DNA of 64,000 bases from the NCBI RefSeq assembly GCF_018977255.1, contig NW_024704746.1:1116001-1180000 (forward strand), given 5' to 3'. Both the position numbers and the translations under genes were made by a program. The notes beneath the pieces are model-generated. The model was not told the DNA's origin and did not search any database. It was given only the letters and a program-made list of their open reading frames with translations. Source of the DNA: Callorhinchus milii (lineage: Eukaryota). The number at the start of each line of letters is the position of its first letter. The first letter of the stretch is position 1. Of the stretch, positions 1 to 64,000 are shown in pieces.

Positions 1-547
1 CACAAATAACCATTCATATTTAAAAGGAGAGGAAATGGCTGTAGATTAATATTTGTGCATTTGTAGCAAAGTTTCCGATAGTTTTTTGTAACGCATTCAA
101 AGCCACCCTAGTTGAAAGACCAGCAAGCACGTGGGTGAACCCCTGGTGGCAACTGCAGAGAAATGTTAGCTTTGTTGTTGTTGGATGGCTGTCAAAACAT
201 TTTCATTTATATACATTCTGCCAGTTCTTTCCTCTAAACCAGTTTCGATTACCAACATGTCAGCTTCAGGAAATATCCAAATTCTGCAATGGGATTCTGC
301 GGTGCAATTCTGCATCCCCTGAAATTGGCTTTAGTTTTTGCCCACTTAACTCAATCACAATCTAGGAGGAAAACACGTTTTCTGCCATAAATTAGAGATT
401 GACTGCAAAACATCCAGTATGTGAAACAATCACTGTATGCGCCAGCAGAATTTAAAGGGCAATTGCATTTTTAAACCTAAAAAGAATCCTTTGCAGATAT
501 TAGCTTGTTAAATGTTTTGGATGTTAACAGATCACATGGCACTATTT

Positions 548-940
548 AATAATAATAATAATCCTAGCATTTGGTAAAGCACCTTATCATGTCATTGAGA
601 CACCTCAAAGCACTTCACAGAGTATACTGTAAAGTGAATTGACCTTTGTATGGGCGAAACACAGCACAAAATAGCAGTGTCCCACAAATAGACTTGGGCT
701 GAGTGACCAAATTCCAAGACACCATTTGAAAAGTATCCTGTCCAACAAACAATCACCCCCGAGAGAAAATTGGTGAATCACTTCCTGGTTGTTCATTGGA
801 CATTGCAATGTACAAATTGGATGCTGGGTTCGCCTACAAATATGCAGTCACTACACTTAATAATGTTCCTTTGAAGTATTTTGAGACACCTCGGCGACGT
901 GAACAGGCGCTGAATAAAATGCACCTGCAAAGGATTATAA
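548..940. mobile_element. Two opposed 5'-truncated SINE tail fragments (548-770 minus, 800-940 plus)
   Basis: (AAT)nCCTAGCATTTG..CTCAAAGCACTTCACAG, and TTTGAGACACCTCGGCGACGTGAACAGGCGCT..AAGGATTAT. Confidence 0.8.
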
Positions 941-2388
941 TTTTTTACATAGTTTATTAAGATACTTGAACTAAGATTGTGTATTTATTACTTTTCTCAT
1001 TCTTCTTTAGTTATCTTCTCTTCTCTATGCAATAGCTCTTCCTGGGGAAATAATTCTACACATCCCTAGCCTTAGATATCTCGCTCAAGTGGCCACTTGT
1101 GTGTGTGATTTCAGACAATTATTACACTGGGAGCCTACATTTCTGTGTGTGGGAGTGTGTGTATATATATGTATGGGAATGGGATGAAGGAGACCAGAGC
1201 TAGGTTTGACTCTATTCACATCTGACAAACACAAAGTGTCCTTTGAATCTGGGATCACTTGATAGACATCAGAGACCTAAAACTTCACCTGGATTTCTTG
1301 ACCCATAAGATTTCAGATTGCACAGAATTGTTGAAAATTCTTCAATTCAGTGTTAATTTGGAAGCCACTCTAAAATAAAACCTTCCAAAATAAAGTTACT
1401 TTTAAGAATTTTCCACAATTAATGACAATCTTTAAATATTTAAATGTTTGTTTTGCAGGCTAGGTTTAAATGGAATCTCTGGCCTCAGGAGTGGAAAACT
1501 TTAACAGTAATAATCCAATATCTTAGTTCTTTTTAAGTCATTAAGTTTCTACCAAACCCTCTCCAATAGCCCTCCGAATCCTGGATGCCCCTGGTGACCT
1601 GGAGGTCAATCCCTGCAATGCCTGACACCTCCTTGGTATGTTGATATCTATCAATCCAAGAATTTGTGTAGTGCCTTGGGATGTCCTCCCAATATGAAAG
1701 ACGCTATATAAATGTAATTTTGTATTGTATTGTGTTGTATTGATAGTTCTCCTTCAACTCAGAAGACAATGTCACTCTGGCACAGCTACCATAAGTACTT
1801 GTTGGGAAAATTATCCTTTTCTCTCTTAAATCTCCGTCATTATGGTCCCAAATTCTAATTCCACTGTGTAATATTTTACCGACTTAATCCGCTCACTGAG
1901 GTACTTGATGATAATAAATAATAATATTAATAATCCTTGCACTGTTAAGTATAAATCTCCATTGCATGAGGGTGCCTCCTCACTGGCTTGGCTCTCAGTT
2001 GAGTATACACATCACCACCAATGCATTAGACTTGTTTTGCCAAGAGAGTTTTGATTGCTAATACTACAGTGTACATATAACTTAATACAGGGGGGAATTT
2101 GCTTCACACACTTTTAGCACTGAAGAATATTCCCTCAGATGTAATATTATGTGTTAAAGTGATTTACTTAGGTGAATTTTACAGGTTAACATTTCCAGGT
2201 ATTTCATGTTTAAGTTTATTTCAGTTAAAATATTATTCTCTTAAAAAAAATGCTTATTGATTCTAAATTTTACAGAATGGCTTCCCATGTATGTGAATGC
2301 TGGCTATTAAAATCTTTGTGTTTAAATAAGCTAAATAATTAATAGGCACATACTTGTATGACAAAGACTTGTAGCCAGTTTTAGGGAT

Positions 2389-3461
2389 AACAACAACAAC
2401 AAGATTCCATTTATAAAGCGCCTTTCACGTCAGGAGGACGTCCCAAGGCGCTGCATAGTTGGGTCATGACCCGAGCATTGGGGGGAAATGGTCAGGGTGA
2501 GGGGAGGGAAGGGAGGGAGCGAGGAGGGGGGAAATGGTCGAGAGGGGAGGGAAGGGAGGGAGCGAGGAGGGGGAAATGGTCAGGGTGAGGGGAGGGAAGG
2601 GAAGGAGCGAGGAGGGGGAAGAGAGTCGAGAGGGGAGCTGAAGGCTCGGTCAAAGAGAAAGGTTTTGAGACCGGCCTTGAAGGAGGAAAGGGAGGAAGCG
2701 GCGAAGGCACTGGGGGATAGAGTTCCAGAGCCTTGGGGCTGAGAGGCTGAAAGCCCGACCACCGATGGTAGGGCGATTGGGGCGGGGGACGTGGAGCAGA
2801 CCGGAGCCAGAGGAACGGAGGGTACGGGCAGGTAGGTAGGGGGATAGTAGGTTGGAGAGGTAGGAGGGAGCAAGGCCGTGAATGGCCTTGTAGGTGAGGA
2901 TGAGGATCTTGAAATCAATCCTCTGGGGGATGGGGAGCCAGTGGAGGCGAGCGAGGGTGGGAGTGATGTGGTCCCGAAGCCTGGTGCGGGACAGTACACG
3001 AGCTGCAGAGTTCTGAATGACCTGCAGTGTGGAGGGAGGTGGCGGGAAGGCCGGCGAGGAGAGAGTTCCCATAGTCCAGCCTTGAGGTGACAAAGGCGTG
3101 AACCAGGGTTTCAGCCGCGTGAGGGGTGAGGTAGTGCCGTAGTCTGGCGATGTTCCGGAGGTGATGGAAGGCGGTGCCAGTTGTGGTGCGGATGTGAGGG
3201 AGAAAGGACAGCTCAGGGTCGAACAAAACGCCGAGGTTCCTGACTGGCTTTGAGAGGTGGAGAGTGCGGCCTTGGATGCTGATGGTGTCGGCGCCTGAGG
3301 TGCGGAGGCGCTGACGTGAGCCAATCAGGAGGGCCTCGGTTTTTCGCACGTTGAGCTGAAGAAAGTTGTCTCTCGTCCAGGACTCGATGTCGGACAGGCA
3401 GCTGTCAGGACATCGGGGGTCGTGGAGTTGAGGGTAGAGGAGGAAAGGTAGAGTTGGGTGT
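2389..3461 (-). mobile_element. L2 (LINE2-clade) retrotransposon, 5'-truncated, frameshifted ORF2 RT C-terminal half plus 3' UTR
   Basis: Minus strand reads TQLYLS...CLSDIESW..NFLQLNVRKTEALLIG...VRNLGVLFDPELSF...LVHAFVTSRLDYGNSLLAGLP / LQVIQNSAARVL...HITPTLARLHWLPIPQRIDFKILILTYKAIHGLAPSYL...GGRAFS..APRLWNSIP / FKAGLKTFLF, split over frames by frameshifts near 3400, 3030 and 2715. Ends in the AGCGCCTTGGGACGTC..GACGTGAAAGGCGCT hairpin and (TTG)n. Confidence 0.95.
2481..2636. repeat. ~41-44 bp purine-rich tandem repeat (about 3.5 units) inside the L2 3' region
   Basis: Unit GGGGGAAATGGTC(AGGGT/GA)GAGGGGAGGGAAGGGAGGGAGCGAGGA repeated head to tail. Confidence 0.85.
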
Positions 3462-3677
3462 AAGTGTTTAGGGTCACAAGATGGCATTAATATTGTTGGC
3501 TAATATAGGATGCATATGCATCTCACTTCATGCTCTACAAACATCAAGAGGAACAGAAATCAGCAAACGCAAATTTTAGTGGTAAATGAAAATTAGTCAG
3601 TTTTGTCATCATTATGTTTCATTCCAAATAGAACCAAGGATTTGCAATAATTTGAATTTATATAAAATAATAAAAAT

Positions 3678-3845
3678 GTGGTCACTTAAACCACAACTGT
3701 TTGGGGGACGCTGCTGTGCACAATTGGCTGCTGTGTTTCGCCCACAAAACATACAGTCAATTCACTTTACAGTATATTCTGTGAAGCGCTTTGAGACGTC
3801 TACAAGACGTGATAAGATGTTATATCAAATTCAAGGATTATTATA
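3678..3845 (+). mobile_element. SINE A 3' half
   Basis: CTGTTTGGGGGACGCTGCTGTGCACAATTGGCTGC...GAAGCGCTTTGAGACGTC...AAGGATTATT. Confidence 0.88.
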
Positions 3846-5662
3846 AGGATTTATCCCTTCAGCTCATGATACAAATGAAACCCATCTATCTCTCTATCTC
3901 TCTCTCACTTTTGCATATCTTCAGGTGCACAATGGACCCACATGTCTCCCCAGCTCCATCCTTCACAAATTACAAAGCACCTAGAATCCCTAATTTATTA
4001 AGTAGGTTCTTTTGTAGCTCATCCTTCTAACACTGAGAATCAGTATAGTTTCTCTCCTCTCCAACTGCCTCGAGGTCCTAGCAGACCCAAAGTATTGACA
4101 AAGTCAGCAGGGCAATGGGTAAGCAAAATTTGTACCTCAAAAAAATGAAATGTTAATGGGCAGAAAAAGTACTGTTTGAACATTGTAATTTTGTAAGTGT
4201 TGTGAAGTTTGGAGGTTTGCTGATCACATAATAATAGTAATACAACAATATTATTAATACTTGCATTTGATATAGTGCCTTATCACATCATTGAGAATTC
4301 TGAAAGAGCTTCACAGAATATATAGTAAGGTCAATTAATTTTCAGAAAATGTCGCAAGCACAAGAGAAAGCGGCAAAGGAATTTGCTGGAGAACGAAAAG
4401 GCAGATTTAAATATTCTGAGCGGCGCTCCTGTATTGAAAGGCAAGCGATGCTCTTGATAGTGGGGAGCCCGGGAGTCATTTCAATTTCAAGACTCCCTCC
4501 AGAAATTTTGGCTGGATCTAGTGAGGTAAACTATCTGCTGAGATCTGTCTTCAGTCAGTCAGCTATCAGCATGCTGTGTGGGGATCAGCATCCTTCCTGG
4601 TCCCACATGCCAATCCTGGCACAAAAATACAATTGCAAAATTTACTGCCGGCTAGGGCTTACTGCTCTGGTTAATGAGGCTGTTTTCCGACTTGGCAAAA
4701 TACCATCTCACAAGTTGGACACTTTTTAAACAGATTATTTTCAACTGTTTCTTGAAGGAAGTGTTGAGGTTGAAAATCCCTTCCCCCGAGCAGATTATCC
4801 TCCTGTTAAGATTTTCAGGATAATTTGATTATAGAAAAATGTATCAAAGTAATTATGATAGATTTGATGGAACTGAAGAGAAACCAGTGTTAATGTAAGA
4901 TTCTTTAAACCACCGTGAACACAATTTATGATTGAACGTACTTCAGGCATCTAACCTAATGTTTTCAAAAGCAACAACTCCAGTAAAAACAGCTGGTGGA
5001 AGCGCACATTTCAATTCTTAGGGCTACAAGGAATAGAGGTTTGTGATTAGGTTTCATAACGGTCAGAATATGGAATGAACAAGACGGGAAAATCAAAGTA
5101 TGTTATTAAATGAATCACAAAAAGTACTTGTGTTTGTCTCAAAGCACATGTTGAAGTCAATCTGGCATAGAACTGTGACATTGGCAAGGCCCTAGATGGT
5201 GTTGTTTATACTGTATGTGGTGTATTTAGTAACACTAATTGCATAGTTCACAGTGCTAATGTGAGAGTCTGTGTATAAAGAGGCTCAAGGGAAATCATGT
5301 TTGCTGTCTGTTCCGAATGAATGCCAAATCGGAAAAAGGAATCTAAACTAATCCGAATCGAGGCGATTCATATTATTTGGATGAATCTCAAATGTGGCTG
5401 GATCAAGTGCTCGGATTACCCTCTTGGGTGACTCAGGGGGAGGTCAGCCTAAAGATTTTTTGGAGGACGTTTCTTCTTTACGTGGTTGCACGTGACCAGG
5501 TCTGGAGATCTTAACCGTGTTGAAGACTTACTGCTGAAGAGGGTAAAGAGATTGGGTTGTCAGAACTATTGGCCTTGTATTTGGGGGGGGTTTCATTTCC
5601 TTTACATGTCAATAGTTGGAAGTGACTGACACACTAGCTGACTGTTTATCAGCTTAATACTA

Positions 5663-5830
5663 ATCACTCAATCCACAACTGTTTGTGGGACACCGCTGCG
5701 CGCAATTGGCTGCTGCATGACACCCGAAAAAATACAGTCAATTTACTTTACAGTACATTCTATGAAGTGCTTTGAGACGACTCAAAGACGTGATAAGGCG
5801 CTGTATCAAATAAAAGGATTATTATTATTA
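5663..5830 (+). mobile_element. SINE A 3' half
   Basis: Same tail motif set, ending in (TTA)n. Confidence 0.88.
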
Positions 5831-5934
5831 TACTTTTATAATATCGCTGTGTTTTTATGCTGAGCTATGCCAAGTCCTTGGTGGTCTTAGATTAATCTAT
5901 ATTTAAATTATTGTAATCAGAGGTATGCAGTGAA

Positions 5935-6353
5935 TCACCCAACACCCCAATCCTCGCCTGGGTCTCTGAGTCCTATTAGATGGACTTCAAGGTTCTCACT
6001 CACACATATAAATCCCTTCTCGCCCTTGTATCTCTCGACCTGCTGGAGCATTGTTCCTCTGCCTGCCCTATCTACTTAGCTAACACAAGCCTGTTACACA
6101 TCCCTCACCCCCACTGTGGCTTCATCAGAGGTTGAGCTTGTAGTCAGAAGTGAGATTGAGTATTATGCCTTCAAATTCCGTAAATCTGTGTCTCTTTCTC
6201 TCTGTATCAACCCCTCTTCTTGAAATCTTATCTTAATACCTCTTCAACCAATCCTATGGTAAATTTCTCCTCGTGGCATCGAACCCCGTCACCGTGAAGC
6301 ATTCCAGAGATATTATTCTACATGAAGGACACTATATAAATACAATTGTTGTT
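5935..6353 (+). mobile_element. Degenerate L2 3' fragment
   Basis: ACCCCAATCCTCGCC, GACTTCAAGGTTCTC (DFKVL), TATAAATCCCTT; tail CTATATAAATACAATTGTTGTTG. Confidence 0.7.
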
Positions 6354-7044
6354 GGCATTTGAAAGAGTGCCTTATCACGTCTTCAAGACGTCTCAAAGCG
6401 CTTCACAGAATATACTGTAAAGTGATACGATACAGTGATGGTTGTGTATTTCTGGTGGTCCAATGATGGATATCACCCAATACTCTATTGGGCTAATGGC
6501 AGGAACGCCCATGATTTCTGATTGATCTACTGACAGATAATGCAATGCAGTCTACAGAGGTTCAATAAACTGTTGATATATACCAAGCACTACCATAAAG
6601 ATATCTTTTCAACCTTCAGTGACTATCCATCTTACACTTCAGTAATTCACAATCATTGGGTTTTCAGGAAACTTTGTGAGTCTTACTCTTCTCTGACACA
6701 GACACACTGGGCACTGCGCCATGTGTAATTCAGATTACTATTATATTAACACTACTACACCAGACAAGAAACATAAGTGATTTAGGTGTTTTCTGCCAAA
6801 TGTAAGTTTGACATCATTGGGCTATTTTGACTGTGTGCATCTTGAAGCATTCTGTGATTCATGATATCTACAGCTAGGTTTCTTCTTGTCACAGACAGTG
6901 ATAAAACGGCAATCATTCTCTGCATTCTGATTTTTTTCATATTTGGATGGAGATTAAATAATTCTACACCCCAGGATGATTCACTGCTGTCGTATGAAGA
7001 GGGGAACATAGAGGAAGAACAACAACAACTTGCATTTGTTGTTG

Positions 7045-7220
7045 TAATAATAATAATAATCCTTGCATTTGATATAGCACCTTGTCACTTCATTGAGACG
7101 TCTCAAGGCACTGCACAGAATACACTGCAAAATGAAATGACTGTATATTTTTGTGGGCAAAGTGTAGTAGCCAATTGTGCACAGCAGTATCCCACAAACA
7201 GCCGTGGATTGAGTCACCAA
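7045..7220 (-). mobile_element. SINE A 3' half
   Basis: (AAT)nCCTTGCATTTGATATAGCACCTT...GTGGATTGAGTCACC. Confidence 0.88.
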
Positions 7221-7234
7221 ATATATTGTCAAAA

Positions 7235-7520
7235 TTTATATAGCGGTCTTCATGCAGTTAACTTCTTGGAGCGCTTAAGAGTGGTGTGGGTTAATGCAGG
7301 AAGGGAAGGAGGTTACCGAAGGCACAGTGGAAGAGGAAAGTCTTCAGGTGTGATTTGAAGATGGGCGAAGAGGGGGCAAGGCAGAGGGATTGAGGCAAGG
7401 AGTAGCAGAGATTTCTGGCATAGTGGCTCAAAGCACGACTGCCAATTGTGCAGCGAAGGGGATGAGGGACTTACATAAGACAAGTAATAAACATGAACCA
7501 AATGTTGTGGAGAGTGGTGG
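7235..7520 (-). mobile_element. Degenerate L2 3' fragment
   Basis: TTTATATAGCG start; GAAGAGGAAAGTCTTCAGG (minus LKTFL) and AGAGATTTCTGG homologous to other L2 3' ends. Confidence 0.55.
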
Positions 7521-10369
7521 AGAATAGCCAATTATTCCCATTGACCCCTGAACAACTTTTTCTGTGTTTTAAAATTGTGACAACGTCCAGATTTCAACCT
7601 TGAATCTTTGCAGATCTTTCTATAATAATATAAAATCTCTCTCTCTACCTTTCCAATTGCGAATATTGTTGAACTGGTTAAAAACAGTCATCGGACAACA
7701 TCATCAATTGCTTTACTGAATCTAAAATGTGCAAATGTTTGGCCTCGTTTTACTTTGGGACAGAAAAGTGCTGCAACTTTGAAAGGGTTAAATAGAGTTC
7801 TCCAGCCTTCAGTACATGGGGTGGCTTCAGTCAGCTCCACCCTGTTTGGGAATGAGTGCTTAGAGTTCCCAACTAGGCCTCTGGATGGAGCCCCTTACTA
7901 TGGTGGAACATAGTATCTTGGGGCGGGGTGGGGGGCAGTCTGGCTTGGGTGTCTCTCTGTGCTGTAAGTGTATCTTCTGTCAGATGATCACTTGCCTGTC
8001 ATGGAAACAGTCGTTGGTCCAAATCATCTTGCCCTTCAGCTGAAGGAGGCCTTATGTGAACCAGGAATTCCCATGGGAATGGGGAAGGAGAGAGGCATGT
8101 CACAGCAAGTTTAAAAAAACACAAACACACAAAATGTTTCATGAACTGAGCAGCCAAACCTCCACATCACAAACTTTAGTGATTCTTATCAAGATTAAAG
8201 CCCTCCACAGGCTACAACGAAACCTCGCGTTAAGTCACGAGAAATATGTTACAAAGAATTTGGTGACTGACTTTTGCAATAGCAGAATTCGAGAGTATTT
8301 GGCTCTGTTGTAACGGTTTCATGGAAAAATTAAAAATATATCAACCAAAATTTTCTGCAGTTTCATCTCATTAACAGCTTTAAGTAATCATCGCCTCTCA
8401 TTCATTTAGTACCTATAATTTTCTTTACCCCCCAAAAATCTTCAATTAGAAAAAATAAATAACCTCAGGAATTTGTGATTTATTTTTGTCTTTCTTTGTG
8501 CCTTTGTGGCATTTGTGCTTTTAGAATAATTTAAAAAGAAAACCAAGGAATTTGTTTAAAACAAAAATTGGTTGTAAACCAACTTCACTTTAACTAACTG
8601 CAGTTACTTTTATTGCAAAATACTTGTGCGATTCCAAAGATGTTCATCCCACCCACTTACTGAATGTGAGGTTCGGCCGCTGACTTAGATTTTACTAGTA
8701 AACAATGGAAAGCATCAGTTCTGATTTAGCAGAGTGTTAACGGCAGAGACGCTTCGCATTTGGGGGTTAGTTTTTTTGTAGGGAAGGATTTGATTTCCAA
8801 ACATTTTTATGGTTACAAGATGACAGAATTACACAACTTGGCTTGAGGTCTTCTTGTATTGGAAACACATATAGCTGTGGAGAGCGTGTGTGTTTTTGTG
8901 TGTGTGTGACTGCAGGAAATTGTGGTGTTCAGGAGATTTCCCATGAATATCGCATGCACTGCACAGCTTTGACCATATGTCCCGGAATTCTGCCACATTT
9001 ATTTGGTGATGGGCACAGATGTGGGCTGAATTGACAGATAGGGTCTATGGGTCAGCTGGAAGTAAATTGAGGGCAGATGATACAAGAAATTTCGCTTATT
9101 TTTAGAAAGGATCAGGGCCAGCCAGGTCTTTCAAGGGAATATTGTCTGCCATATGGTCTCTAAAATTTTGCTAATCCTCATTCTCACATTTTAGGAACAA
9201 GAGAGTTGAGGGGAAAAAAAGTACTAAATTGCTAAATTACAGAAATTGAAAGTTTTTTATACTCAGCATTTCCTGAAAATCTAGTGTGCTGTAGCCTCCA
9301 TTGCTGTACAACTTGACTGCAAGCAATTTTTTATTGCATGCTGAAAGATAGCGTTCAAAATAACAACAGCGAGAGTGTGGCGAGACTCCACAGAATCGGT
9401 TTATAAGAAATACGCAAGTCGGTGAGTTAGGAACTATAGGGCATACATTTAAATTCATTACCAAAAGGGGAAAAAAAACAAGGGGGAGATAATGATTAAT
9501 GTTTTTTTGAACACACACATACACAGCATTAGTATTCTTTGCATTTGAAATAGCAATGGGCCTCCTGTGTGGTAACATTATGGTTTCAAAGTCTCACTGA
9601 GGATGAAGGCAGTGCCACTAATACAAATCTCTTCCCATTAAAAATAAATGTTTAAGCCTTGCTCTATATTGATAATGGCTGAAGAACAGTGAGCCGCAAT
9701 TCAAGCTGTGTTTGTCCTTAACCCCGTTTGGATTGGCAAGTTTGGCCGTCAGCTGAGTCAGACTGTGTGCAGTGGGGTGGTGGTGACGAGAGCTTAAGAT
9801 GAGATGCCATTTGGAAATGAATTTTGGTTTTTCCTCTCCTCCCTCCTAATCGTGGATGGGTCACTTGTGTTCCAACCCAAAGCACTAAAAAGAAAAACAT
9901 TCAAAGTGTGAGAAAAATTTTTTTGTCAATCAGAAAGGTGTTTGCCACATGCAGGAATCCATCACTAAGAGTCTTCAAATCAGACCACTGAGATATCCAC
10001 AAATACTTGATTTCTGTTTGTCTGATAATGGAATGCACGCACTCTCGTCCCAGATGGGCACGCCTTGCTTATCTAATCCCAGAGAATTTAGGCACAGCCA
10101 ATTCTTGGTAACCCCAGAGTGTGCAAACTACTAGAGTTTAACTCGCTAAACCAGCTGGCAAGGGAACGTTGGAAAGATTCCCACATCTTGCCAGCTTAGA
10201 CCATCCTTTCCACCAGGGCTTTGTTTTGCAGCACTAATGAGCGCCAAATCATAAATGATCAAAAGTAAAACATCACTTGGTTTAATAAACGCAACAGTGG
10301 ATATTTGTAATAAGTGATTTAATGTAGTAGCTTTTTTTTGTAGGGAAAACCACAGCCAATTTGCATGCA

Positions 10370-10705
10370 ACAAGAATAACTTGCATTTATATAGCACCCC
10401 TCACACAGTAATGTCCCACAAACAACTATGAAGTGAATGGACAGTTTTATCTGGAGGACTGTTGTCAACTGGGAGAAATTCTTCTCTAATAGTGTCATTA
10501 GATCTTTAACATCCACCCAAGCAGTCAGATGGGACCACAGTAGTAACATCTCACCTGAAGGACAGCACGTCTGACAATGCACACTCCCCCAACACTGTAT
10601 TGTCATATTAATTTGGACTTTGAGTTGAAAATCCCCGATGTGGGGCTTGAACCCACAATTGTCTGACTCAGAGGTGAGAGTGCTACCAACGGAGCCAGGC
10701 TGACA
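10370..10705 (-). mobile_element. DeuSINE (SacSINE1/AmnSINE1-like Deu domain, tRNA-derived head)
   Basis: Minus head TGTCAGCCTGGCTCCGTTGGTAGCACTCTCACCTCTGAGTCAG..GGGTTCAAGCCCC; Deu core CCTTCAGGTGAGATG...GGTGGATGTTAAAGATC. Confidence 0.85.
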
Positions 10706-10767
10706 AGTCATTTTCTGTTAGAAGTCATAATGACTCAGGAACTCTTCACACAATTTACCTATAATAT

Positions 10768-10807
10768 ATCCCAACTGCTGACAGGAATCCCAACTGCTGA
10801 CAGGAAT
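10768..10807. repeat. 19-bp perfect tandem duplication
   Basis: ATCCCAACTGCTGACAGGA x2. Confidence 0.9.
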
Positions 10808-12233
10808 ATCAAATGCTGATTTTAGTGGCACACTTATACTTAATCAAACTAATACAAAGGGATCCTTTGTGCACACTTAGCATTGTACTAATCAGAATAT
10901 ACTATGGTCTGTTCATTATGTGATTATAAGGGAGATGGAAATAAATTCTGTTGGGGCATTATAAAAATCTTACAGGTTTATTCCTTGGAACTTAACAGTT
11001 AACAAAAACAAAACAGATTTCATGTTAATTTCTGCTCTGTCTAAAAAAAATCAGTAGATGCAAGATGCTGAGCTGGATTTATAGACAACCTCATTGTGAA
11101 ACAGTCTGACGTAATGTTTTATTTTTTGTCAAATCAAAGGGATTGAAAGTAAAACACTGTAACCTTATTTTTTAGGCTCAATAATCTCGCAAAGTCCAGT
11201 AAAATTAACTGAAGAGTTTCAATCTTTGCAAAACAATCTTCATTTATAGTGGGGTCAAAGGGGTAAAAAAGTGAAGTGAACAGAAAACAATACGCTTGAA
11301 GGATAAATAAATTATCAATCAGACATTGCTGAGGAAATCAATATAATTTTGTGGACCATTTCTTTGCGGTTGACTGACTTTGGCTCAAAATGCAACTGTT
11401 GTTTTCTGAAATGAGTCAGAGAGGGGCTGGATGAGCAAAAAAGTACATCTGTTTAATTCTGTTGCCATAAGAAGATTATGTCATGTACGTTCTATGGCAA
11501 AAAAACAGACTAGCTCAGAGGAAGAGGGTCCCAGCACTCGGTGCCCAGAGGTCATGCAGCATGGAGCACTCGAGGAAAAACTCATGCCAAAAGACAGCTT
11601 GATTCATCAAGACAGCCAGCGGGGAGCAAATCAAAACATTTGGGGTTCATTCATTGGGCTTGGAAGGGCAGAGGCTGAGGAGGATAAACAAAGGAGCATT
11701 GTAGTGCTCTTCCACAAGACTCACTTCCAAGATCATCATGTAAAACCAAATCCAGCAGAACATAACACAGCTGAATTTGGGATCCAAGTAAAATGGTACA
11801 AGATAAATAACGTACGGCCTTTTCATAGACACTGAACTGCTAAACAGAGAAGTTCTTGTCCAGCACTACTTACATGAAAATGTAAGGCCACACAGTGATC
11901 GGGAACAAAGGAAGCCCGGCTTTGTTCACAGACCGACTAAGGCTGAATAGATCAATACACGTGTATCTAACGGGTGCCAAAAACGGCCAAGTTGAGCTTG
12001 GTTGTTTACATATATGTTTCTGCTGATATTTTAAATGGTTTTTGTTTGATTAAGAACAAAGATGTAACTGTGAAGGGAAGCAAGGTTTATAAGTTTGTTT
12101 GCTTGTCTTTTTAAGAAATCGTTTTGTGACAAAAATATACACCTGTATTTTTATTCAGAGTGAGTGCTAATTAGCATGCTTTAAGATCACGGTGATGCAA
12201 TTAGAGGTTTTGATTTGATGAATACTTTCATAT

Positions 12234-12342
12234 GCCCACAAGATACACAGTCAATTCACTTAACAAAATATTCTGTGAAGCGCTTTCAGACATCTCAATG
12301 ACATGATAAGGCGCTATATGAAATGCAAGGATTATTATTATT
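12234..12342 (+). mobile_element. SINE A tail
   Basis: CAGTCAATTCACTT..GAAGCGCTTTCAGACATCTCAATGACATGATAAGGCGCT..(TTA)n. Confidence 0.85.
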
Positions 12343-12529
12343 AAACATTTCTATGAAATGCAAGACTTCTTTGTTGTTTTATTTCCTAATTTTGTTGAAC
12401 ATTAAATCTGTGAAAATGGGTCTTAAGGATCTAAGCAGATTTTTTAAGGAAGATAGCATCAGTAGCCTATAGACAGAGAGCTGAATCAGACACGTCCAAT
12501 GTAGTAACACTGTAATATAATAGTTGTAT

Positions 12530-13735
12530 ATGATACAGTGCTTTCACATCAGGAGGATGATTCATAGCACTTCACAGGATTTACTTTAAAGGTCAGTGAC
12601 TGTGTATTTTGTAGGTGAGCAAAGCAGCCAATGTACATGACAAAGTACATGACAATGTCCCACAAACAGTTATGAAGTCAATGACCAATTTTATCCAATG
12701 TAGACCAGGACACCAGGAGAAACTCCCTTCTTTTTTCGAACATCCATCTGAGCAGGCAGAGGGGACCTCGGCTTAATGTCTCATCAGGGCCTGGATGAGT
12801 GCAAACTTCCTGCAGCTGAATGTGGACAAGATGGAAGCCATACTCCTTAGCTCCTGTTAACTTCTTCACTCCTGCGGATCTAAACTCCTCAATCTCCCTG
12901 GGCTCTCCCTCAGACTCACCGAGCCAGTGCCCAACCTAGGCGTATGGTTCAACCCCAGCTGTCCTTTGTTCCCCACATCCAGTCCCTGATCAGGACCACT
13001 TTTTTCCCCCTCCGCCACATTGCCCGCCTCTGACCGTACCTTACCCTAAATGCAGCCGAAAACCTTGTGCATGCGTTTGTCACCTGCCGCTTGGATTACT
13101 CAAATGCACTCCTCGCCAGTCTCCCCAGCTCCACTATCCAAAAGATTCAGCTCATTCAGAACTCTGTCACTCGAACATTGACCCCGACCAAACTCCGTCT
13201 CACCAGCTCTGCCCAGACTACACTGGCTCCCCATCCCCAAACAGATCGAATTCAAGATCCTCTTACTATCGTGTTCAAATCCCTTCACTCCCTGGCACTC
13301 CCTACCTCTCCTCACTTTCCAATCCACCACCCAAGCCTCCGTTCGACTGGCCCTAGCTCCTGCTCCTCCCCCCCCACACTCTTGGAGGTCGCGCTTTCAG
13401 GCAATACGCCCTGAAACGCTGGAACGCTGTCCCTCAGTCCCTCCGCTTTCGCCTCTCTCTCCCTTTTTTCAAGTCTTGCCTGAAAACCTTCCTCTTTGCT
13501 TACCATGCTTACAGTCACCTCTCCGCCCCCTGGCTCGAAGTCAGACTCCGCCACTGTTAAGAGCTGTAAGATGCTACTGTGGAGGGTGCTATATAAGTGC
13601 AAATTGTTATTTTTGTTGAAGACTAGCACACTGACAATGCAGTGCTCCCCCAGCACTGTGCTGGTAAAGGTATTGGCATGAGACATTGAACAAGACTCTT
13701 AAGTTGGTCTTGAAGCTCACTTGACTCAGTGGGAG
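12530..13735 (-). mobile_element. DeuSINE split by the 12790-13618 L2
   Basis: CCAGGACACCAGGAGAAACTCCCTTC..GGGACCTCGGCTTAATGTCTCATC before the L2; AAGACTAGCACACTGACAATGCAGTGCTCCCCCAGCACTG after it. Confidence 0.8.
12790..13618 (+). mobile_element. L2 LINE, 5'-truncated and degenerate, inserted into a DeuSINE
   Basis: WMSANFLQLNVDKMEAILL, NLGVWF, HAFVTCRLDYSNALLASLP..IQKIQLIQNS, FKSCLKTFLF; tail TATAAGTGCAAATTGTTATTTTTGTTG; DeuSINE sequence on both sides. Confidence 0.9.
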
Positions 13736-14052
13736 ATGGGGAGGAATTTTCCAGGCAGACTTTTTTGCCCCCAAATTGGCCATGGGGGTTTTTGTTTCTT
13801 TTCTTTTGACTGAATGGTCAGAAACATGTCTGGATATTGCTCTGAGATGTCCCTGAGTCCCTCTACCTTTTGCCTATTCCTCCCCACCTACAAAACCCAC
13901 CTTAAGACAATCTCTTTGACTGCATTTCCTCTCCCTCCCAGCATGTGATTGTCCTTCATTTATAGTAGATATTCCTTCCTGTACATTCCTTCTGAGATTT
14001 CCATATGAATGGATGTTTCAGCATGTTGGTTGCTCGTAGCCCAGAAAGTTGG

Positions 14053-14412
14053 GGTCCTGGTAGCTCAGTGGTTAGAGCACTCACCTCACAAGCGAGAGGA
14101 CCCAGGTTTGATTTCTGGGCAGGGCAAAAACTTAGGCAAGTTTCCCTACTCCAAATGGCTTTGTTTACCTAGCAGCAAATAGGAACCCGGTTGCTAGTCG
14201 ATTGGCGGATCGCTTTACCGGGGGTAATAATCCCTTAAAAAGAATTTGGGCATTCAATCCATGACTGTTTGTGGGATGTTCCTGTGCACAATTGATTGCC
14301 ATGTTTCGCCCACAAATATACAATCAATTCACTTTGCAGTATATTCTGTGAAGCGCTTTGAGACATCTCAATGACATGTTAAGGCGCTACATCAAATACA
14401 AGATTATTATAT
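14053..14412 (+). mobile_element. tRNA-derived SINE (family A, TTA tail), full length
   Basis: Pol III A box TAGCTCAGTGG, B box GGTTTGATTTC, central GGCAAGTTTCC..GTTTACCTAGCAG domain, L2-like hairpin AAGCGCTTTGAGACATCTCAATGACATGTTAAGGCGCT, TTA tail. Confidence 0.92.
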
Positions 14413-15245
14413 ATTATATATATTAAGGTGCAGAGAGATTATATTTGGTACCAAATACCGTCCCCAGATATACCGTCCCAAGATATCTCGTCGAAGGGAA
14501 GAGCAGATGTTCGCTCCTTCTGATGATTCCTCCAAGAATCTGAAATGCAGTGGAAATAAAGCTGGTGCCAAGCTCACCATGCTCATTCAATCCTCATCAT
14601 ATATAATCTATACAACAAAATACTAAACACGAGACCAGGAGGAATAGCAGAATTGTACATGCATGCAATTGCCCGTGAGATTGCATGCAGAGCAATTGGA
14701 ATCCATTGCTCCAGTCTGCTTTCCATTACATTGGAAGCAACATAAATGACTTCATCCATCAGACTATTTTTACAATAAACTGTATAGAGGACAAGATGGT
14801 ATCCTTTTGTTAATCACAACAAACAGAAGTGTAATAAAATATTTTACAATATTATTGCACATGTCCTTTTAATTTTCTAAAGCTTTGGACTTTTTTTAAA
14901 AGTATCATGGAAGAGTGTGTATCTTTCATTCTCAAATGAATCTCCATTCGTTACTGCACATGGTTTAAATGTTCTATATTAATTGGCTGTGGGATTGACA
15001 AGGAAATCAGTAGAATCAAATAATACTGTAACCTTTTAAACGGATGATATTTATGAAGGTCATAAATATCATCCGTTTAAAACCATCTCCTGAATTTATT
15101 TCTTGCAATTTTTTGCCACGTTCTCTCTCGACTTTGCATGCTGACCTAAGGGGTATGATTTCATTGTGTCTATTATTCTCCATTCCAGTAATTCAACCAA
15201 GTGAACATTCTCCATGTCTGAATCCAGTCAGTGAACATTGGCAGG

Positions 15246-15385
15246 GTGTGGCAGCTTGGCTCAGTTGGAAACTAACACTCAGCCTCTGAGTCACAAGTTT
15301 GTGGGTTCATGGCCCAAATTGCAACTTTGAACTCAGGTAGCGTAGACTTACAGTTCAGTGCAATGCTGGGGAGAGATGCATTGCA
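15246..15385 (+). mobile_element. DeuSINE 5' part
   Basis: CAGCTTGGCTCAGTTGG..CCTCTGAGTCACAAGTTTGTGGGTTCA. Confidence 0.7.
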
Positions 15386-15894
15386 TCACCACCAAGGCTG
15401 ATACTCACCTCATCAGCACACACCAGATTATTCATTGACCGTGTGTTGCTCCTTTAATACTATGGGGACTGAAATATAGTCTTAATAATGCCACAGGCAA
15501 TTGGACATTGTGGCACCTGGAAAGTGACGTAAAATGCGGTTGAGCAAACGAGAGATAGAGCCACAGTGTGTGTGTGTGTCATGTGACCCCAGTGAGAGTA
15601 ACCCACAGTGATGTTATGGTTTTGTTTACACTGACCTGCTTTGCCCATTTTGTGCCAGATAGAAGGGAATTACATGTTTTTGTGACTCGACCACTGAAGA
15701 GTTACAGCTCCACATGACAGGGGGAGTAGCTGTGTGATTGATTCCGCAGATGGTTGCCTGGTTATTTACTCCATAGGATTGTACATCACAGCATCATTGT
15801 CTGGGATTAACAATTTAAGATGGCAACTGCTCACTCGCTTGTGGTGTTTCTAGAAGTAGCCATTCAAATGGTTCATATGTTCGATTGATTAGGC

Positions 15895-16006
15895 AATAAT
15901 AATAATCCTTGCATTTGATACAGCACCTTATCCCATCATTGAGACGTCTCAAAGCGTTTCACAGAATATACTGTAAAGTGAATTGACTGTATAATTTGTG
16001 GGTGAA
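15895..16006 (-). mobile_element. SINE A tail
   Basis: Reverse complement of the family tail. Confidence 0.85.
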
Positions 16007-16339
16007 ATGATACATTAGGGGAGGAAGGAAGGGAGATAAGATATTCACCAATCCTGTCTACACTACTGTCCACACACATCTCCACTTTTACAGGGCTCAC
16101 TGCATGATGCTCAGGTTACTGCAATTTCAGGAACAAAAACAGCCTTGGCTCTGTTTCTGTGTTACAATATTATATGTTTCATCAATATACGTGAGTAATA
16201 ATGCACAGCACATCACAGTGCATAGATTTTTTTCCTAGGCCCTATCAGGTCTGATCAAGCCAACAGAATTCTAAGTATCCTTGGAGGAAAATTTCCACCT
16301 GGGCCCAGATTTAATCGGTTTCTGTAGCATTTATTTATT

Positions 16340-16495
16340 CCCATATCAAGACCCTCCTCTTTGACCGCGCCTTCAGTCATGCTCCTGCCCTCCACCCCTC
16401 CTGATCCCAAACCCCAGCTCGGGTTCAAATCCCTGACTGCCCAGCAACTTTGGGACGTTCTCTTGATGTGAAGAGCACAATACACGTGTTGTTAT
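16340..16495 (+). mobile_element. L2 3' end
   Basis: CAAGACCCTCCTCTTTGACCGCGCCTTC...TTTGGGACGTTCTCTTGATGTGAAGAGCAC...GTTGTT. Confidence 0.8.
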
Positions 16496-18463
16496 TTCAA
16501 CATATCCAAAATTTAGCAGATTCTTAAAATCAGTATTAATTCTGAACCTATTTTTCCTGTAAGTTCTTCTGAGAATAGCAAAAAAACTGAATTGAAATTT
16601 AAGACTGAAATTAAGAGATCGACTTGGTTGCTCTGAAATGCTACATAAATAGGAGTGAATCCAGACCCAGGTGGAGTCGATCCTCTTGTCCTTAAGAGCA
16701 CTGATAACTGAGAAGGTGGCGGAAAGGAGCTATTTTAAGAATTATCATTTGGTTAGAATGATAAAGATCGCAATCGTGTCACTGACCTGTGCTGGTGCCT
16801 GTGCCATCTGTGTGTGCTTATTTTACCTCTTTGTGTGCTAGGCAGAGAAAACCCATTTAAGCTGTCAGAATCAGTGCATTCGTAGCTTTGATGGGAGTTC
16901 TGATCGGTTACGAATATCTCTGCATGTCTTATAGATGCAGTGAGATTTACTGGATCAATAACTAAGTCTTCATAACCGTACTAGCAGCCGTTGCGAAGCA
17001 GAGCATTAAGATCAACAAACACTGCTCTCTGCTTCTGACCAAGAGTTAAGTGAGGCTGATAAATACTTGAAGAAACTTGAGAGTGCTTTGCACATAAATT
17101 GTCCGTTTATAGGTTTCATTTCTTACAAGCTCCAAATGGCTATGTTTTATTGTGATTTTTGACATTTTCCTTCTTTTCCTGTTTCGCCTGCAATTCAGAA
17201 AAGTTGTAAACACTTGGCAGTCCTGTTCTCTGCCCCCAGGCCCCAAACATTGTCAGATTGCCAAGAGAACAGAGCCGGACAGGCCCGATGGTACATAGTA
17301 CTCAGAGGGACTCGTAAAGATAGTGTTTGTTTGTTTTTGATCTGTCTTCAGATCTGACCATAGAACACTCTACAGGGAAATGCAACTTTTTTTAAAAAAA
17401 ATAAATGCTTCAAGATTGTTAAAACATTCCAGTAGTCTGGGTTTTGTTTTTGCATGTCATTGGCTTTCTTGCCGAGGGAGTACAATATTATAAGAACGCT
17501 CAAATAAATTTTTTTCTCTACTTCTGATGAAATGCACATTTTTGACGTTTCAGATTGTATCTTGTTTTTTTGAAGGCTGAAATGCGCCCGATTGAAGGCA
17601 GGTAGATGGAGGAGCGGGGGGTGGGGTGGGGAGAGGGAGGGAGGAGAAGAGGGGAGAGGGGTTGCAAACAATCAAAAAGGGGTCTCTATAATGTGGGGCT
17701 CTATAATGACCTCTTCCTGTCTTATCATGCTTTGTATTTTCAGGGGAACAATTTGCTTAAATTGCGTTTGTTTATGTAAGAGCGAGTCTTCAATTCAGTT
17801 AAACTGGCATTTGTCCTTTACAATGGGAAATCAAAGGTAGGAATTCTTCTCAGAAGCTTCAGTGCAACAGTCACTGTAGATAAGTTGCTGCATATTGAAA
17901 AAATACACAAGCCCGTGAGATTGGACACTTCACAGCCAAAGGTTCAGAATTGCAACACAGGGCGCTATATAAACGCAACTTGTTGTTGTTGTTGTCTCCC
18001 TGTTTTCAAAACCTTCGAAACCCTATGATGTGACGTCATTCAACAGATATGTAAATATTGCTTGGTAGAAGTTGTGCTAATGAAGACGAAGGCTGAGATA
18101 TGTCACTATTTTCACTGTAGTTCAGGGAACTTTTATTAATTATATAATTAAGGGCACCTGTACATTTTAACATTCATATGACAATCCACCCTCAAATTTG
18201 ATTTCCGTTGGTTATCAAAATAATAATAATCCTTACATTTGATACCCAAGGAAGACATCTCAAACTATTCACAGGGTATATTTCAAAATGTAGTGATTCC
18301 GTATTTTTTGCGGCGAATTTGCGCACAGCTATGCCCCCAAACAGCGATTAAGTCAATGGCTAATTTTATTTGTTTATATAAAAATGTAAGAATTGTCACG
18401 CCTGTAAAATACATTAGGAAACATCTTTGCTTTTGTTAAATAAATGTAAACCAGATTGGGTAC

Positions 18464-18950
18464 GTGTCAGTCAGCTTGACTCAGTTAGCAGCACTCTCAC
18501 TCCCGAGCCAGATGGTTTGAGTACCTACAACAACAACAACAACAAGATTGCATTTATAGAGCACCTTTCAAGTCGGGAGGACGTCCCAAGGCGCTGGACA
18601 TTGGAACTTGGATCTTATACAGTTAAGCTGACATACCAGTGCAGTTTGCTTCATTGTTGGAGGTGCCATCAAATATTAAATCAAAGCCTGATCTGCCAGT
18701 TCAGTAAGATCCCATGGTACTATTCGAAAAGAAGAGGGAGTTTCTCTCCCAGTGTCCTGGCCAACAATCCCATCAGATAAAATTACTCATTCACTTCATG
18801 GCTGATTGTGAGACTTTGCTTTGTGCAAATTGACTGCTGTGTTTATCTACGAAGTACACAGTCACTACACTTTTCTGCAGGATTTCCTGTGAAGTGCTTT
18901 AAAGCAGCCTCCCGATGGGAAAGGCTGTATTCAATGAAAGGGTTATTAAT
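18464..18950 (+). mobile_element. DeuSINE, near full length, interrupted by an L2 tail
   Basis: Head, GGAGGTGCC, AAGATCCCATGGTACTATTCGAAAAGAAGAGGGAGTTTCTCTCCCAGTGTCCTGGCCAA (Deu domain), shared SINE tail. Confidence 0.88.
18527..18597 (-). mobile_element. Isolated L2 3' tail (about 70 bp) inserted in a DeuSINE
   Basis: (ACA)n AGATTGCATTTATAGAGCACCTTTCAAGTCGGGAGGACGTCCCAAGGCGCTGG. Confidence 0.85.
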
Positions 18951-19356
18951 AGGATGGTGGAGCTAGCCGATCAGGGTGGCATATTGCTAATTACTGGAAG
19001 ACTCAACACTTGTTACTCCTAATCATTGTATATGGGCAACCAATGCCTAAAAATGTGATGATCTTTCTGAGGCTTTTTGTTAAACTTATGAACTGATTTT
19101 GTTTTTCTAAGACAAATAACAGGTCGATTTACGAAACTGAAATCTGTTTGCAGTGGCCCAGATCTGTGACTGAGTGAGCATTCCGAGCCATCATTATTTC
19201 CAGTCGTAGGAAACAACAAGGATTTAATTGCATGTTGGATGTGGTTCTGGCTGACGGCTATTTCAAGTGCACGAGTAGCAACCTCAACCAGTCTGTTATT
19301 CTGAGGCCAAGCGAAAGGTCCACCACATGGGATGGTATAGCCATGAGCTGGATCTA

Positions 19357-19770
19357 GCAACAACAATTTGCATTTATATAGCGCTGCTCACACAGGCTAG
19401 CATCCCAGAGTGCTTCACAGTAGCGGAGCACGGGTGGTGAGGGCAGGTAACCTTGGCACAGTCGAATAGGAAGGTCTTCAGGCACAACTGAAAATGTGGA
19501 AGGAGGGGGCAAGGCAGAGGGATAGAAGAAGAGTGTTTCGGGGGGTAGTGACTGAAATTGTGTCCATTGATGATGGAACAGAGGGCACAAGGGACATGCA
19601 GGAATTCAGAGCTAGTCGAGCAGAGGCAACGGGTTGTGGGTTGGGGAGTAAGCATGTCAGAGAGGTAAGAAGGTGCCAGGGCATGAAGAGATTTGAAAAC
19701 GAATGTGAAAATCTTGAAATCAATCCATTCGGCAATAGGGAGCCTAGCAGAGCAGAGGGATAGGCTTGGT
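19357..19770 (-). mobile_element. L2 LINE 3' fragment
   Basis: (CAA)n tail plus TTGCATTTATATAGCGC; minus strand LKTFLFDCA; TTGAAATCAATCC (IDFK) near 19715. Confidence 0.8.
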
Positions 19771-21449
19771 CAAGTCAAGCTGATAGGTAAGTCAGGCTTG
19801 GTGTCCATGAAACAATCAGAATTGTGAAGCTGTATTTAATTGTCATATTGGCATTTGGCTGAGATATGTCCTAACCCAGGAAGGAAATAAAGAGGAAACT
19901 AAAACCACGTTAGCAATAAGTCTGCTTTTCATTCTCCCTTTCCTTAACGTCTGCTGAAATGATATGAAATTAGATGAAAAATTCTCTTTTCCGCCCCCCA
20001 AAATTCCTTGATTAAAGCTATTTCTGATATAAACATGAAACACTTTATTTATTATGCTCCTTTAATTTCTCATCATCGTTTCCTACTGCTTTCTTTTGAA
20101 GAGTTCTTACAGTGGAAACTCAGTGGCAAAATGTCCCCCCATTGCATGGATCCCTGGGACATTACAAATACCAAATACATATCTTACAGCCAGATAACAG
20201 CTGGCTTGGAAACTGTATACATTTTATTGGGTTTCTTACCAAATCATCAATAGCCCCGTAAACAAATTACACCTGGGCTCACAGTCATACCAGTTAACAG
20301 AACTGGAATTGATTAGTGTTCCCTTATCACCATGAATATCACATTATTTCATTTCAAAGAAGGCACAATGAAATGCATACTTCATATCCAGCATGTAAAT
20401 TAACAACACAGCTGAAATGTATTACTGACTGACCACATACATTGATTAGGTAATACCATTTCTACAGAGGCATTAAAATGCGTCATGGTTTATTTAGTGA
20501 TCTTAAGTCCAAAGCTGTGACAGCAAAGGCATTGTAGACTGTGGCAGATCCTAGTTGAGACCACCCAATGAGATAATTGAGCAGCAACAATATCAGCAAT
20601 AGTCTATTATTGGGAAATAATCCATTGCACAAGTAGTCTGGGCATGAAATGAAGCCAAGTATCTCAGCTATGGTACATGTACATGTGTTTCTATCAATTG
20701 ATTGTTACGTTACTAGAGGTATGCTTCAGAACATGCAACACCAATTAATTAATTAACTATGGTTTGGTATTTTGACATGACATTCCTGTGCTATTGAATA
20801 ATGCAATCCTACTTTTGTTAAACAATGTGTGGTGTGGTCTAAAAATCAGTAACCGCAATATTTATTGAGCTAGAACAAGTGTACACCTTAGCGCTAAGGA
20901 CAAATATACATTTCTAAATTTGTCGGACATAGAATCATAGACATTAAGTGCTAAATAACCTATTTAGTTTGTCTTCCTAAGAAACCTACCCAGTTTAGCC
21001 AAACGTTTCTCAGAGCCATTTCAAGTCACACTTTCTTCTCTCTCGCCACAGGAGGATTTGATTTTGGACATGGTACTCATTTTATTGATCACAAAGGAGA
21101 TCTAAACTACATTCCACAGTGCAGTAACAAAAAATTCAACACTAAAGTGGCATTAATTGGCAACGTCATTCTGACAGTTGGTCAGAGTGGGAATGTGAAC
21201 AGTGGAACAATGGATTTACACATTTGAGGTTAATGACTCAGAGAGTTTGCAGAAAGAGCTTAATCCTGACATTTAACCTGTATTATACCTGATCTGGAAA
21301 TATCTTGCATAGACACTGGGAGCAAAAGTTGGAAAAATATTCCATTCGTAGTATTGATGTCATTTATCTGATTTAACAATTTAAGAAGACCGTTTTGTTG
21401 TATGCTATTTGGTGCACAAAATTGGATCTCTTTGCAAATGGCCCATCAC

Positions 21450-21720
21450 ACTTGGAGAACAACAATTAGACAAGCTGGGGCTCTTCATTCCTGACAAATC
21501 AGAGGGGACCTTATAGAGGTGCATTTAATTTTGAATGGGATTGAAAAAGTAAACACAAAAGAATAAGATGCACCAAAACAGAACAAGGAGAACAAGAAGA
21601 CTTATATTTAGATTTGCAAAGGATGTCAGGATGGACACCAGGAAGTTTTTCCTTTTTACCAGATGGTAATTGATGATGGTTCAGGTTGAAGGAATGGTGG
21701 TTAAGGACAGGATGCTGGAT
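21450..21720 (+). mobile_element. Degenerate CR1 LINE ORF2 C-terminal fragment
   Basis: From 21501: RGDLIEVHLILNGIEKVN, preceded by LDKLGLF and followed by FF..Q.V.-like sequence (CR1 RGDLIEVYKI motif). Confidence 0.75.
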
Positions 21721-23281
21721 TTGTATATAATAAGAAGAATCATTGCATTTGATACAATGTTTATCACGTCTTCGAGAATATACTGTAAAGTGAATTGACT
21801 GTGTATTTTGTGACAGTAGAGTGGGTGTTCTGGAAGGATAAGATCAGACAGGAGTCAAAGGCTCTTCTTCAATCTTGTGAACAAACACAAATTAAATTTC
21901 AAGGCTTCATAAAAGATTTTTTTGAAAATATATGTTTATTTATAAATATAATAACTAGCACAACAGAAATCCAAATCAAACACATCTTCTGTCACACTTT
22001 TTCCCCGATAGAAAAAATATTCTGTTGTTTACAGTACATTCCTTCACCACACATAGGTTGTGCAAACGTTTTTTTTTGCGAGGTTCTCTTTAATTGCCTT
22101 TAACACATTCAGCAGTTGCCCCTGTGCTCACCCCCACACAGTCTGATAAGACTCAAGGTGTTGGATAAGTTAAAACCATTGCACATCTTTATGTCACACT
22201 TCATTGTTATTACAATTCTAGTGTTAGTTCTGTGTGAATGTCTGCTTTTTATTTGTTATGCATTGGAAAAGAAACATGGGGAAGTAATATTGGTGCTGTA
22301 AGTGTGCATGGTATCACAAATGGTTTAAGTTATGGTTCAATCCAACGAATGGAATCCTAGATATTCCAAACTTTAAATCTCAACAAAACTATTTTGTGAA
22401 GCCTTTCTAAGATTGCCATTTAAATTGCATCCACTCTGCGACGTGGAGGTACTTTATCTTTATCCCAACTCTATCGCAACAAGACTGCTGGGAAATCAGA
22501 TGCAAGTTCCACCAGAATGCTAAAGAAATCAGAGGAAGAAATTTGTGGGTTCAAGCCCCAATTCAGGACTTGAGCTCATAGTTCAGGTTGACCCTTATCT
22601 AATTGGCCATTCACCTCATGTCTCAGGAGAGCCTCAGGAGCAAAAGAGAGAAAACTAATTACAGTGCCTTTGATCCTTTGTAAAAGTCTGAGCATTTAAT
22701 GTAGTTTGTACCTGAACCACATGTTTTCATTATGAAATTTCACACCAGTTAGTACACTATCACATCTCCGTGAAAGTCAAGGATTACTTATTAAAAGCAT
22801 ATGTTCTCTTCACTCCATTGATGGCTGAATCACGATATGCACCAGACATTTAGAATCATCGGTACAGAACAGAAGGAGGCTCTTTGCCCATTGATTATTT
22901 TAGATCATATCTTCTTAAAAAACTCTGCCTTCTGGTGTCCTGACCAACATTCCTCCACATTAAATTTGTCATGCACCTCACGCCTGTTGTTGGGATTTTT
23001 GTTGAGTACATAATGTTTGCCGTGTTTGCCTGCAAATGTCCTACCACTATTCTTGCAGCAATCACATGAAGTGCTTTCAGATAATAATAATAATCCTTGC
23101 ATTTCAGATGTCTTGAAGTGATAAACGCTGTGTCAAATGAATGGATCATTATCATTAATATTTGCTCCCCAAGCAAAGATAGAATGAAGCGTGATCGCAT
23201 GAATCACGACCCTGGCAATCACACAAATATCACAAATATCAAGGCGCAGATAATAGCAATCCTCGCATTTGATATAGTGCA

Positions 23282-23567
23282 TACAGACTCTGGCCTGCTC
23301 CAAGTCCCCCGCCCTACCCAGGCCACCCAATCAATGGCAGTTGGGCCTTCAGCCTTTCTGCCCCCACCCTTTGGAACTTCATCCCAAGATCCCTCTCCCT
23401 TGCCCTTTCCTTACCTCCTTCAAGGCCCGACTTAAGACCCTCCTCTTCGACCGCACCTTCGGTCACCCTGCCCTCCACCCCTCCCAACCCCCAGCTCAGG
23501 TGCAAATCCTTGATTGTCCAGCGCCTTGGGACGTGAAAGGCGCTGTACAAATGCAATTTGTTGTTGT
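23282..23567 (+). mobile_element. L2 3' end with shortened tail hairpin, nested in a SINE tail
   Basis: SGLLQVPRP..., FKARLKTLLFDRTF, AGCGCCTTGGGACGTGAAAGGCGCT, (TTG)n; interrupts a minus-strand SINE tail (23250-23281 and 23568-23700). Confidence 0.9.
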
Positions 23568-25304
23568 TATCATGTCATCGAGACTTCTTGAAGCGCTTCG
23601 CAGGATATACTGTGAAGTGCAGTGACTACGTATCATATGCAAAATGAGGCAGCCAGTTACGCACAGTAATGTCCCACAAAGAGGCATGGAGTGAGTGACC
23701 AATTTTTTTTATCTGGGGGATTGTTAGCGCCATGGGATCTTTAACATCCACCTGAAGAGGTAAATGGGACCTTGATTTAATGTCTTATCCAAAAGACAGC
23801 GTTATATCAATGACAATATGGTGAAAGCAGCAGGAATGCACTTTACCCCATTTTGAAAATGACTGAGATTGACAAATGTCTAGTTATGAAAAATAATCTT
23901 ATTATATATATACATATATAAACTATCTTCTCTTATTTCAAAGGCCTTTTAAGTCCAAGCGTGTGAGGGTTTGTTTGGTTTTCTTGTTTCGGATCTACAG
24001 TAGTTTTGAATGGAAAATCATCCAAGGCTGAACTAATACATTCAGTATTGTATTCCACTTGAAATCCATTTCATCTGAATTGACTTCTTTCCCCACCACC
24101 TAAAATAATAAGGCTGAATCACTGATATGACAATGCTCCACACACAGTCCAAGACGTGAAATAGTTCTCTTATAGTTCACCGACAAAATACACAGCCACT
24201 ACACATTACAATAAATCCTATAAGAACATTGAAATGTCTTGGCAACATGATAAAGTGCTATATCAAAAAGCAGTGAGTATTATTATTATTATATATAAAA
24301 CACACAGCTAATATTATTTGCAGTAAATCCAGTGAAGCCACACCCTCCAAAGGTGAAAGGTGCTGAGGTAACGTTTATTCATGCCTCTTTTATAATACAC
24401 CTTTGGTGACTGTGCCTTGCTGATATCAACTATAAAGAATATTATTTATAGTTTGTATTCAATGTGAGATTTCACCCCTCCTATGTCTACAATTAAGTTC
24501 CCCAAAAGACTCTTAAGAGACAGCATAGATCACTCCTCATCACAAGACTAGTTGCTGCAAGCATTGCACTGGGAAATATTACAATTGTTAAGGCCTGAAA
24601 TATTGCAGTATCCAGACTTCTAAAACATGTGGTTAATATGGCTAACAAATATATGGCATTAAAATGATCATCACCTGTTCTGGACTCAGTAAAGGTTTAA
24701 TCATGTCCTAAACACTGTGAGTGACAGTGCTAACAGATAGAAGGATTCAGCTGGACAGTACTACTGTGCTGTGCAGTTAATCAGTTTTTTAAAAAAATCT
24801 AAAATAAAGGCTCTTAATGTATCATAAGTTAATACTGTTACAGGCTGTAACACATTCAGAAACTGCGATAAGCACTTCTAACAACATCTGTTATACATTG
24901 GGTATCGTAGAACTGGAAATATGTTACAGGGCAGGAACACATCAAGGGACTCAGATAATGTCATAAACCACAGGTACAAAGCCTTAGCATCTATCAACGA
25001 CATATGAATGCCAAAAGGTGCTATAACCTCCAAATGCACTCCTTCTGTATTACTCTTTATACACACATGTGGCTGTGGGGAGCTTGATCCACTTTGTGCC
25101 ACATCTTTCTCGCACAAGCAGCAAATACAGACTGAAACCTGCTGTGAACTGCAACAATTTTAACATGCACTTTCAACTGAATAAATGTTTGTTGCATGGT
25201 GCAGGCAACTACTGTAGTTGATCACAAGGTCACAAGAGAGGTTCGAATGGAGAAAGTCCTTTGGCATGTTTCCTTCCAGAATACTAGCTCTACCCCCTTG
25301 CTAG

Positions 25305-25515
25305 AGAATGGAGTTTCTCACAGTGTCCTGGCCAATAATCCCTTAGCCAAAGTTGGTCATTTACTTCATCGCTGTTTGTAGGACAATGCTGGGTAGAAAT
25401 TGGCTGCCACGTTCACGGACAATATACATAATCATTACATATCACAGTAAATCCTGTGGAGAGCTTTGAGAAACCCACTGGGGGTAAAAGGCACTATATC
25501 AAATACAAGGACTAT
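25305..25515 (+). mobile_element. DeuSINE 3' half
   Basis: GGAGTTTCTCACAGTGTCCTGGCCAATAATCC...AAAGGCACTATATCAAATACAAGG. Confidence 0.75.
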
Positions 25516-26264
25516 TTTGCAAGTGTTAAATAGCAATTCTTATAAAACATTCGAAACAAAGTGCTTAACAGTGCCCGAACATATTTGACTTCATGAAGGA
25601 TTTTAGAGCAAGTTCCTCTCAGATCCATGGGTAAAAAGAATAAAGTACACAGGACAGTGATTGGCTCCAATGAGGTCCTTCATGAAGGTCAGTGACATAA
25701 TCCAGTGGAGTTTTGGTGAAGCATATTTACAGAAAGTGAATTGAAAGTAACAATCCATCTGTTTAGTGCCACAGGTGAACTCTAATGTGGCAAAAGCTAC
25801 TATCTAACACAAAGTGAAATAGGAAACAGATGTCTGATGATTAATCATTTACTGCTGATGACAAGACCACACTGGTGTGACATATGTAAACACTGGCTGT
25901 ACTGGGCTATTATTATTAATCAGTGCAGGGCCTGATCCACAGACAGTTGTGAGATAGGGATTCAGTTTCCAAAAGTGAGGCATCTGTACAGCTCGTGATC
26001 ACAAGACAACTGAGTAAAATTCATATTGGACTTTAAGATTCTATTTTTAGCTCTCGGCAATAAACATAGTCCAGGCGAGGGATTTGTCAAGACAAAAAAA
26101 TAAGAGGCAAGAATAAGCCATAAATAATCCAAGCTGACATTCAACTCATGCAAAACGCATCTTTAGCAAATGTTTGTAGGATTGTTTGTTTTACTTTTAA
26201 TTGAAGAAAAAAGATGGTTGCTTCGACAACTCGTTCAATTAGGGACAGCAATTTAGACAGAGGA

Positions 26265-26360
26265 AGTTTGGGACCTATGGTCACCTCCCCTCTATATTCT
26301 GTTAAGCTCTCCGAGATGCTACTCCACGTGAAGGGCGCTATATAAATCCAAGTTGTTGTT
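26265..26360 (+). mobile_element. L2 3' tail fragment
   Basis: GAGATGCTACTCCACGTGAAGGGCGCTATATAAATCCAAGTTGTTGTT. Confidence 0.7.
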
Positions 26361-28054
26361 TTGGCCGGCAGAGTTTCAAGAGGTAAAATGATCACTTGTG
26401 CTGTACTCAATGTAAAATGAATGGCTTGCGTAAATTGGTAGGAGGTGGAGCTGGAAAGTCTGGAAACGAAAGCAGGCTGGGTGAGCGTGTGATTTTACTG
26501 CTTTGTGGGATATTGCTGCACAAATTGGCTGGTGTGTTTGCCAACTGTAATACTTCATGCTTTTATAATAGCTCCACTGCATGCTCCATCCCTGACTGGC
26601 AGACCCAGACACAATGCTGACACCTGCTTACAATGATCTTCAGTACACCCTAAGTACTGTATTAGAGTGTCAGTCTCGACTATGAACTAAACCATGAAAG
26701 AAAATGTGACTGTTTTGCTTTCATTCTTGATGCACGTTGGGCGGGGGATTAGGTTGCTGGCTGTCGGGTGGGGTGGAAAGACATTTTAAACAGGAATATG
26801 GAATTACCTTGGCTTCTCTCTAACGTCGCACTATCTTGATTTGTCTGAAATGTCATTAATATAAATGCTGATCCGCCACGATTAGACTTTAAAGAATGGC
26901 CTTACATGTGACTGCAATTAGCAGCGAGCAGGCATGTGGGAAGGTCATACATGAAAAGCTACTAAATCCAGAGCTAACTGTGCATCAAAAAACATCCATC
27001 TGTCTGTAATACTGCTTCTTAACCCGCTCGGCATTAGCCGTGAATCAAAAAAGCAATTCTGTAACTGAACACCAGACTGATGTTTAATTTATTTTGACAC
27101 TTCAGGTGCGTTTGAGAAAATCTGCCGGTCTGTTTCCAATTGCAACGTGTGCAGCACTTCAACATTTTTTTTCCTCTGGGGTGTCTGACACCAGAGTGTC
27201 GATTTAACACTTCCACTCAGCACTAGCAAGGATGGTTTGTGCACACTTCTTGTGTTTAGATTGCCAGAGAAACTAGAAATATAAAGCAGCTGCTTAACAA
27301 TCCCTCCTTTTCCTCCTCAATAAGATTATTTTTTTGGTGGGGGGAGAACTTGCATTTAATTTGGAGGAAGATTTGATGGGCTCATTTATGCATAAACTCG
27401 TGTGACTTGTTCACTGTTTAAAAGGTGGGCAAAGGAAGAGAGTGGGGGGTGGGGGGAGATTTAATTATTCATGGGTAAAATTTTCCTTAGCAGAGCTGGT
27501 TGCTTGCAGAGCGATGGGTTTATATTGATGAGATGACTGGTGCAATCTCACACGCCATGAACATCAAACACAGTTGAATTTGCAGAACTAATCATTACTG
27601 TGCATCTTTTCAAGCCATAATAAGGAGAGGCAGTCCTTGGGGTTAGACATGATCAATGCACCTCTGCCAAATGCAAGCAGAAAGGTTGAATACAGTAACC
27701 TGCGTTGTTCCCCCAGGGCACCTTTTAACACTCCTAATGATGATTATTAGCAAATGATTATACAGCAGCGCGGGTGTGCAATGTGCTAATGTAGGGCTCA
27801 GGCAGCAGAAACGTGCACCATTTTACAAGATAAGTAGAGAAACAGTCAGCATCCTGAACTGTGTGAACTTTTAAATTAAATATTAACTTGTGTTCTCTGA
27901 ACAACGTTTTACTGCCAACCTAGCACTTTGGTTGTAAATTCTTCCACACACACCCCCAGGTTCGACAGTATGGCTCACCAGCACTCAGCCTTTGATGAAG
28001 AGATTATTATGTTGATGAGGACCGCTACAGTTGGAGAGGTGCAGAAGAAACATG

Positions 28055-28720
28055 CAATTTGCCGACAAAACCCATAGTCACTTCACTTCACAGTATATTC
28101 TGTGATAAGGCGCTATATCAGATATAAGGATTATTATTATAGCCATTATCGGGTGGAAAATAGTTATCATAAGAATAATCTTTGCATTTGATATAACGTC
28201 TTATCACTTCATCTCAAAGCGTTTCACATGACATATTGCAAAGTGGATTGATCGTGTATTTTGTGGGCAAAACGTGGAGCTAAAGTGGACTGTTGTGAAC
28301 AAATAGGGTGTGCTTGGGTGTGAACTGGGTATTTTGTTTTTATTTCCATCTTCTCAGTTCCATTTAATTTATCACTTTTTGCCTATGAATAGGTGAAGCT
28401 GCAGTGTCTTGGGGCTTTCATCCTGCTGTGAGGACCACAGTGATACACCCAACCTCAGCTCCACTGCTCACCATTGCTGTTTACTTACACTCATTAACCA
28501 CTGTGTCAATTCAACTCATGCCTTCAGTAAATGCCTCCAGCAAAAAATAAAGTTATAATCTTTGAAGTTGATGTAGCGCCTTATCATGTCTTCAAGATGT
28601 CTCAAAGCGCTTCACAGGAAATATTGTAAAGTGAATTGACTGCGCATTGTATCAGTGAAACCAAATACTGTATAGTACAAAGTGTATTTTGTGGGAAACA
28701 CGTGGACATAAACTGCACCT
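28055..28720. mobile_element. Cluster of three SINE tail fragments (28055-28140 plus; 28172-28300 and 28553-28720 minus)
   Basis: Family tail motifs GGCGCTATATCAGATATAAGGATTATT and TCTCAAAGCGCTTCACAG. Confidence 0.75.
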
Positions 28721-29368
28721 TGTTGTTCAAAGTTGGGTTACCAACACACACTTAAACGTCACCAAACCCTGTGTGAATTTGTTATTTTTTTTGCAGAAGG
28801 GTTGATTTTATTTTGATTCTTATAAAAACAACTTCCTAAGCAAAACCTGTAGGGTCGGAGACAACTTGAAAACAAGTTTGTTTGTATTGCAAACTTGGCA
28901 AAAATATTATATTTGATGTGTGTGATTGGGTGGCGGGTGTGGGGGGGAAGCAAGTAAAAAAAATACTTGCATCTCTATTGCTTTTCTTGTCACTTTATAA
29001 TTTGCACTTTATTGCTTTGATCCTCGTCATCCACACTAACAAAGTGAGCTCTGAAGATGCACTAAGGTTGATTCATAGCACTACTTCCATTAAGCATCAG
29101 TAATATCCACAACACAGACACTTCCAAGATGTTTCAGCTCGGCAGTGAATTAATTGAAATGTACTTTCTGTGGCGAAATATACCACAGGCAACTACAAAA
29201 AATCAGAGGTCCATTCATTTCATGTCCTTTACAAGAAGTAAGATGAAGTGCCACCTGCTTCAAGGCTTTTATTCAAATTGCAAGGATTAAAAAGACAACT
29301 GATGTGGTGCCGGGAAGAAAGATGAAATAAATCCTCTCTTGCTGTGTTATCTCCAAGGCGTTAATTTA

Positions 29369-29386
29369 GTGTGTGTGTGTGTGTGT
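29369..29386. repeat. (GT)n microsatellite
   Basis: About 9 GT units. Confidence 0.9.
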
Positions 29387-30382
29387 AAAAAGAAACAGAA
29401 ATGAAAAGTCTGGGTCAGATTTTAATGATCATTCCTGTAACTTAGGACGATTTCAGTCGCAGAAGATCAAACAAAACTGCCGTATGTCTGCTGCATTTTG
29501 GGGTTGAATAAAGAAAAAAATATGCAATGTTACCTCCTGACCAAACAAGTTGTTGCAAAATTTGTCCTTGAGAAACTTCATCCTAGACTTTGCTTTGTAT
29601 GTTAAGTCAATGTTCTGCTCCACTTAAAGTGCAATGAATTCCCCTTCCTAAGCACTATAAACAATTTAATGTCCTAGACTTTGACCCATTTACACTGTAA
29701 TATTCTCTCATGACTTTACTCCGTTCTATATGAGCCATAAAGTCCTGACCACTGAATCATCTCTTTGTTTGAATTCCTGGAAAATATTTCATATTTAAAC
29801 ACGGCAACTGTGCTTTATTATTGATGTGTTTTCAATAAAAATGTCAAGGCTGGAGAATGAAATGCTGTAATAAACGCCTAATAAATGTGCACCGGCTTGG
29901 GTTTAATGTACTTATAAGGAAATTATACCATACCCATGTAGAGAGATCCATGCCAAATAAGCAGCATACGCACAGCCTTCCAGATACAGGCACATATCCT
30001 GAACAGGTCAAAGAGCCACACAAGGTAACCACATGACCTTATACTAGTTGTCATCTACATGCTGCATACTGCCCCCCCCCCCGCCCCATTGTAAGATAAT
30101 ATTTTTTCAATGTTCGTTTTATGAATAATGAATGACAGATGCAAACACTGTTTCGCATATCACTAATGCAAAACGTATGAGTTTGTTGTTTGGTAACTAG
30201 TGCTCTTTCTCACTCCAGTGTATTAATACTATCTGCCTGTGGTGAGGTGTGTTGGAGAGAAAGGATCGCTTTCTTTTTGCAGGACTTATCATGTTGAAAA
30301 GCTATTCACGGGCAATTACTGTCAAGTATAGTGACTGTTTTTGAAAAGCAAAAATTTGTACCAGCAAGGTACTGCATATAAG

Positions 30383-30741
30383 GGAGTCCCGTAACTCAGT
30401 GATTAAAGCACTCGCCTCGCAAGTGAGAGGACCTGGGTTTGATTCCCAGGCAGGGCAAAATTTTAGGCAAGTTTCCTTACTCCACATTCCTCTGTTTATA
30501 TAGCAGTAAGTAAGAACCCAGTTGTTAGTCAATTAGCCGATTGTTTCTAGGGGTAATAATCACTTAAAAAAATGATAAGCAAATAATAATTTAATCAATC
30601 AATCCATGACTGTTTGTGGGACACTGCTGTGTACTTTTTGCTCACAAAATATAGTCAAGTCACTTTAGTGAAGTACTTTGAGACGTTTCAATGATGTGAT
30701 AAGGCACTACATCAATGCAAGGATTATGTTTATATTATTAT
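30383..30741 (+). mobile_element. tRNA-derived SINE family A, full length
   Basis: GGAGTCCCGTAACTCAGTGATTAAAGCACTCGCCTCGCAAGTGAGAGG head; same body and tail as 14053. Confidence 0.9.
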
Positions 30742-30759
30742 GGTTGATTTAATGTGGTG

Positions 30760-31000
30760 GATTGTTGGCCAGGACACTGGGAGAATCTCTTCCCTTTTTG
30801 AATGCTCCGTCAGGGATCTTTAACATGAAGCTGAATGAAACATCTCATCCAAAGCCATAAAATGCTGTTCACATAGCAGCACTCCCCTAGTACTGCACTA
30901 AAGCATCAGCGCAGCCCATCAGCTCAACTCTCAATAAGGGCTTGACCCCACAACCTCTTGACTTATAGGCTAGAGTGCTCCCAACTGAGCCAAGCTGACA
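30760..31000 (-). mobile_element. DeuSINE 5' and Deu domain
   Basis: TTGGCCAGGACACTGGGAGAA, GGGATCTTTAAC, AACTGAGCCAAGCTGACA. Confidence 0.82.
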
Positions 31001-31072
31001 GATGTCAATCGTTTGTCACACGCCATGGAGTGTCAACTAACTCTTGTACAAGGCTGTAGTGTTATCAAGTTT

Positions 31073-31572
31073 AATAATAACAATCTTTGCATTTGATGTA
31101 GTGCCTTTCATGTCATGTCTCAAAGCGTTATGTAGGATCCACAAAATACACAGTCAATTCACTGTGTATACTCTGTGAAGCGCTTTGAGCCGTCTCAAAG
31201 GCGCTACATCAAATGCAAGGATTATTATTGTTGTTAATTGTAAAGTGCAGTGATGGTATATTTCTGTAGGAAAATGTGACAGCCAATTTGCACACAGCAA
31301 TGTCCTATAAACAGCCATAAAGCAAATAACCAATTTTATCTGAGGGGATTGTTGGCCAGGACACTGGCAGAAATTCTCTTCTATACTTCAAATAGAATAC
31401 CTGAACAGTCAGATGGGACCTCGGTTTATCATCGAATCTGAAGGATAGCACCTCCGACACTGCATTGGCATGTCATCTTAGACTAGGACTTCAAAGTAAC
31501 AACCTGGGGCTTGAACTCACAACCTTCTGACTAAGAAAATAAGACTGCCCCTAACTGAGGCAGGCTAACACC
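31073..31572 (-). mobile_element. DeuSINE with an opposed SINE A tail (31140-31233) inserted in its own tail
   Basis: Minus tail 31073-31139 resumes at TGTAAAGTGCAGTGA (31239); Deu domain and head to AACTGAGGCAGGCTAACAC. Confidence 0.82.
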
Positions 31573-32057
31573 TAACTTATTTACCTTGGAAACATGACTT
31601 AATATTGCACTAATGAATTATATGAATAAAGTTTAGCTGTTGGAATTATTTTTATCAAGTTTAGCCTTAATGTACCTGAATCATTAAATACACACAAAAT
31701 ATGTTATATTTTGATAGGGCCTCATCATGTCAAAATTTCTTTCAGGTATAGTAACTGTTAATTTTGTATTCATTCTATTCTCTTGTTACGAAACACTTCA
31801 AATAGTAAATAACCAGTGTATTGGAAAAAAAGTGAAATAAATAAATATTACTATTCAATAGTTTTCAAAATGTGAACACTTTTATGCCCAGGCTAATTTA
31901 TCAATAATGTTCTAATACTCTTTTCCTCAGTTATTGTTTTAGAATACAATGTGCAAATGCACAGAAAATGAAAGCTTTGCCTTGGGATCTATGAAAAGGT
32001 GTTTAAATGTAATTCCCATAATCTGCACGATGATGCTTCTTGCTTCTAAATAAATGC

Positions 32058-32640
32058 TGGCATTTGATATGAGCGTCAGGAGAACATCACAAAGTACTTT
32101 ACTGGATTTGCTGTAACTGATTGCATTTTATAGGCAGCCCGACAGCCAATTTGCACACAATGTCCCACAAACATACACAAAGTAAATGAATAGTTTTATC
32201 TGGGGCCAAACAGAAGTCACTGGGAACACTCAGCAGGTCAGGCAGCATCTATGGAGAAAGGAAAGTGAGTCAACGTTTCAGGTCCATAACTCTTCGTCAG
32301 AACTGTGACTTCCCAGTGACTCCTGTTTTGTTTCAGATTTCCAGCATCTGGAGTATGTTGCATTTAGTTTTATCTGGAGGTCTGTTGGCCATGACACCAA
32401 GAGAAACTCCCTTCTCTTTTCAAATAGTACCATGGGATCTTTAACTTCCAACTGAACAGGCAGACTGGGCCTCGGTTTAATGCCTCATTGTTGGCACCTC
32501 CAACAAAGCCACGCTTCCCCCAGCACTGCATTGGAGCGTGGGTGTCCCAATGTGTGAGATCAGAGTCTCAATGTGGGGTTTGAACCCACAACCTTCTGGC
32601 TCAGAGGCAAGAGTGCTACCAACTGAGCTAGGCTGCCACA
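32058..32640 (-). mobile_element. DeuSINE, near full length, interrupted by a Penelope-like element
   Basis: TTCAAATAGTACCATGGGATCTTTAAC, GGGCCTCGGTTTAA, TTGAACCCACAACCTTCTGGCTCAGAGG..GTGCTACCAACTGAGC. Confidence 0.88.
32204..32364 (+). mobile_element. Penelope-like inverted-repeat remnant with hammerhead-ribozyme motif; 13-bp TSD
   Basis: TAGTTTTATCTGG at 32191-32203 and 32365-32377; minus-strand AGTT-CTGACGA-..-GAAA-CGTT-GACT at 32268-32304; 3' tail TTTCAGATTTCCAGCATCTG. Confidence 0.75.
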
Positions 32641-33224
32641 CTAATGGGTAACTTGAGAATACAGAGCTGACTGATGGAGTTCTGTTAAATCTGTGGAACT
32701 GGCTTGAAATCGACAGGCGTTTTCTCTAAGACAAGAGCACCAGAGTTTTAATGGGGGCAGAGCGTAGGTTTACTTTGACATTCAGCCAAGGCTGTAGCAG
32801 AAAAGGAAACGCCGCTGTAGTTTTCTTTGGAGATACTTTACCGTGTCATAAGCATTCTCTTGCAGTTAAGTAAAGCTTTGCTTTCCAAAACAAATACCCG
32901 TGTCTGCTCAAAGTTCTGTCGTGCCCAGTTTCATCTCACATTCTCTCCGACAAAATGTGCAGCCGGGGATCAATAGAATGTGGAAAGTTTGTAACCAGTC
33001 AGTGAAATGCTCTTGATCCAATCAATAACAATAGCATCTCATAAGCACAGCATTACATTGATTACTTAGTACAATTTCTGTAAGTTACAGCACTGTTCAT
33101 TGTTAAATGTGACCGATCAATTCCTGATCCGTGCTGATTTCAGTGTCTCTTGTTCTCAGTGCCACTGGGCTAGGGAAGAACAAACACATCATAGGCAGCT
33201 ATGATGTGAATAGCTAATTTTAGC

Positions 33225-33455
33225 TGGTGGGAGAGATTGTTGGCCAAGACTTCAGATGAGAAACACTCATCGCCTTTCGAATTGTGCCAAGGGGGACTTT
33301 AACGCCCATCTGAACAAGTAGATGGGGCCTTGGTTTAACATCTCTTCCGAAGGACGGCACCTCCGACAATGCAACACACCCCCAGCACCGCACTTGAGCA
33401 TCAATCCGGACTGTGAGCCAGACTTCAAAACATTCAGCTTGAATCCACAACCTTC
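33225..33455 (-). mobile_element. DeuSINE Deu domain
   Basis: GGGGCCTTGGTTTAACATCTCTTCCGAAGGACGGCACCTCCGACAATGC. Confidence 0.8.
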
Positions 33456-33467
33456 GATTACACAGTA

Positions 33468-33835
33468 TTAATAATAATAGTAATAATAAGAATAGATATA
33501 GCACCTTCTCAAGTCATTGAGACTTCTCAAAGCTTCACAGAATATTTTTAAACTATATTGACTGTATATTTTGTGGGTGAAACGAGGCAGGCAATTGTGC
33601 ACAACAGTGTCCCACAAACAGTTGTAGATTGAGTGACATAATTTTTTGGGGGGAGGAGGGATTATTACCCCCAGAAAGCATTCCATCAATTTAACAACCG
33701 GATTCTTACTTAACGTTAGGTAAGCAGAGGTGTGTGGAGTAAGGAAACTTGCCTAAGGTTTAGCCCTACCCGGGATCAAACCTGGGTTCTCTTGCTTGCG
33801 AGGCAAGTGCTCTAACCAATATGCTGGAGGACTCC
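33468..33835 (-). mobile_element. tRNA-derived SINE family A, full length
   Basis: Reverse complement of the 14053 element; head GGAGTCCTCCAGCATATTGGTTAGAGCAC. Confidence 0.9.
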
Positions 33836-36309
33836 ATGAACCGGATGTAGAAGGTGTACTGCCAGCTAAACACCTCAACCTCGAGGACTGCTGCATAATC
33901 AGCAGCTGCCTCTGAGTAATGTGAAACAGTTGCTCTGAAGCAAAATTACGTCACCCGCTCAGCTTCATTGCAAATCAGAGGCAGAGATTAAAACAAAGAA
34001 AATACAGAGCAGGTAGAAAATCTTTCAGAAAGCTCCTAAATGGAGCAGCTCGGAAATCCTGGTGAGACTAATGTTTAACTTGGATTTGCTAATCAAAATA
34101 AATATTGGAGTTGCAGGAATGGGCAAGGAAATGTGCCTTTTTTTAAAAAAAACATATAAAAATGTTGAATAATTTAATTTAAAAAACTAAATCGTATAGA
34201 AAAAAACCCTTGAATGTTACTGGTAATAATAAATAAAACAGTTGCAAGTTATTTATAGTCCTACACTCCTTCAAGCTTCATGTTAGCTGTGAATACATTA
34301 TTTATTATGCTTGGAAAATAATCAGCATTTGAATACTGGCTGATTGAACCTTAATAGAAGATGAAAAAAAAATGTTTGCTTCTCCGTTTCTGGAAATGGA
34401 TTTATAATGTACTTTACCGTAGGTTTTTCTCAAAGTGGCACAGAACCTTTGAAACCCCTTACATAGCCAACAACTCCCTTTCTCCATTAACTCTTACAGC
34501 TCTTGGATTCAAACCTGAAAAAACGACAAAGTTAATTGCCCTGCATGGATTTCCAAAGCTGTTTCCTTTCAAACTCAAACAGTTAGGATTTTCTAGCACT
34601 TTAAACTCAAAGTACTTTGTTTTTTTTGAAAATGAATTACTGTTGGAAACATGGATTATTAATAATAATTTGATTATTAATAATAATTTACAACGCCTTA
34701 TAACGTCTTTGAAACATGTCAAAGCCCTTCACAGAATATACTGTAAAGTAAATTAACTGTATATTTTTTGAGCAAAATTATTAATTGCCCTAAAATCCAA
34801 CCCAAATTTCCGTTGGTTAGAAAAAAAAGGATGCTGGAATCTGTTAAAGCGAGTTATGTAAACTAGATATTAATGCTGGGGACCACAGTGCCAGTTTTCT
34901 GAACTAAGTTTAAGCAAATGTGTATGAAGAAGGCATTGCTGAGTGAGCAGTAGCTTCTGATGACACTTGTCCAACATTATATACCTTGGAACCTTTCTAA
35001 ATATATCTTGTATAATATTTCCTATTATATTTGAAACAGACACTGAGCACACACCAACACTGAACCTTGGAAGTTATTGGATGCAGAAATTTTAATGTCT
35101 TTTGGGGCCATTGCAATCACAGGCAATCTATTAAAGTGTTGTCCTTGGCATCTCAGCCCTACATGGCACTGATCTATGTTTTTTGGTCAGCCGGGTGTCT
35201 GACACATGTGGAAACCCATTACCGTGCTTAAAAGTATCAAAACCAAGCTGAGAATTCCACGCATCCCACCTACACATGGAAATCCCAGAGATAGATTATT
35301 GGAATGGAACGTGCATTCTCTCCCTGCATCCTGCTTACCTAATTCCAGAAAGTTTAGGTGCAGATTGGCAAGAGCCAAGGCTTGGGGACCCCAGAGTGTG
35401 TGTGTAACTGCTGTAGTCTAACCGCATAGCTTGTCATTGATATTGCTGCTTGGCAAGCTTTCCTGCTGCTTGTCCAGCTAAAACCACCCTATCCGTTTGG
35501 GTGTTGGCTTGCTGGGTTAACAGGAGCTGAAGGGGTTGACTCCCTACCCCCAGTGACATGGCACCACTCCTCTGACATGCCAAGAGGTGAAATCATACTG
35601 CATTGTAGCCACTGAGCTGGGTAAACCTTAGCTACATATTTTCTTTTTTCCCGCAGCATTGCCCTTCACTATACAACATCCAGGATAACTGCAATTCCCT
35701 TGGGCTGGACTACAAACAGCGGGACAACTCCAAAATAGGCTACAACAGCAAACAACATTGAAGCAGTGCAAGGCTCTGTAGAGACAAACCTCTGGTTTCC
35801 GGAGCTGTCTTTATATCAAGTTACAAGACTAGCATTCTTCACGTTGGCAGCTGTGTGGATGTGGAAGGCATGTCTGCATTGGTATTTAAGCAAATCATCC
35901 ACGGCCTGTTATGTTAGGCCATAGCTTGCGAGCTTTCTATTTGCTGAGTCCTGGAGAAATGAGATTGCCACGTTATTCATCCATCCACGACAGGAGTGGA
36001 GACCACTACATTTTCACATTAATCTGATTAACAGCTATGTCAGAAAGCCAAGCTTACAGGACACCTGTGCCAGTCAGCAACAATGTCTACAGCTGCCTAC
36101 AGCATTTTGTCTTCCAACCCGAACAGTTAGGACTTTCTAGCATTATTGACTCCAACGTCTGACCTGGAATAAACAGCTGGCTGATAGTGTTAGGATTTAT
36201 GCTTCAATTTAGCCCTTCACAAACTCTTAACTAGCTCAATAATCCTTTCCTATGAAACAATGGCTAAGCAGATGTAATGATCTTTGCTGGTCGTCCAGGC
36301 ACATCATAT

Positions 36310-36375
36310 CCCAGCGCCTTGGGAACGTCCTCCCGACGTGAAAGGCTCTTTATAAATGTAATTTTGTTGTTGTTG
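36310..36375 (+). mobile_element. Isolated L2 3' tail
   Basis: CCAGCGCCTTGGGAACGTCCTCCCGACGTGAAAGGCTCTTTATAAATGTAATTT(TGT)n. Confidence 0.85.
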
Positions 36376-36411
36376 TAGTGGACAAAACCTTTCTAAGATG
36401 AACCAACCAAT

Positions 36412-36721
36412 TATAATAATAATATAATAATCCTTACATTTGATATAGCACCTTATCATGTCTTCAAGATGTCTCAAAGTGCTTTACAGAATATACCGTG
36501 AAGTGAATTGACTGTATATTTGTGGGCGAAACATTGCAGTCGATTGCGCACAGCAGCCCCACAAACAGTCGTGGATTGAAGTGACCAATGTATTATTATT
36601 TTTTGTTTTTTAAAGAATTATTAGTAAGGAAAACTTGCCCATCGTTTCGCCCTGCTGGGAATCAAATCCAGGTCTCTCACTTGCGAGGCGAGTGCTGTAA
36701 CCACTGAACTACAAGACTTCC
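36412..36721 (-). mobile_element. tRNA-derived SINE family A with internal deletion
   Basis: Tail and head present; part of the central domain missing near 36620. Confidence 0.88.
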
Positions 36722-38235
36722 ATGAGCTGCACATTCCAGACAGTGCAAATCTAAAAGTGTGCCAGCTTAGGTTAGCAAAGGGCACCTAATAAATACAGTA
36801 TAATTGCCCCCTACAATTTTGTTAACACTAGCTAATTTGTATTTCAAACGCTTTGTGTTTAGGAACTCCAGGCGCTTGTGCTATTTTGCTCGCATTCCTT
36901 CGAGGTGTTTGCTGAATGGCCTACGTCCGTTTTTAACAAGCAGAGGAATGTCAGCCCACTGGTGATCACATTCTGAACGTATCATTGTGATTTGAAGTGA
37001 ATACAATCTCCCTGGGAATGTATCCTGATTCTCTTCTTGTGTAGAGCAGTATGAATTTATCTGGGCTAAATTTATTTTGCTCTGTTGAAAGTTACATCAG
37101 ATTATGTTTGCCACAACTTTCCTCCATCACTAAACAACCAAAACCAGTTTTATTGTAAAAAAGGGGAAGAGAGCTGTTACTTTGAGGTCCAGTTGCAGTA
37201 AATAATCTGGAATTGCTTGCACATCTTCTTCAAATTTATAACCAAAATCAACCGGCAGTTATAGGTTAAACAAGTGTCATCTTACGCTGACAGATTTGGC
37301 AAATTTGTTTGTGGATATCCACCCTATTAAAGGAGTAGATAAAGTTTTTCCAGTAAATAGAGGTTAAAGTAAAAAGTTGTCCCAATTTGGCTCTTTAATC
37401 AATTGAGTTTCAGAATTACCCCCCACCCCCACCACATCAAAGTCTGAAGAACTTTTAGGTGGGAGAGAAATAGCACTTCTGAAGTGAGAGACATGCTGTG
37501 ATGAGGTTCAGATAACTGAATGTATCTTAGATTAAAAGACTCAGTCAGCTACCTTATAAATGCGGATTGTCCAAGGCAAGTGTTAAAGCTGTCGATGAAT
37601 AATATCCACACAGAAAGTGTGTATAAGTTGCAAAGAGCAGAAGAGTTGATTTCTCGTGGCAATGTTTTGCAGTTTCTTCCTTTCTCGTTTTTCATTCTTT
37701 TCTACATTGATACTGGGCTCCCTGCCATGAAATGTCAAGAGATTTTCGTGGAGCTTATTAACATTGGCATGAATTTCTCAAAGCCTTTTTAAGATTATTC
37801 TTTCAAAACAGCCCAAACTTGGCAGAGAATGCCGCAAATGGCTCAGGGAAAGACTGCAGCCAAAACTAATGGTAGACAGGCTGTTGAAGTTTGGTTCAGG
37901 AATCTTGCTCTCTATTAGAAATTGCCAACCCCCTGAACCTATTGCCACAGAAGTGAGATAGCATTAAAATATACAAGTATTTCAGGTTGAATTACAAGGG
38001 CCCCTGTTACAGAATTCACACTTCCTTCAATTGTGTCTTCCACAAATAGATTGAATTTGCCCTCCAAATAGGTTACTTACACATCAACTAACCAAATGAA
38101 TTAGTTAGAGCTGTGGTTTAGATTTTTTTAAATTATCTAATGTTTGTGTGCCAGTCCAGTGTTGAGCGTATCACATTATCTCAAAAACTGTTCTTTGGAC
38201 AAACATGTTAACTATTTTGAAGAATAATAAATCCT

Positions 38236-38352
38236 AATAATGATAATAATAATCCTTGCATTGACATAGCACCTTATCATGTCTTTGATCAACTCAAAGC
38301 ACTTCACAGAATATACTCTAAAATTAATTAACTGCATATTTTTGTGGGCAAA
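38236..38352 (-). mobile_element. SINE A tail
   Basis: (AAT)nCCTTGCATTGACATAGCACCTTATCATG... Confidence 0.82.
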
Positions 38353-39874
38353 ATATCTCATAGTAACTGATTCCAAAGTGCAGTCAGTACTTTGACTTGC
38401 ATTGGATTGTCAGATGAGTCAATAGAATTGGATTTGCGACCATGAGGTTTTAGATATTAATCCTGACAGATCCACACTCCCCTCCACTCCTTCAAGGTTG
38501 ATTAAAAAAGAATATTTAATAATATCCTCATTAGGTTGAATTGGCTCCAAATGACACAATTAGACAGTAATCAAAGACACTTTGGATGGTTGACCAGCCT
38601 GTCTAGTTCATCAATGAAACTGGGAAATTCCCCCATTGAGTTACGTACTGGTAAGCTTTGTATTCTTTATTTTTCATGGCAGCAGCATTTTTTTTTACAG
38701 TTTAAGCATTTATTTGCACTAACTAACTCGCTTAGCAGCTCAGCAGGAATTTCAAAGGAGATGCCGTGTATTCAAATCTGGCTACAGTCCACTGGCCTAA
38801 AAGTCTGAGAATCTGTTCGAGTGCCATCATTGCACTGGCCATCTATTGACAAGATTGTTAACTGCAATGTAATGCCTTAGTCAAATGATTGCAAGTGTGT
38901 TTTCTGGATAAATCCATGTACTATAAGGCAGCATGAAGTAAGCACAATGCCCAATTGAACAAACAGTGTGGGAATGAAGTCGTGCGTGAAATCCCTTGAA
39001 AACTTCATGGCCCTGATTCCCAAATCTCCTGATAAACCTACTGACCTTGGAAGGTTGAACCGCCCACAGAGAAATAGACATGCCCGTGCTCCGATGGGAG
39101 TAAAATTATTCCCATCATTGGAGAATAACCCATGTGGTGTCAAAGAATGAACTAAAAGTTTGATACTTTGCTTTATAATCAGTATTTTGAACTACAGTAA
39201 ATCTCACATAAGTCATATTGTATCAGTTGGGCCCATATTTTTAATAAGATTTATGCGAAGTATGAGTTATGTCAAACGTGCATAAATTATAAACTCTTTG
39301 AACGGGATTTGGGAAGATATACGACTTAGAGCAATTATACGATTTATACAGATCAGAGCTTTTTTGAGTTTTACTGTATTCATTGTTTGTGAAGTAAGAC
39401 AACATCTTTTGTTTAATGTGTCTATGACACTGCATTCGAAAAGAGAAGGGATTCTCTCTCGGTGATCTGATCAATGATCCTCCCAAATAGGATTTGTCAT
39501 TTACTTCATGACTGATTGATTAATTAATTAATCAAATTAATTGCAGTGTTTGGACTCAAAATGCACAATCAGTACACCTTATCCTGTGAAGCAGTTTGAA
39601 AAGTCCTTCTGATTTTAAATGCTTTATATTAAATGCAAGGATTAATATTATTATTTATTATTGCCTTTAACACTGTAAAGGGACATCAATATTTGATTAC
39701 AAGATTTTTTTTGACCTAAATTGTAGTAATAATAATAATATTAATTATAATAACAATAATTCTTGCATTTGATACAGCGCTTCCTAGTAACTGATATCCC
39801 CTCCTTCCCCCCCAAATCAGGCTGGTTCAGCAATGCTCTGAAATTACCAGATATAAATCCAAACCCAACACAAA

Positions 39875-40105
39875 TTTAGAGTTATAATGCATCGCTCATT
39901 TCACGTTGGGATGACATCCCAAGACACTTAACTGCTATGGCTTGGCATGTAAGCTGGGGGTTGGGAGGATTGGAGAAGGGAAAGATGACCAAAGGCACGG
40001 TCATAAAAGAAGGTCTTGAGACAGACCTCGAAAGCGGTGAGGGTGGGAGGGAGTCGGAAGAGAATCTGGGATGGAGACTGGAACAGATAGGCTGAAAGCT
40101 CAACC
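39875..40105 (-). mobile_element. L2 3' fragment
   Basis: TTTCACGTTGGGATGACATCCCAAG hairpin; minus strand FEVCLKTFFYDRAF. Confidence 0.8.
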
Positions 40106-40559
40106 TGTAAAGAATACAACATCAAAAGCATTTACAAAATTAATTTTTGAAAAAAAGGGGTAGAAATGTTCAGTGGGAGTTGCCAATTTAAAAGTTCCAT
40201 TGGAATCTTATGGGAAATAAAGCTGTTATTAAACTTATTTTTAAATTAGGTGGTGCAAGCATAACAGCATATGTTGTTCTATGAACATAAGGAAATGAGC
40301 ATTTGAATGGAGCTGAATATTTCTTTCAAGCTAATAAAGAATAAAAATTCATAACCATTTTCTATTGACACCTGTTTTATTCATTTCCAGTGACTGAATC
40401 ATTTTAACCTTTAGTCCTCTTATGTGAGTAGGTTTTGTGCCCAGATTGCACATTATACACCAGACATGCAGTCCCAATTCCACTTGGTTATTTCAACAGT
40501 CTATGAGACTACTACAACAACAGGATAAGGCGCTAAGCATTTCATATTGTTTTCCATTT

Positions 40560-40845
40560 ACAACAACAACTTGCATTTATATAGCGCCTTTCACACAGGG
40601 CACCGTCTTGGAGTGCTTAACAGTGACGGAACCTTGCCCCCAGCCGAGGGGAGGGAGCAGGTGACTTTAAGTACAGTCGAAGAGGAAGGTCCTCAGTTGT
40701 AATCTAGAAAGGGGGGAAGGCGGATGGAATGGGGGAAGAGAGTTCCAAAGCTTTGGGGTGTAGTGGCTGAAAATGCGACCACCGATGGTGGAGCGGAGGG
40801 AAAGAGGGACAAGAGGAAGCCAAAGTCAGCCGAGCAGAGAGCAGA
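40560..40845 (-). mobile_element. L2 3' fragment
   Basis: (CAA)n, TTGCATTTATATAGCGCCTTTCAC; GAGAGTTCCAAAG and GCTGAAAATGCGACCACCGATGGT (TIGGRIFS). Confidence 0.85.
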
Positions 40846-41334
40846 AATTGCTAAAAGGCAGGAAATTATAAGCCAGAAATATTCTGTTCTACTGATATAT
40901 TTTCATGATAAATTATTAAAAATGGTTTTGGAAAGCAGATCATTATCCTGCAAATTGAAAAAAAATCAAATGGAATTGGTCAGTTCCTTTATAGTTGACA
41001 TAATAATTCAGACTATGGCATTCTCCGTAACGAACATTCCTCTCCAGTTAACATTTAGTCATGATAATGGAAACTGACATTCAGTTACTCTCTTTATAAC
41101 CGGAAGTGGCTTTGAGAGTTATAACTGGAGAGACGTCCCTCCCTTTGTCTGTTACCTTGTTTAACTGCTATTTTCATGGTAACTATGGAAATTGAGTTAT
41201 CATGGGTAACTAAAGGTGAAATCCATATCGACAGCTTTGGAAGCATGTTGGTGGACTTTTTGGTACATAACGGAATCACGTGTTTCTGCTTGTTTAGTGT
41301 AACAGTATAGTGTACTCGGTGCTTGTTGTGTTTT

Positions 41335-41475
41335 AAATGTTAAATGATAGCTGGCTTATTATTTGTGGGATTCAATTGATAGTTTGGGACCCAACCTATG
41401 CAAGCGACTGCCTGGATGGTGGAAGGCGAACTGGATGGACCTTGGTTTTCTTTCACCAGAAAACTCTTATGTTCT
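41335..41475 (+). mobile_element. CR1-type 3' end (second family)
   Basis: GCAAGCGACTGCC..GTGGAAGGCGAACTGGATGGACCTTGG..TCTTATGTTCT; homologous to 42040-42156. Confidence 0.65.
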
Positions 41476-41905
41476 GATATTCTATTGACTGTAGAACATA
41501 AAATTTTAGAAGTTCTGAGATTCTGAAGTACCTTCTCCAAAACACACACAGTGGGGGACAGGCTGTAAAATTAATTGAGATCAAAAGTGACCTGTTTCAA
41601 GATCCCACAGCATTATTTGAAAAGAAGGGAGTTTTCATAGTAACTAACGGAGTGAAGCAGGTCAGCTCTGAAAGGGGAAAGATATTTTTAAAGAGTTGAA
41701 AGGGGACAGAGGCAGGAAGGTTATACATTCCTTGGAACACTCCCTTGTAGTTTATTCTGGCACTCAGCTGTGTGTCTCAGGAGGCTGTTACCACAGGCTA
41801 TAAACTCACAGAAAGAAAAAATAATATTTCAAAAGAAATACTCCGATGCACGTAAAATAAGGAGTAGCCCAGTATCTCCCTGCAAAGCAAAACTAAATAA
41901 CACCA

Positions 41906-41972
41906 GAGTCATAGAAGGTTACAGCACAGAAACAGGCCATTCAGCCATTCAGCCCATTAAGTCTGCACCGAT
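41906..41972 (-). mobile_element. CR1-type tail fragment
   Basis: AGAGTCATAGAAGGTTACAGCACAGAAACAGGCCATTCAGCC. Confidence 0.65.
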
Positions 41973-42039
41973 GCTTTTAGAATAATAATCCTTGCATTTC
42001 GTCTAGCATCCCTTATGTTCTTATCTTTTAGGAAATAAC

Positions 42040-42156
42040 ATTATGGGATACAGTGCCTAGGTGGTTCAGGACATATGTGCAAGCGACCGCCAGGAAAGTG
42101 GAAGGCGAACTAGATGGACCTTGGTCTTTTTTCGTCTCACATTTCTTATGTTCTTA
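42040..42156 (+). mobile_element. CR1-type 3' end (second family)
   Basis: GTGGAAGGCGAACTAGATGGACCTTGGTCTTTTTTCGTC..TTCTTATGTTCTTA octamer tail. Confidence 0.7.
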
Positions 42157-42530
42157 CTTGATTCAGTGCATTTGCAGAAGGACTTCTCAAAGCGTTTCAC
42201 AGGATTCACTGTAAAGTCTATGTAAAATCATATGTAAAGTCTATGTAATTTTGTAGGTGTTTTCCACATGAGCCAGCTAGCCTGACTCTTCCATATTAAA
42301 TGTTCCAATTTTACAATATTGCAATCTTTCACTATTCCTTTTTTTTCCAATCAGCTAATCCAGTTCCTTGTTAGCTCGTTTACAAGAGGGCAAGAGGACT
42401 ATTTCAGAAAGAGGAGGAATGAATCCAAGAAGCGAAGACTAATCAGAGGCACTCTTCTGGCAGCTTACACAACCTTGGGATGGAGGGACAGAGCGATCGA
42501 CAGATAGAGAAATAATGTGAGTACCAGAGA

Positions 42531-42841
42531 AATAATAATAATAATCCTTGCATTTGATATAGTGCTTTTCACATCTTCTTGACATCTCAAAGCGCTTCAC
42601 AGAATATGCTGTAAAGTGAATTGACTGTATATTTGTGGGCGAAATGTAGCAGCCAAATGTGCACAGCAGCGTCCCACAAACAGTCGTGGATTGAAAATTT
42701 TATATTTTTTTGTTATGGAGGGATTATTATTAGGCTCTGTGTGGAGTAAGGAAACTTGCCCAAGGTTTCGCCCTACCTGGAATTCAACCCAGGTGTCTCG
42801 CTTGCTAGACGAGCGCTCTAACCACTGAGCTACAGGACTCC
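42531..42841 (-). mobile_element. tRNA-derived SINE family A with internal deletion
   Basis: Head GGAGTCCTGTAGCTCAGTGGTTAGAGCGCTC; deletion near 42730; intact tail. Confidence 0.9.
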
Positions 42842-43429
42842 ACAGCAACCACAGAGAAGGTAGCTAACCAACTCATTTTCATTCCGTGTTCTGAAATGCT
42901 TCACCCTTGCTCAGGAGCCAGCCATTGGTTTGGGCGTGACTATGTATATATATATATATTTTATTTTTGTACCTTCAGAAAGCATATTTTTATTTTTGTT
43001 GGCAAAGTTTTCTGCTGAAATTTAAGCTGCTTAATGAACACTTCACACTGCAAACATTCTGGTGCCAAGGTATTCACTCATTTAATGATTGGTGAAGTGC
43101 ATGTGTGAAATGTGAGCACAGCTGTGTGTAGTGAGATGCCTTATGAATCCCCACCTCTCCCACTCCCACACCCATCCCCCAAATGAGCAGGTTTCAATCC
43201 AACTAAGAGAGGCAACACAGGCAAGAGGAGGCCTATTGCCTGTGTGTGCAATTATCCCAGATGTGATAATAATATTCTTTGCATGTGCTTACTTGCCTTA
43301 TAATGTTTAAATGTCTTGAAGCACCCAATAAGTAATTTCTGCCAAGCTAAATGACTGTGCATTTGCAGCAAACGGAATAGCTGATTTGCTGAGCAAAGTT
43401 TTGTTGACAGCAACAAAATGAACGTTCAC

Positions 43430-43600
43430 TGGTTGGCCAGGGAAATGGGAGAAACTCCCTGTTCTATTCAGTGCCACATGTTGAGGTTCCAGCATAATGT
43501 CTCATCTGAATGATGGCACCTACAACAATGCGCCACTCCTCCAACTATTTCACTGGATCATTAGCCTGGGTTATGATATGAGCTAAATTCCTAATGAGCC
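43430..43600 (-). mobile_element. DeuSINE fragment
   Basis: TTGGCCAGGG..GGGAGAAACTCCC; GTCTCATCTGAATGATGGCACC. Confidence 0.65.
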
Positions 43601-43692
43601 CACAGTGAATTGACTCCATATTTTTTGGGTGAAATGCAGCAGTAAATTCCACACTGGAATGTCATGGAATGAGTGACTGAATTATTTAATGT

Positions 43693-43830
43693 TCAACAAC
43701 AACAACAAATTCCATTTACACAGCGCCTTTCACATCGGAAGGATGTCCCAATCAGGACAACCAGTAACCCGAGGGGTGGAGGGCAGGAAGGGTGGGGGTA
43801 CGAGGGTGACCGAAGGCGTGGTCGAAGAAT
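43693..43830 (-). mobile_element. L2 3' tail
   Basis: (CAA)n then AGCGCCTTTCACATCGGAAGGATGTCCCAA. Confidence 0.8.
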
Positions 43831-44559
43831 TCAGTCCAACAAGTTCAACTTCTTTTTTCAAACTACAAGCTTGATGAGCCAAATGGCCTTTTCCGTTCCC
43901 TGGTTAATTTTTCCTTGCATGTTCTTCCTCAGCTGCACATCATAGCTCACTTCTGCAAAATCTGGAAATATCGCCACCCTTTTTGTAATCCTTTCCACAT
44001 TCCATGTTTGCTCTCACTAACGTGTCATGTTATGTGTTACAATCACTTCATCAGTCTTGTTCACGGCTCTGCTCATTCGTCTCTGCATTTTATTAGCTTT
44101 TAAAATTCTGACCCTAAAGCGTCACCTTTACACATTTAATATTGTGATCAATGTTTATATCCAGATCTTTTTCATGACTCCCTTCACCAAACAATGGTAG
44201 CTTTCATTTCACAATTCAGAACCACATCTGTCATTTTGCTTTTCTTTCTTACAATACGTGAAATAATTAATTATTGTGAATAATTGTTGTATATAATTGC
44301 AGCAGATACAGCAATGACAAATTATTATTATTTTAAGTATAAATGATTAGATAATACTGTGTGTGCTAATTCTAATTATAATTTATGTCATCTAAGAATT
44401 ATCACATGTAGTGATCCCAGATAAAGTTATAAAATAGTCCTTGCATTTGAGACAGCGCATTTCACATCAGGAGAACGTTTCACAGCACTTCCCAGAATTT
44501 CACTGTGCGGCGATACTTCAGGATGCAATCAAGAACAGCCAATGGTCAGTGCTTTCATA

Positions 44560-44760
44560 TCAACAACAATAATTTAGATTTACATAGCATCCTTCACACG
44601 GGGCAGCATCACAGAGTGTTTAACAGTGGCAGAGAGTGACTCTGAGCCTGAGGAAGGGAAGAGATGACTATAGGCACGATCAAAGAGAAAGGTCTTCAGT
44701 CGTGATCTAAAAGAGGGGAAGGAATAGGCAATATAGAGGATAGAGGGACAGACTATCAGG
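44560..44760 (-). mobile_element. L2 3' fragment
   Basis: (CAA)n; minus strand SFRSRLKTFLFDRAY. Confidence 0.8.
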
Positions 44761-45017
44761 ATGTCATCGGTGATCAGTAACGTCACACGACTAGTGATGT
44801 TGCTGAAAGCACAACCCCATCTGTTTACAAGCAAAACAGCGTTAAAGAAAAGCACATTGTTATACTCTCAGCGCACCAATGCTACCCCGAGGGAAGGGTA
44901 CAATATAAATGCAAATTGTTGTTGTTGTAGTTGTTGTACACCTATCTTATATTCCATCCCTGGAACGTCACCGACTGTCTAACAGTTTTTTCTCTCTGAG
45001 CCTGAACATCCTACACA

Positions 45018-45256
45018 CATTAAATACAAACAGAACTGTCTGGGAACACTCAGTAGGTTAGGCAGCATCTATGGAGAGAGGAAAGTGAGTTAACGTTTCA
45101 GGTCGATGACCTTTCGTCATGTCGATGACCTTTAGTTGACAAAAGGTTAACGTTAACTCACGTTCCTCTCTCCATAGATGCTGCCTGACCTACTGACTGT
45201 TCCCAGAGCCTTTTGTTTTTATTTCAGATTTCTAGCATCTGCAGTATTTTGCCTTT
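45018..45256 (+). mobile_element. Penelope-like palindromic remnant
   Basis: About 70-bp inverted arms (45027-45097 and 45149-45220), truncated hammerhead motif TGACGAAAGGTCATCGACCTGAAACGTTAACT on the minus strand, one-sided tail 45221-45253, flanks ATCCTACACA/ATCCTATACA. Confidence 0.75.
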
Positions 45257-46179
45257 ATCCTATACAGCTTGGTAGGTAATACACATCCTACCTGCTTTGT
45301 GCATCCACAGCCAGTTGGAGATTTTAGGCTTCATTTAAGGCACACTCGAAATATGCATCAAACAGTCAACCATTGGCTCAACACTGACAGTTACTCATCA
45401 GCTATTCTTTAAATCAAGACGATAAAAATGACAGTCGCTGAAAAAGCTAGTGTGGTTGTGATTTACCAAGTATCACTGCAAACAGTCTGCACTGTACCAG
45501 TGAAATCAAGAAGGGCTCCATCATTTATCCATCTATCACAAATGTCCTTCTGTAATGCAGCCTGTCATCCCATTGCTACTTAAACTAATAGCAGCGTTTA
45601 TAAAATGGAAGCAGAGCATCCTTAAACCTAGGTCGTGCACTGAAGACCGAGGCAGTTGGATTGAAAATAATTGGTATTTTCAGTGTTGATCCTTCCCAAT
45701 GCTTGTTGCTGATTTCAAACAAGAGAAAAACATCAAACGTATGCCACCCTGTGCCCTGCTGACCAAATCCTAAATCTGTCAGATGTGGCTGCAGGTAATA
45801 GATTGGTAATAGCTCTATAAGTAAGTGTAACGGTTTCAAATTTAAAGCGTAACTTTGATGGAAGGAGTCCTACATTTGTAAATGAGTGATGGATGGTATA
45901 AGCATATAATATTTCCAACCCATGTTCCATTTCTGATCGCGTATAGTAACTGTACACTGCACACTTACATATTTCTATAAACCTTCAGGTTCCATGGGCT
46001 ATGTGTTATTTTAAGCCATTTTCAAGATTCGGAATCCAATGGTCCACATGTCCTTGAGTTGTTCCGTTTACCGAGCTGACTTTATTCACTGCACACTTGC
46101 ACACTTCCATTTACACTGCATAGGTCATTCTGCATCAATAGAGTCTGCTTTACACATCATTCACACGCTGGATCCATTC

Positions 46180-46347
46180 ACATCTTCAAGACTGAGATGG
46201 ATAGCTATTTGTTAAGTCAGGGTATTAAGGGATATGGGGCAAGGGCCGGTAATTGGAGTTGGAGATACAAATCAGCCATCATCTTATAGAATGCAGAACA
46301 GGCTCGAGGGGCTGAATGGCCACCTCGTGTTTCTATGTTTCTATGTG
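46180..46347 (+). mobile_element. CR1 3' end
   Basis: IFKTEMDSYLLSQGIKGY, GGCTCGAGGGGCTGAATGGCC hairpin region, (TTTCTATG)n tail. Confidence 0.85.
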
Positions 46348-46440
46348 TCTCTATTTCATTCTACAGCTGGCATTGTATCTGCCAGTGAGTTGCGTGTCTT
46401 TAGAAATATATCATAGCAGTCTCAGGATATCACATTAGAT

Positions 46441-46510
46441 CAGTGGTGGCCAACCCATGGCCTGTGGGCCGGAAGTGGCCCATGGGGACATCAGGGAAGT
46501 CCCCCCCAAC
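46441..46510 (+). mobile_element. hAT (Charlie-like) DNA transposon/MITE terminus, other end not seen
   Basis: CAGTGGTGGCCAACCCATGGCCTGTGGGCCGGAAGTGGCCC resembles MER58-type ends (CAGGGGT..CAA..TGGCCCGCGGGCC); preceded by ATTAGAT. Confidence 0.5.
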
Positions 46511-47943
46511 CCGGAACATTTGCACAAGTCTAGGTAAGTCTATATCTATATAGATTGGCGGATCACTTTCCGGGGGTATTTAATCCCTAAAAAATATATA
46601 TTATTAATAATAATTTATCAATCATACCTGTTTGTGGGACACTGCTGTGTGCAATTGATGACAGCGCAGCCACCCTGGCTCATTGGCAGGATCAGGAAGG
46701 GCAGACCAGTCATTGGGGGTAGGGAGTCATTCCACTCAACTCGTACTAACCCTGGCAGCCAAAGCCCAAACAGGCAGGATTATCCTAGCTGGACAAGCTT
46801 GCCAGACAGTGATATCAATGGCAAGCTATGTGGGTTTTGTTTTAGGAAGCTTTAAGAGACAACATTAAAGATTAAAGAGCGGCAGCATTTTTTTATCGGG
46901 AAAATAAAAAAAAATTCAGTCTCAAGCTTTGAATTGTTCTGCTGATAGAAGAAATATATTATGCCGGAGGTATAAGCCTGGCTTTAAAGTCCTTAATAAA
47001 ATGAGAGCACTATAAGACAGATTTAAAATTCTGATCCAAGGCACCATGTGGTCTTGCTGCCTTTTTTAATTAGTATTTGTTGACTTTCATCCGAATCAAG
47101 CCCAGTGCAATCACACGACTTTATATAACAGCAAACCTTTCATTAACCTTCGCTTTATTCTGTGTTTACAGTTGTACACATAGTAACTCCTTTTATCCCG
47201 GAGGTTTCACCGTAGTGCACATAAACTTGGATTTTTATGTAAACACCTGTTAAGTGTATATTATTGCTGTGTCTATATATATGTATATATATATATATAA
47301 CATAACACAGCAGGAGTGTACGCAAGAGGATTTGGTTGTAGAAAGCACTTTGAGCAATAGGTTTCAGTTTCTTGCTCAGACATCTCATTTACATCTTTTA
47401 AGCAGACATTTTGCTGCCTTGACAGTCTGGTTGCATACCAGCAATATTTGTTCAGCATCCTCCACACTGTTATGGCTCAATCAATCTCAGGAGCGGTGCA
47501 TACATGCGTAAGATGATGACAAATCCAAGTTAGCAAAGGATGGTACGCTTGTCCATGACAGTATTTTGCTTCCCAGGACTCTGTACCGGCATCTCCCCAA
47601 CAAGAGGGCAAGAGGTCTGGTGTTTCTCAACCTCACCATGGGTTGGAGGGAGGGGGTGGGTGGTATCAATATAGCTTAACATGGATATGGGGTGCAGCTG
47701 GTTACTACAGGAAAGAGGAAGGGGCAAGCAGGCCACTCGCACTGTAATTGGCTTTTTTGTTTGCGCACGGGCACTTCTAATGTGGACAAATCTCCATGAG
47801 AAAACACAAAATAGCACCTGTTGAGACAACTTAACCTTCAGAAAAGGGCAAACTCACTCACGATTGGGCTGTGAGCGTAAATAAGGCGATAGAATCCTCT
47901 GTGCATTTCTGGAAGGAGTGTGTGTTTTATTCCAGGCCATAGC

Positions 47944-48172
47944 CATAGGAAAATAGGAACATAAAAACAGGAGTAGGCCATTCAGCCCCTCAAGCCTGTT
48001 CCGCCATTCTATTAGGTCATGGTTGATCTATATTCCTCAACTGCAAATACCCGTCCTTGTCCCTTGATACCCTGACCCAGCAAAAATCTATCCACCTCAG
48101 TCTTTGAATGGATCACAACCCTTTGAGGGAGAGAGTTCCAGATTTTTTGGGGGGAGAGAGTTCCAGATTTAG
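47944..48172 (-). mobile_element. CR1 3' end
   Basis: CATAGGAA..CAGGAGTAGGCCATTCAGCCCCTCAAGCCTG; minus strand IWNSLPQRVV..KTEVDRFLLGQGIKG; small internal duplication GGGAGAGAGTTCCAGATTT. Confidence 0.85.
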
Positions 48173-48928
48173 CCATAGGCCTTACAGTGCCCTGAATCCA
48201 TAGACTGAGGGAATGGGAGTAATGAATAGCACACATTGTCCCCACAGCTTTGATACATCAGTCAGTAGCCTCACTGACAGACTAGTTAATCTTTCAGTGT
48301 TGCCTTTTCAAAAGACAAACAGAGTAGATAAATCTAGAGCACAGCCACATCCCCTCCCATAGGAAGTCTCACTGCATGGTCAATTCTTTTGGTCAAAGAA
48401 AACAGCAAACTAATTTACAAGGTAAATCATTTTGACTTATCTTAAAGGGTGGCATGATGTTAAGTGACAGTATCACTGGAGCGCAGTAAATGGGGTCTAC
48501 CAGAAAAAATGTTTTCTTTCTCACCATGTAGAATCAATCGATCAGACAGGATGTACGCGTCTTAATTTAATTTTGCACAATAATTTCAATGATCCCACAG
48601 CTGATACTTTATGTTCGACTCGTAAATACCTGAAGTGCGGCTTTAAGCAACTGGGCTCTGGAATTTTCTGTCTATTTACAGAATCGCTAATTGTGCTTCC
48701 TCGGCAACATGTCAACAGTAATGTAATGTGCGTTAACCCTTGTGGCATTGGTCAGATGCTTTGAATGATTCCAAAGCACTGGTTGCAAATCTGATGGGCT
48801 TTTTAAGAGCCTGGGAGGAGATTGGACTCAAAGCCAGGAGTGAGGCATTGAGACTCATCCTTCACAGCCAAAGTTTTGGGCACTACCCTACACCTCTCTG
48901 GAACTCTTTCCCCCACCAAAACAAATGC

Positions 48929-49272
48929 GGAGTCCCGAGAGCACTCACATTGCAAGCAAGTGAGCCCGAGTTCCATTCCCAGGCAGGGCGAAATTTTAAG
49001 CAAGTTTCCTTACTCAACAATCCTCTGTTTACCTAGCAGTAAGTAGGAAACCGTCTTTTAGTCAATTGACGCATTACTCTTCCGGGTAATAATTCCTCCA
49101 AAAACAAATAACGACTGTTTGTGGGGACGCTGCTGTGCGCAATTGGCTGCCACGTTTCACCCACAAAACAGTCAATTCGCTTCACAGTACATTCTGTGAG
49201 GCGCTTTTCACATCTCAACAACGTAATAAGAGGCTATATCAAATGCAAGGATTATCTATTATTAGTATTATT
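48929..49272 (+). mobile_element. tRNA-derived SINE family A lacking the A box
   Basis: GGAGTCCCG joined directly to AGAGCACTC; remainder matches the family. Confidence 0.88.
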
Positions 49273-49432
49273 GTAAAATCCCTTTGCCTTAGTCCTTCTC
49301 TCCCAGGCTTCAAAGCCTTATTAAAAACCTTACTCTCTGATCTTGGTCAATATTCTCAAATGCTTCTGCTCCTTACTATTCCTGTCCCCACTGCTTCAGA
49401 ATTTAGGACAAGCACCATTCCCTTCCTATCAC

Positions 49433-49525
49433 AACATTACATAGAATTACATAGAATATGCAGCACAGAAATAGGACATTCGGACCAACTGGTCTATGCT
49501 GGCTTTTATGCTCCACATGAGCCAA
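49433..49525 (-). mobile_element. CR1-type tail fragment
   Basis: (ATTACATAGA)2..CAGCACAGAAATAGGACATTCGGACC..TATGCTCCACATGAGCC. Confidence 0.65.
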
Positions 49526-49787
49526 CATGATCATATTGTGGAAAATAGTTGTTATTTCTTGAAAGAAAATTATCGTTTGCCAACAAATACAGTTGTTACA
49601 ATTTTCAAAAAATCATGTAAATTATGTGAATTATGTGAATTGATTACCCGATAAGGCACTATATGAAATGCAATTATTATTACTCATAATAATTATTGCA
49701 TAATAATAATAATTCCCTTATCCACGCACCCAGTTAAAAAGGTACTGGCATTCAGAGTATATCATTCAGAGAATAAATAATAATAAC

Positions 49788-49956
49788 TGAGTCACCCAAT
49801 CCATAACTGTTTCTGGGATACTACTGTGCGCAATTGGCTGCTGCATTTCGCCCACAAAATACACAGTCACATTACAATATATTCTGTGAAGTGCTTTGAG
49901 ATGTTGCAATGGCATGATAAGGTGTGCAAAATTATATGCAAAATTATTATTATTAT
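49788..49956 (+). mobile_element. SINE A 3' half
   Basis: CTGTGCGCAATTGGCTGCTGCATTTCGCCCACAAAATACACAGTCAC... Confidence 0.82.
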
Positions 49957-50046
49957 ATCAGGGTAACAAGGATGATACAGGAGATTAGAACAAAAGAGAA
50001 GAGTATCTGATCTGTTGTAAAACTGAACCTGTCAATATACAGTGAA

Positions 50047-50598
50047 AATAAATAATAATAATCCTTGCATTTGTTAATGGTACCTTACATATTGACAGAT
50101 GTCTCAAAGCACTTTGCAGAATTTACTGTCATGTGTGGTGACTGTATTTGTAGGCAAACATGGCAGCCAATTTATACATGGCATGTCTCACAAACAGCCA
50201 TGAAGCGTATCATTAATTTTATCTGGGGGATTGTCAGCCAGGACACCTGGAAAGAGGAAAACTCCCTTCTCTTTTCAAATAGTTTCACAGGATCTTTAAC
50301 ATCCACTTGAACTAGCAAGGACGGGACTTCGGTTTGACATCTCATCTGAAACAACAACAACAACAACAAGATTCCATTTATAGAGCGCCTTTCACGTCCC
50401 AAGGCGCTGGAAGCCAGCATCTTTGACAATGCAGCACCCATTATAGTGTCAGTTTAGGCTGTGTGAGCTCACAGTCCCAATGTGGGGCTTGAACCCACAA
50501 CTATCTGACTCAAAGCCAAGTGTGATACTGAAATCTACCTGGATGCTCCCCCTTGTGAAGGGCACTATATAAATGAAAGTTGTCTGAGCCAGGCTGAC
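50047..50598 (-). mobile_element. DeuSINE, full length, carrying two L2-tail insertions (50351-50409 and about 50530-50583)
   Basis: TTA tail, Deu domain, GGGGCTTGAACCCACAAC, CTGAGCCAGGCTGAC. Confidence 0.88.
50351..50409 (-). mobile_element. Isolated L2 3' tail (short-hairpin variant) inserted in a DeuSINE
   Basis: (ACA)n AGATTCCATTTATAGAGCGCCTTTCACGTCCCAAGGCGCTG, flanked by GAA on both sides. Confidence 0.85.
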
Positions 50599-51642
50599 TG
50601 GTAAGGTGAGGTGTTAGTTTCAAGGTGTTCTCAGGCACTGTATGAGTGTTCCCTATTGCTGGTTTCACTTTGTTCCTGAGTTTCTTTCTCTATCAGGGTA
50701 ACCGGAGTGCGGTTGTCAACACTGAGGGACAACCCAGCTGCTGTGATCTCTGCCCCTTCACTCTAACAACTCTACCTCCACAGAAGGGGAGAGTGAGAGT
50801 GGAAAGAGAAGAAGAAAAAATAATAAGGGAAAAATGAAGAGGGGGAGTGGGCTGAAGAGCGATTAATCAAGCGATGGATCTTGTAAATACGTCACCGGAG
50901 TCTGATGGGGAGAAGAGGTTAGTCGGGTGTCAGGGAAACAGTCGGGGTAATAAAATCATGCAGATTTATCTGTCTAAATTGGAAACTTCATGCTTACACC
51001 TGACTAAATCATCAAACTGAAACATTAGATTGCCTCCCACAGAAGATGTATGAAATCCAATCCCATCTTTGTTTAACGGGGGCCAATCGAAGAAACTAAT
51101 GTATTTTGCAGATGTTGTCAGCAGCATTGATTTCCGCGCTCAGAAATCTTTCCACTGCTCCTTGAAACAGTGTTTTTTAGTCTCCTGTTTAGCTTTCCCT
51201 TCTCCCGAAACCCCCTCCCCCCCACCCCCCGCCGCCCCATTGTCTACTTCTTTTAAGCCCCACTGCTCCTTTTTCTAAGAATTAAAGAATTTACTGAGAA
51301 ATCACAGGGATTAGGTCTGAGGGGGTGTAAGTGACCGTATCAGAAAGAGTCTCCAGCCCTGAGTCCTTTAATCTGGAACACACATGTTATTATTCCACAT
51401 TAGCCATGGTCTTCATAAATTTGACAAATATTAAACAAACATTGCAGGTGGTCAACAACTGCACTCAGCAGTTGGTTGCAGACTTCCCGAAGCTTGTGTG
51501 GTCGAGGCCAGCTCCCTTGTCTTTTCGTCCACTGTGACTGGGCAGGGAAAGCTATCGTAAAGATACAAACAGAGAAAGAGAAAGACACACACATTGACAC
51601 ACAGTTGTACACACACACATGTACCCACACGTAATGCATACA

Positions 51643-51782
51643 TAATAATAATCGTTTAATTTGATATAGCGCCTTATCACGACTTTGAGATGCTTCACAG
51701 GAGCGTCTCAATGCGCTTCACAGGATACACTGTAAAGTGTAGTGACTGTGTGATTTGTGGACGAAATGCGGTAGCCAATTGC
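51643..51782 (-). mobile_element. SINE tail fragment
   Basis: TTTGATATAGCGCCTTATCACG...GTAAAGTGTAGTGACTG. Confidence 0.8.
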
Positions 51783-53199
51783 TGATTACACAGAGAAACA
51801 CATACATATATACACAAAGTACACGTGTTTTCAGCCACTAACTTCCAAATCTTTTGAACTCTCCCTCAATTCTTCCATCTTGCCGCTCCTTCCCCTCTTT
51901 TAGATCCCGATGGAAGACCTCTTGAACCGTGCTTACAATTACTTACTCTTCCCCCCCAATCCCGATTGTTGTTGCACAGATTCAGATAGACACACGTGCA
52001 CTCAGACACACGCTCTGCCTCCCTTTCTCTCCACACCTTTGAATGTCATATGAATCTGATTAAAAATCGAATTAATCTCCAACCAAAGGTGAACAACGAT
52101 AATTTCTGTAAGATCAACACAAGCTCTGTTTCGTTCGGAAAAAAAACCCTCTGACAAGCCAACAGACAGCCTGACTATTTAGAGCCTTCTTTTTTTTAAA
52201 AAACACAGGGCTCAGCAATTACTCTCCTGTGTCAGCTTTAAGCTGCCAAAGAAGGGAATCAATAAGCTACAACCTCTCTCTTCTACCCCCTCCACCACTC
52301 CCTCCTTTGTGCTGTGACCTGGCCCTGACTTCAGATATCGCTCACTATCTTCCTCAATTCAATATGTGCAAAATTTGTTTGCAACAATATTGGCTGACAG
52401 GTAAAATCAAATTGGAAGATGAATGGACCTGAAATAGAGGGAGGGGGGAGGAGTGGGGAGAATAGTTTGGAAGAGAAGAGTTGCAGTTACCAGGGGTATT
52501 GCACACTAGCAGGAAATGCCTGAAGAAAATACATCTGGATTGTGAGGTGCTATGGATTAATTTACTAAAAAGCACATTCTTTTGCTGTCTAAAAAAAAGT
52601 AATATAGATTTGCAACCCTATTATTTCCTTGCGCACGCTCGCTTTTGTCTTCATAACTTTTATTCGTTCAGACAAAATGCAACCGACCCTCTCTGAGGGC
52701 TTCCCTCTTTTCCTTGCGAATTTTTTTGCGAAAAAAATATAGGTGATTAAAATTTAGGAATGCCAGTGGATCCCCTCAGGACCGTATTTAACATCTGTAA
52801 ATCTGCCACTTTTTCTTGCCAAAGTAAACAGCTTCGCATAAGGTTCAGAGGTGAGCAAGCCCTTCTTGTTTCCCCCTAGGTTCAAAGGAATCTGCCTGGG
52901 GACTCGCTGATTCAAGCCAAAGCGAGCAAGCAGAGTGTTTCAGCCCCCAGCACGGTGGCCCACACTGCATCTGTGTACACAATGCTCACATCTCCCACAC
53001 AAATACAAAAAAATTCTCATTAAAAATTATTGCTGTGTCAACATGCGTGTGTGGGTGTGAGGGGGGGAGGGGGGGGTTGGAGGACGGGTGTGTGTTGGTG
53101 AGGGCAGGGGGAAGTCCTGGTCTGCAAAAGCCATTGCTATCGAGGCTGCTACTTTAAGCAGAGAAGGAATGCAAAGGCTGAAGTCATCTGCTGCAAGAT

Positions 53200-53300
53200 T
53201 TTGAAAGCTCTCTCTGTCTCTTTTTCTCTCTCTCCTGTCACTCACTCTTATATAGCAGATCTTCCAACTGTTTAAGCTCACCCACCCACCCTTCCCACTC
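53200..53300 (-). promoter_or_regulatory. Candidate Pol II core promoter (TATA plus CACCC boxes)
   Basis: Minus-strand TATATAAG at 53254-53247, tandem GGGTG boxes at 53279-53291 upstream, GA-rich leader downstream, within a repeat-poor block. Confidence 0.35.
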
Positions 53301-53559
53301 CCTCACGCAATCTGTCCAAGTTTCTCAGTTACCCAGTCAATGAACTTCCTCTGTCAGTAAAGCACACATTCCCTGTCTAGTAAGAGATAGCCTGGTGGTT
53401 TTTTTCTTCTTCTTCTGCGTAGAATTCTTCCATTGAAATCTCTTTGGATCATGTTCCACTCCGTATGTATGTCAATTTCACGAAGGAGGAGGGGAATGCA
53501 GTGACTAGTTCTCTGACCGATTAAGCAAAATTGGTTTGAAATTATGATGATGATATAAT

Positions 53560-53941
53560 TAATAATAATAATCGTTGCATTTGATACAGCGCTTTATCAC
53601 GTCATTGAGATGTCTCAAAGCGATTCACAGAATATACTGTAAAGTGAATGGACTGTATATTTTGTGGGCGAAACGTGGCAGCCAATTGCGCACAGCAGCG
53701 TCCCCACAAACAGATGTGGATTGAGTGACCAAATCATTATTTATTTATTTAATTTTGAAGGGATTATTACCCCTGGAAAGCGATCCGCCAATCGACTAAC
53801 AACCGGGTTCCTACTGACTACTAAGTAAACAGAGGCGTGTGGAGTAAGGAAACTTGACCAACATTTCACTCGGTCCGGGAATTGAACCCGGGTCCTCTCC
53901 CTTGCAAGGTGAGTGCTCTAACCAATATGCCACGGGACTCC
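53560..53941 (-). mobile_element. tRNA-derived SINE family A, full length and well preserved
   Basis: Head GGAGTCCCGTGGCATATTGGTTAGAGCAC, B box GGTTCAATTCC, many CpGs retained. Confidence 0.93.
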
Positions 53942-54876
53942 ATGATACCATATATCGCTTATCCTCCTCCGCATTAGTGAAATAATACACAATACAGTGT
54001 ACGTTTTGTGAAAAAAGGTTAACACGGGGAACAATCCATTTTGCTCAAAACTACAAGCCCTCAGACGATCACATGATGTAGGTTTTGCTAAAAGTTTAAT
54101 GAAGCAATTAAATTATTCACTGGGTTTTGGGGATGCAATTTGTGGGATGTTAAACGTAGCCAGAAATGATGACTAATTGAGACACAATTATCAATCATCT
54201 AGATAAAAAAAGAAAAATTGCTCATTCACCTCATGGATGTTTGCGGGACATCATTGCGTACAAATTGCAGCGTTCACCTATGAATTATACAGCCACTACA
54301 CTTTACAGTGAAATCCTGTGAAGTGCTTTGAGACATTTCAGTGAGGTGAGGAGGCACTGTATGAAATACAAGGAATATTTATTTACTTAGATACTTTACA
54401 ACCTCATTAATGACATGGAACTGGAATCAGATAGCTTCATAAAACAGATTTGGTTCTCTTTGTTCAATTATTACAGGGGTGATAGCTGGATTACACACAG
54501 GAATCTGCAGCGAGGGAGATGTCAGGGAACTCGACTCTGTCAAAGGGGTGTGGGGTGAAATTGTAACAGGTGATGCGATAATCAGTACCAGTTATAGTGA
54601 TATGCTGATTATCACCACTCACTTATAATCATTACATCCTATGCTATAGATTTTTCCCTCTTTTCCCCTGCACTTTCCGTCACTTCATTAACTCTTCAAA
54701 AATCTCTCTGGCTTTCTATTTTTTTAAAACTTTATGCTATGTTGTGGTTATTCTGGGGAAGCAAAATCCTAAATAAAAGGGAAAAAAAGCATTTAAAGAG
54801 CAAAGTAGAACAAACATGCAGGGTTGGAAAGCTATGCTGTGCCGAGTCTTTGCTACTGAATCACACATTACAAATG

Positions 54877-55065
54877 GCAAAATACTGCAGATGCTGGAAA
54901 TCTGGTAGAAACGCAGAAGTCGCCGGGAACACACAGCAGGTCAGGCAGCATCTATGGAGAGAAAAAACTGAGTTAACGTTTCAAGTCGATGGCTTTTGGT
55001 CAACGAACTCATTTTCCTCTCTCCATAGATGCCTGACCTGCACGTTGCCAGCGACTTCTGTGTTT
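54877..55065 (-). mobile_element. Penelope-like palindromic remnant
   Basis: Tail GCAAAATACTGCAGATGCTGGAAATCTG on the left, inverted arms CAGGTCAGGCAGCATCTATGGAGAGA / TCTCTCCATAGATGCCTGACCTG, flanks ATCACACATTACAAATG/ATCACTTGTTACAAATG. Confidence 0.72.
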
Positions 55066-55327
55066 ATCACTTGTTACAAATGCCTGGCTCCACTGAGAAA
55101 GAGCTGTGGTGGGGAATCTAGTCCGTACGTAGCACTTTGAGTTGAATGAAACATCACTTAAGATGCTGATGTCAATTTAGCAATATCACAATGCTGATGC
55201 AAGCCAGTTGGTAGAGACTCGGTACAGAGAGGAGCACTTCATCATGTTACCCTGTACACAGTGGAACTGACTGTTATTCACCTTCCTCCTTTCACTCAAA
55301 ATTACAGGGCTTAGAATCCTATAGTTG

Positions 55328-55440
55328 TAATAATAATAATCCTTGCATTTGATATAGCGCTGCATCACTTCATTGAGATGTCTCAAAGCGCTTCACAGAA
55401 TATACCGTAAAGTGAATTGACTGTATATTTTGTGGGCGAA
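55328..55440 (-). mobile_element. SINE A tail
   Basis: (AAT)nCCTTGCATTTGATATAGCGC...GTGGGCGAA. Confidence 0.85.
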
Positions 55441-55724
55441 TTATCATTTACAGCACAGAAGAACCCATTCGGTCCACCGAGTTTGCAAAAGCTCTCAGAA
55501 CAAGCTGCTCGTTCAAACCCACTGCCCTGCCTCATCCCTAATACCCCTCCACCTTATGAGAACTCAATTCTTTTCAAATCCAATTAGAGTCACAGTAGAA
55601 AAAGTAAGTATATTTACCGCTGTCGGGTCATATCAATTTCAAGTGTATTATATCAAATACTCTTGGTGTAAGTTTGTATGGCTTTTGTATACATATACAA
55701 TATACCATGTACATATATTGCAAA

Positions 55725-56043
55725 GCAGTCCTGTAGCTCTTTGGTTAGAGCACTCACCTCGCAAGCAAGAGACTTGGGTTCAATTCCCGGCAGGATGAAA
55801 TGTTGGACAAGTTTCCTTACTCCACACGCCTCTGTTTACGCAGCAGTAAGTAGAAAGTCGATTGGCGGATCACTTTTCCGGGTGTAATAATTTCTTCAAA
55901 AAAATAAAAATGAATTGATCATTTCAACCCGCGACTGTCCGTGGGACACTGCTGTGTGCTATTGACTGCTGTGTTTTTCCCCAAAAAATATACAGTCAAT
56001 TCACTTTACAATATATTCTGTGAAGTGCTTTGAGACGTCTCGA
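55725..56043 (+). mobile_element. tRNA-derived SINE family A, 3' tail truncated
   Basis: GTCCTGTAGCTCTTTGGTTAGAGCAC...GGTTCAATTCC; ends at GAGACGTCTCG, abutting a CR1 fragment. Confidence 0.9.
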
Positions 56044-56049
56044 AGTCCA

Positions 56050-56140
56050 GAATCCAGGATTATTTTGTTACCCAGAGGGTAATTAACAAATGAAACATGT
56101 TTCCGAGAAGGGTGGTCGAGGCCAGGGAACTCGATTCAAT
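56050..56140 (+). mobile_element. CR1 ORF2 fragment
   Basis: FVTQRVINK*NMFPRRVVEA matches the CR1 FFTQRVV..WN.LP..VVEA motif. Confidence 0.7.
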
Positions 56141-56520
56141 AAAAATAATCCTCCATTTTCAAAAGCACCTCACGAAGCATTGTATCATTTTCTTTTTAAT
56201 AAAAATCATTAGTAAATAGCAAGGCAACATAACTAAATGTAAAGCTCCCTTCACCAAGGCATCTATTAATATTTCAGCCAGTAAATATTAATTGAGTGTT
56301 CAGTAAAATATAAAAAACAAGAAAAACAGATCCAAGTTAGGACTTACAGACGTGCCAGCATTAACACTTCAACATTCAGACTCAATGAGCTGAATGACCA
56401 TCTCCTGTGCTGAACCTTTCTGTGCTTCAATGATTGCATGCAAATATTGAAGACAGAAGAAAGAACTCTGAGCCTAGAGCAATGCAACAGACTCTCCATA
56501 TAAATGTTACAGTTTATACT

Positions 56521-56848
56521 TAATAATAATCCTTCCATTTAATACAGCTCTGTATTGCCTCGCGAACATGTCTCTAAACACTTCACGGGATTCACTGTAA
56601 AGTGTAGTGACTGCATATTGTTTAGGCAGTCAATTTGTGCACAGTAATGTCCCACAAACAGCCATGGGCAGACTGGACCTTGGTTTTACATTTCATCTGA
56701 AGGATGGCACCTCCAACAATGCAGCATACCCCCAGCACCACTTTGGAGTGTCAGCCTAGACTGCAAGCTCAAAGTCCTGGTATGGGGCTTGAACCCACAA
56801 CCTTCTGCCTCAACAGCTGGAGTGCTACCAACTGAGCCAGGCTGACAC
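56521..56848 (-). mobile_element. DeuSINE with internal deletion
   Basis: CATCTGAAGGATGGCACCTCC, GGAGTGTCAGCCTAGA, GTGCTACCAACTGAGCCAGGCTGACAC. Confidence 0.88.
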
Positions 56849-59333
56849 CAGTTTAGTCACCAAGATAGTAAAAAAACAAGAAAAGTCTCCCCTGAACTTG
56901 GTTTCTTGCAAGATTACAATAATAACTAATACACTTTACTAAAACATCTTTTGCTTATTTGAATTTTCTCTGAAAGCTACTTTTCCAGCTGCTTATTTCA
57001 ACTCTGTTATTCCATTAATCCGTTTCTCTCTTTTTTCATTAAAAAAAATCATTAAAACATTCATTCAACTACATCTGGTTTACACACTTTGCACTCACAG
57101 AATGCCACACAGATGCAAACTGAATGCGGGACCACATATCAAATGTAATTCTGTTCAATAGCCCCATTTGAAGTGAGTTAACCTCACCGGAGCTTTCCCT
57201 GGAGTATTACAAATACTGGAGTACAGTAATGTTTCACAGTCCCTGGGGAAAGGTGGCAGACAGCAAAGTAAATATTCCAGATCATCTTTCCAGACGACTC
57301 CTTAAAACTTTCTGTTAATGGAGCTCCATGTTCCTCAGAAAGAACTTGCAGATGGAATTTGTTTTTGAGACAGTTATGAAACGAGCCTCGAGAGACCATT
57401 GGAAAAAGGGATATGTGCAGCTTTGGTGCACACAAGAGCAACAACACAAATTCAATGTCAAACGCCTTATTTATAGTTAATGCTGAAAGGGTCTTGAAGA
57501 AATATTGGACGGTCGACTATATATTGCTTCAGAGGTATCCTAAAGTTAAAGGCGTCCCTCAGCGATAGTTTCCAATCCCCCTCCCCCAAAAAGGTTGAGG
57601 GGCCCAATTGTATCCCACAATGTGTTCTGAGTCTGAATAAGGTTTTTTTTTAAACTAGTGCGAATTATGAATTATCATCCTTCTGCTCCCCACCCCCACC
57701 CCCCACCCCCCCCCCACCTCCCAATGATTCAGGCACAAAAGTAAAAATTTGCATTTTTACAGCACCTTATCATAATGACCATCTCAAAGCGCTTCACAAG
57801 TAATCATTGTCAACCCTGCGGTCTGTTTGTGTCGGGAATCGTGCCATTTCCATTTCCCCACACTCGTCTAGTCTCAGTTTGCATGCAGTGCAATCTGGGT
57901 CTGAAACGTAGGCTTTCTAATGGGATTGCTTAAAAAGAAATCAAGTACTTTTTTTTTTAGCCCCCAAGCAGAAAAAATAATGTATCTGAGCATTAATTCT
58001 ATTCCACATATGCCTGGGGGACAAAAAACTTTTCTAGTTATTTCAGGCAGGTTAAAAAAAATCTCAAACAAGCTGTGCAGCCAAGTTCGAAATAAACTAC
58101 ACAATCAGCTCCTTTTTACAAGTCTCTTTCGAACTTCCTTCAGTTCTAATCATTTTCTAAACTCCTGACCCCATACCTATCAACCTGGAGCTTGCTCAAT
58201 GATTGACAGCTTTTACCCCCAGGACCATCTCCCTCTGCTGGATACATGTGTCATCACACAATGTAGTGCTGAAACCCCGCAGAGGTTACAGCGAGGCCTA
58301 CTTCGAGGCCAAGTCGTAGTCTAGTCGCAGTCATTTTGTCCAACTTTAGGCGATTGTGCAGAACGGGTAAAATTCTTACATTCGCCCTGAATTTGGAAGC
58401 CGGTTCTTTCCTTCAAGCTGCAGAAAAAGGGCTTCCAAAGTTAAGGCATCTGCACAATTTGTTCACAATCGTACATTTTTAGCCAAAATAGTCATACAGG
58501 CTGAGGCTGGGTGGGGCACAGATTTGGCTCACGCTCTGTTTTGGTGGTGCATCCATCGTACACTAATTGCTAAAATCTTTTTGTCAAATCCTAGCATTTC
58601 ATACAGCTCCACCATCATGTTGTTTCACCATCTCAAAGTGCTTATGTGTGTAATGTTGTGCCCAATAACAGGAAAATACCCAAATGCTTAAGGCAAACAC
58701 AGCCAAATTCTTCCCACATAAGTCAAATGTTACTGCTGACAGCCAGTCTCGATTACATAGAAAGTGATAGCTGGACAAATGGGCAGGGATGCCTTTACAT
58801 GCCTTTGAAAGGAATGTGGGAAGGCTGGCTCTCATTGGCATGACAATATAAAATTAGGAGCTAGCCTCGTTAACGTGGTGAAAGGCATTTGCAAAGCAAA
58901 CTACCAATGATACCGAAGGTCCTCCTTTGCAAGTGCTTCTCTCTGTAGCCACGCAGATCCGAGGAGTGTACAAGGCCCTTCTGCGAGTTGGGAAGTCAGT
59001 CTGCTCATGTGATAGTCCAGGAAACAGTACATACCGCTCGCTGGTAAATGAAGATGATTATACTCACGTCTTATTATTCCAAGGCCAGTGTTCCCACATC
59101 CTGATCAGACATCTGACGTGGAGCAATTGTTCTGTTTGTCCAGAAGATTTTCATGTGTACAAACAAGAGCAAGCTCCCAGTGAGAAAAGTGCAGACACTG
59201 TCTCTGTGCTTTTCATTCCTAAAAACACTTTTTTTTATGTATTGGACTGAAATTGGCAGCACTTTGGTGTTCCACTACCACATATGAACACTTTATGAAA
59301 TGCCTCTAATTGCACCCTGATATCTATTAACGT

Positions 59334-59701
59334 GGAGTCTTGTAGCATACTGGTTAGAGCACTCGCCTTGCAACCAAGAGGACCTGGGTTCGATTTCAAG
59401 GCAGGGCAAAACCTTAGGCAAGTTTCCTCACTCCACAACTCTGTTTACCTAGCAGTACATAGGAACGCGGGTGTTAGTCGATTGGCAGATCGCTTTTCCA
59501 GGAATAATATTCCCCAAAATAATAATAATTTGGTCACTCAACAACTGTTCATGGGATGCTGCTATGCACAATTGGCTGTTGTATTTCGGCCACAAAATAT
59601 AGTCAATTCACTTTACAGTATATTCTGTGAAGCGCTTTGAGCCGTCTCTATGGTGTGTAAACCCGCTATATCAAATATCAAATGCAAGGATTATTATTAC
59701 T
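59334..59701 (+). mobile_element. tRNA-derived SINE family A, full length
   Basis: GGAGTCTTGTAGCATACTGGTTAGAGCAC, GGTTCGATTTC, tail AAATGCAAGGATTATTATT. Confidence 0.92.
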
Positions 59702-60590
59702 ATTTCCATTATGGTGTAGAGACTGCGGTAGGAAAAGGTCAAGTAGCCAGGTCCAAATCACGTCTTTACTCTGGAAACAGCAAATTGTTACATTGTGAGT
59801 ATTGGTTACAAGAGGTTTATGTAAAAATAGTGCTCATTTTCTGGACCTGCAGCATTGGGTGGATCTCAATGCACATCTAGGACAGAGAAGAGTTACTGTA
59901 GACAGCTGGAGCCTGCAAGCAAATGGCATTTCAGTGAAACTGAGTAAAGGCACATCACTCATAGTGGTGCAGTAATGGGAGGTCAAAGGTCACATGTACA
60001 GAAGACTGATGGAAGGCAAAATCGCTCACTGCACAAATGGTTCAGCTAAAGTGTTGGGGAAGGGATCTTGACGTTTCAGTTATTGCAACCGTTCTAAGGT
60101 TTTATCAGGACGGGAATATTTCTGGGAGGAATGTGAACGTTTGCTATTATAGGGCACTGTAGATGTCTGTTGAATTCAGTGGGTCAATATTTTTATTATA
60201 AAACCTAAATAAGCAGAGAGACCCACTCCATCAGATTAAAGGGGATGTAAGCTTGCTTTCCGAGATTGGTATGACTTGAACCCCGCTGTTATTTTATCAC
60301 TGCAACATGTTTATTTCTGTTAATCTCATGTTCCAAGAATGCTGGCATGTGTCATTACTCGCTTATTTATTTGAACATTTCTAACGCAAGACAGTGTTAG
60401 TTGATTTAGTGGATTTACTTGTCTTTGAAAATTGAGATCTTTTTTGGATTTGGGATATATTGCTCAAATTTAAGGGTCACAGGCTGTCCTTTGGAGCTGG
60501 AGTAATTACAAGAACCATGCCAATGAAGAAGGCTCTTTGGCTCACTAGATCTCATCCATGCACAATGCCCACCGTCTCCCATCTCCCATT

Positions 60591-60930
60591 GGAGTCCTGT
60601 AGTGTAATGATTAGCACACTCGCCTCGCAAGCGAGAGGACTCGGGTTAGATTCCCAGGCATGGTGAAACCTTAGGCAAGTTTCCTTACTCCACACGCCTC
60701 TGTTTATCTTGCAGTACGTAAGTTGTTAGTCAATTCTGGATCACTTTCCGGGGATAATAATAAATGTGGTCACTTAACCCATGACTGTTGGTGGGACATC
60801 ATTGTGTGCAATTGGCTGCCACGCTTGCCCACAAAATACCCAGTTAATCCACTTTACAGGATATTCTGTGAAGCATTTTGAGATGTCCCAACGATGTGAT
60901 ATGGCGCTATATCAAACGTAATGTTATTAT
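60591..60930 (+). mobile_element. tRNA-derived SINE family A, variant head; tail hit by a Penelope-like insertion
   Basis: GGAGTCCTGTAGTGTAATGATTAGCACACTCGCCTCGCAAGCGAGAGG; tail sequence GTAAGGATTATT resumes near 61276. Confidence 0.9.
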
Positions 60931-61275
60931 ACAAAACGCAATATACTGCAGTTGCTGGAAATCTGAAACACAAACAGAAGTTGCTGGGAACATGCAGCAG
61001 GTCAGGCAGTTGCTCTTTTCTTCGACATAACTTTTGTTCTTCCCTTTTACCCTGCTCACCTTATTTGCTATCTGTTTCCCTTCTTGTGTTTGACCCTATT
61101 TTCTCCTTTGTCTTCCTTGTCTTGCCTCGTCCCTCTCTGTTAGTCCTTAAAAGCCTCTTCTTCCCAACATGCCCCAGTTCTGACGAAGGGTCATGGACCC
61201 GAAACATTGACTCACTTTCCTTTCTTCGTAGATGCTGCCTGACCTGCTGAGTAAACCCAGTGACTTCTGTTTACG
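60931..61275 (-). mobile_element. Penelope-like remnant with inverted ends and pyrimidine-rich internal segment
   Basis: Left tail and arm 60938-61009, right arm 61176-61272 carrying the hammerhead motif; flanks GTAATGTTATTAT/GTAAGGATTATTAT. Confidence 0.75.
61176..61212 (+). ncRNA. Minimal type I hammerhead ribozyme motif (Penelope-associated)
   Basis: AGTT (stem I) CTGACGA A GGGTC-ATG-GACCC (perfect stem II) GAAA CA TT GACT (stem I'). Conserved cores CUGANGA and GAAA are present. Activity not shown. Confidence 0.65.
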
Positions 61276-61444
61276 TGTAAGGATTATTATTATTATTTTG
61301 ATTAGTTGTTTCTGCAATGAGTCCAACTTTTCGGTTCAGCCACCCTTCCTGGTAACCAGGTGTTGATTATTTCCAACTGCAAAACTTGAGAGGACTTGTT
61401 TCCCGGGGGAAAGAGGGGATCCTTTTGCTTTCTGGGCATAAAAA

Positions 61445-61622
61445 TGTGGTTGCTGAATCAACGATTATTTGTGAGACACTCCTGTGCACAATTGGCTGCC
61501 ATGTTTCACCCACAATATAAAGTAATTGTAAAGACACACTTTCCAATTCATTTTTTAAAGCACTTCGAGACAGCTCAACGTTGTGATAGGCGTTATATCA
61601 AATAGAAGGACTATTATTATAA
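61445..61622 (+). mobile_element. SINE A 3' half
   Basis: CCTGTGCACAATTGGCTGCC...GATAGGCGTTATATCAAATAGAAGGACTATTATT. Confidence 0.75.
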
Positions 61623-63520
61623 TAAGGAAACTGAACAATTCATGGGAAGGCCACTTTGATACAATCTACATTCATAGGGGTATTACCACCACACAGAATG
61701 AATTAGTTGACATATTTTCGAATACCGGAAGGAGTCCCTATTTGTTTACTCCTCTACCATTTGCGATGGAATCCCATTTTAGAAACTGCCACACGCGAGC
61801 CACCCTGTCGTGCCTGTGTAATGAATTCTAACCCATGGCTCAGCTCTCATTACCCATAAAGTAAATCATTGCCGATTTGATACACAAAACTGCACTTTGA
61901 AGCTAGCTGCATTCCACTGACAGGAGAAAGTCCTTCATGTCTATTCTCTAACTGCCGGGGTGAATGTGGTGAGGGCAAGGCAGGGCTGTAGTTGGCAGCC
62001 TGCTATTCATATTGTGTTGTTTCAGTGAACAGTGCCCCAGCATGTAAAGTCATGCCCAGTCCATCTGCTCAAGAGATAGTTGTTTGACTGTCATCCGTCA
62101 TGCTTTCATTATTGCCTCAAGTCCACCTCATGCAGCGATAATGGAGTGCAATATTCTGGGGCCCAGGAAGAAAAAATCTACAAATGCTTCTTCTGTTTAG
62201 TTCAACAGCTGCTTTTATTTTTACAAGTAATCACTCCAATGCAGATATTTCTGGTGTGCCGTTCATTTTAATATCTTCAGCTCCTGAAAACAAAAATGGT
62301 CCTGAATAACTGTGTGGGGGAGGCAATAATTGTATATAAAACAAAAGTATTTTTTTAAAAAGTATCTTAACATACAAAAATTAAATAAAAGTGGAAAGCA
62401 ACAAAAGTAAACTGAATCCCTGCATTTTCTTTTGGAAACAAAAACTGGTGTTACTGCCTTGTTGGTTAACAAAACATCTCAAGAGGCATAAAAACTCTCA
62501 TGGTCTTAGACTCAGAACCATTATCATAGAATAAGGATTGTACAGAGTGACGTTGAGTGTTGAGTGACGTCCCTGTTTGAGAGAAACAGTGCACGAAGCT
62601 CATTATTGCTCCAGTAAAACTGATCTGTGTAAATCGTATAATCGCCTAAATCGTACATCTGCCTAAGTCCCGTTCAGGATTATATTTTATGCAAGTTTGA
62701 CATAACTCAGACTTTTGATAAGTCATATTAAAAGTATGGTACCAACTGATATGACTTATGTGAGGTTTACTGTATCCAGGAAACAAAGATACCTGTATAT
62801 GCTCAGGAGGATCCCAGTGTACTGTGTAGGCATTTGCTTTAGAAGAAGCCCACCTCGCTGGTCGTTCTCTTCCTTTTCAATGTCATGAAATCTGCTGCCC
62901 TCTCCATGCAGCACGTTATGAAGTTTACAGTGTTTGCTGCAGTTCACTGTAGTTTCCATTCATATTCTACCCAATGGTGCCACAGCTGTGCTCATTGTAT
63001 GTGGGTGGGAGTCTCAGCATCAGCCTCCCACAATCATTCACATTAACATAAATCCTTTTGCATTTATTGTGCATCTGTCTCTGCTAACCTTTTTTAAAAA
63101 ATATTCATCTCTAATGAAAGTAACAAGGCCTAAAATTCTACCCAATTTCGGCCAGTTAAGATCGCCCACAGTTACCTACAACAATATACCATCTCCACAC
63201 ATGACACTAAATACTATAAAGTGTTTTGAGACATTTTGACATAACAAGGCTTTATATCAAATGGAAGGATTATTATTGTTAATAATGAGTGTTCTACCTC
63301 AAAGGCATCAGAGAGCAGCCCAATCCTGTCATCCTCTGACCTATTTATTTCTCTAGTTCATAGAGCGAAAGACAAACATAGGGATCTAAACTGCTGCACT
63401 AACTTTTAAGTCAGTCCCAGGCTCCTGGCCTCAACCGCCCTTCCTGGCCACCTGTTCTAATTGTTAATTACTATCCAGGTAAATAAAACTTCCTGATTTC
63501 TATCCTGAAGTTGCCCGTTG

Positions 63521-64000
63521 CAACAACAAGAAGATTACATTTGTATAGCGCCTTTCACGTCGGGAGGATGTCCCAAGGTGCTGGACAGTGTACAGCATTT
63601 CAGACCCGAGCTGGGGTCAGGGTGGGGAGAAAGAGGGGAGGGGAGGGGAAGGGGGGGTGACCGCTGGCATGGTCGAAGAGGAGGGTTTTGAGACAGGACA
63701 TGAAGCAGGCTAAGGAGGGGTCAAGGCGGAGTGATTGGGGGATGGAGTTCCAGAGGTTGGGGGCAGAGTAGCTGAAGGCTCTCCCGCTAATGGTGGGGCG
63801 GGTGGAGCAGGCCGGAGCCAGCTGAGCGGAGGGAGCGGGTGGGTTGGTAGGGGGTTAGGAGGTCACAGAGATAGGATGGGGCGACGGCATGGAGGACTTT
63901 GTAGGTGAGGATCAGAATTTTGAACTGGATCCTCTGAAGGATAGGGAACCAATGGAGTCGGGCGAGAATGGGGGAGATGGGATCACGGAATTTAGAGTTG
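63521..64000 (-). mobile_element. L2 LINE 3' part, continues beyond the window end
   Basis: (CAA)n tail, hairpin CGCCTTTCACGTCGGGAGGATGTCCCAAGG, then sequence homologous to 2389-2950 (minus strand HWFPI..RIQFKILILTYKVLH). Confidence 0.92.

Follow-up and report, generated by a model that had tools for sequence, protein, structure and literature searches.

A minimal hammerhead motif at 61 kb

The window analyzed here is a 64,000-nucleotide stretch of the Callorhinchus milii genome (contig NW_024704746.1, positions 1,116,001 to 1,180,000), and the coordinates below count from its first base; the features discussed are collected in Table 1. The 37 bases of the + strand at 61176–61212 read letter for letter as in a first-pass annotation of the same DNA, which had proposed a minimal type I hammerhead ribozyme with both catalytic boxes, a perfect 5-bp stem II and a closing stem I, a description borne out by the sequence and by a descriptor search (see below). 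Standard hammerhead numbering is used throughout for this stretch. Stem I (61176–79 with 61209–12) has 4 bp, including one U–G pair; the C3–A9 box CUGACGA (consensus CUGANGA) occupies 61180–86 and is followed by an extra unpaired A at 61187; stem II (61188–92 with 61196–200) is perfectly paired over 5 bp and closed by a 3-nt loop; and the GAAA box (G12–A15.1, 61201–04) is followed by CAUU, in which U17 is base 61208. The type I layout is thus present, with CUGANGA and GAAA boxes flanking helix II and helix I closing, and the predicted cut falls between 61208 and 61209. The helix III remnant at 61204–07 is non-palindromic in this copy. The features tested were taken from a published account of minimal hammerheads (PMC4209133): of three that its authors noted beyond their own descriptor, the unpaired base between positions 9 and 10.1 (A61187) and the G10.1–C11.1 pair (G61188–C61200) are present at 61 kb, and the 15.2/16.2 palindrome is present in the family majority only.

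Table 1 Features at and around the 61 kb motif, and related insertions in the window
Feature	Position	Strand	Remarks
Minimal type I hammerhead motif	61176–61212	+	From sequence, pattern match, descriptor and fold
Fold-back insertion holding the motif	60931–61272 (342 nt)		Inverted arms; interrupts a tRNA-headed SINE within its 3' tail
Long arm	61010–61272	+	Pyrimidine-rich (78%) upstream part, hammerhead, 60-nt family 3' end without tail
Short inverted arm	60931–61009	−	Family 3' end plus tail of about 40 nt (60931–60971)
Candidate decayed target-site duplication	60918–60930 (left), 61277–61290 (right)	+	Low complexity, weak
tRNA-headed SINE hosting the insertion	60593–60930	+	tRNA match 60593–60666; tail resumes at about 61273–61300
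Acceptor-like signal	61207–61234	+	Branch-like motif, 15 of 17 pyrimidines, TAG at 61229–31, then ATG at 61232; overlaps the 3' strand of stem I
Second fold-back copy	32204–32364	−	Hammerhead 32268–32304
Third fold-back copy	45028–45256		Hammerhead truncated at C3; tail on the 45149–45256 arm
Fourth fold-back copy	54877–55065		Hammerhead remnant near 54970–55002; core decayed, palindrome intact

The descriptor was derived from the published minimal hammerhead and required at least 4 pairs in stem II and at least 4 in stem I. In its full form it found a single site in the window, 61176–61212, and was matched in 1 of 600 dinucleotide shuffles. The bare CUGANGA..GAAA pattern gave 8 window matches against 5.9 expected, which is at chance level, and the local fold is of ordinary stability (z = 0.55). 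The first-pass annotation had suggested a search with a type I hammerhead model; the type I descriptor matches the 61 kb copy, as just described, but the Rfam covariance models gave no hammerhead match there at E values up to 10, a miss that would be expected of minimal forms lacking helix III. An unenriched core, an unremarkable fold and the silence of Rfam are what a chance match in repeat-rich DNA would produce, but the rarity of the full descriptor among shuffles, the palindrome of the family majority and the covariation of stem I across families with the same core (both below) leave that reading a negligible probability.

Four related fold-back insertions

The 61 kb motif lies in an insertion whose short arm matches the inverted end of the long arm at 31 of 38 positions. 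Three relatives were found in the window. Two of these, a closer copy at 32268–32304 on the minus strand and a decayed one near 54970–55002, are absent from the first-pass annotation. In the 32 kb copy, which is 83/92 identical to that at 61 kb, the core and the palindrome are intact and stem II is broken. The first-pass annotation had cited a hammerhead copy at 45 kb: this copy exists, and its stem II (AGGTC/GACCT) and intact palindrome are confirmed on the hammerhead side (minus strand, 45119–45028; 76/92 identical to the 61 kb copy), but it is not a whole hammerhead, as the arm begins at U4, cut at the fold-back junction, and so has neither C3 nor the 5' strand of stem I.

Inverted arms with a tail on one arm only are present at all four loci; a complete hammerhead motif is present at none (0/4). 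Target-site duplications are significant at two: the duplication at 32 kb is perfect (13/13 bp, 32191–32203/32365–32377; none of 2000 random pairs scores as high) and that at 55 kb matches at 14/17 positions (54860–54876/55066–55082; 9 of 2000 random pairs as high). The candidate at 61 kb is marginal (59 of 2000 random pairs score equally high) and that at 45 kb non-significant (140 of 2000). Arm lengths and junctions vary among all four loci, and the insertions, of 160–340 nt, carry no ORF body. A search of the window found no tandem array over any of the four.

Inverted ends bordered by target duplications could also describe a MITE-like DNA transposon with terminal inverted repeats, in which the likeness to a hammerhead would be incidental. 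Such an element is extremely improbable here: no two loci agree in arm lengths and junctions, an extra tail is carried on one end, and the two clear duplications, of 13 and 17 bp, are both long and differ in size; moreover, contig depth is biased toward the 3' end and the same core adjoins Penelope-type ORFs elsewhere (both below). The dispersed, inverted disposition of the copies, with arms unequal in length, and the lack of a tandem array over the four loci likewise make it very unlikely that the family is a non-LTR retrozyme, that is, a tandem, satellite-like unit yielding circular RNA, even though retrozymes carry type I hammerheads and are reported, in 10.64898/2026.07.22.740005, to originate in Penelope pseudo-LTRs and to occur in a chondrichthyan. 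The 5'-truncated, partly inverted end of a Penelope-like element agrees better with these data and is developed below.

Three of the four window copies begin at the 5' edge of the hammerhead, some 30 nt before the predicted cut (61175–61181; equivalents 32305, 45119, 55002), and loose ends of contigs from the sequencing runs described in the following section accumulate at 61177, the 5' edge of stem I (114, 162 and 207 contigs in X1, X7 and X8, respectively). This cluster may mark a stall of the reverse transcriptase (RT), a template switch or an RNA 5' end. At 45 kb the fold-back junction (45100–45150) contains a small fragment of stem II in duplicated, rearranged form, which suggests repeated template jumps.

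Family size and decay in sequencing-run contigs

Contigs of four sequencing runs, the DNA-like X1, X7 and X8 and the possibly RNA-derived X21, were aligned to 60925–61420 at 80% likeness, giving 7,920 (X1), 13,734 (X7), 15,132 (X8) and 2,440 (X21) aligned contigs; depth is given as summed contig depths, a quantity that differs from copy number. A search of sequencing runs listed none of RNA origin as containing the sequence, a result uninformative as to expression. Toward the 5' part of the long arm depth drops by orders of magnitude, the profile expected of 5'-truncated retrocopies. Contig ends pile up at 61272 and 60972, the family 3' end without tail, and at 60931/60933, the 3' end with tail, as well as at 61177. 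The increase of depth toward the 3' part and the accumulation of ends at 61272 indicate that the long arm is likely a pseudo-LTR fragment. Among the 24 loose-end positions listed there is no pile at the predicted cut, 61209, contigs being unable to show RNA ends. Family-specific DNA patterns gave no match in viral contigs or metagenomes.

Position 61206 is a G in 73, 55, 57 and 79% of the summed depth (X1, X7, X8 and X21, respectively), so the palindrome is the family state and the 61 kb copy has decayed; the first-pass proposal that helix III is reduced to a palindrome lost at 61 kb by CpG decay is accordingly upheld. Decay of the CpG formed by C11.1 and G12 is close to symmetric in the DNA-like runs, with C11.1-to-T at 16.6/15.0/16.7% and G12-to-A at 16.1/15.4/16.1% (X1/X7/X8); in X21 the two figures are 12.9% and 8.8%. 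G12 is a catalytic residue of the hammerhead. As it decays as fast as its CpG neighbor, the genomic copies give no hint of being selected for cleavage and look to be evolving neutrally. No G10.1-to-A change at a level of at least 10% occurs among 40 of the 46 variants.

The difference between the 45 kb and 61 kb copies in stem II had been called compensatory in the first-pass annotation. The case for that wording is weak, because the 3' base concerned belongs to a CpG, the 32 kb copy is altered on that side only, and the decay is symmetric. The two-sided A–U form in stem II is common to the copies at 45 kb and 55 kb, which may represent a second subfamily, in which case the two-sided change would amount to at most one event; this possible event, in the 45 and 55 kb copies, is the one instance of stem covariation inside the window family.

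The same core beside Penelope-type ORFs

A metagenome scan with the core and the outer part of stem II as the pattern, stem I being left out, returned 103 matches in 100 loci. Beyond the core pattern these loci have nothing in common with the window, and many represent the same few families; they support the kind of motif and not the descent of the window family. In 71 distinct matches with flanks, the stem I positions left out of the pattern pair in 233 of 284 cells, compared with 194 ± 5 after shuffling. A second, 19-row set combined 17 loci, hand-picked as one per apparent family, with two window copies; in these hand-picked rows stem I pairs in 76% of cells versus 47% shuffled, slid controls reaching at most 57%, and two-sided changes in stem I number 27 versus 11 shuffled. 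Among the 71 distinct matches, position 17 is occupied by C 59 times, by U 9 times and by G 3 times; the G (GUG) occurs in L005, L006, L014 and L055–L057, in which stem I still pairs well. GUG at this position is normally uncleaved.

Locus L068 (1–3018) contains an apparently intact Penelope-type ORF of 961 aa with a minimal hammerhead at its start. The ORF has a weak RT match (E = 5.6e-6, below the cut-off) and a GIY-YIG-like motif preceded by a cysteine linker; its homologues carry RVT_1, often with GIY-YIG, and include bamboo-shark proteins of 52–55% identity. It matches 20 of the 100 metagenome loci, itself included. At 16 of the 100 loci the motif follows the C-terminus of a same-strand Penelope-type ORF at a distance of 90–182 nt, so that, with L068, the core is linked to such an ORF in 17 of 100; at the remaining ORF-matched loci it stands upstream of the C-terminal piece (one locus) or on the opposite strand (two loci). 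An upstream inverted copy accompanies 25 of the 88 metagenome matches with enough flank. With the family-majority palindrome, the position of the core after Penelope-type ORFs elsewhere supports what the first-pass annotation had suggested of the class, namely a minimal type I hammerhead of the Penelope kind, its helix III reduced to a vestigial palindrome.

ORFs, host exons and other repeats in the window

No Penelope RT/GIY-YIG ORF tied to the exact window family was found among window ORFs or with Pfam, tblastn or a Penelope protein set. Pfam was run on the 300 longest of the 346 window ORFs of at least 55 aa; at the cut-off it returned no match, two sub-threshold matches being set aside, and no host exon was detected. 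The peptide following the motif matched no full-length Penelope protein in a set of 152, and the read-through end of a shark Penelope-type protein gave a weak, low-complexity match to 61040–61147 (E = 0.01). A profile search with the short frame that follows the motif gave matches to three short proteins, including a catshark hypothetical protein. One of them, P0001, is a three-fold repeat peptide and is probably unrelated to the window family; the other two, P0002 and P0003, of which one is from catshark, are translations of the end of the window repeat that were filed as hypothetical proteins and are probably artefacts of gene prediction. The catshark match indicates that related repeats occur in cartilaginous fish.

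Elsewhere in the window, 50534–50689 on the minus strand shows a weak tblastn match (E = 0.004–0.17) to the pre-RT region of several Penelope-type proteins and, judged from this match, may be a very old RT relic; it holds the best tblastn matches of the window (E = 0.004–0.05), none of them a convincing remnant of a Penelope ORF. A dense family of tRNA-headed SINEs with (ATT)n tails is also present (e.g. 14054–14420, 30386–30730, 53550–53940 and 60593–60930), eight tRNA-like heads passing Rfam as its sole finds and about 20 tail copies being counted. Decayed LINE 3' fragments without a Pfam match lie at 2650–3500, 13030–13620, 19370–19770 and 23280–23620; they look L2/CR1-like.

An acceptor-like site and ATG behind the motif

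The ATG of the acceptor-like signal (Table 1) lies 23 nt past the predicted cut, and a stop-free frame runs from it in five arms. Equally strong sites are found at 7 of the 3803 YAGs in the window, 4 of the 7 within this family, on criteria that were set after the site had been seen and with family copies that are non-independent. A single X21 contig connects 61093 with 61232 precisely, the skipped stretch ending in AG; the contig has a short side of 21 nt, no GT at the 5' end and unknown bases between, and comes from a run whose RNA status is a guess. The joint was unseen in X1, X7 and X8 among 15 of the 233 joints. In X7 and X8, 29% of the depth carries a changed AG.

A comparable acceptor follows the hammerhead in 2 of 17 other families against a background of 21%, on which ground a general acceptor after Penelope hammerheads was rejected. 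CAG at 61175–77 scored lower as an acceptor (13 of 17 pyrimidines and no branch motif). The ATG at 61232 as the start of the element's own ORF found no confirmation, a word search giving no candidate and a profile search only the three short proteins described above.

We consider it a speculative and rather doubtful possibility that the hammerhead sits within an intron of the element's pseudo-LTR, with stem I over the branch point and the cut some 20-odd bases before the acceptor and start codon; ribozyme folding and splicing would then be mutually exclusive and could sort RNAs for translation or for copying. In Drosophila virilis, Penelope carries a 5' intron of 75 bp, the end of which abuts helix I (PMC4209133), so a link between intron and hammerhead is already known; a literature search found no hammerhead over a branch point in print for Penelope-like elements. 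Were the arrangement true, the purpose of Penelope hammerheads, a question left open in the papers cited, could be tested directly in this family.

Discussion

Taken together, the data make it very probable that the 61 kb feature is a mutated minimal type I hammerhead pattern in a short fold-back insertion, likely the 5'-truncated end of a Penelope-like element; this copy is predicted to be inactive. The pseudo-LTR of an active parent element would have carried the hammerhead. On tandem transcripts, a pair of copies could have joined through the ACGU palindrome to build helix III and been cut after GUU, perhaps with assistance of the element's protein in this dimeric cleavage. The element's RT and endonuclease would have scattered short end fragments, partly inverted, over the genome, and after insertion the copies would have decayed at CpG sites. 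At 61 kb, positions 15.1–16.1 read ACAU, which is not self-complementary; as this copy has neither palindrome nor partner, helix III would not form. Within the folded insertion the predicted pairing is 0.00 for stem I and 0.13 for stem II. No cutting is predicted for the 61 kb copy, which is alone, non-palindromic and, in the modeled fold, misfolded in its own hairpin.

The first-pass annotation had gone further, suggesting that intact copies inside host transcripts could cut them. For the 61 kb copy itself, an active or co-opted ribozyme cleaving a host transcript that runs through it would draw on core boxes and two stems that are formally intact, and on the precedent of domesticated intronic hammerheads in amniotes (PMC6155905), but we regard it as highly unlikely: the ACAU cannot pair with itself, no second same-strand motif in the window passes the descriptor, the stems are barely predicted to form in the folded insertion, no host exon was detected in the window by Pfam among the 300 longest of 346 ORFs, single minimal hammerheads stayed uncut in vitro in the experiments reported in PMC4209133, and the anole motif required protein in those of PMC11167929. 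With no intact copy among the four in the window, each standing alone, with no host exon and with published single minimal hammerheads inert, the broader claim is likewise unsupported, and cutting of host RNA by genomic copies is unlikely.

The closest published counterparts are the minimal hammerheads (min-HHR) of metazoan Penelope-like pseudo-LTRs described by Cervera and de la Pena in 2014 (PMC4209133), of which single motifs did not cleave in vitro and dimers and trimers cleaved weakly. The family shares with them the type I layout, a 4-bp helix I, the extra base, the G10.1–C11.1 pair and a palindromic 15.2/16.2 without a real helix III, as well as an occurrence mostly as single dispersed motifs from truncated elements, with some pairs on opposite strands. 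Stem II differs, at 5 bp here versus 7–8 in the Schistosoma families of the same paper, and the 61 kb copy differs further in lacking the palindrome. The portions of PMC4209133 and its supplement that were searched name no cartilaginous fish, and further supplementary lists there or in 10.64898/2026.07.22.740005 may already include such a family. A search of literature listings found no paper on this repeat family in cartilaginous fish.

In PMC8557442 and PMC2377424, endonuclease-bearing (EN+) Penelope-like insertions have an inverted, 5'-truncated copy and a 30–40 bp tail at one end. The window insertions resemble them in the inverted end copy, the one-sided tail and the variable target duplication, but are only 160–340 nt long and have no ORF body. 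The cysteine linker of the Neptune/Nematis type is a feature of L068 and its shark relatives, which are themselves unlinked to the window family. A hammerhead near a frame opened by ATG, with a tail about 100 nt downstream, is shared with the Anolis Poseidon element PAc (Frangieh et al. 2024; PMC11167929), whose tail marks two internal RT start sites; the PAc ORF, however, is proven and begins in stem II, whereas the window ATG lies beyond the predicted cut and opens a frame unlinked to an ORF. The PAc hammerhead requires the element's protein and is dispensable for insertion in vitro. Animal non-LTR retrozymes, as presented in 10.64898/2026.07.22.740005, are likewise non-coding, Penelope-derived and equipped with a type I hammerhead, but form head-to-tail arrays where the window has dispersed fold-backs. 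Placed among these systems, the locus extends the class described in 2014 by one decayed copy and by one family from cartilaginous fish, an addition that matters little as it stands.
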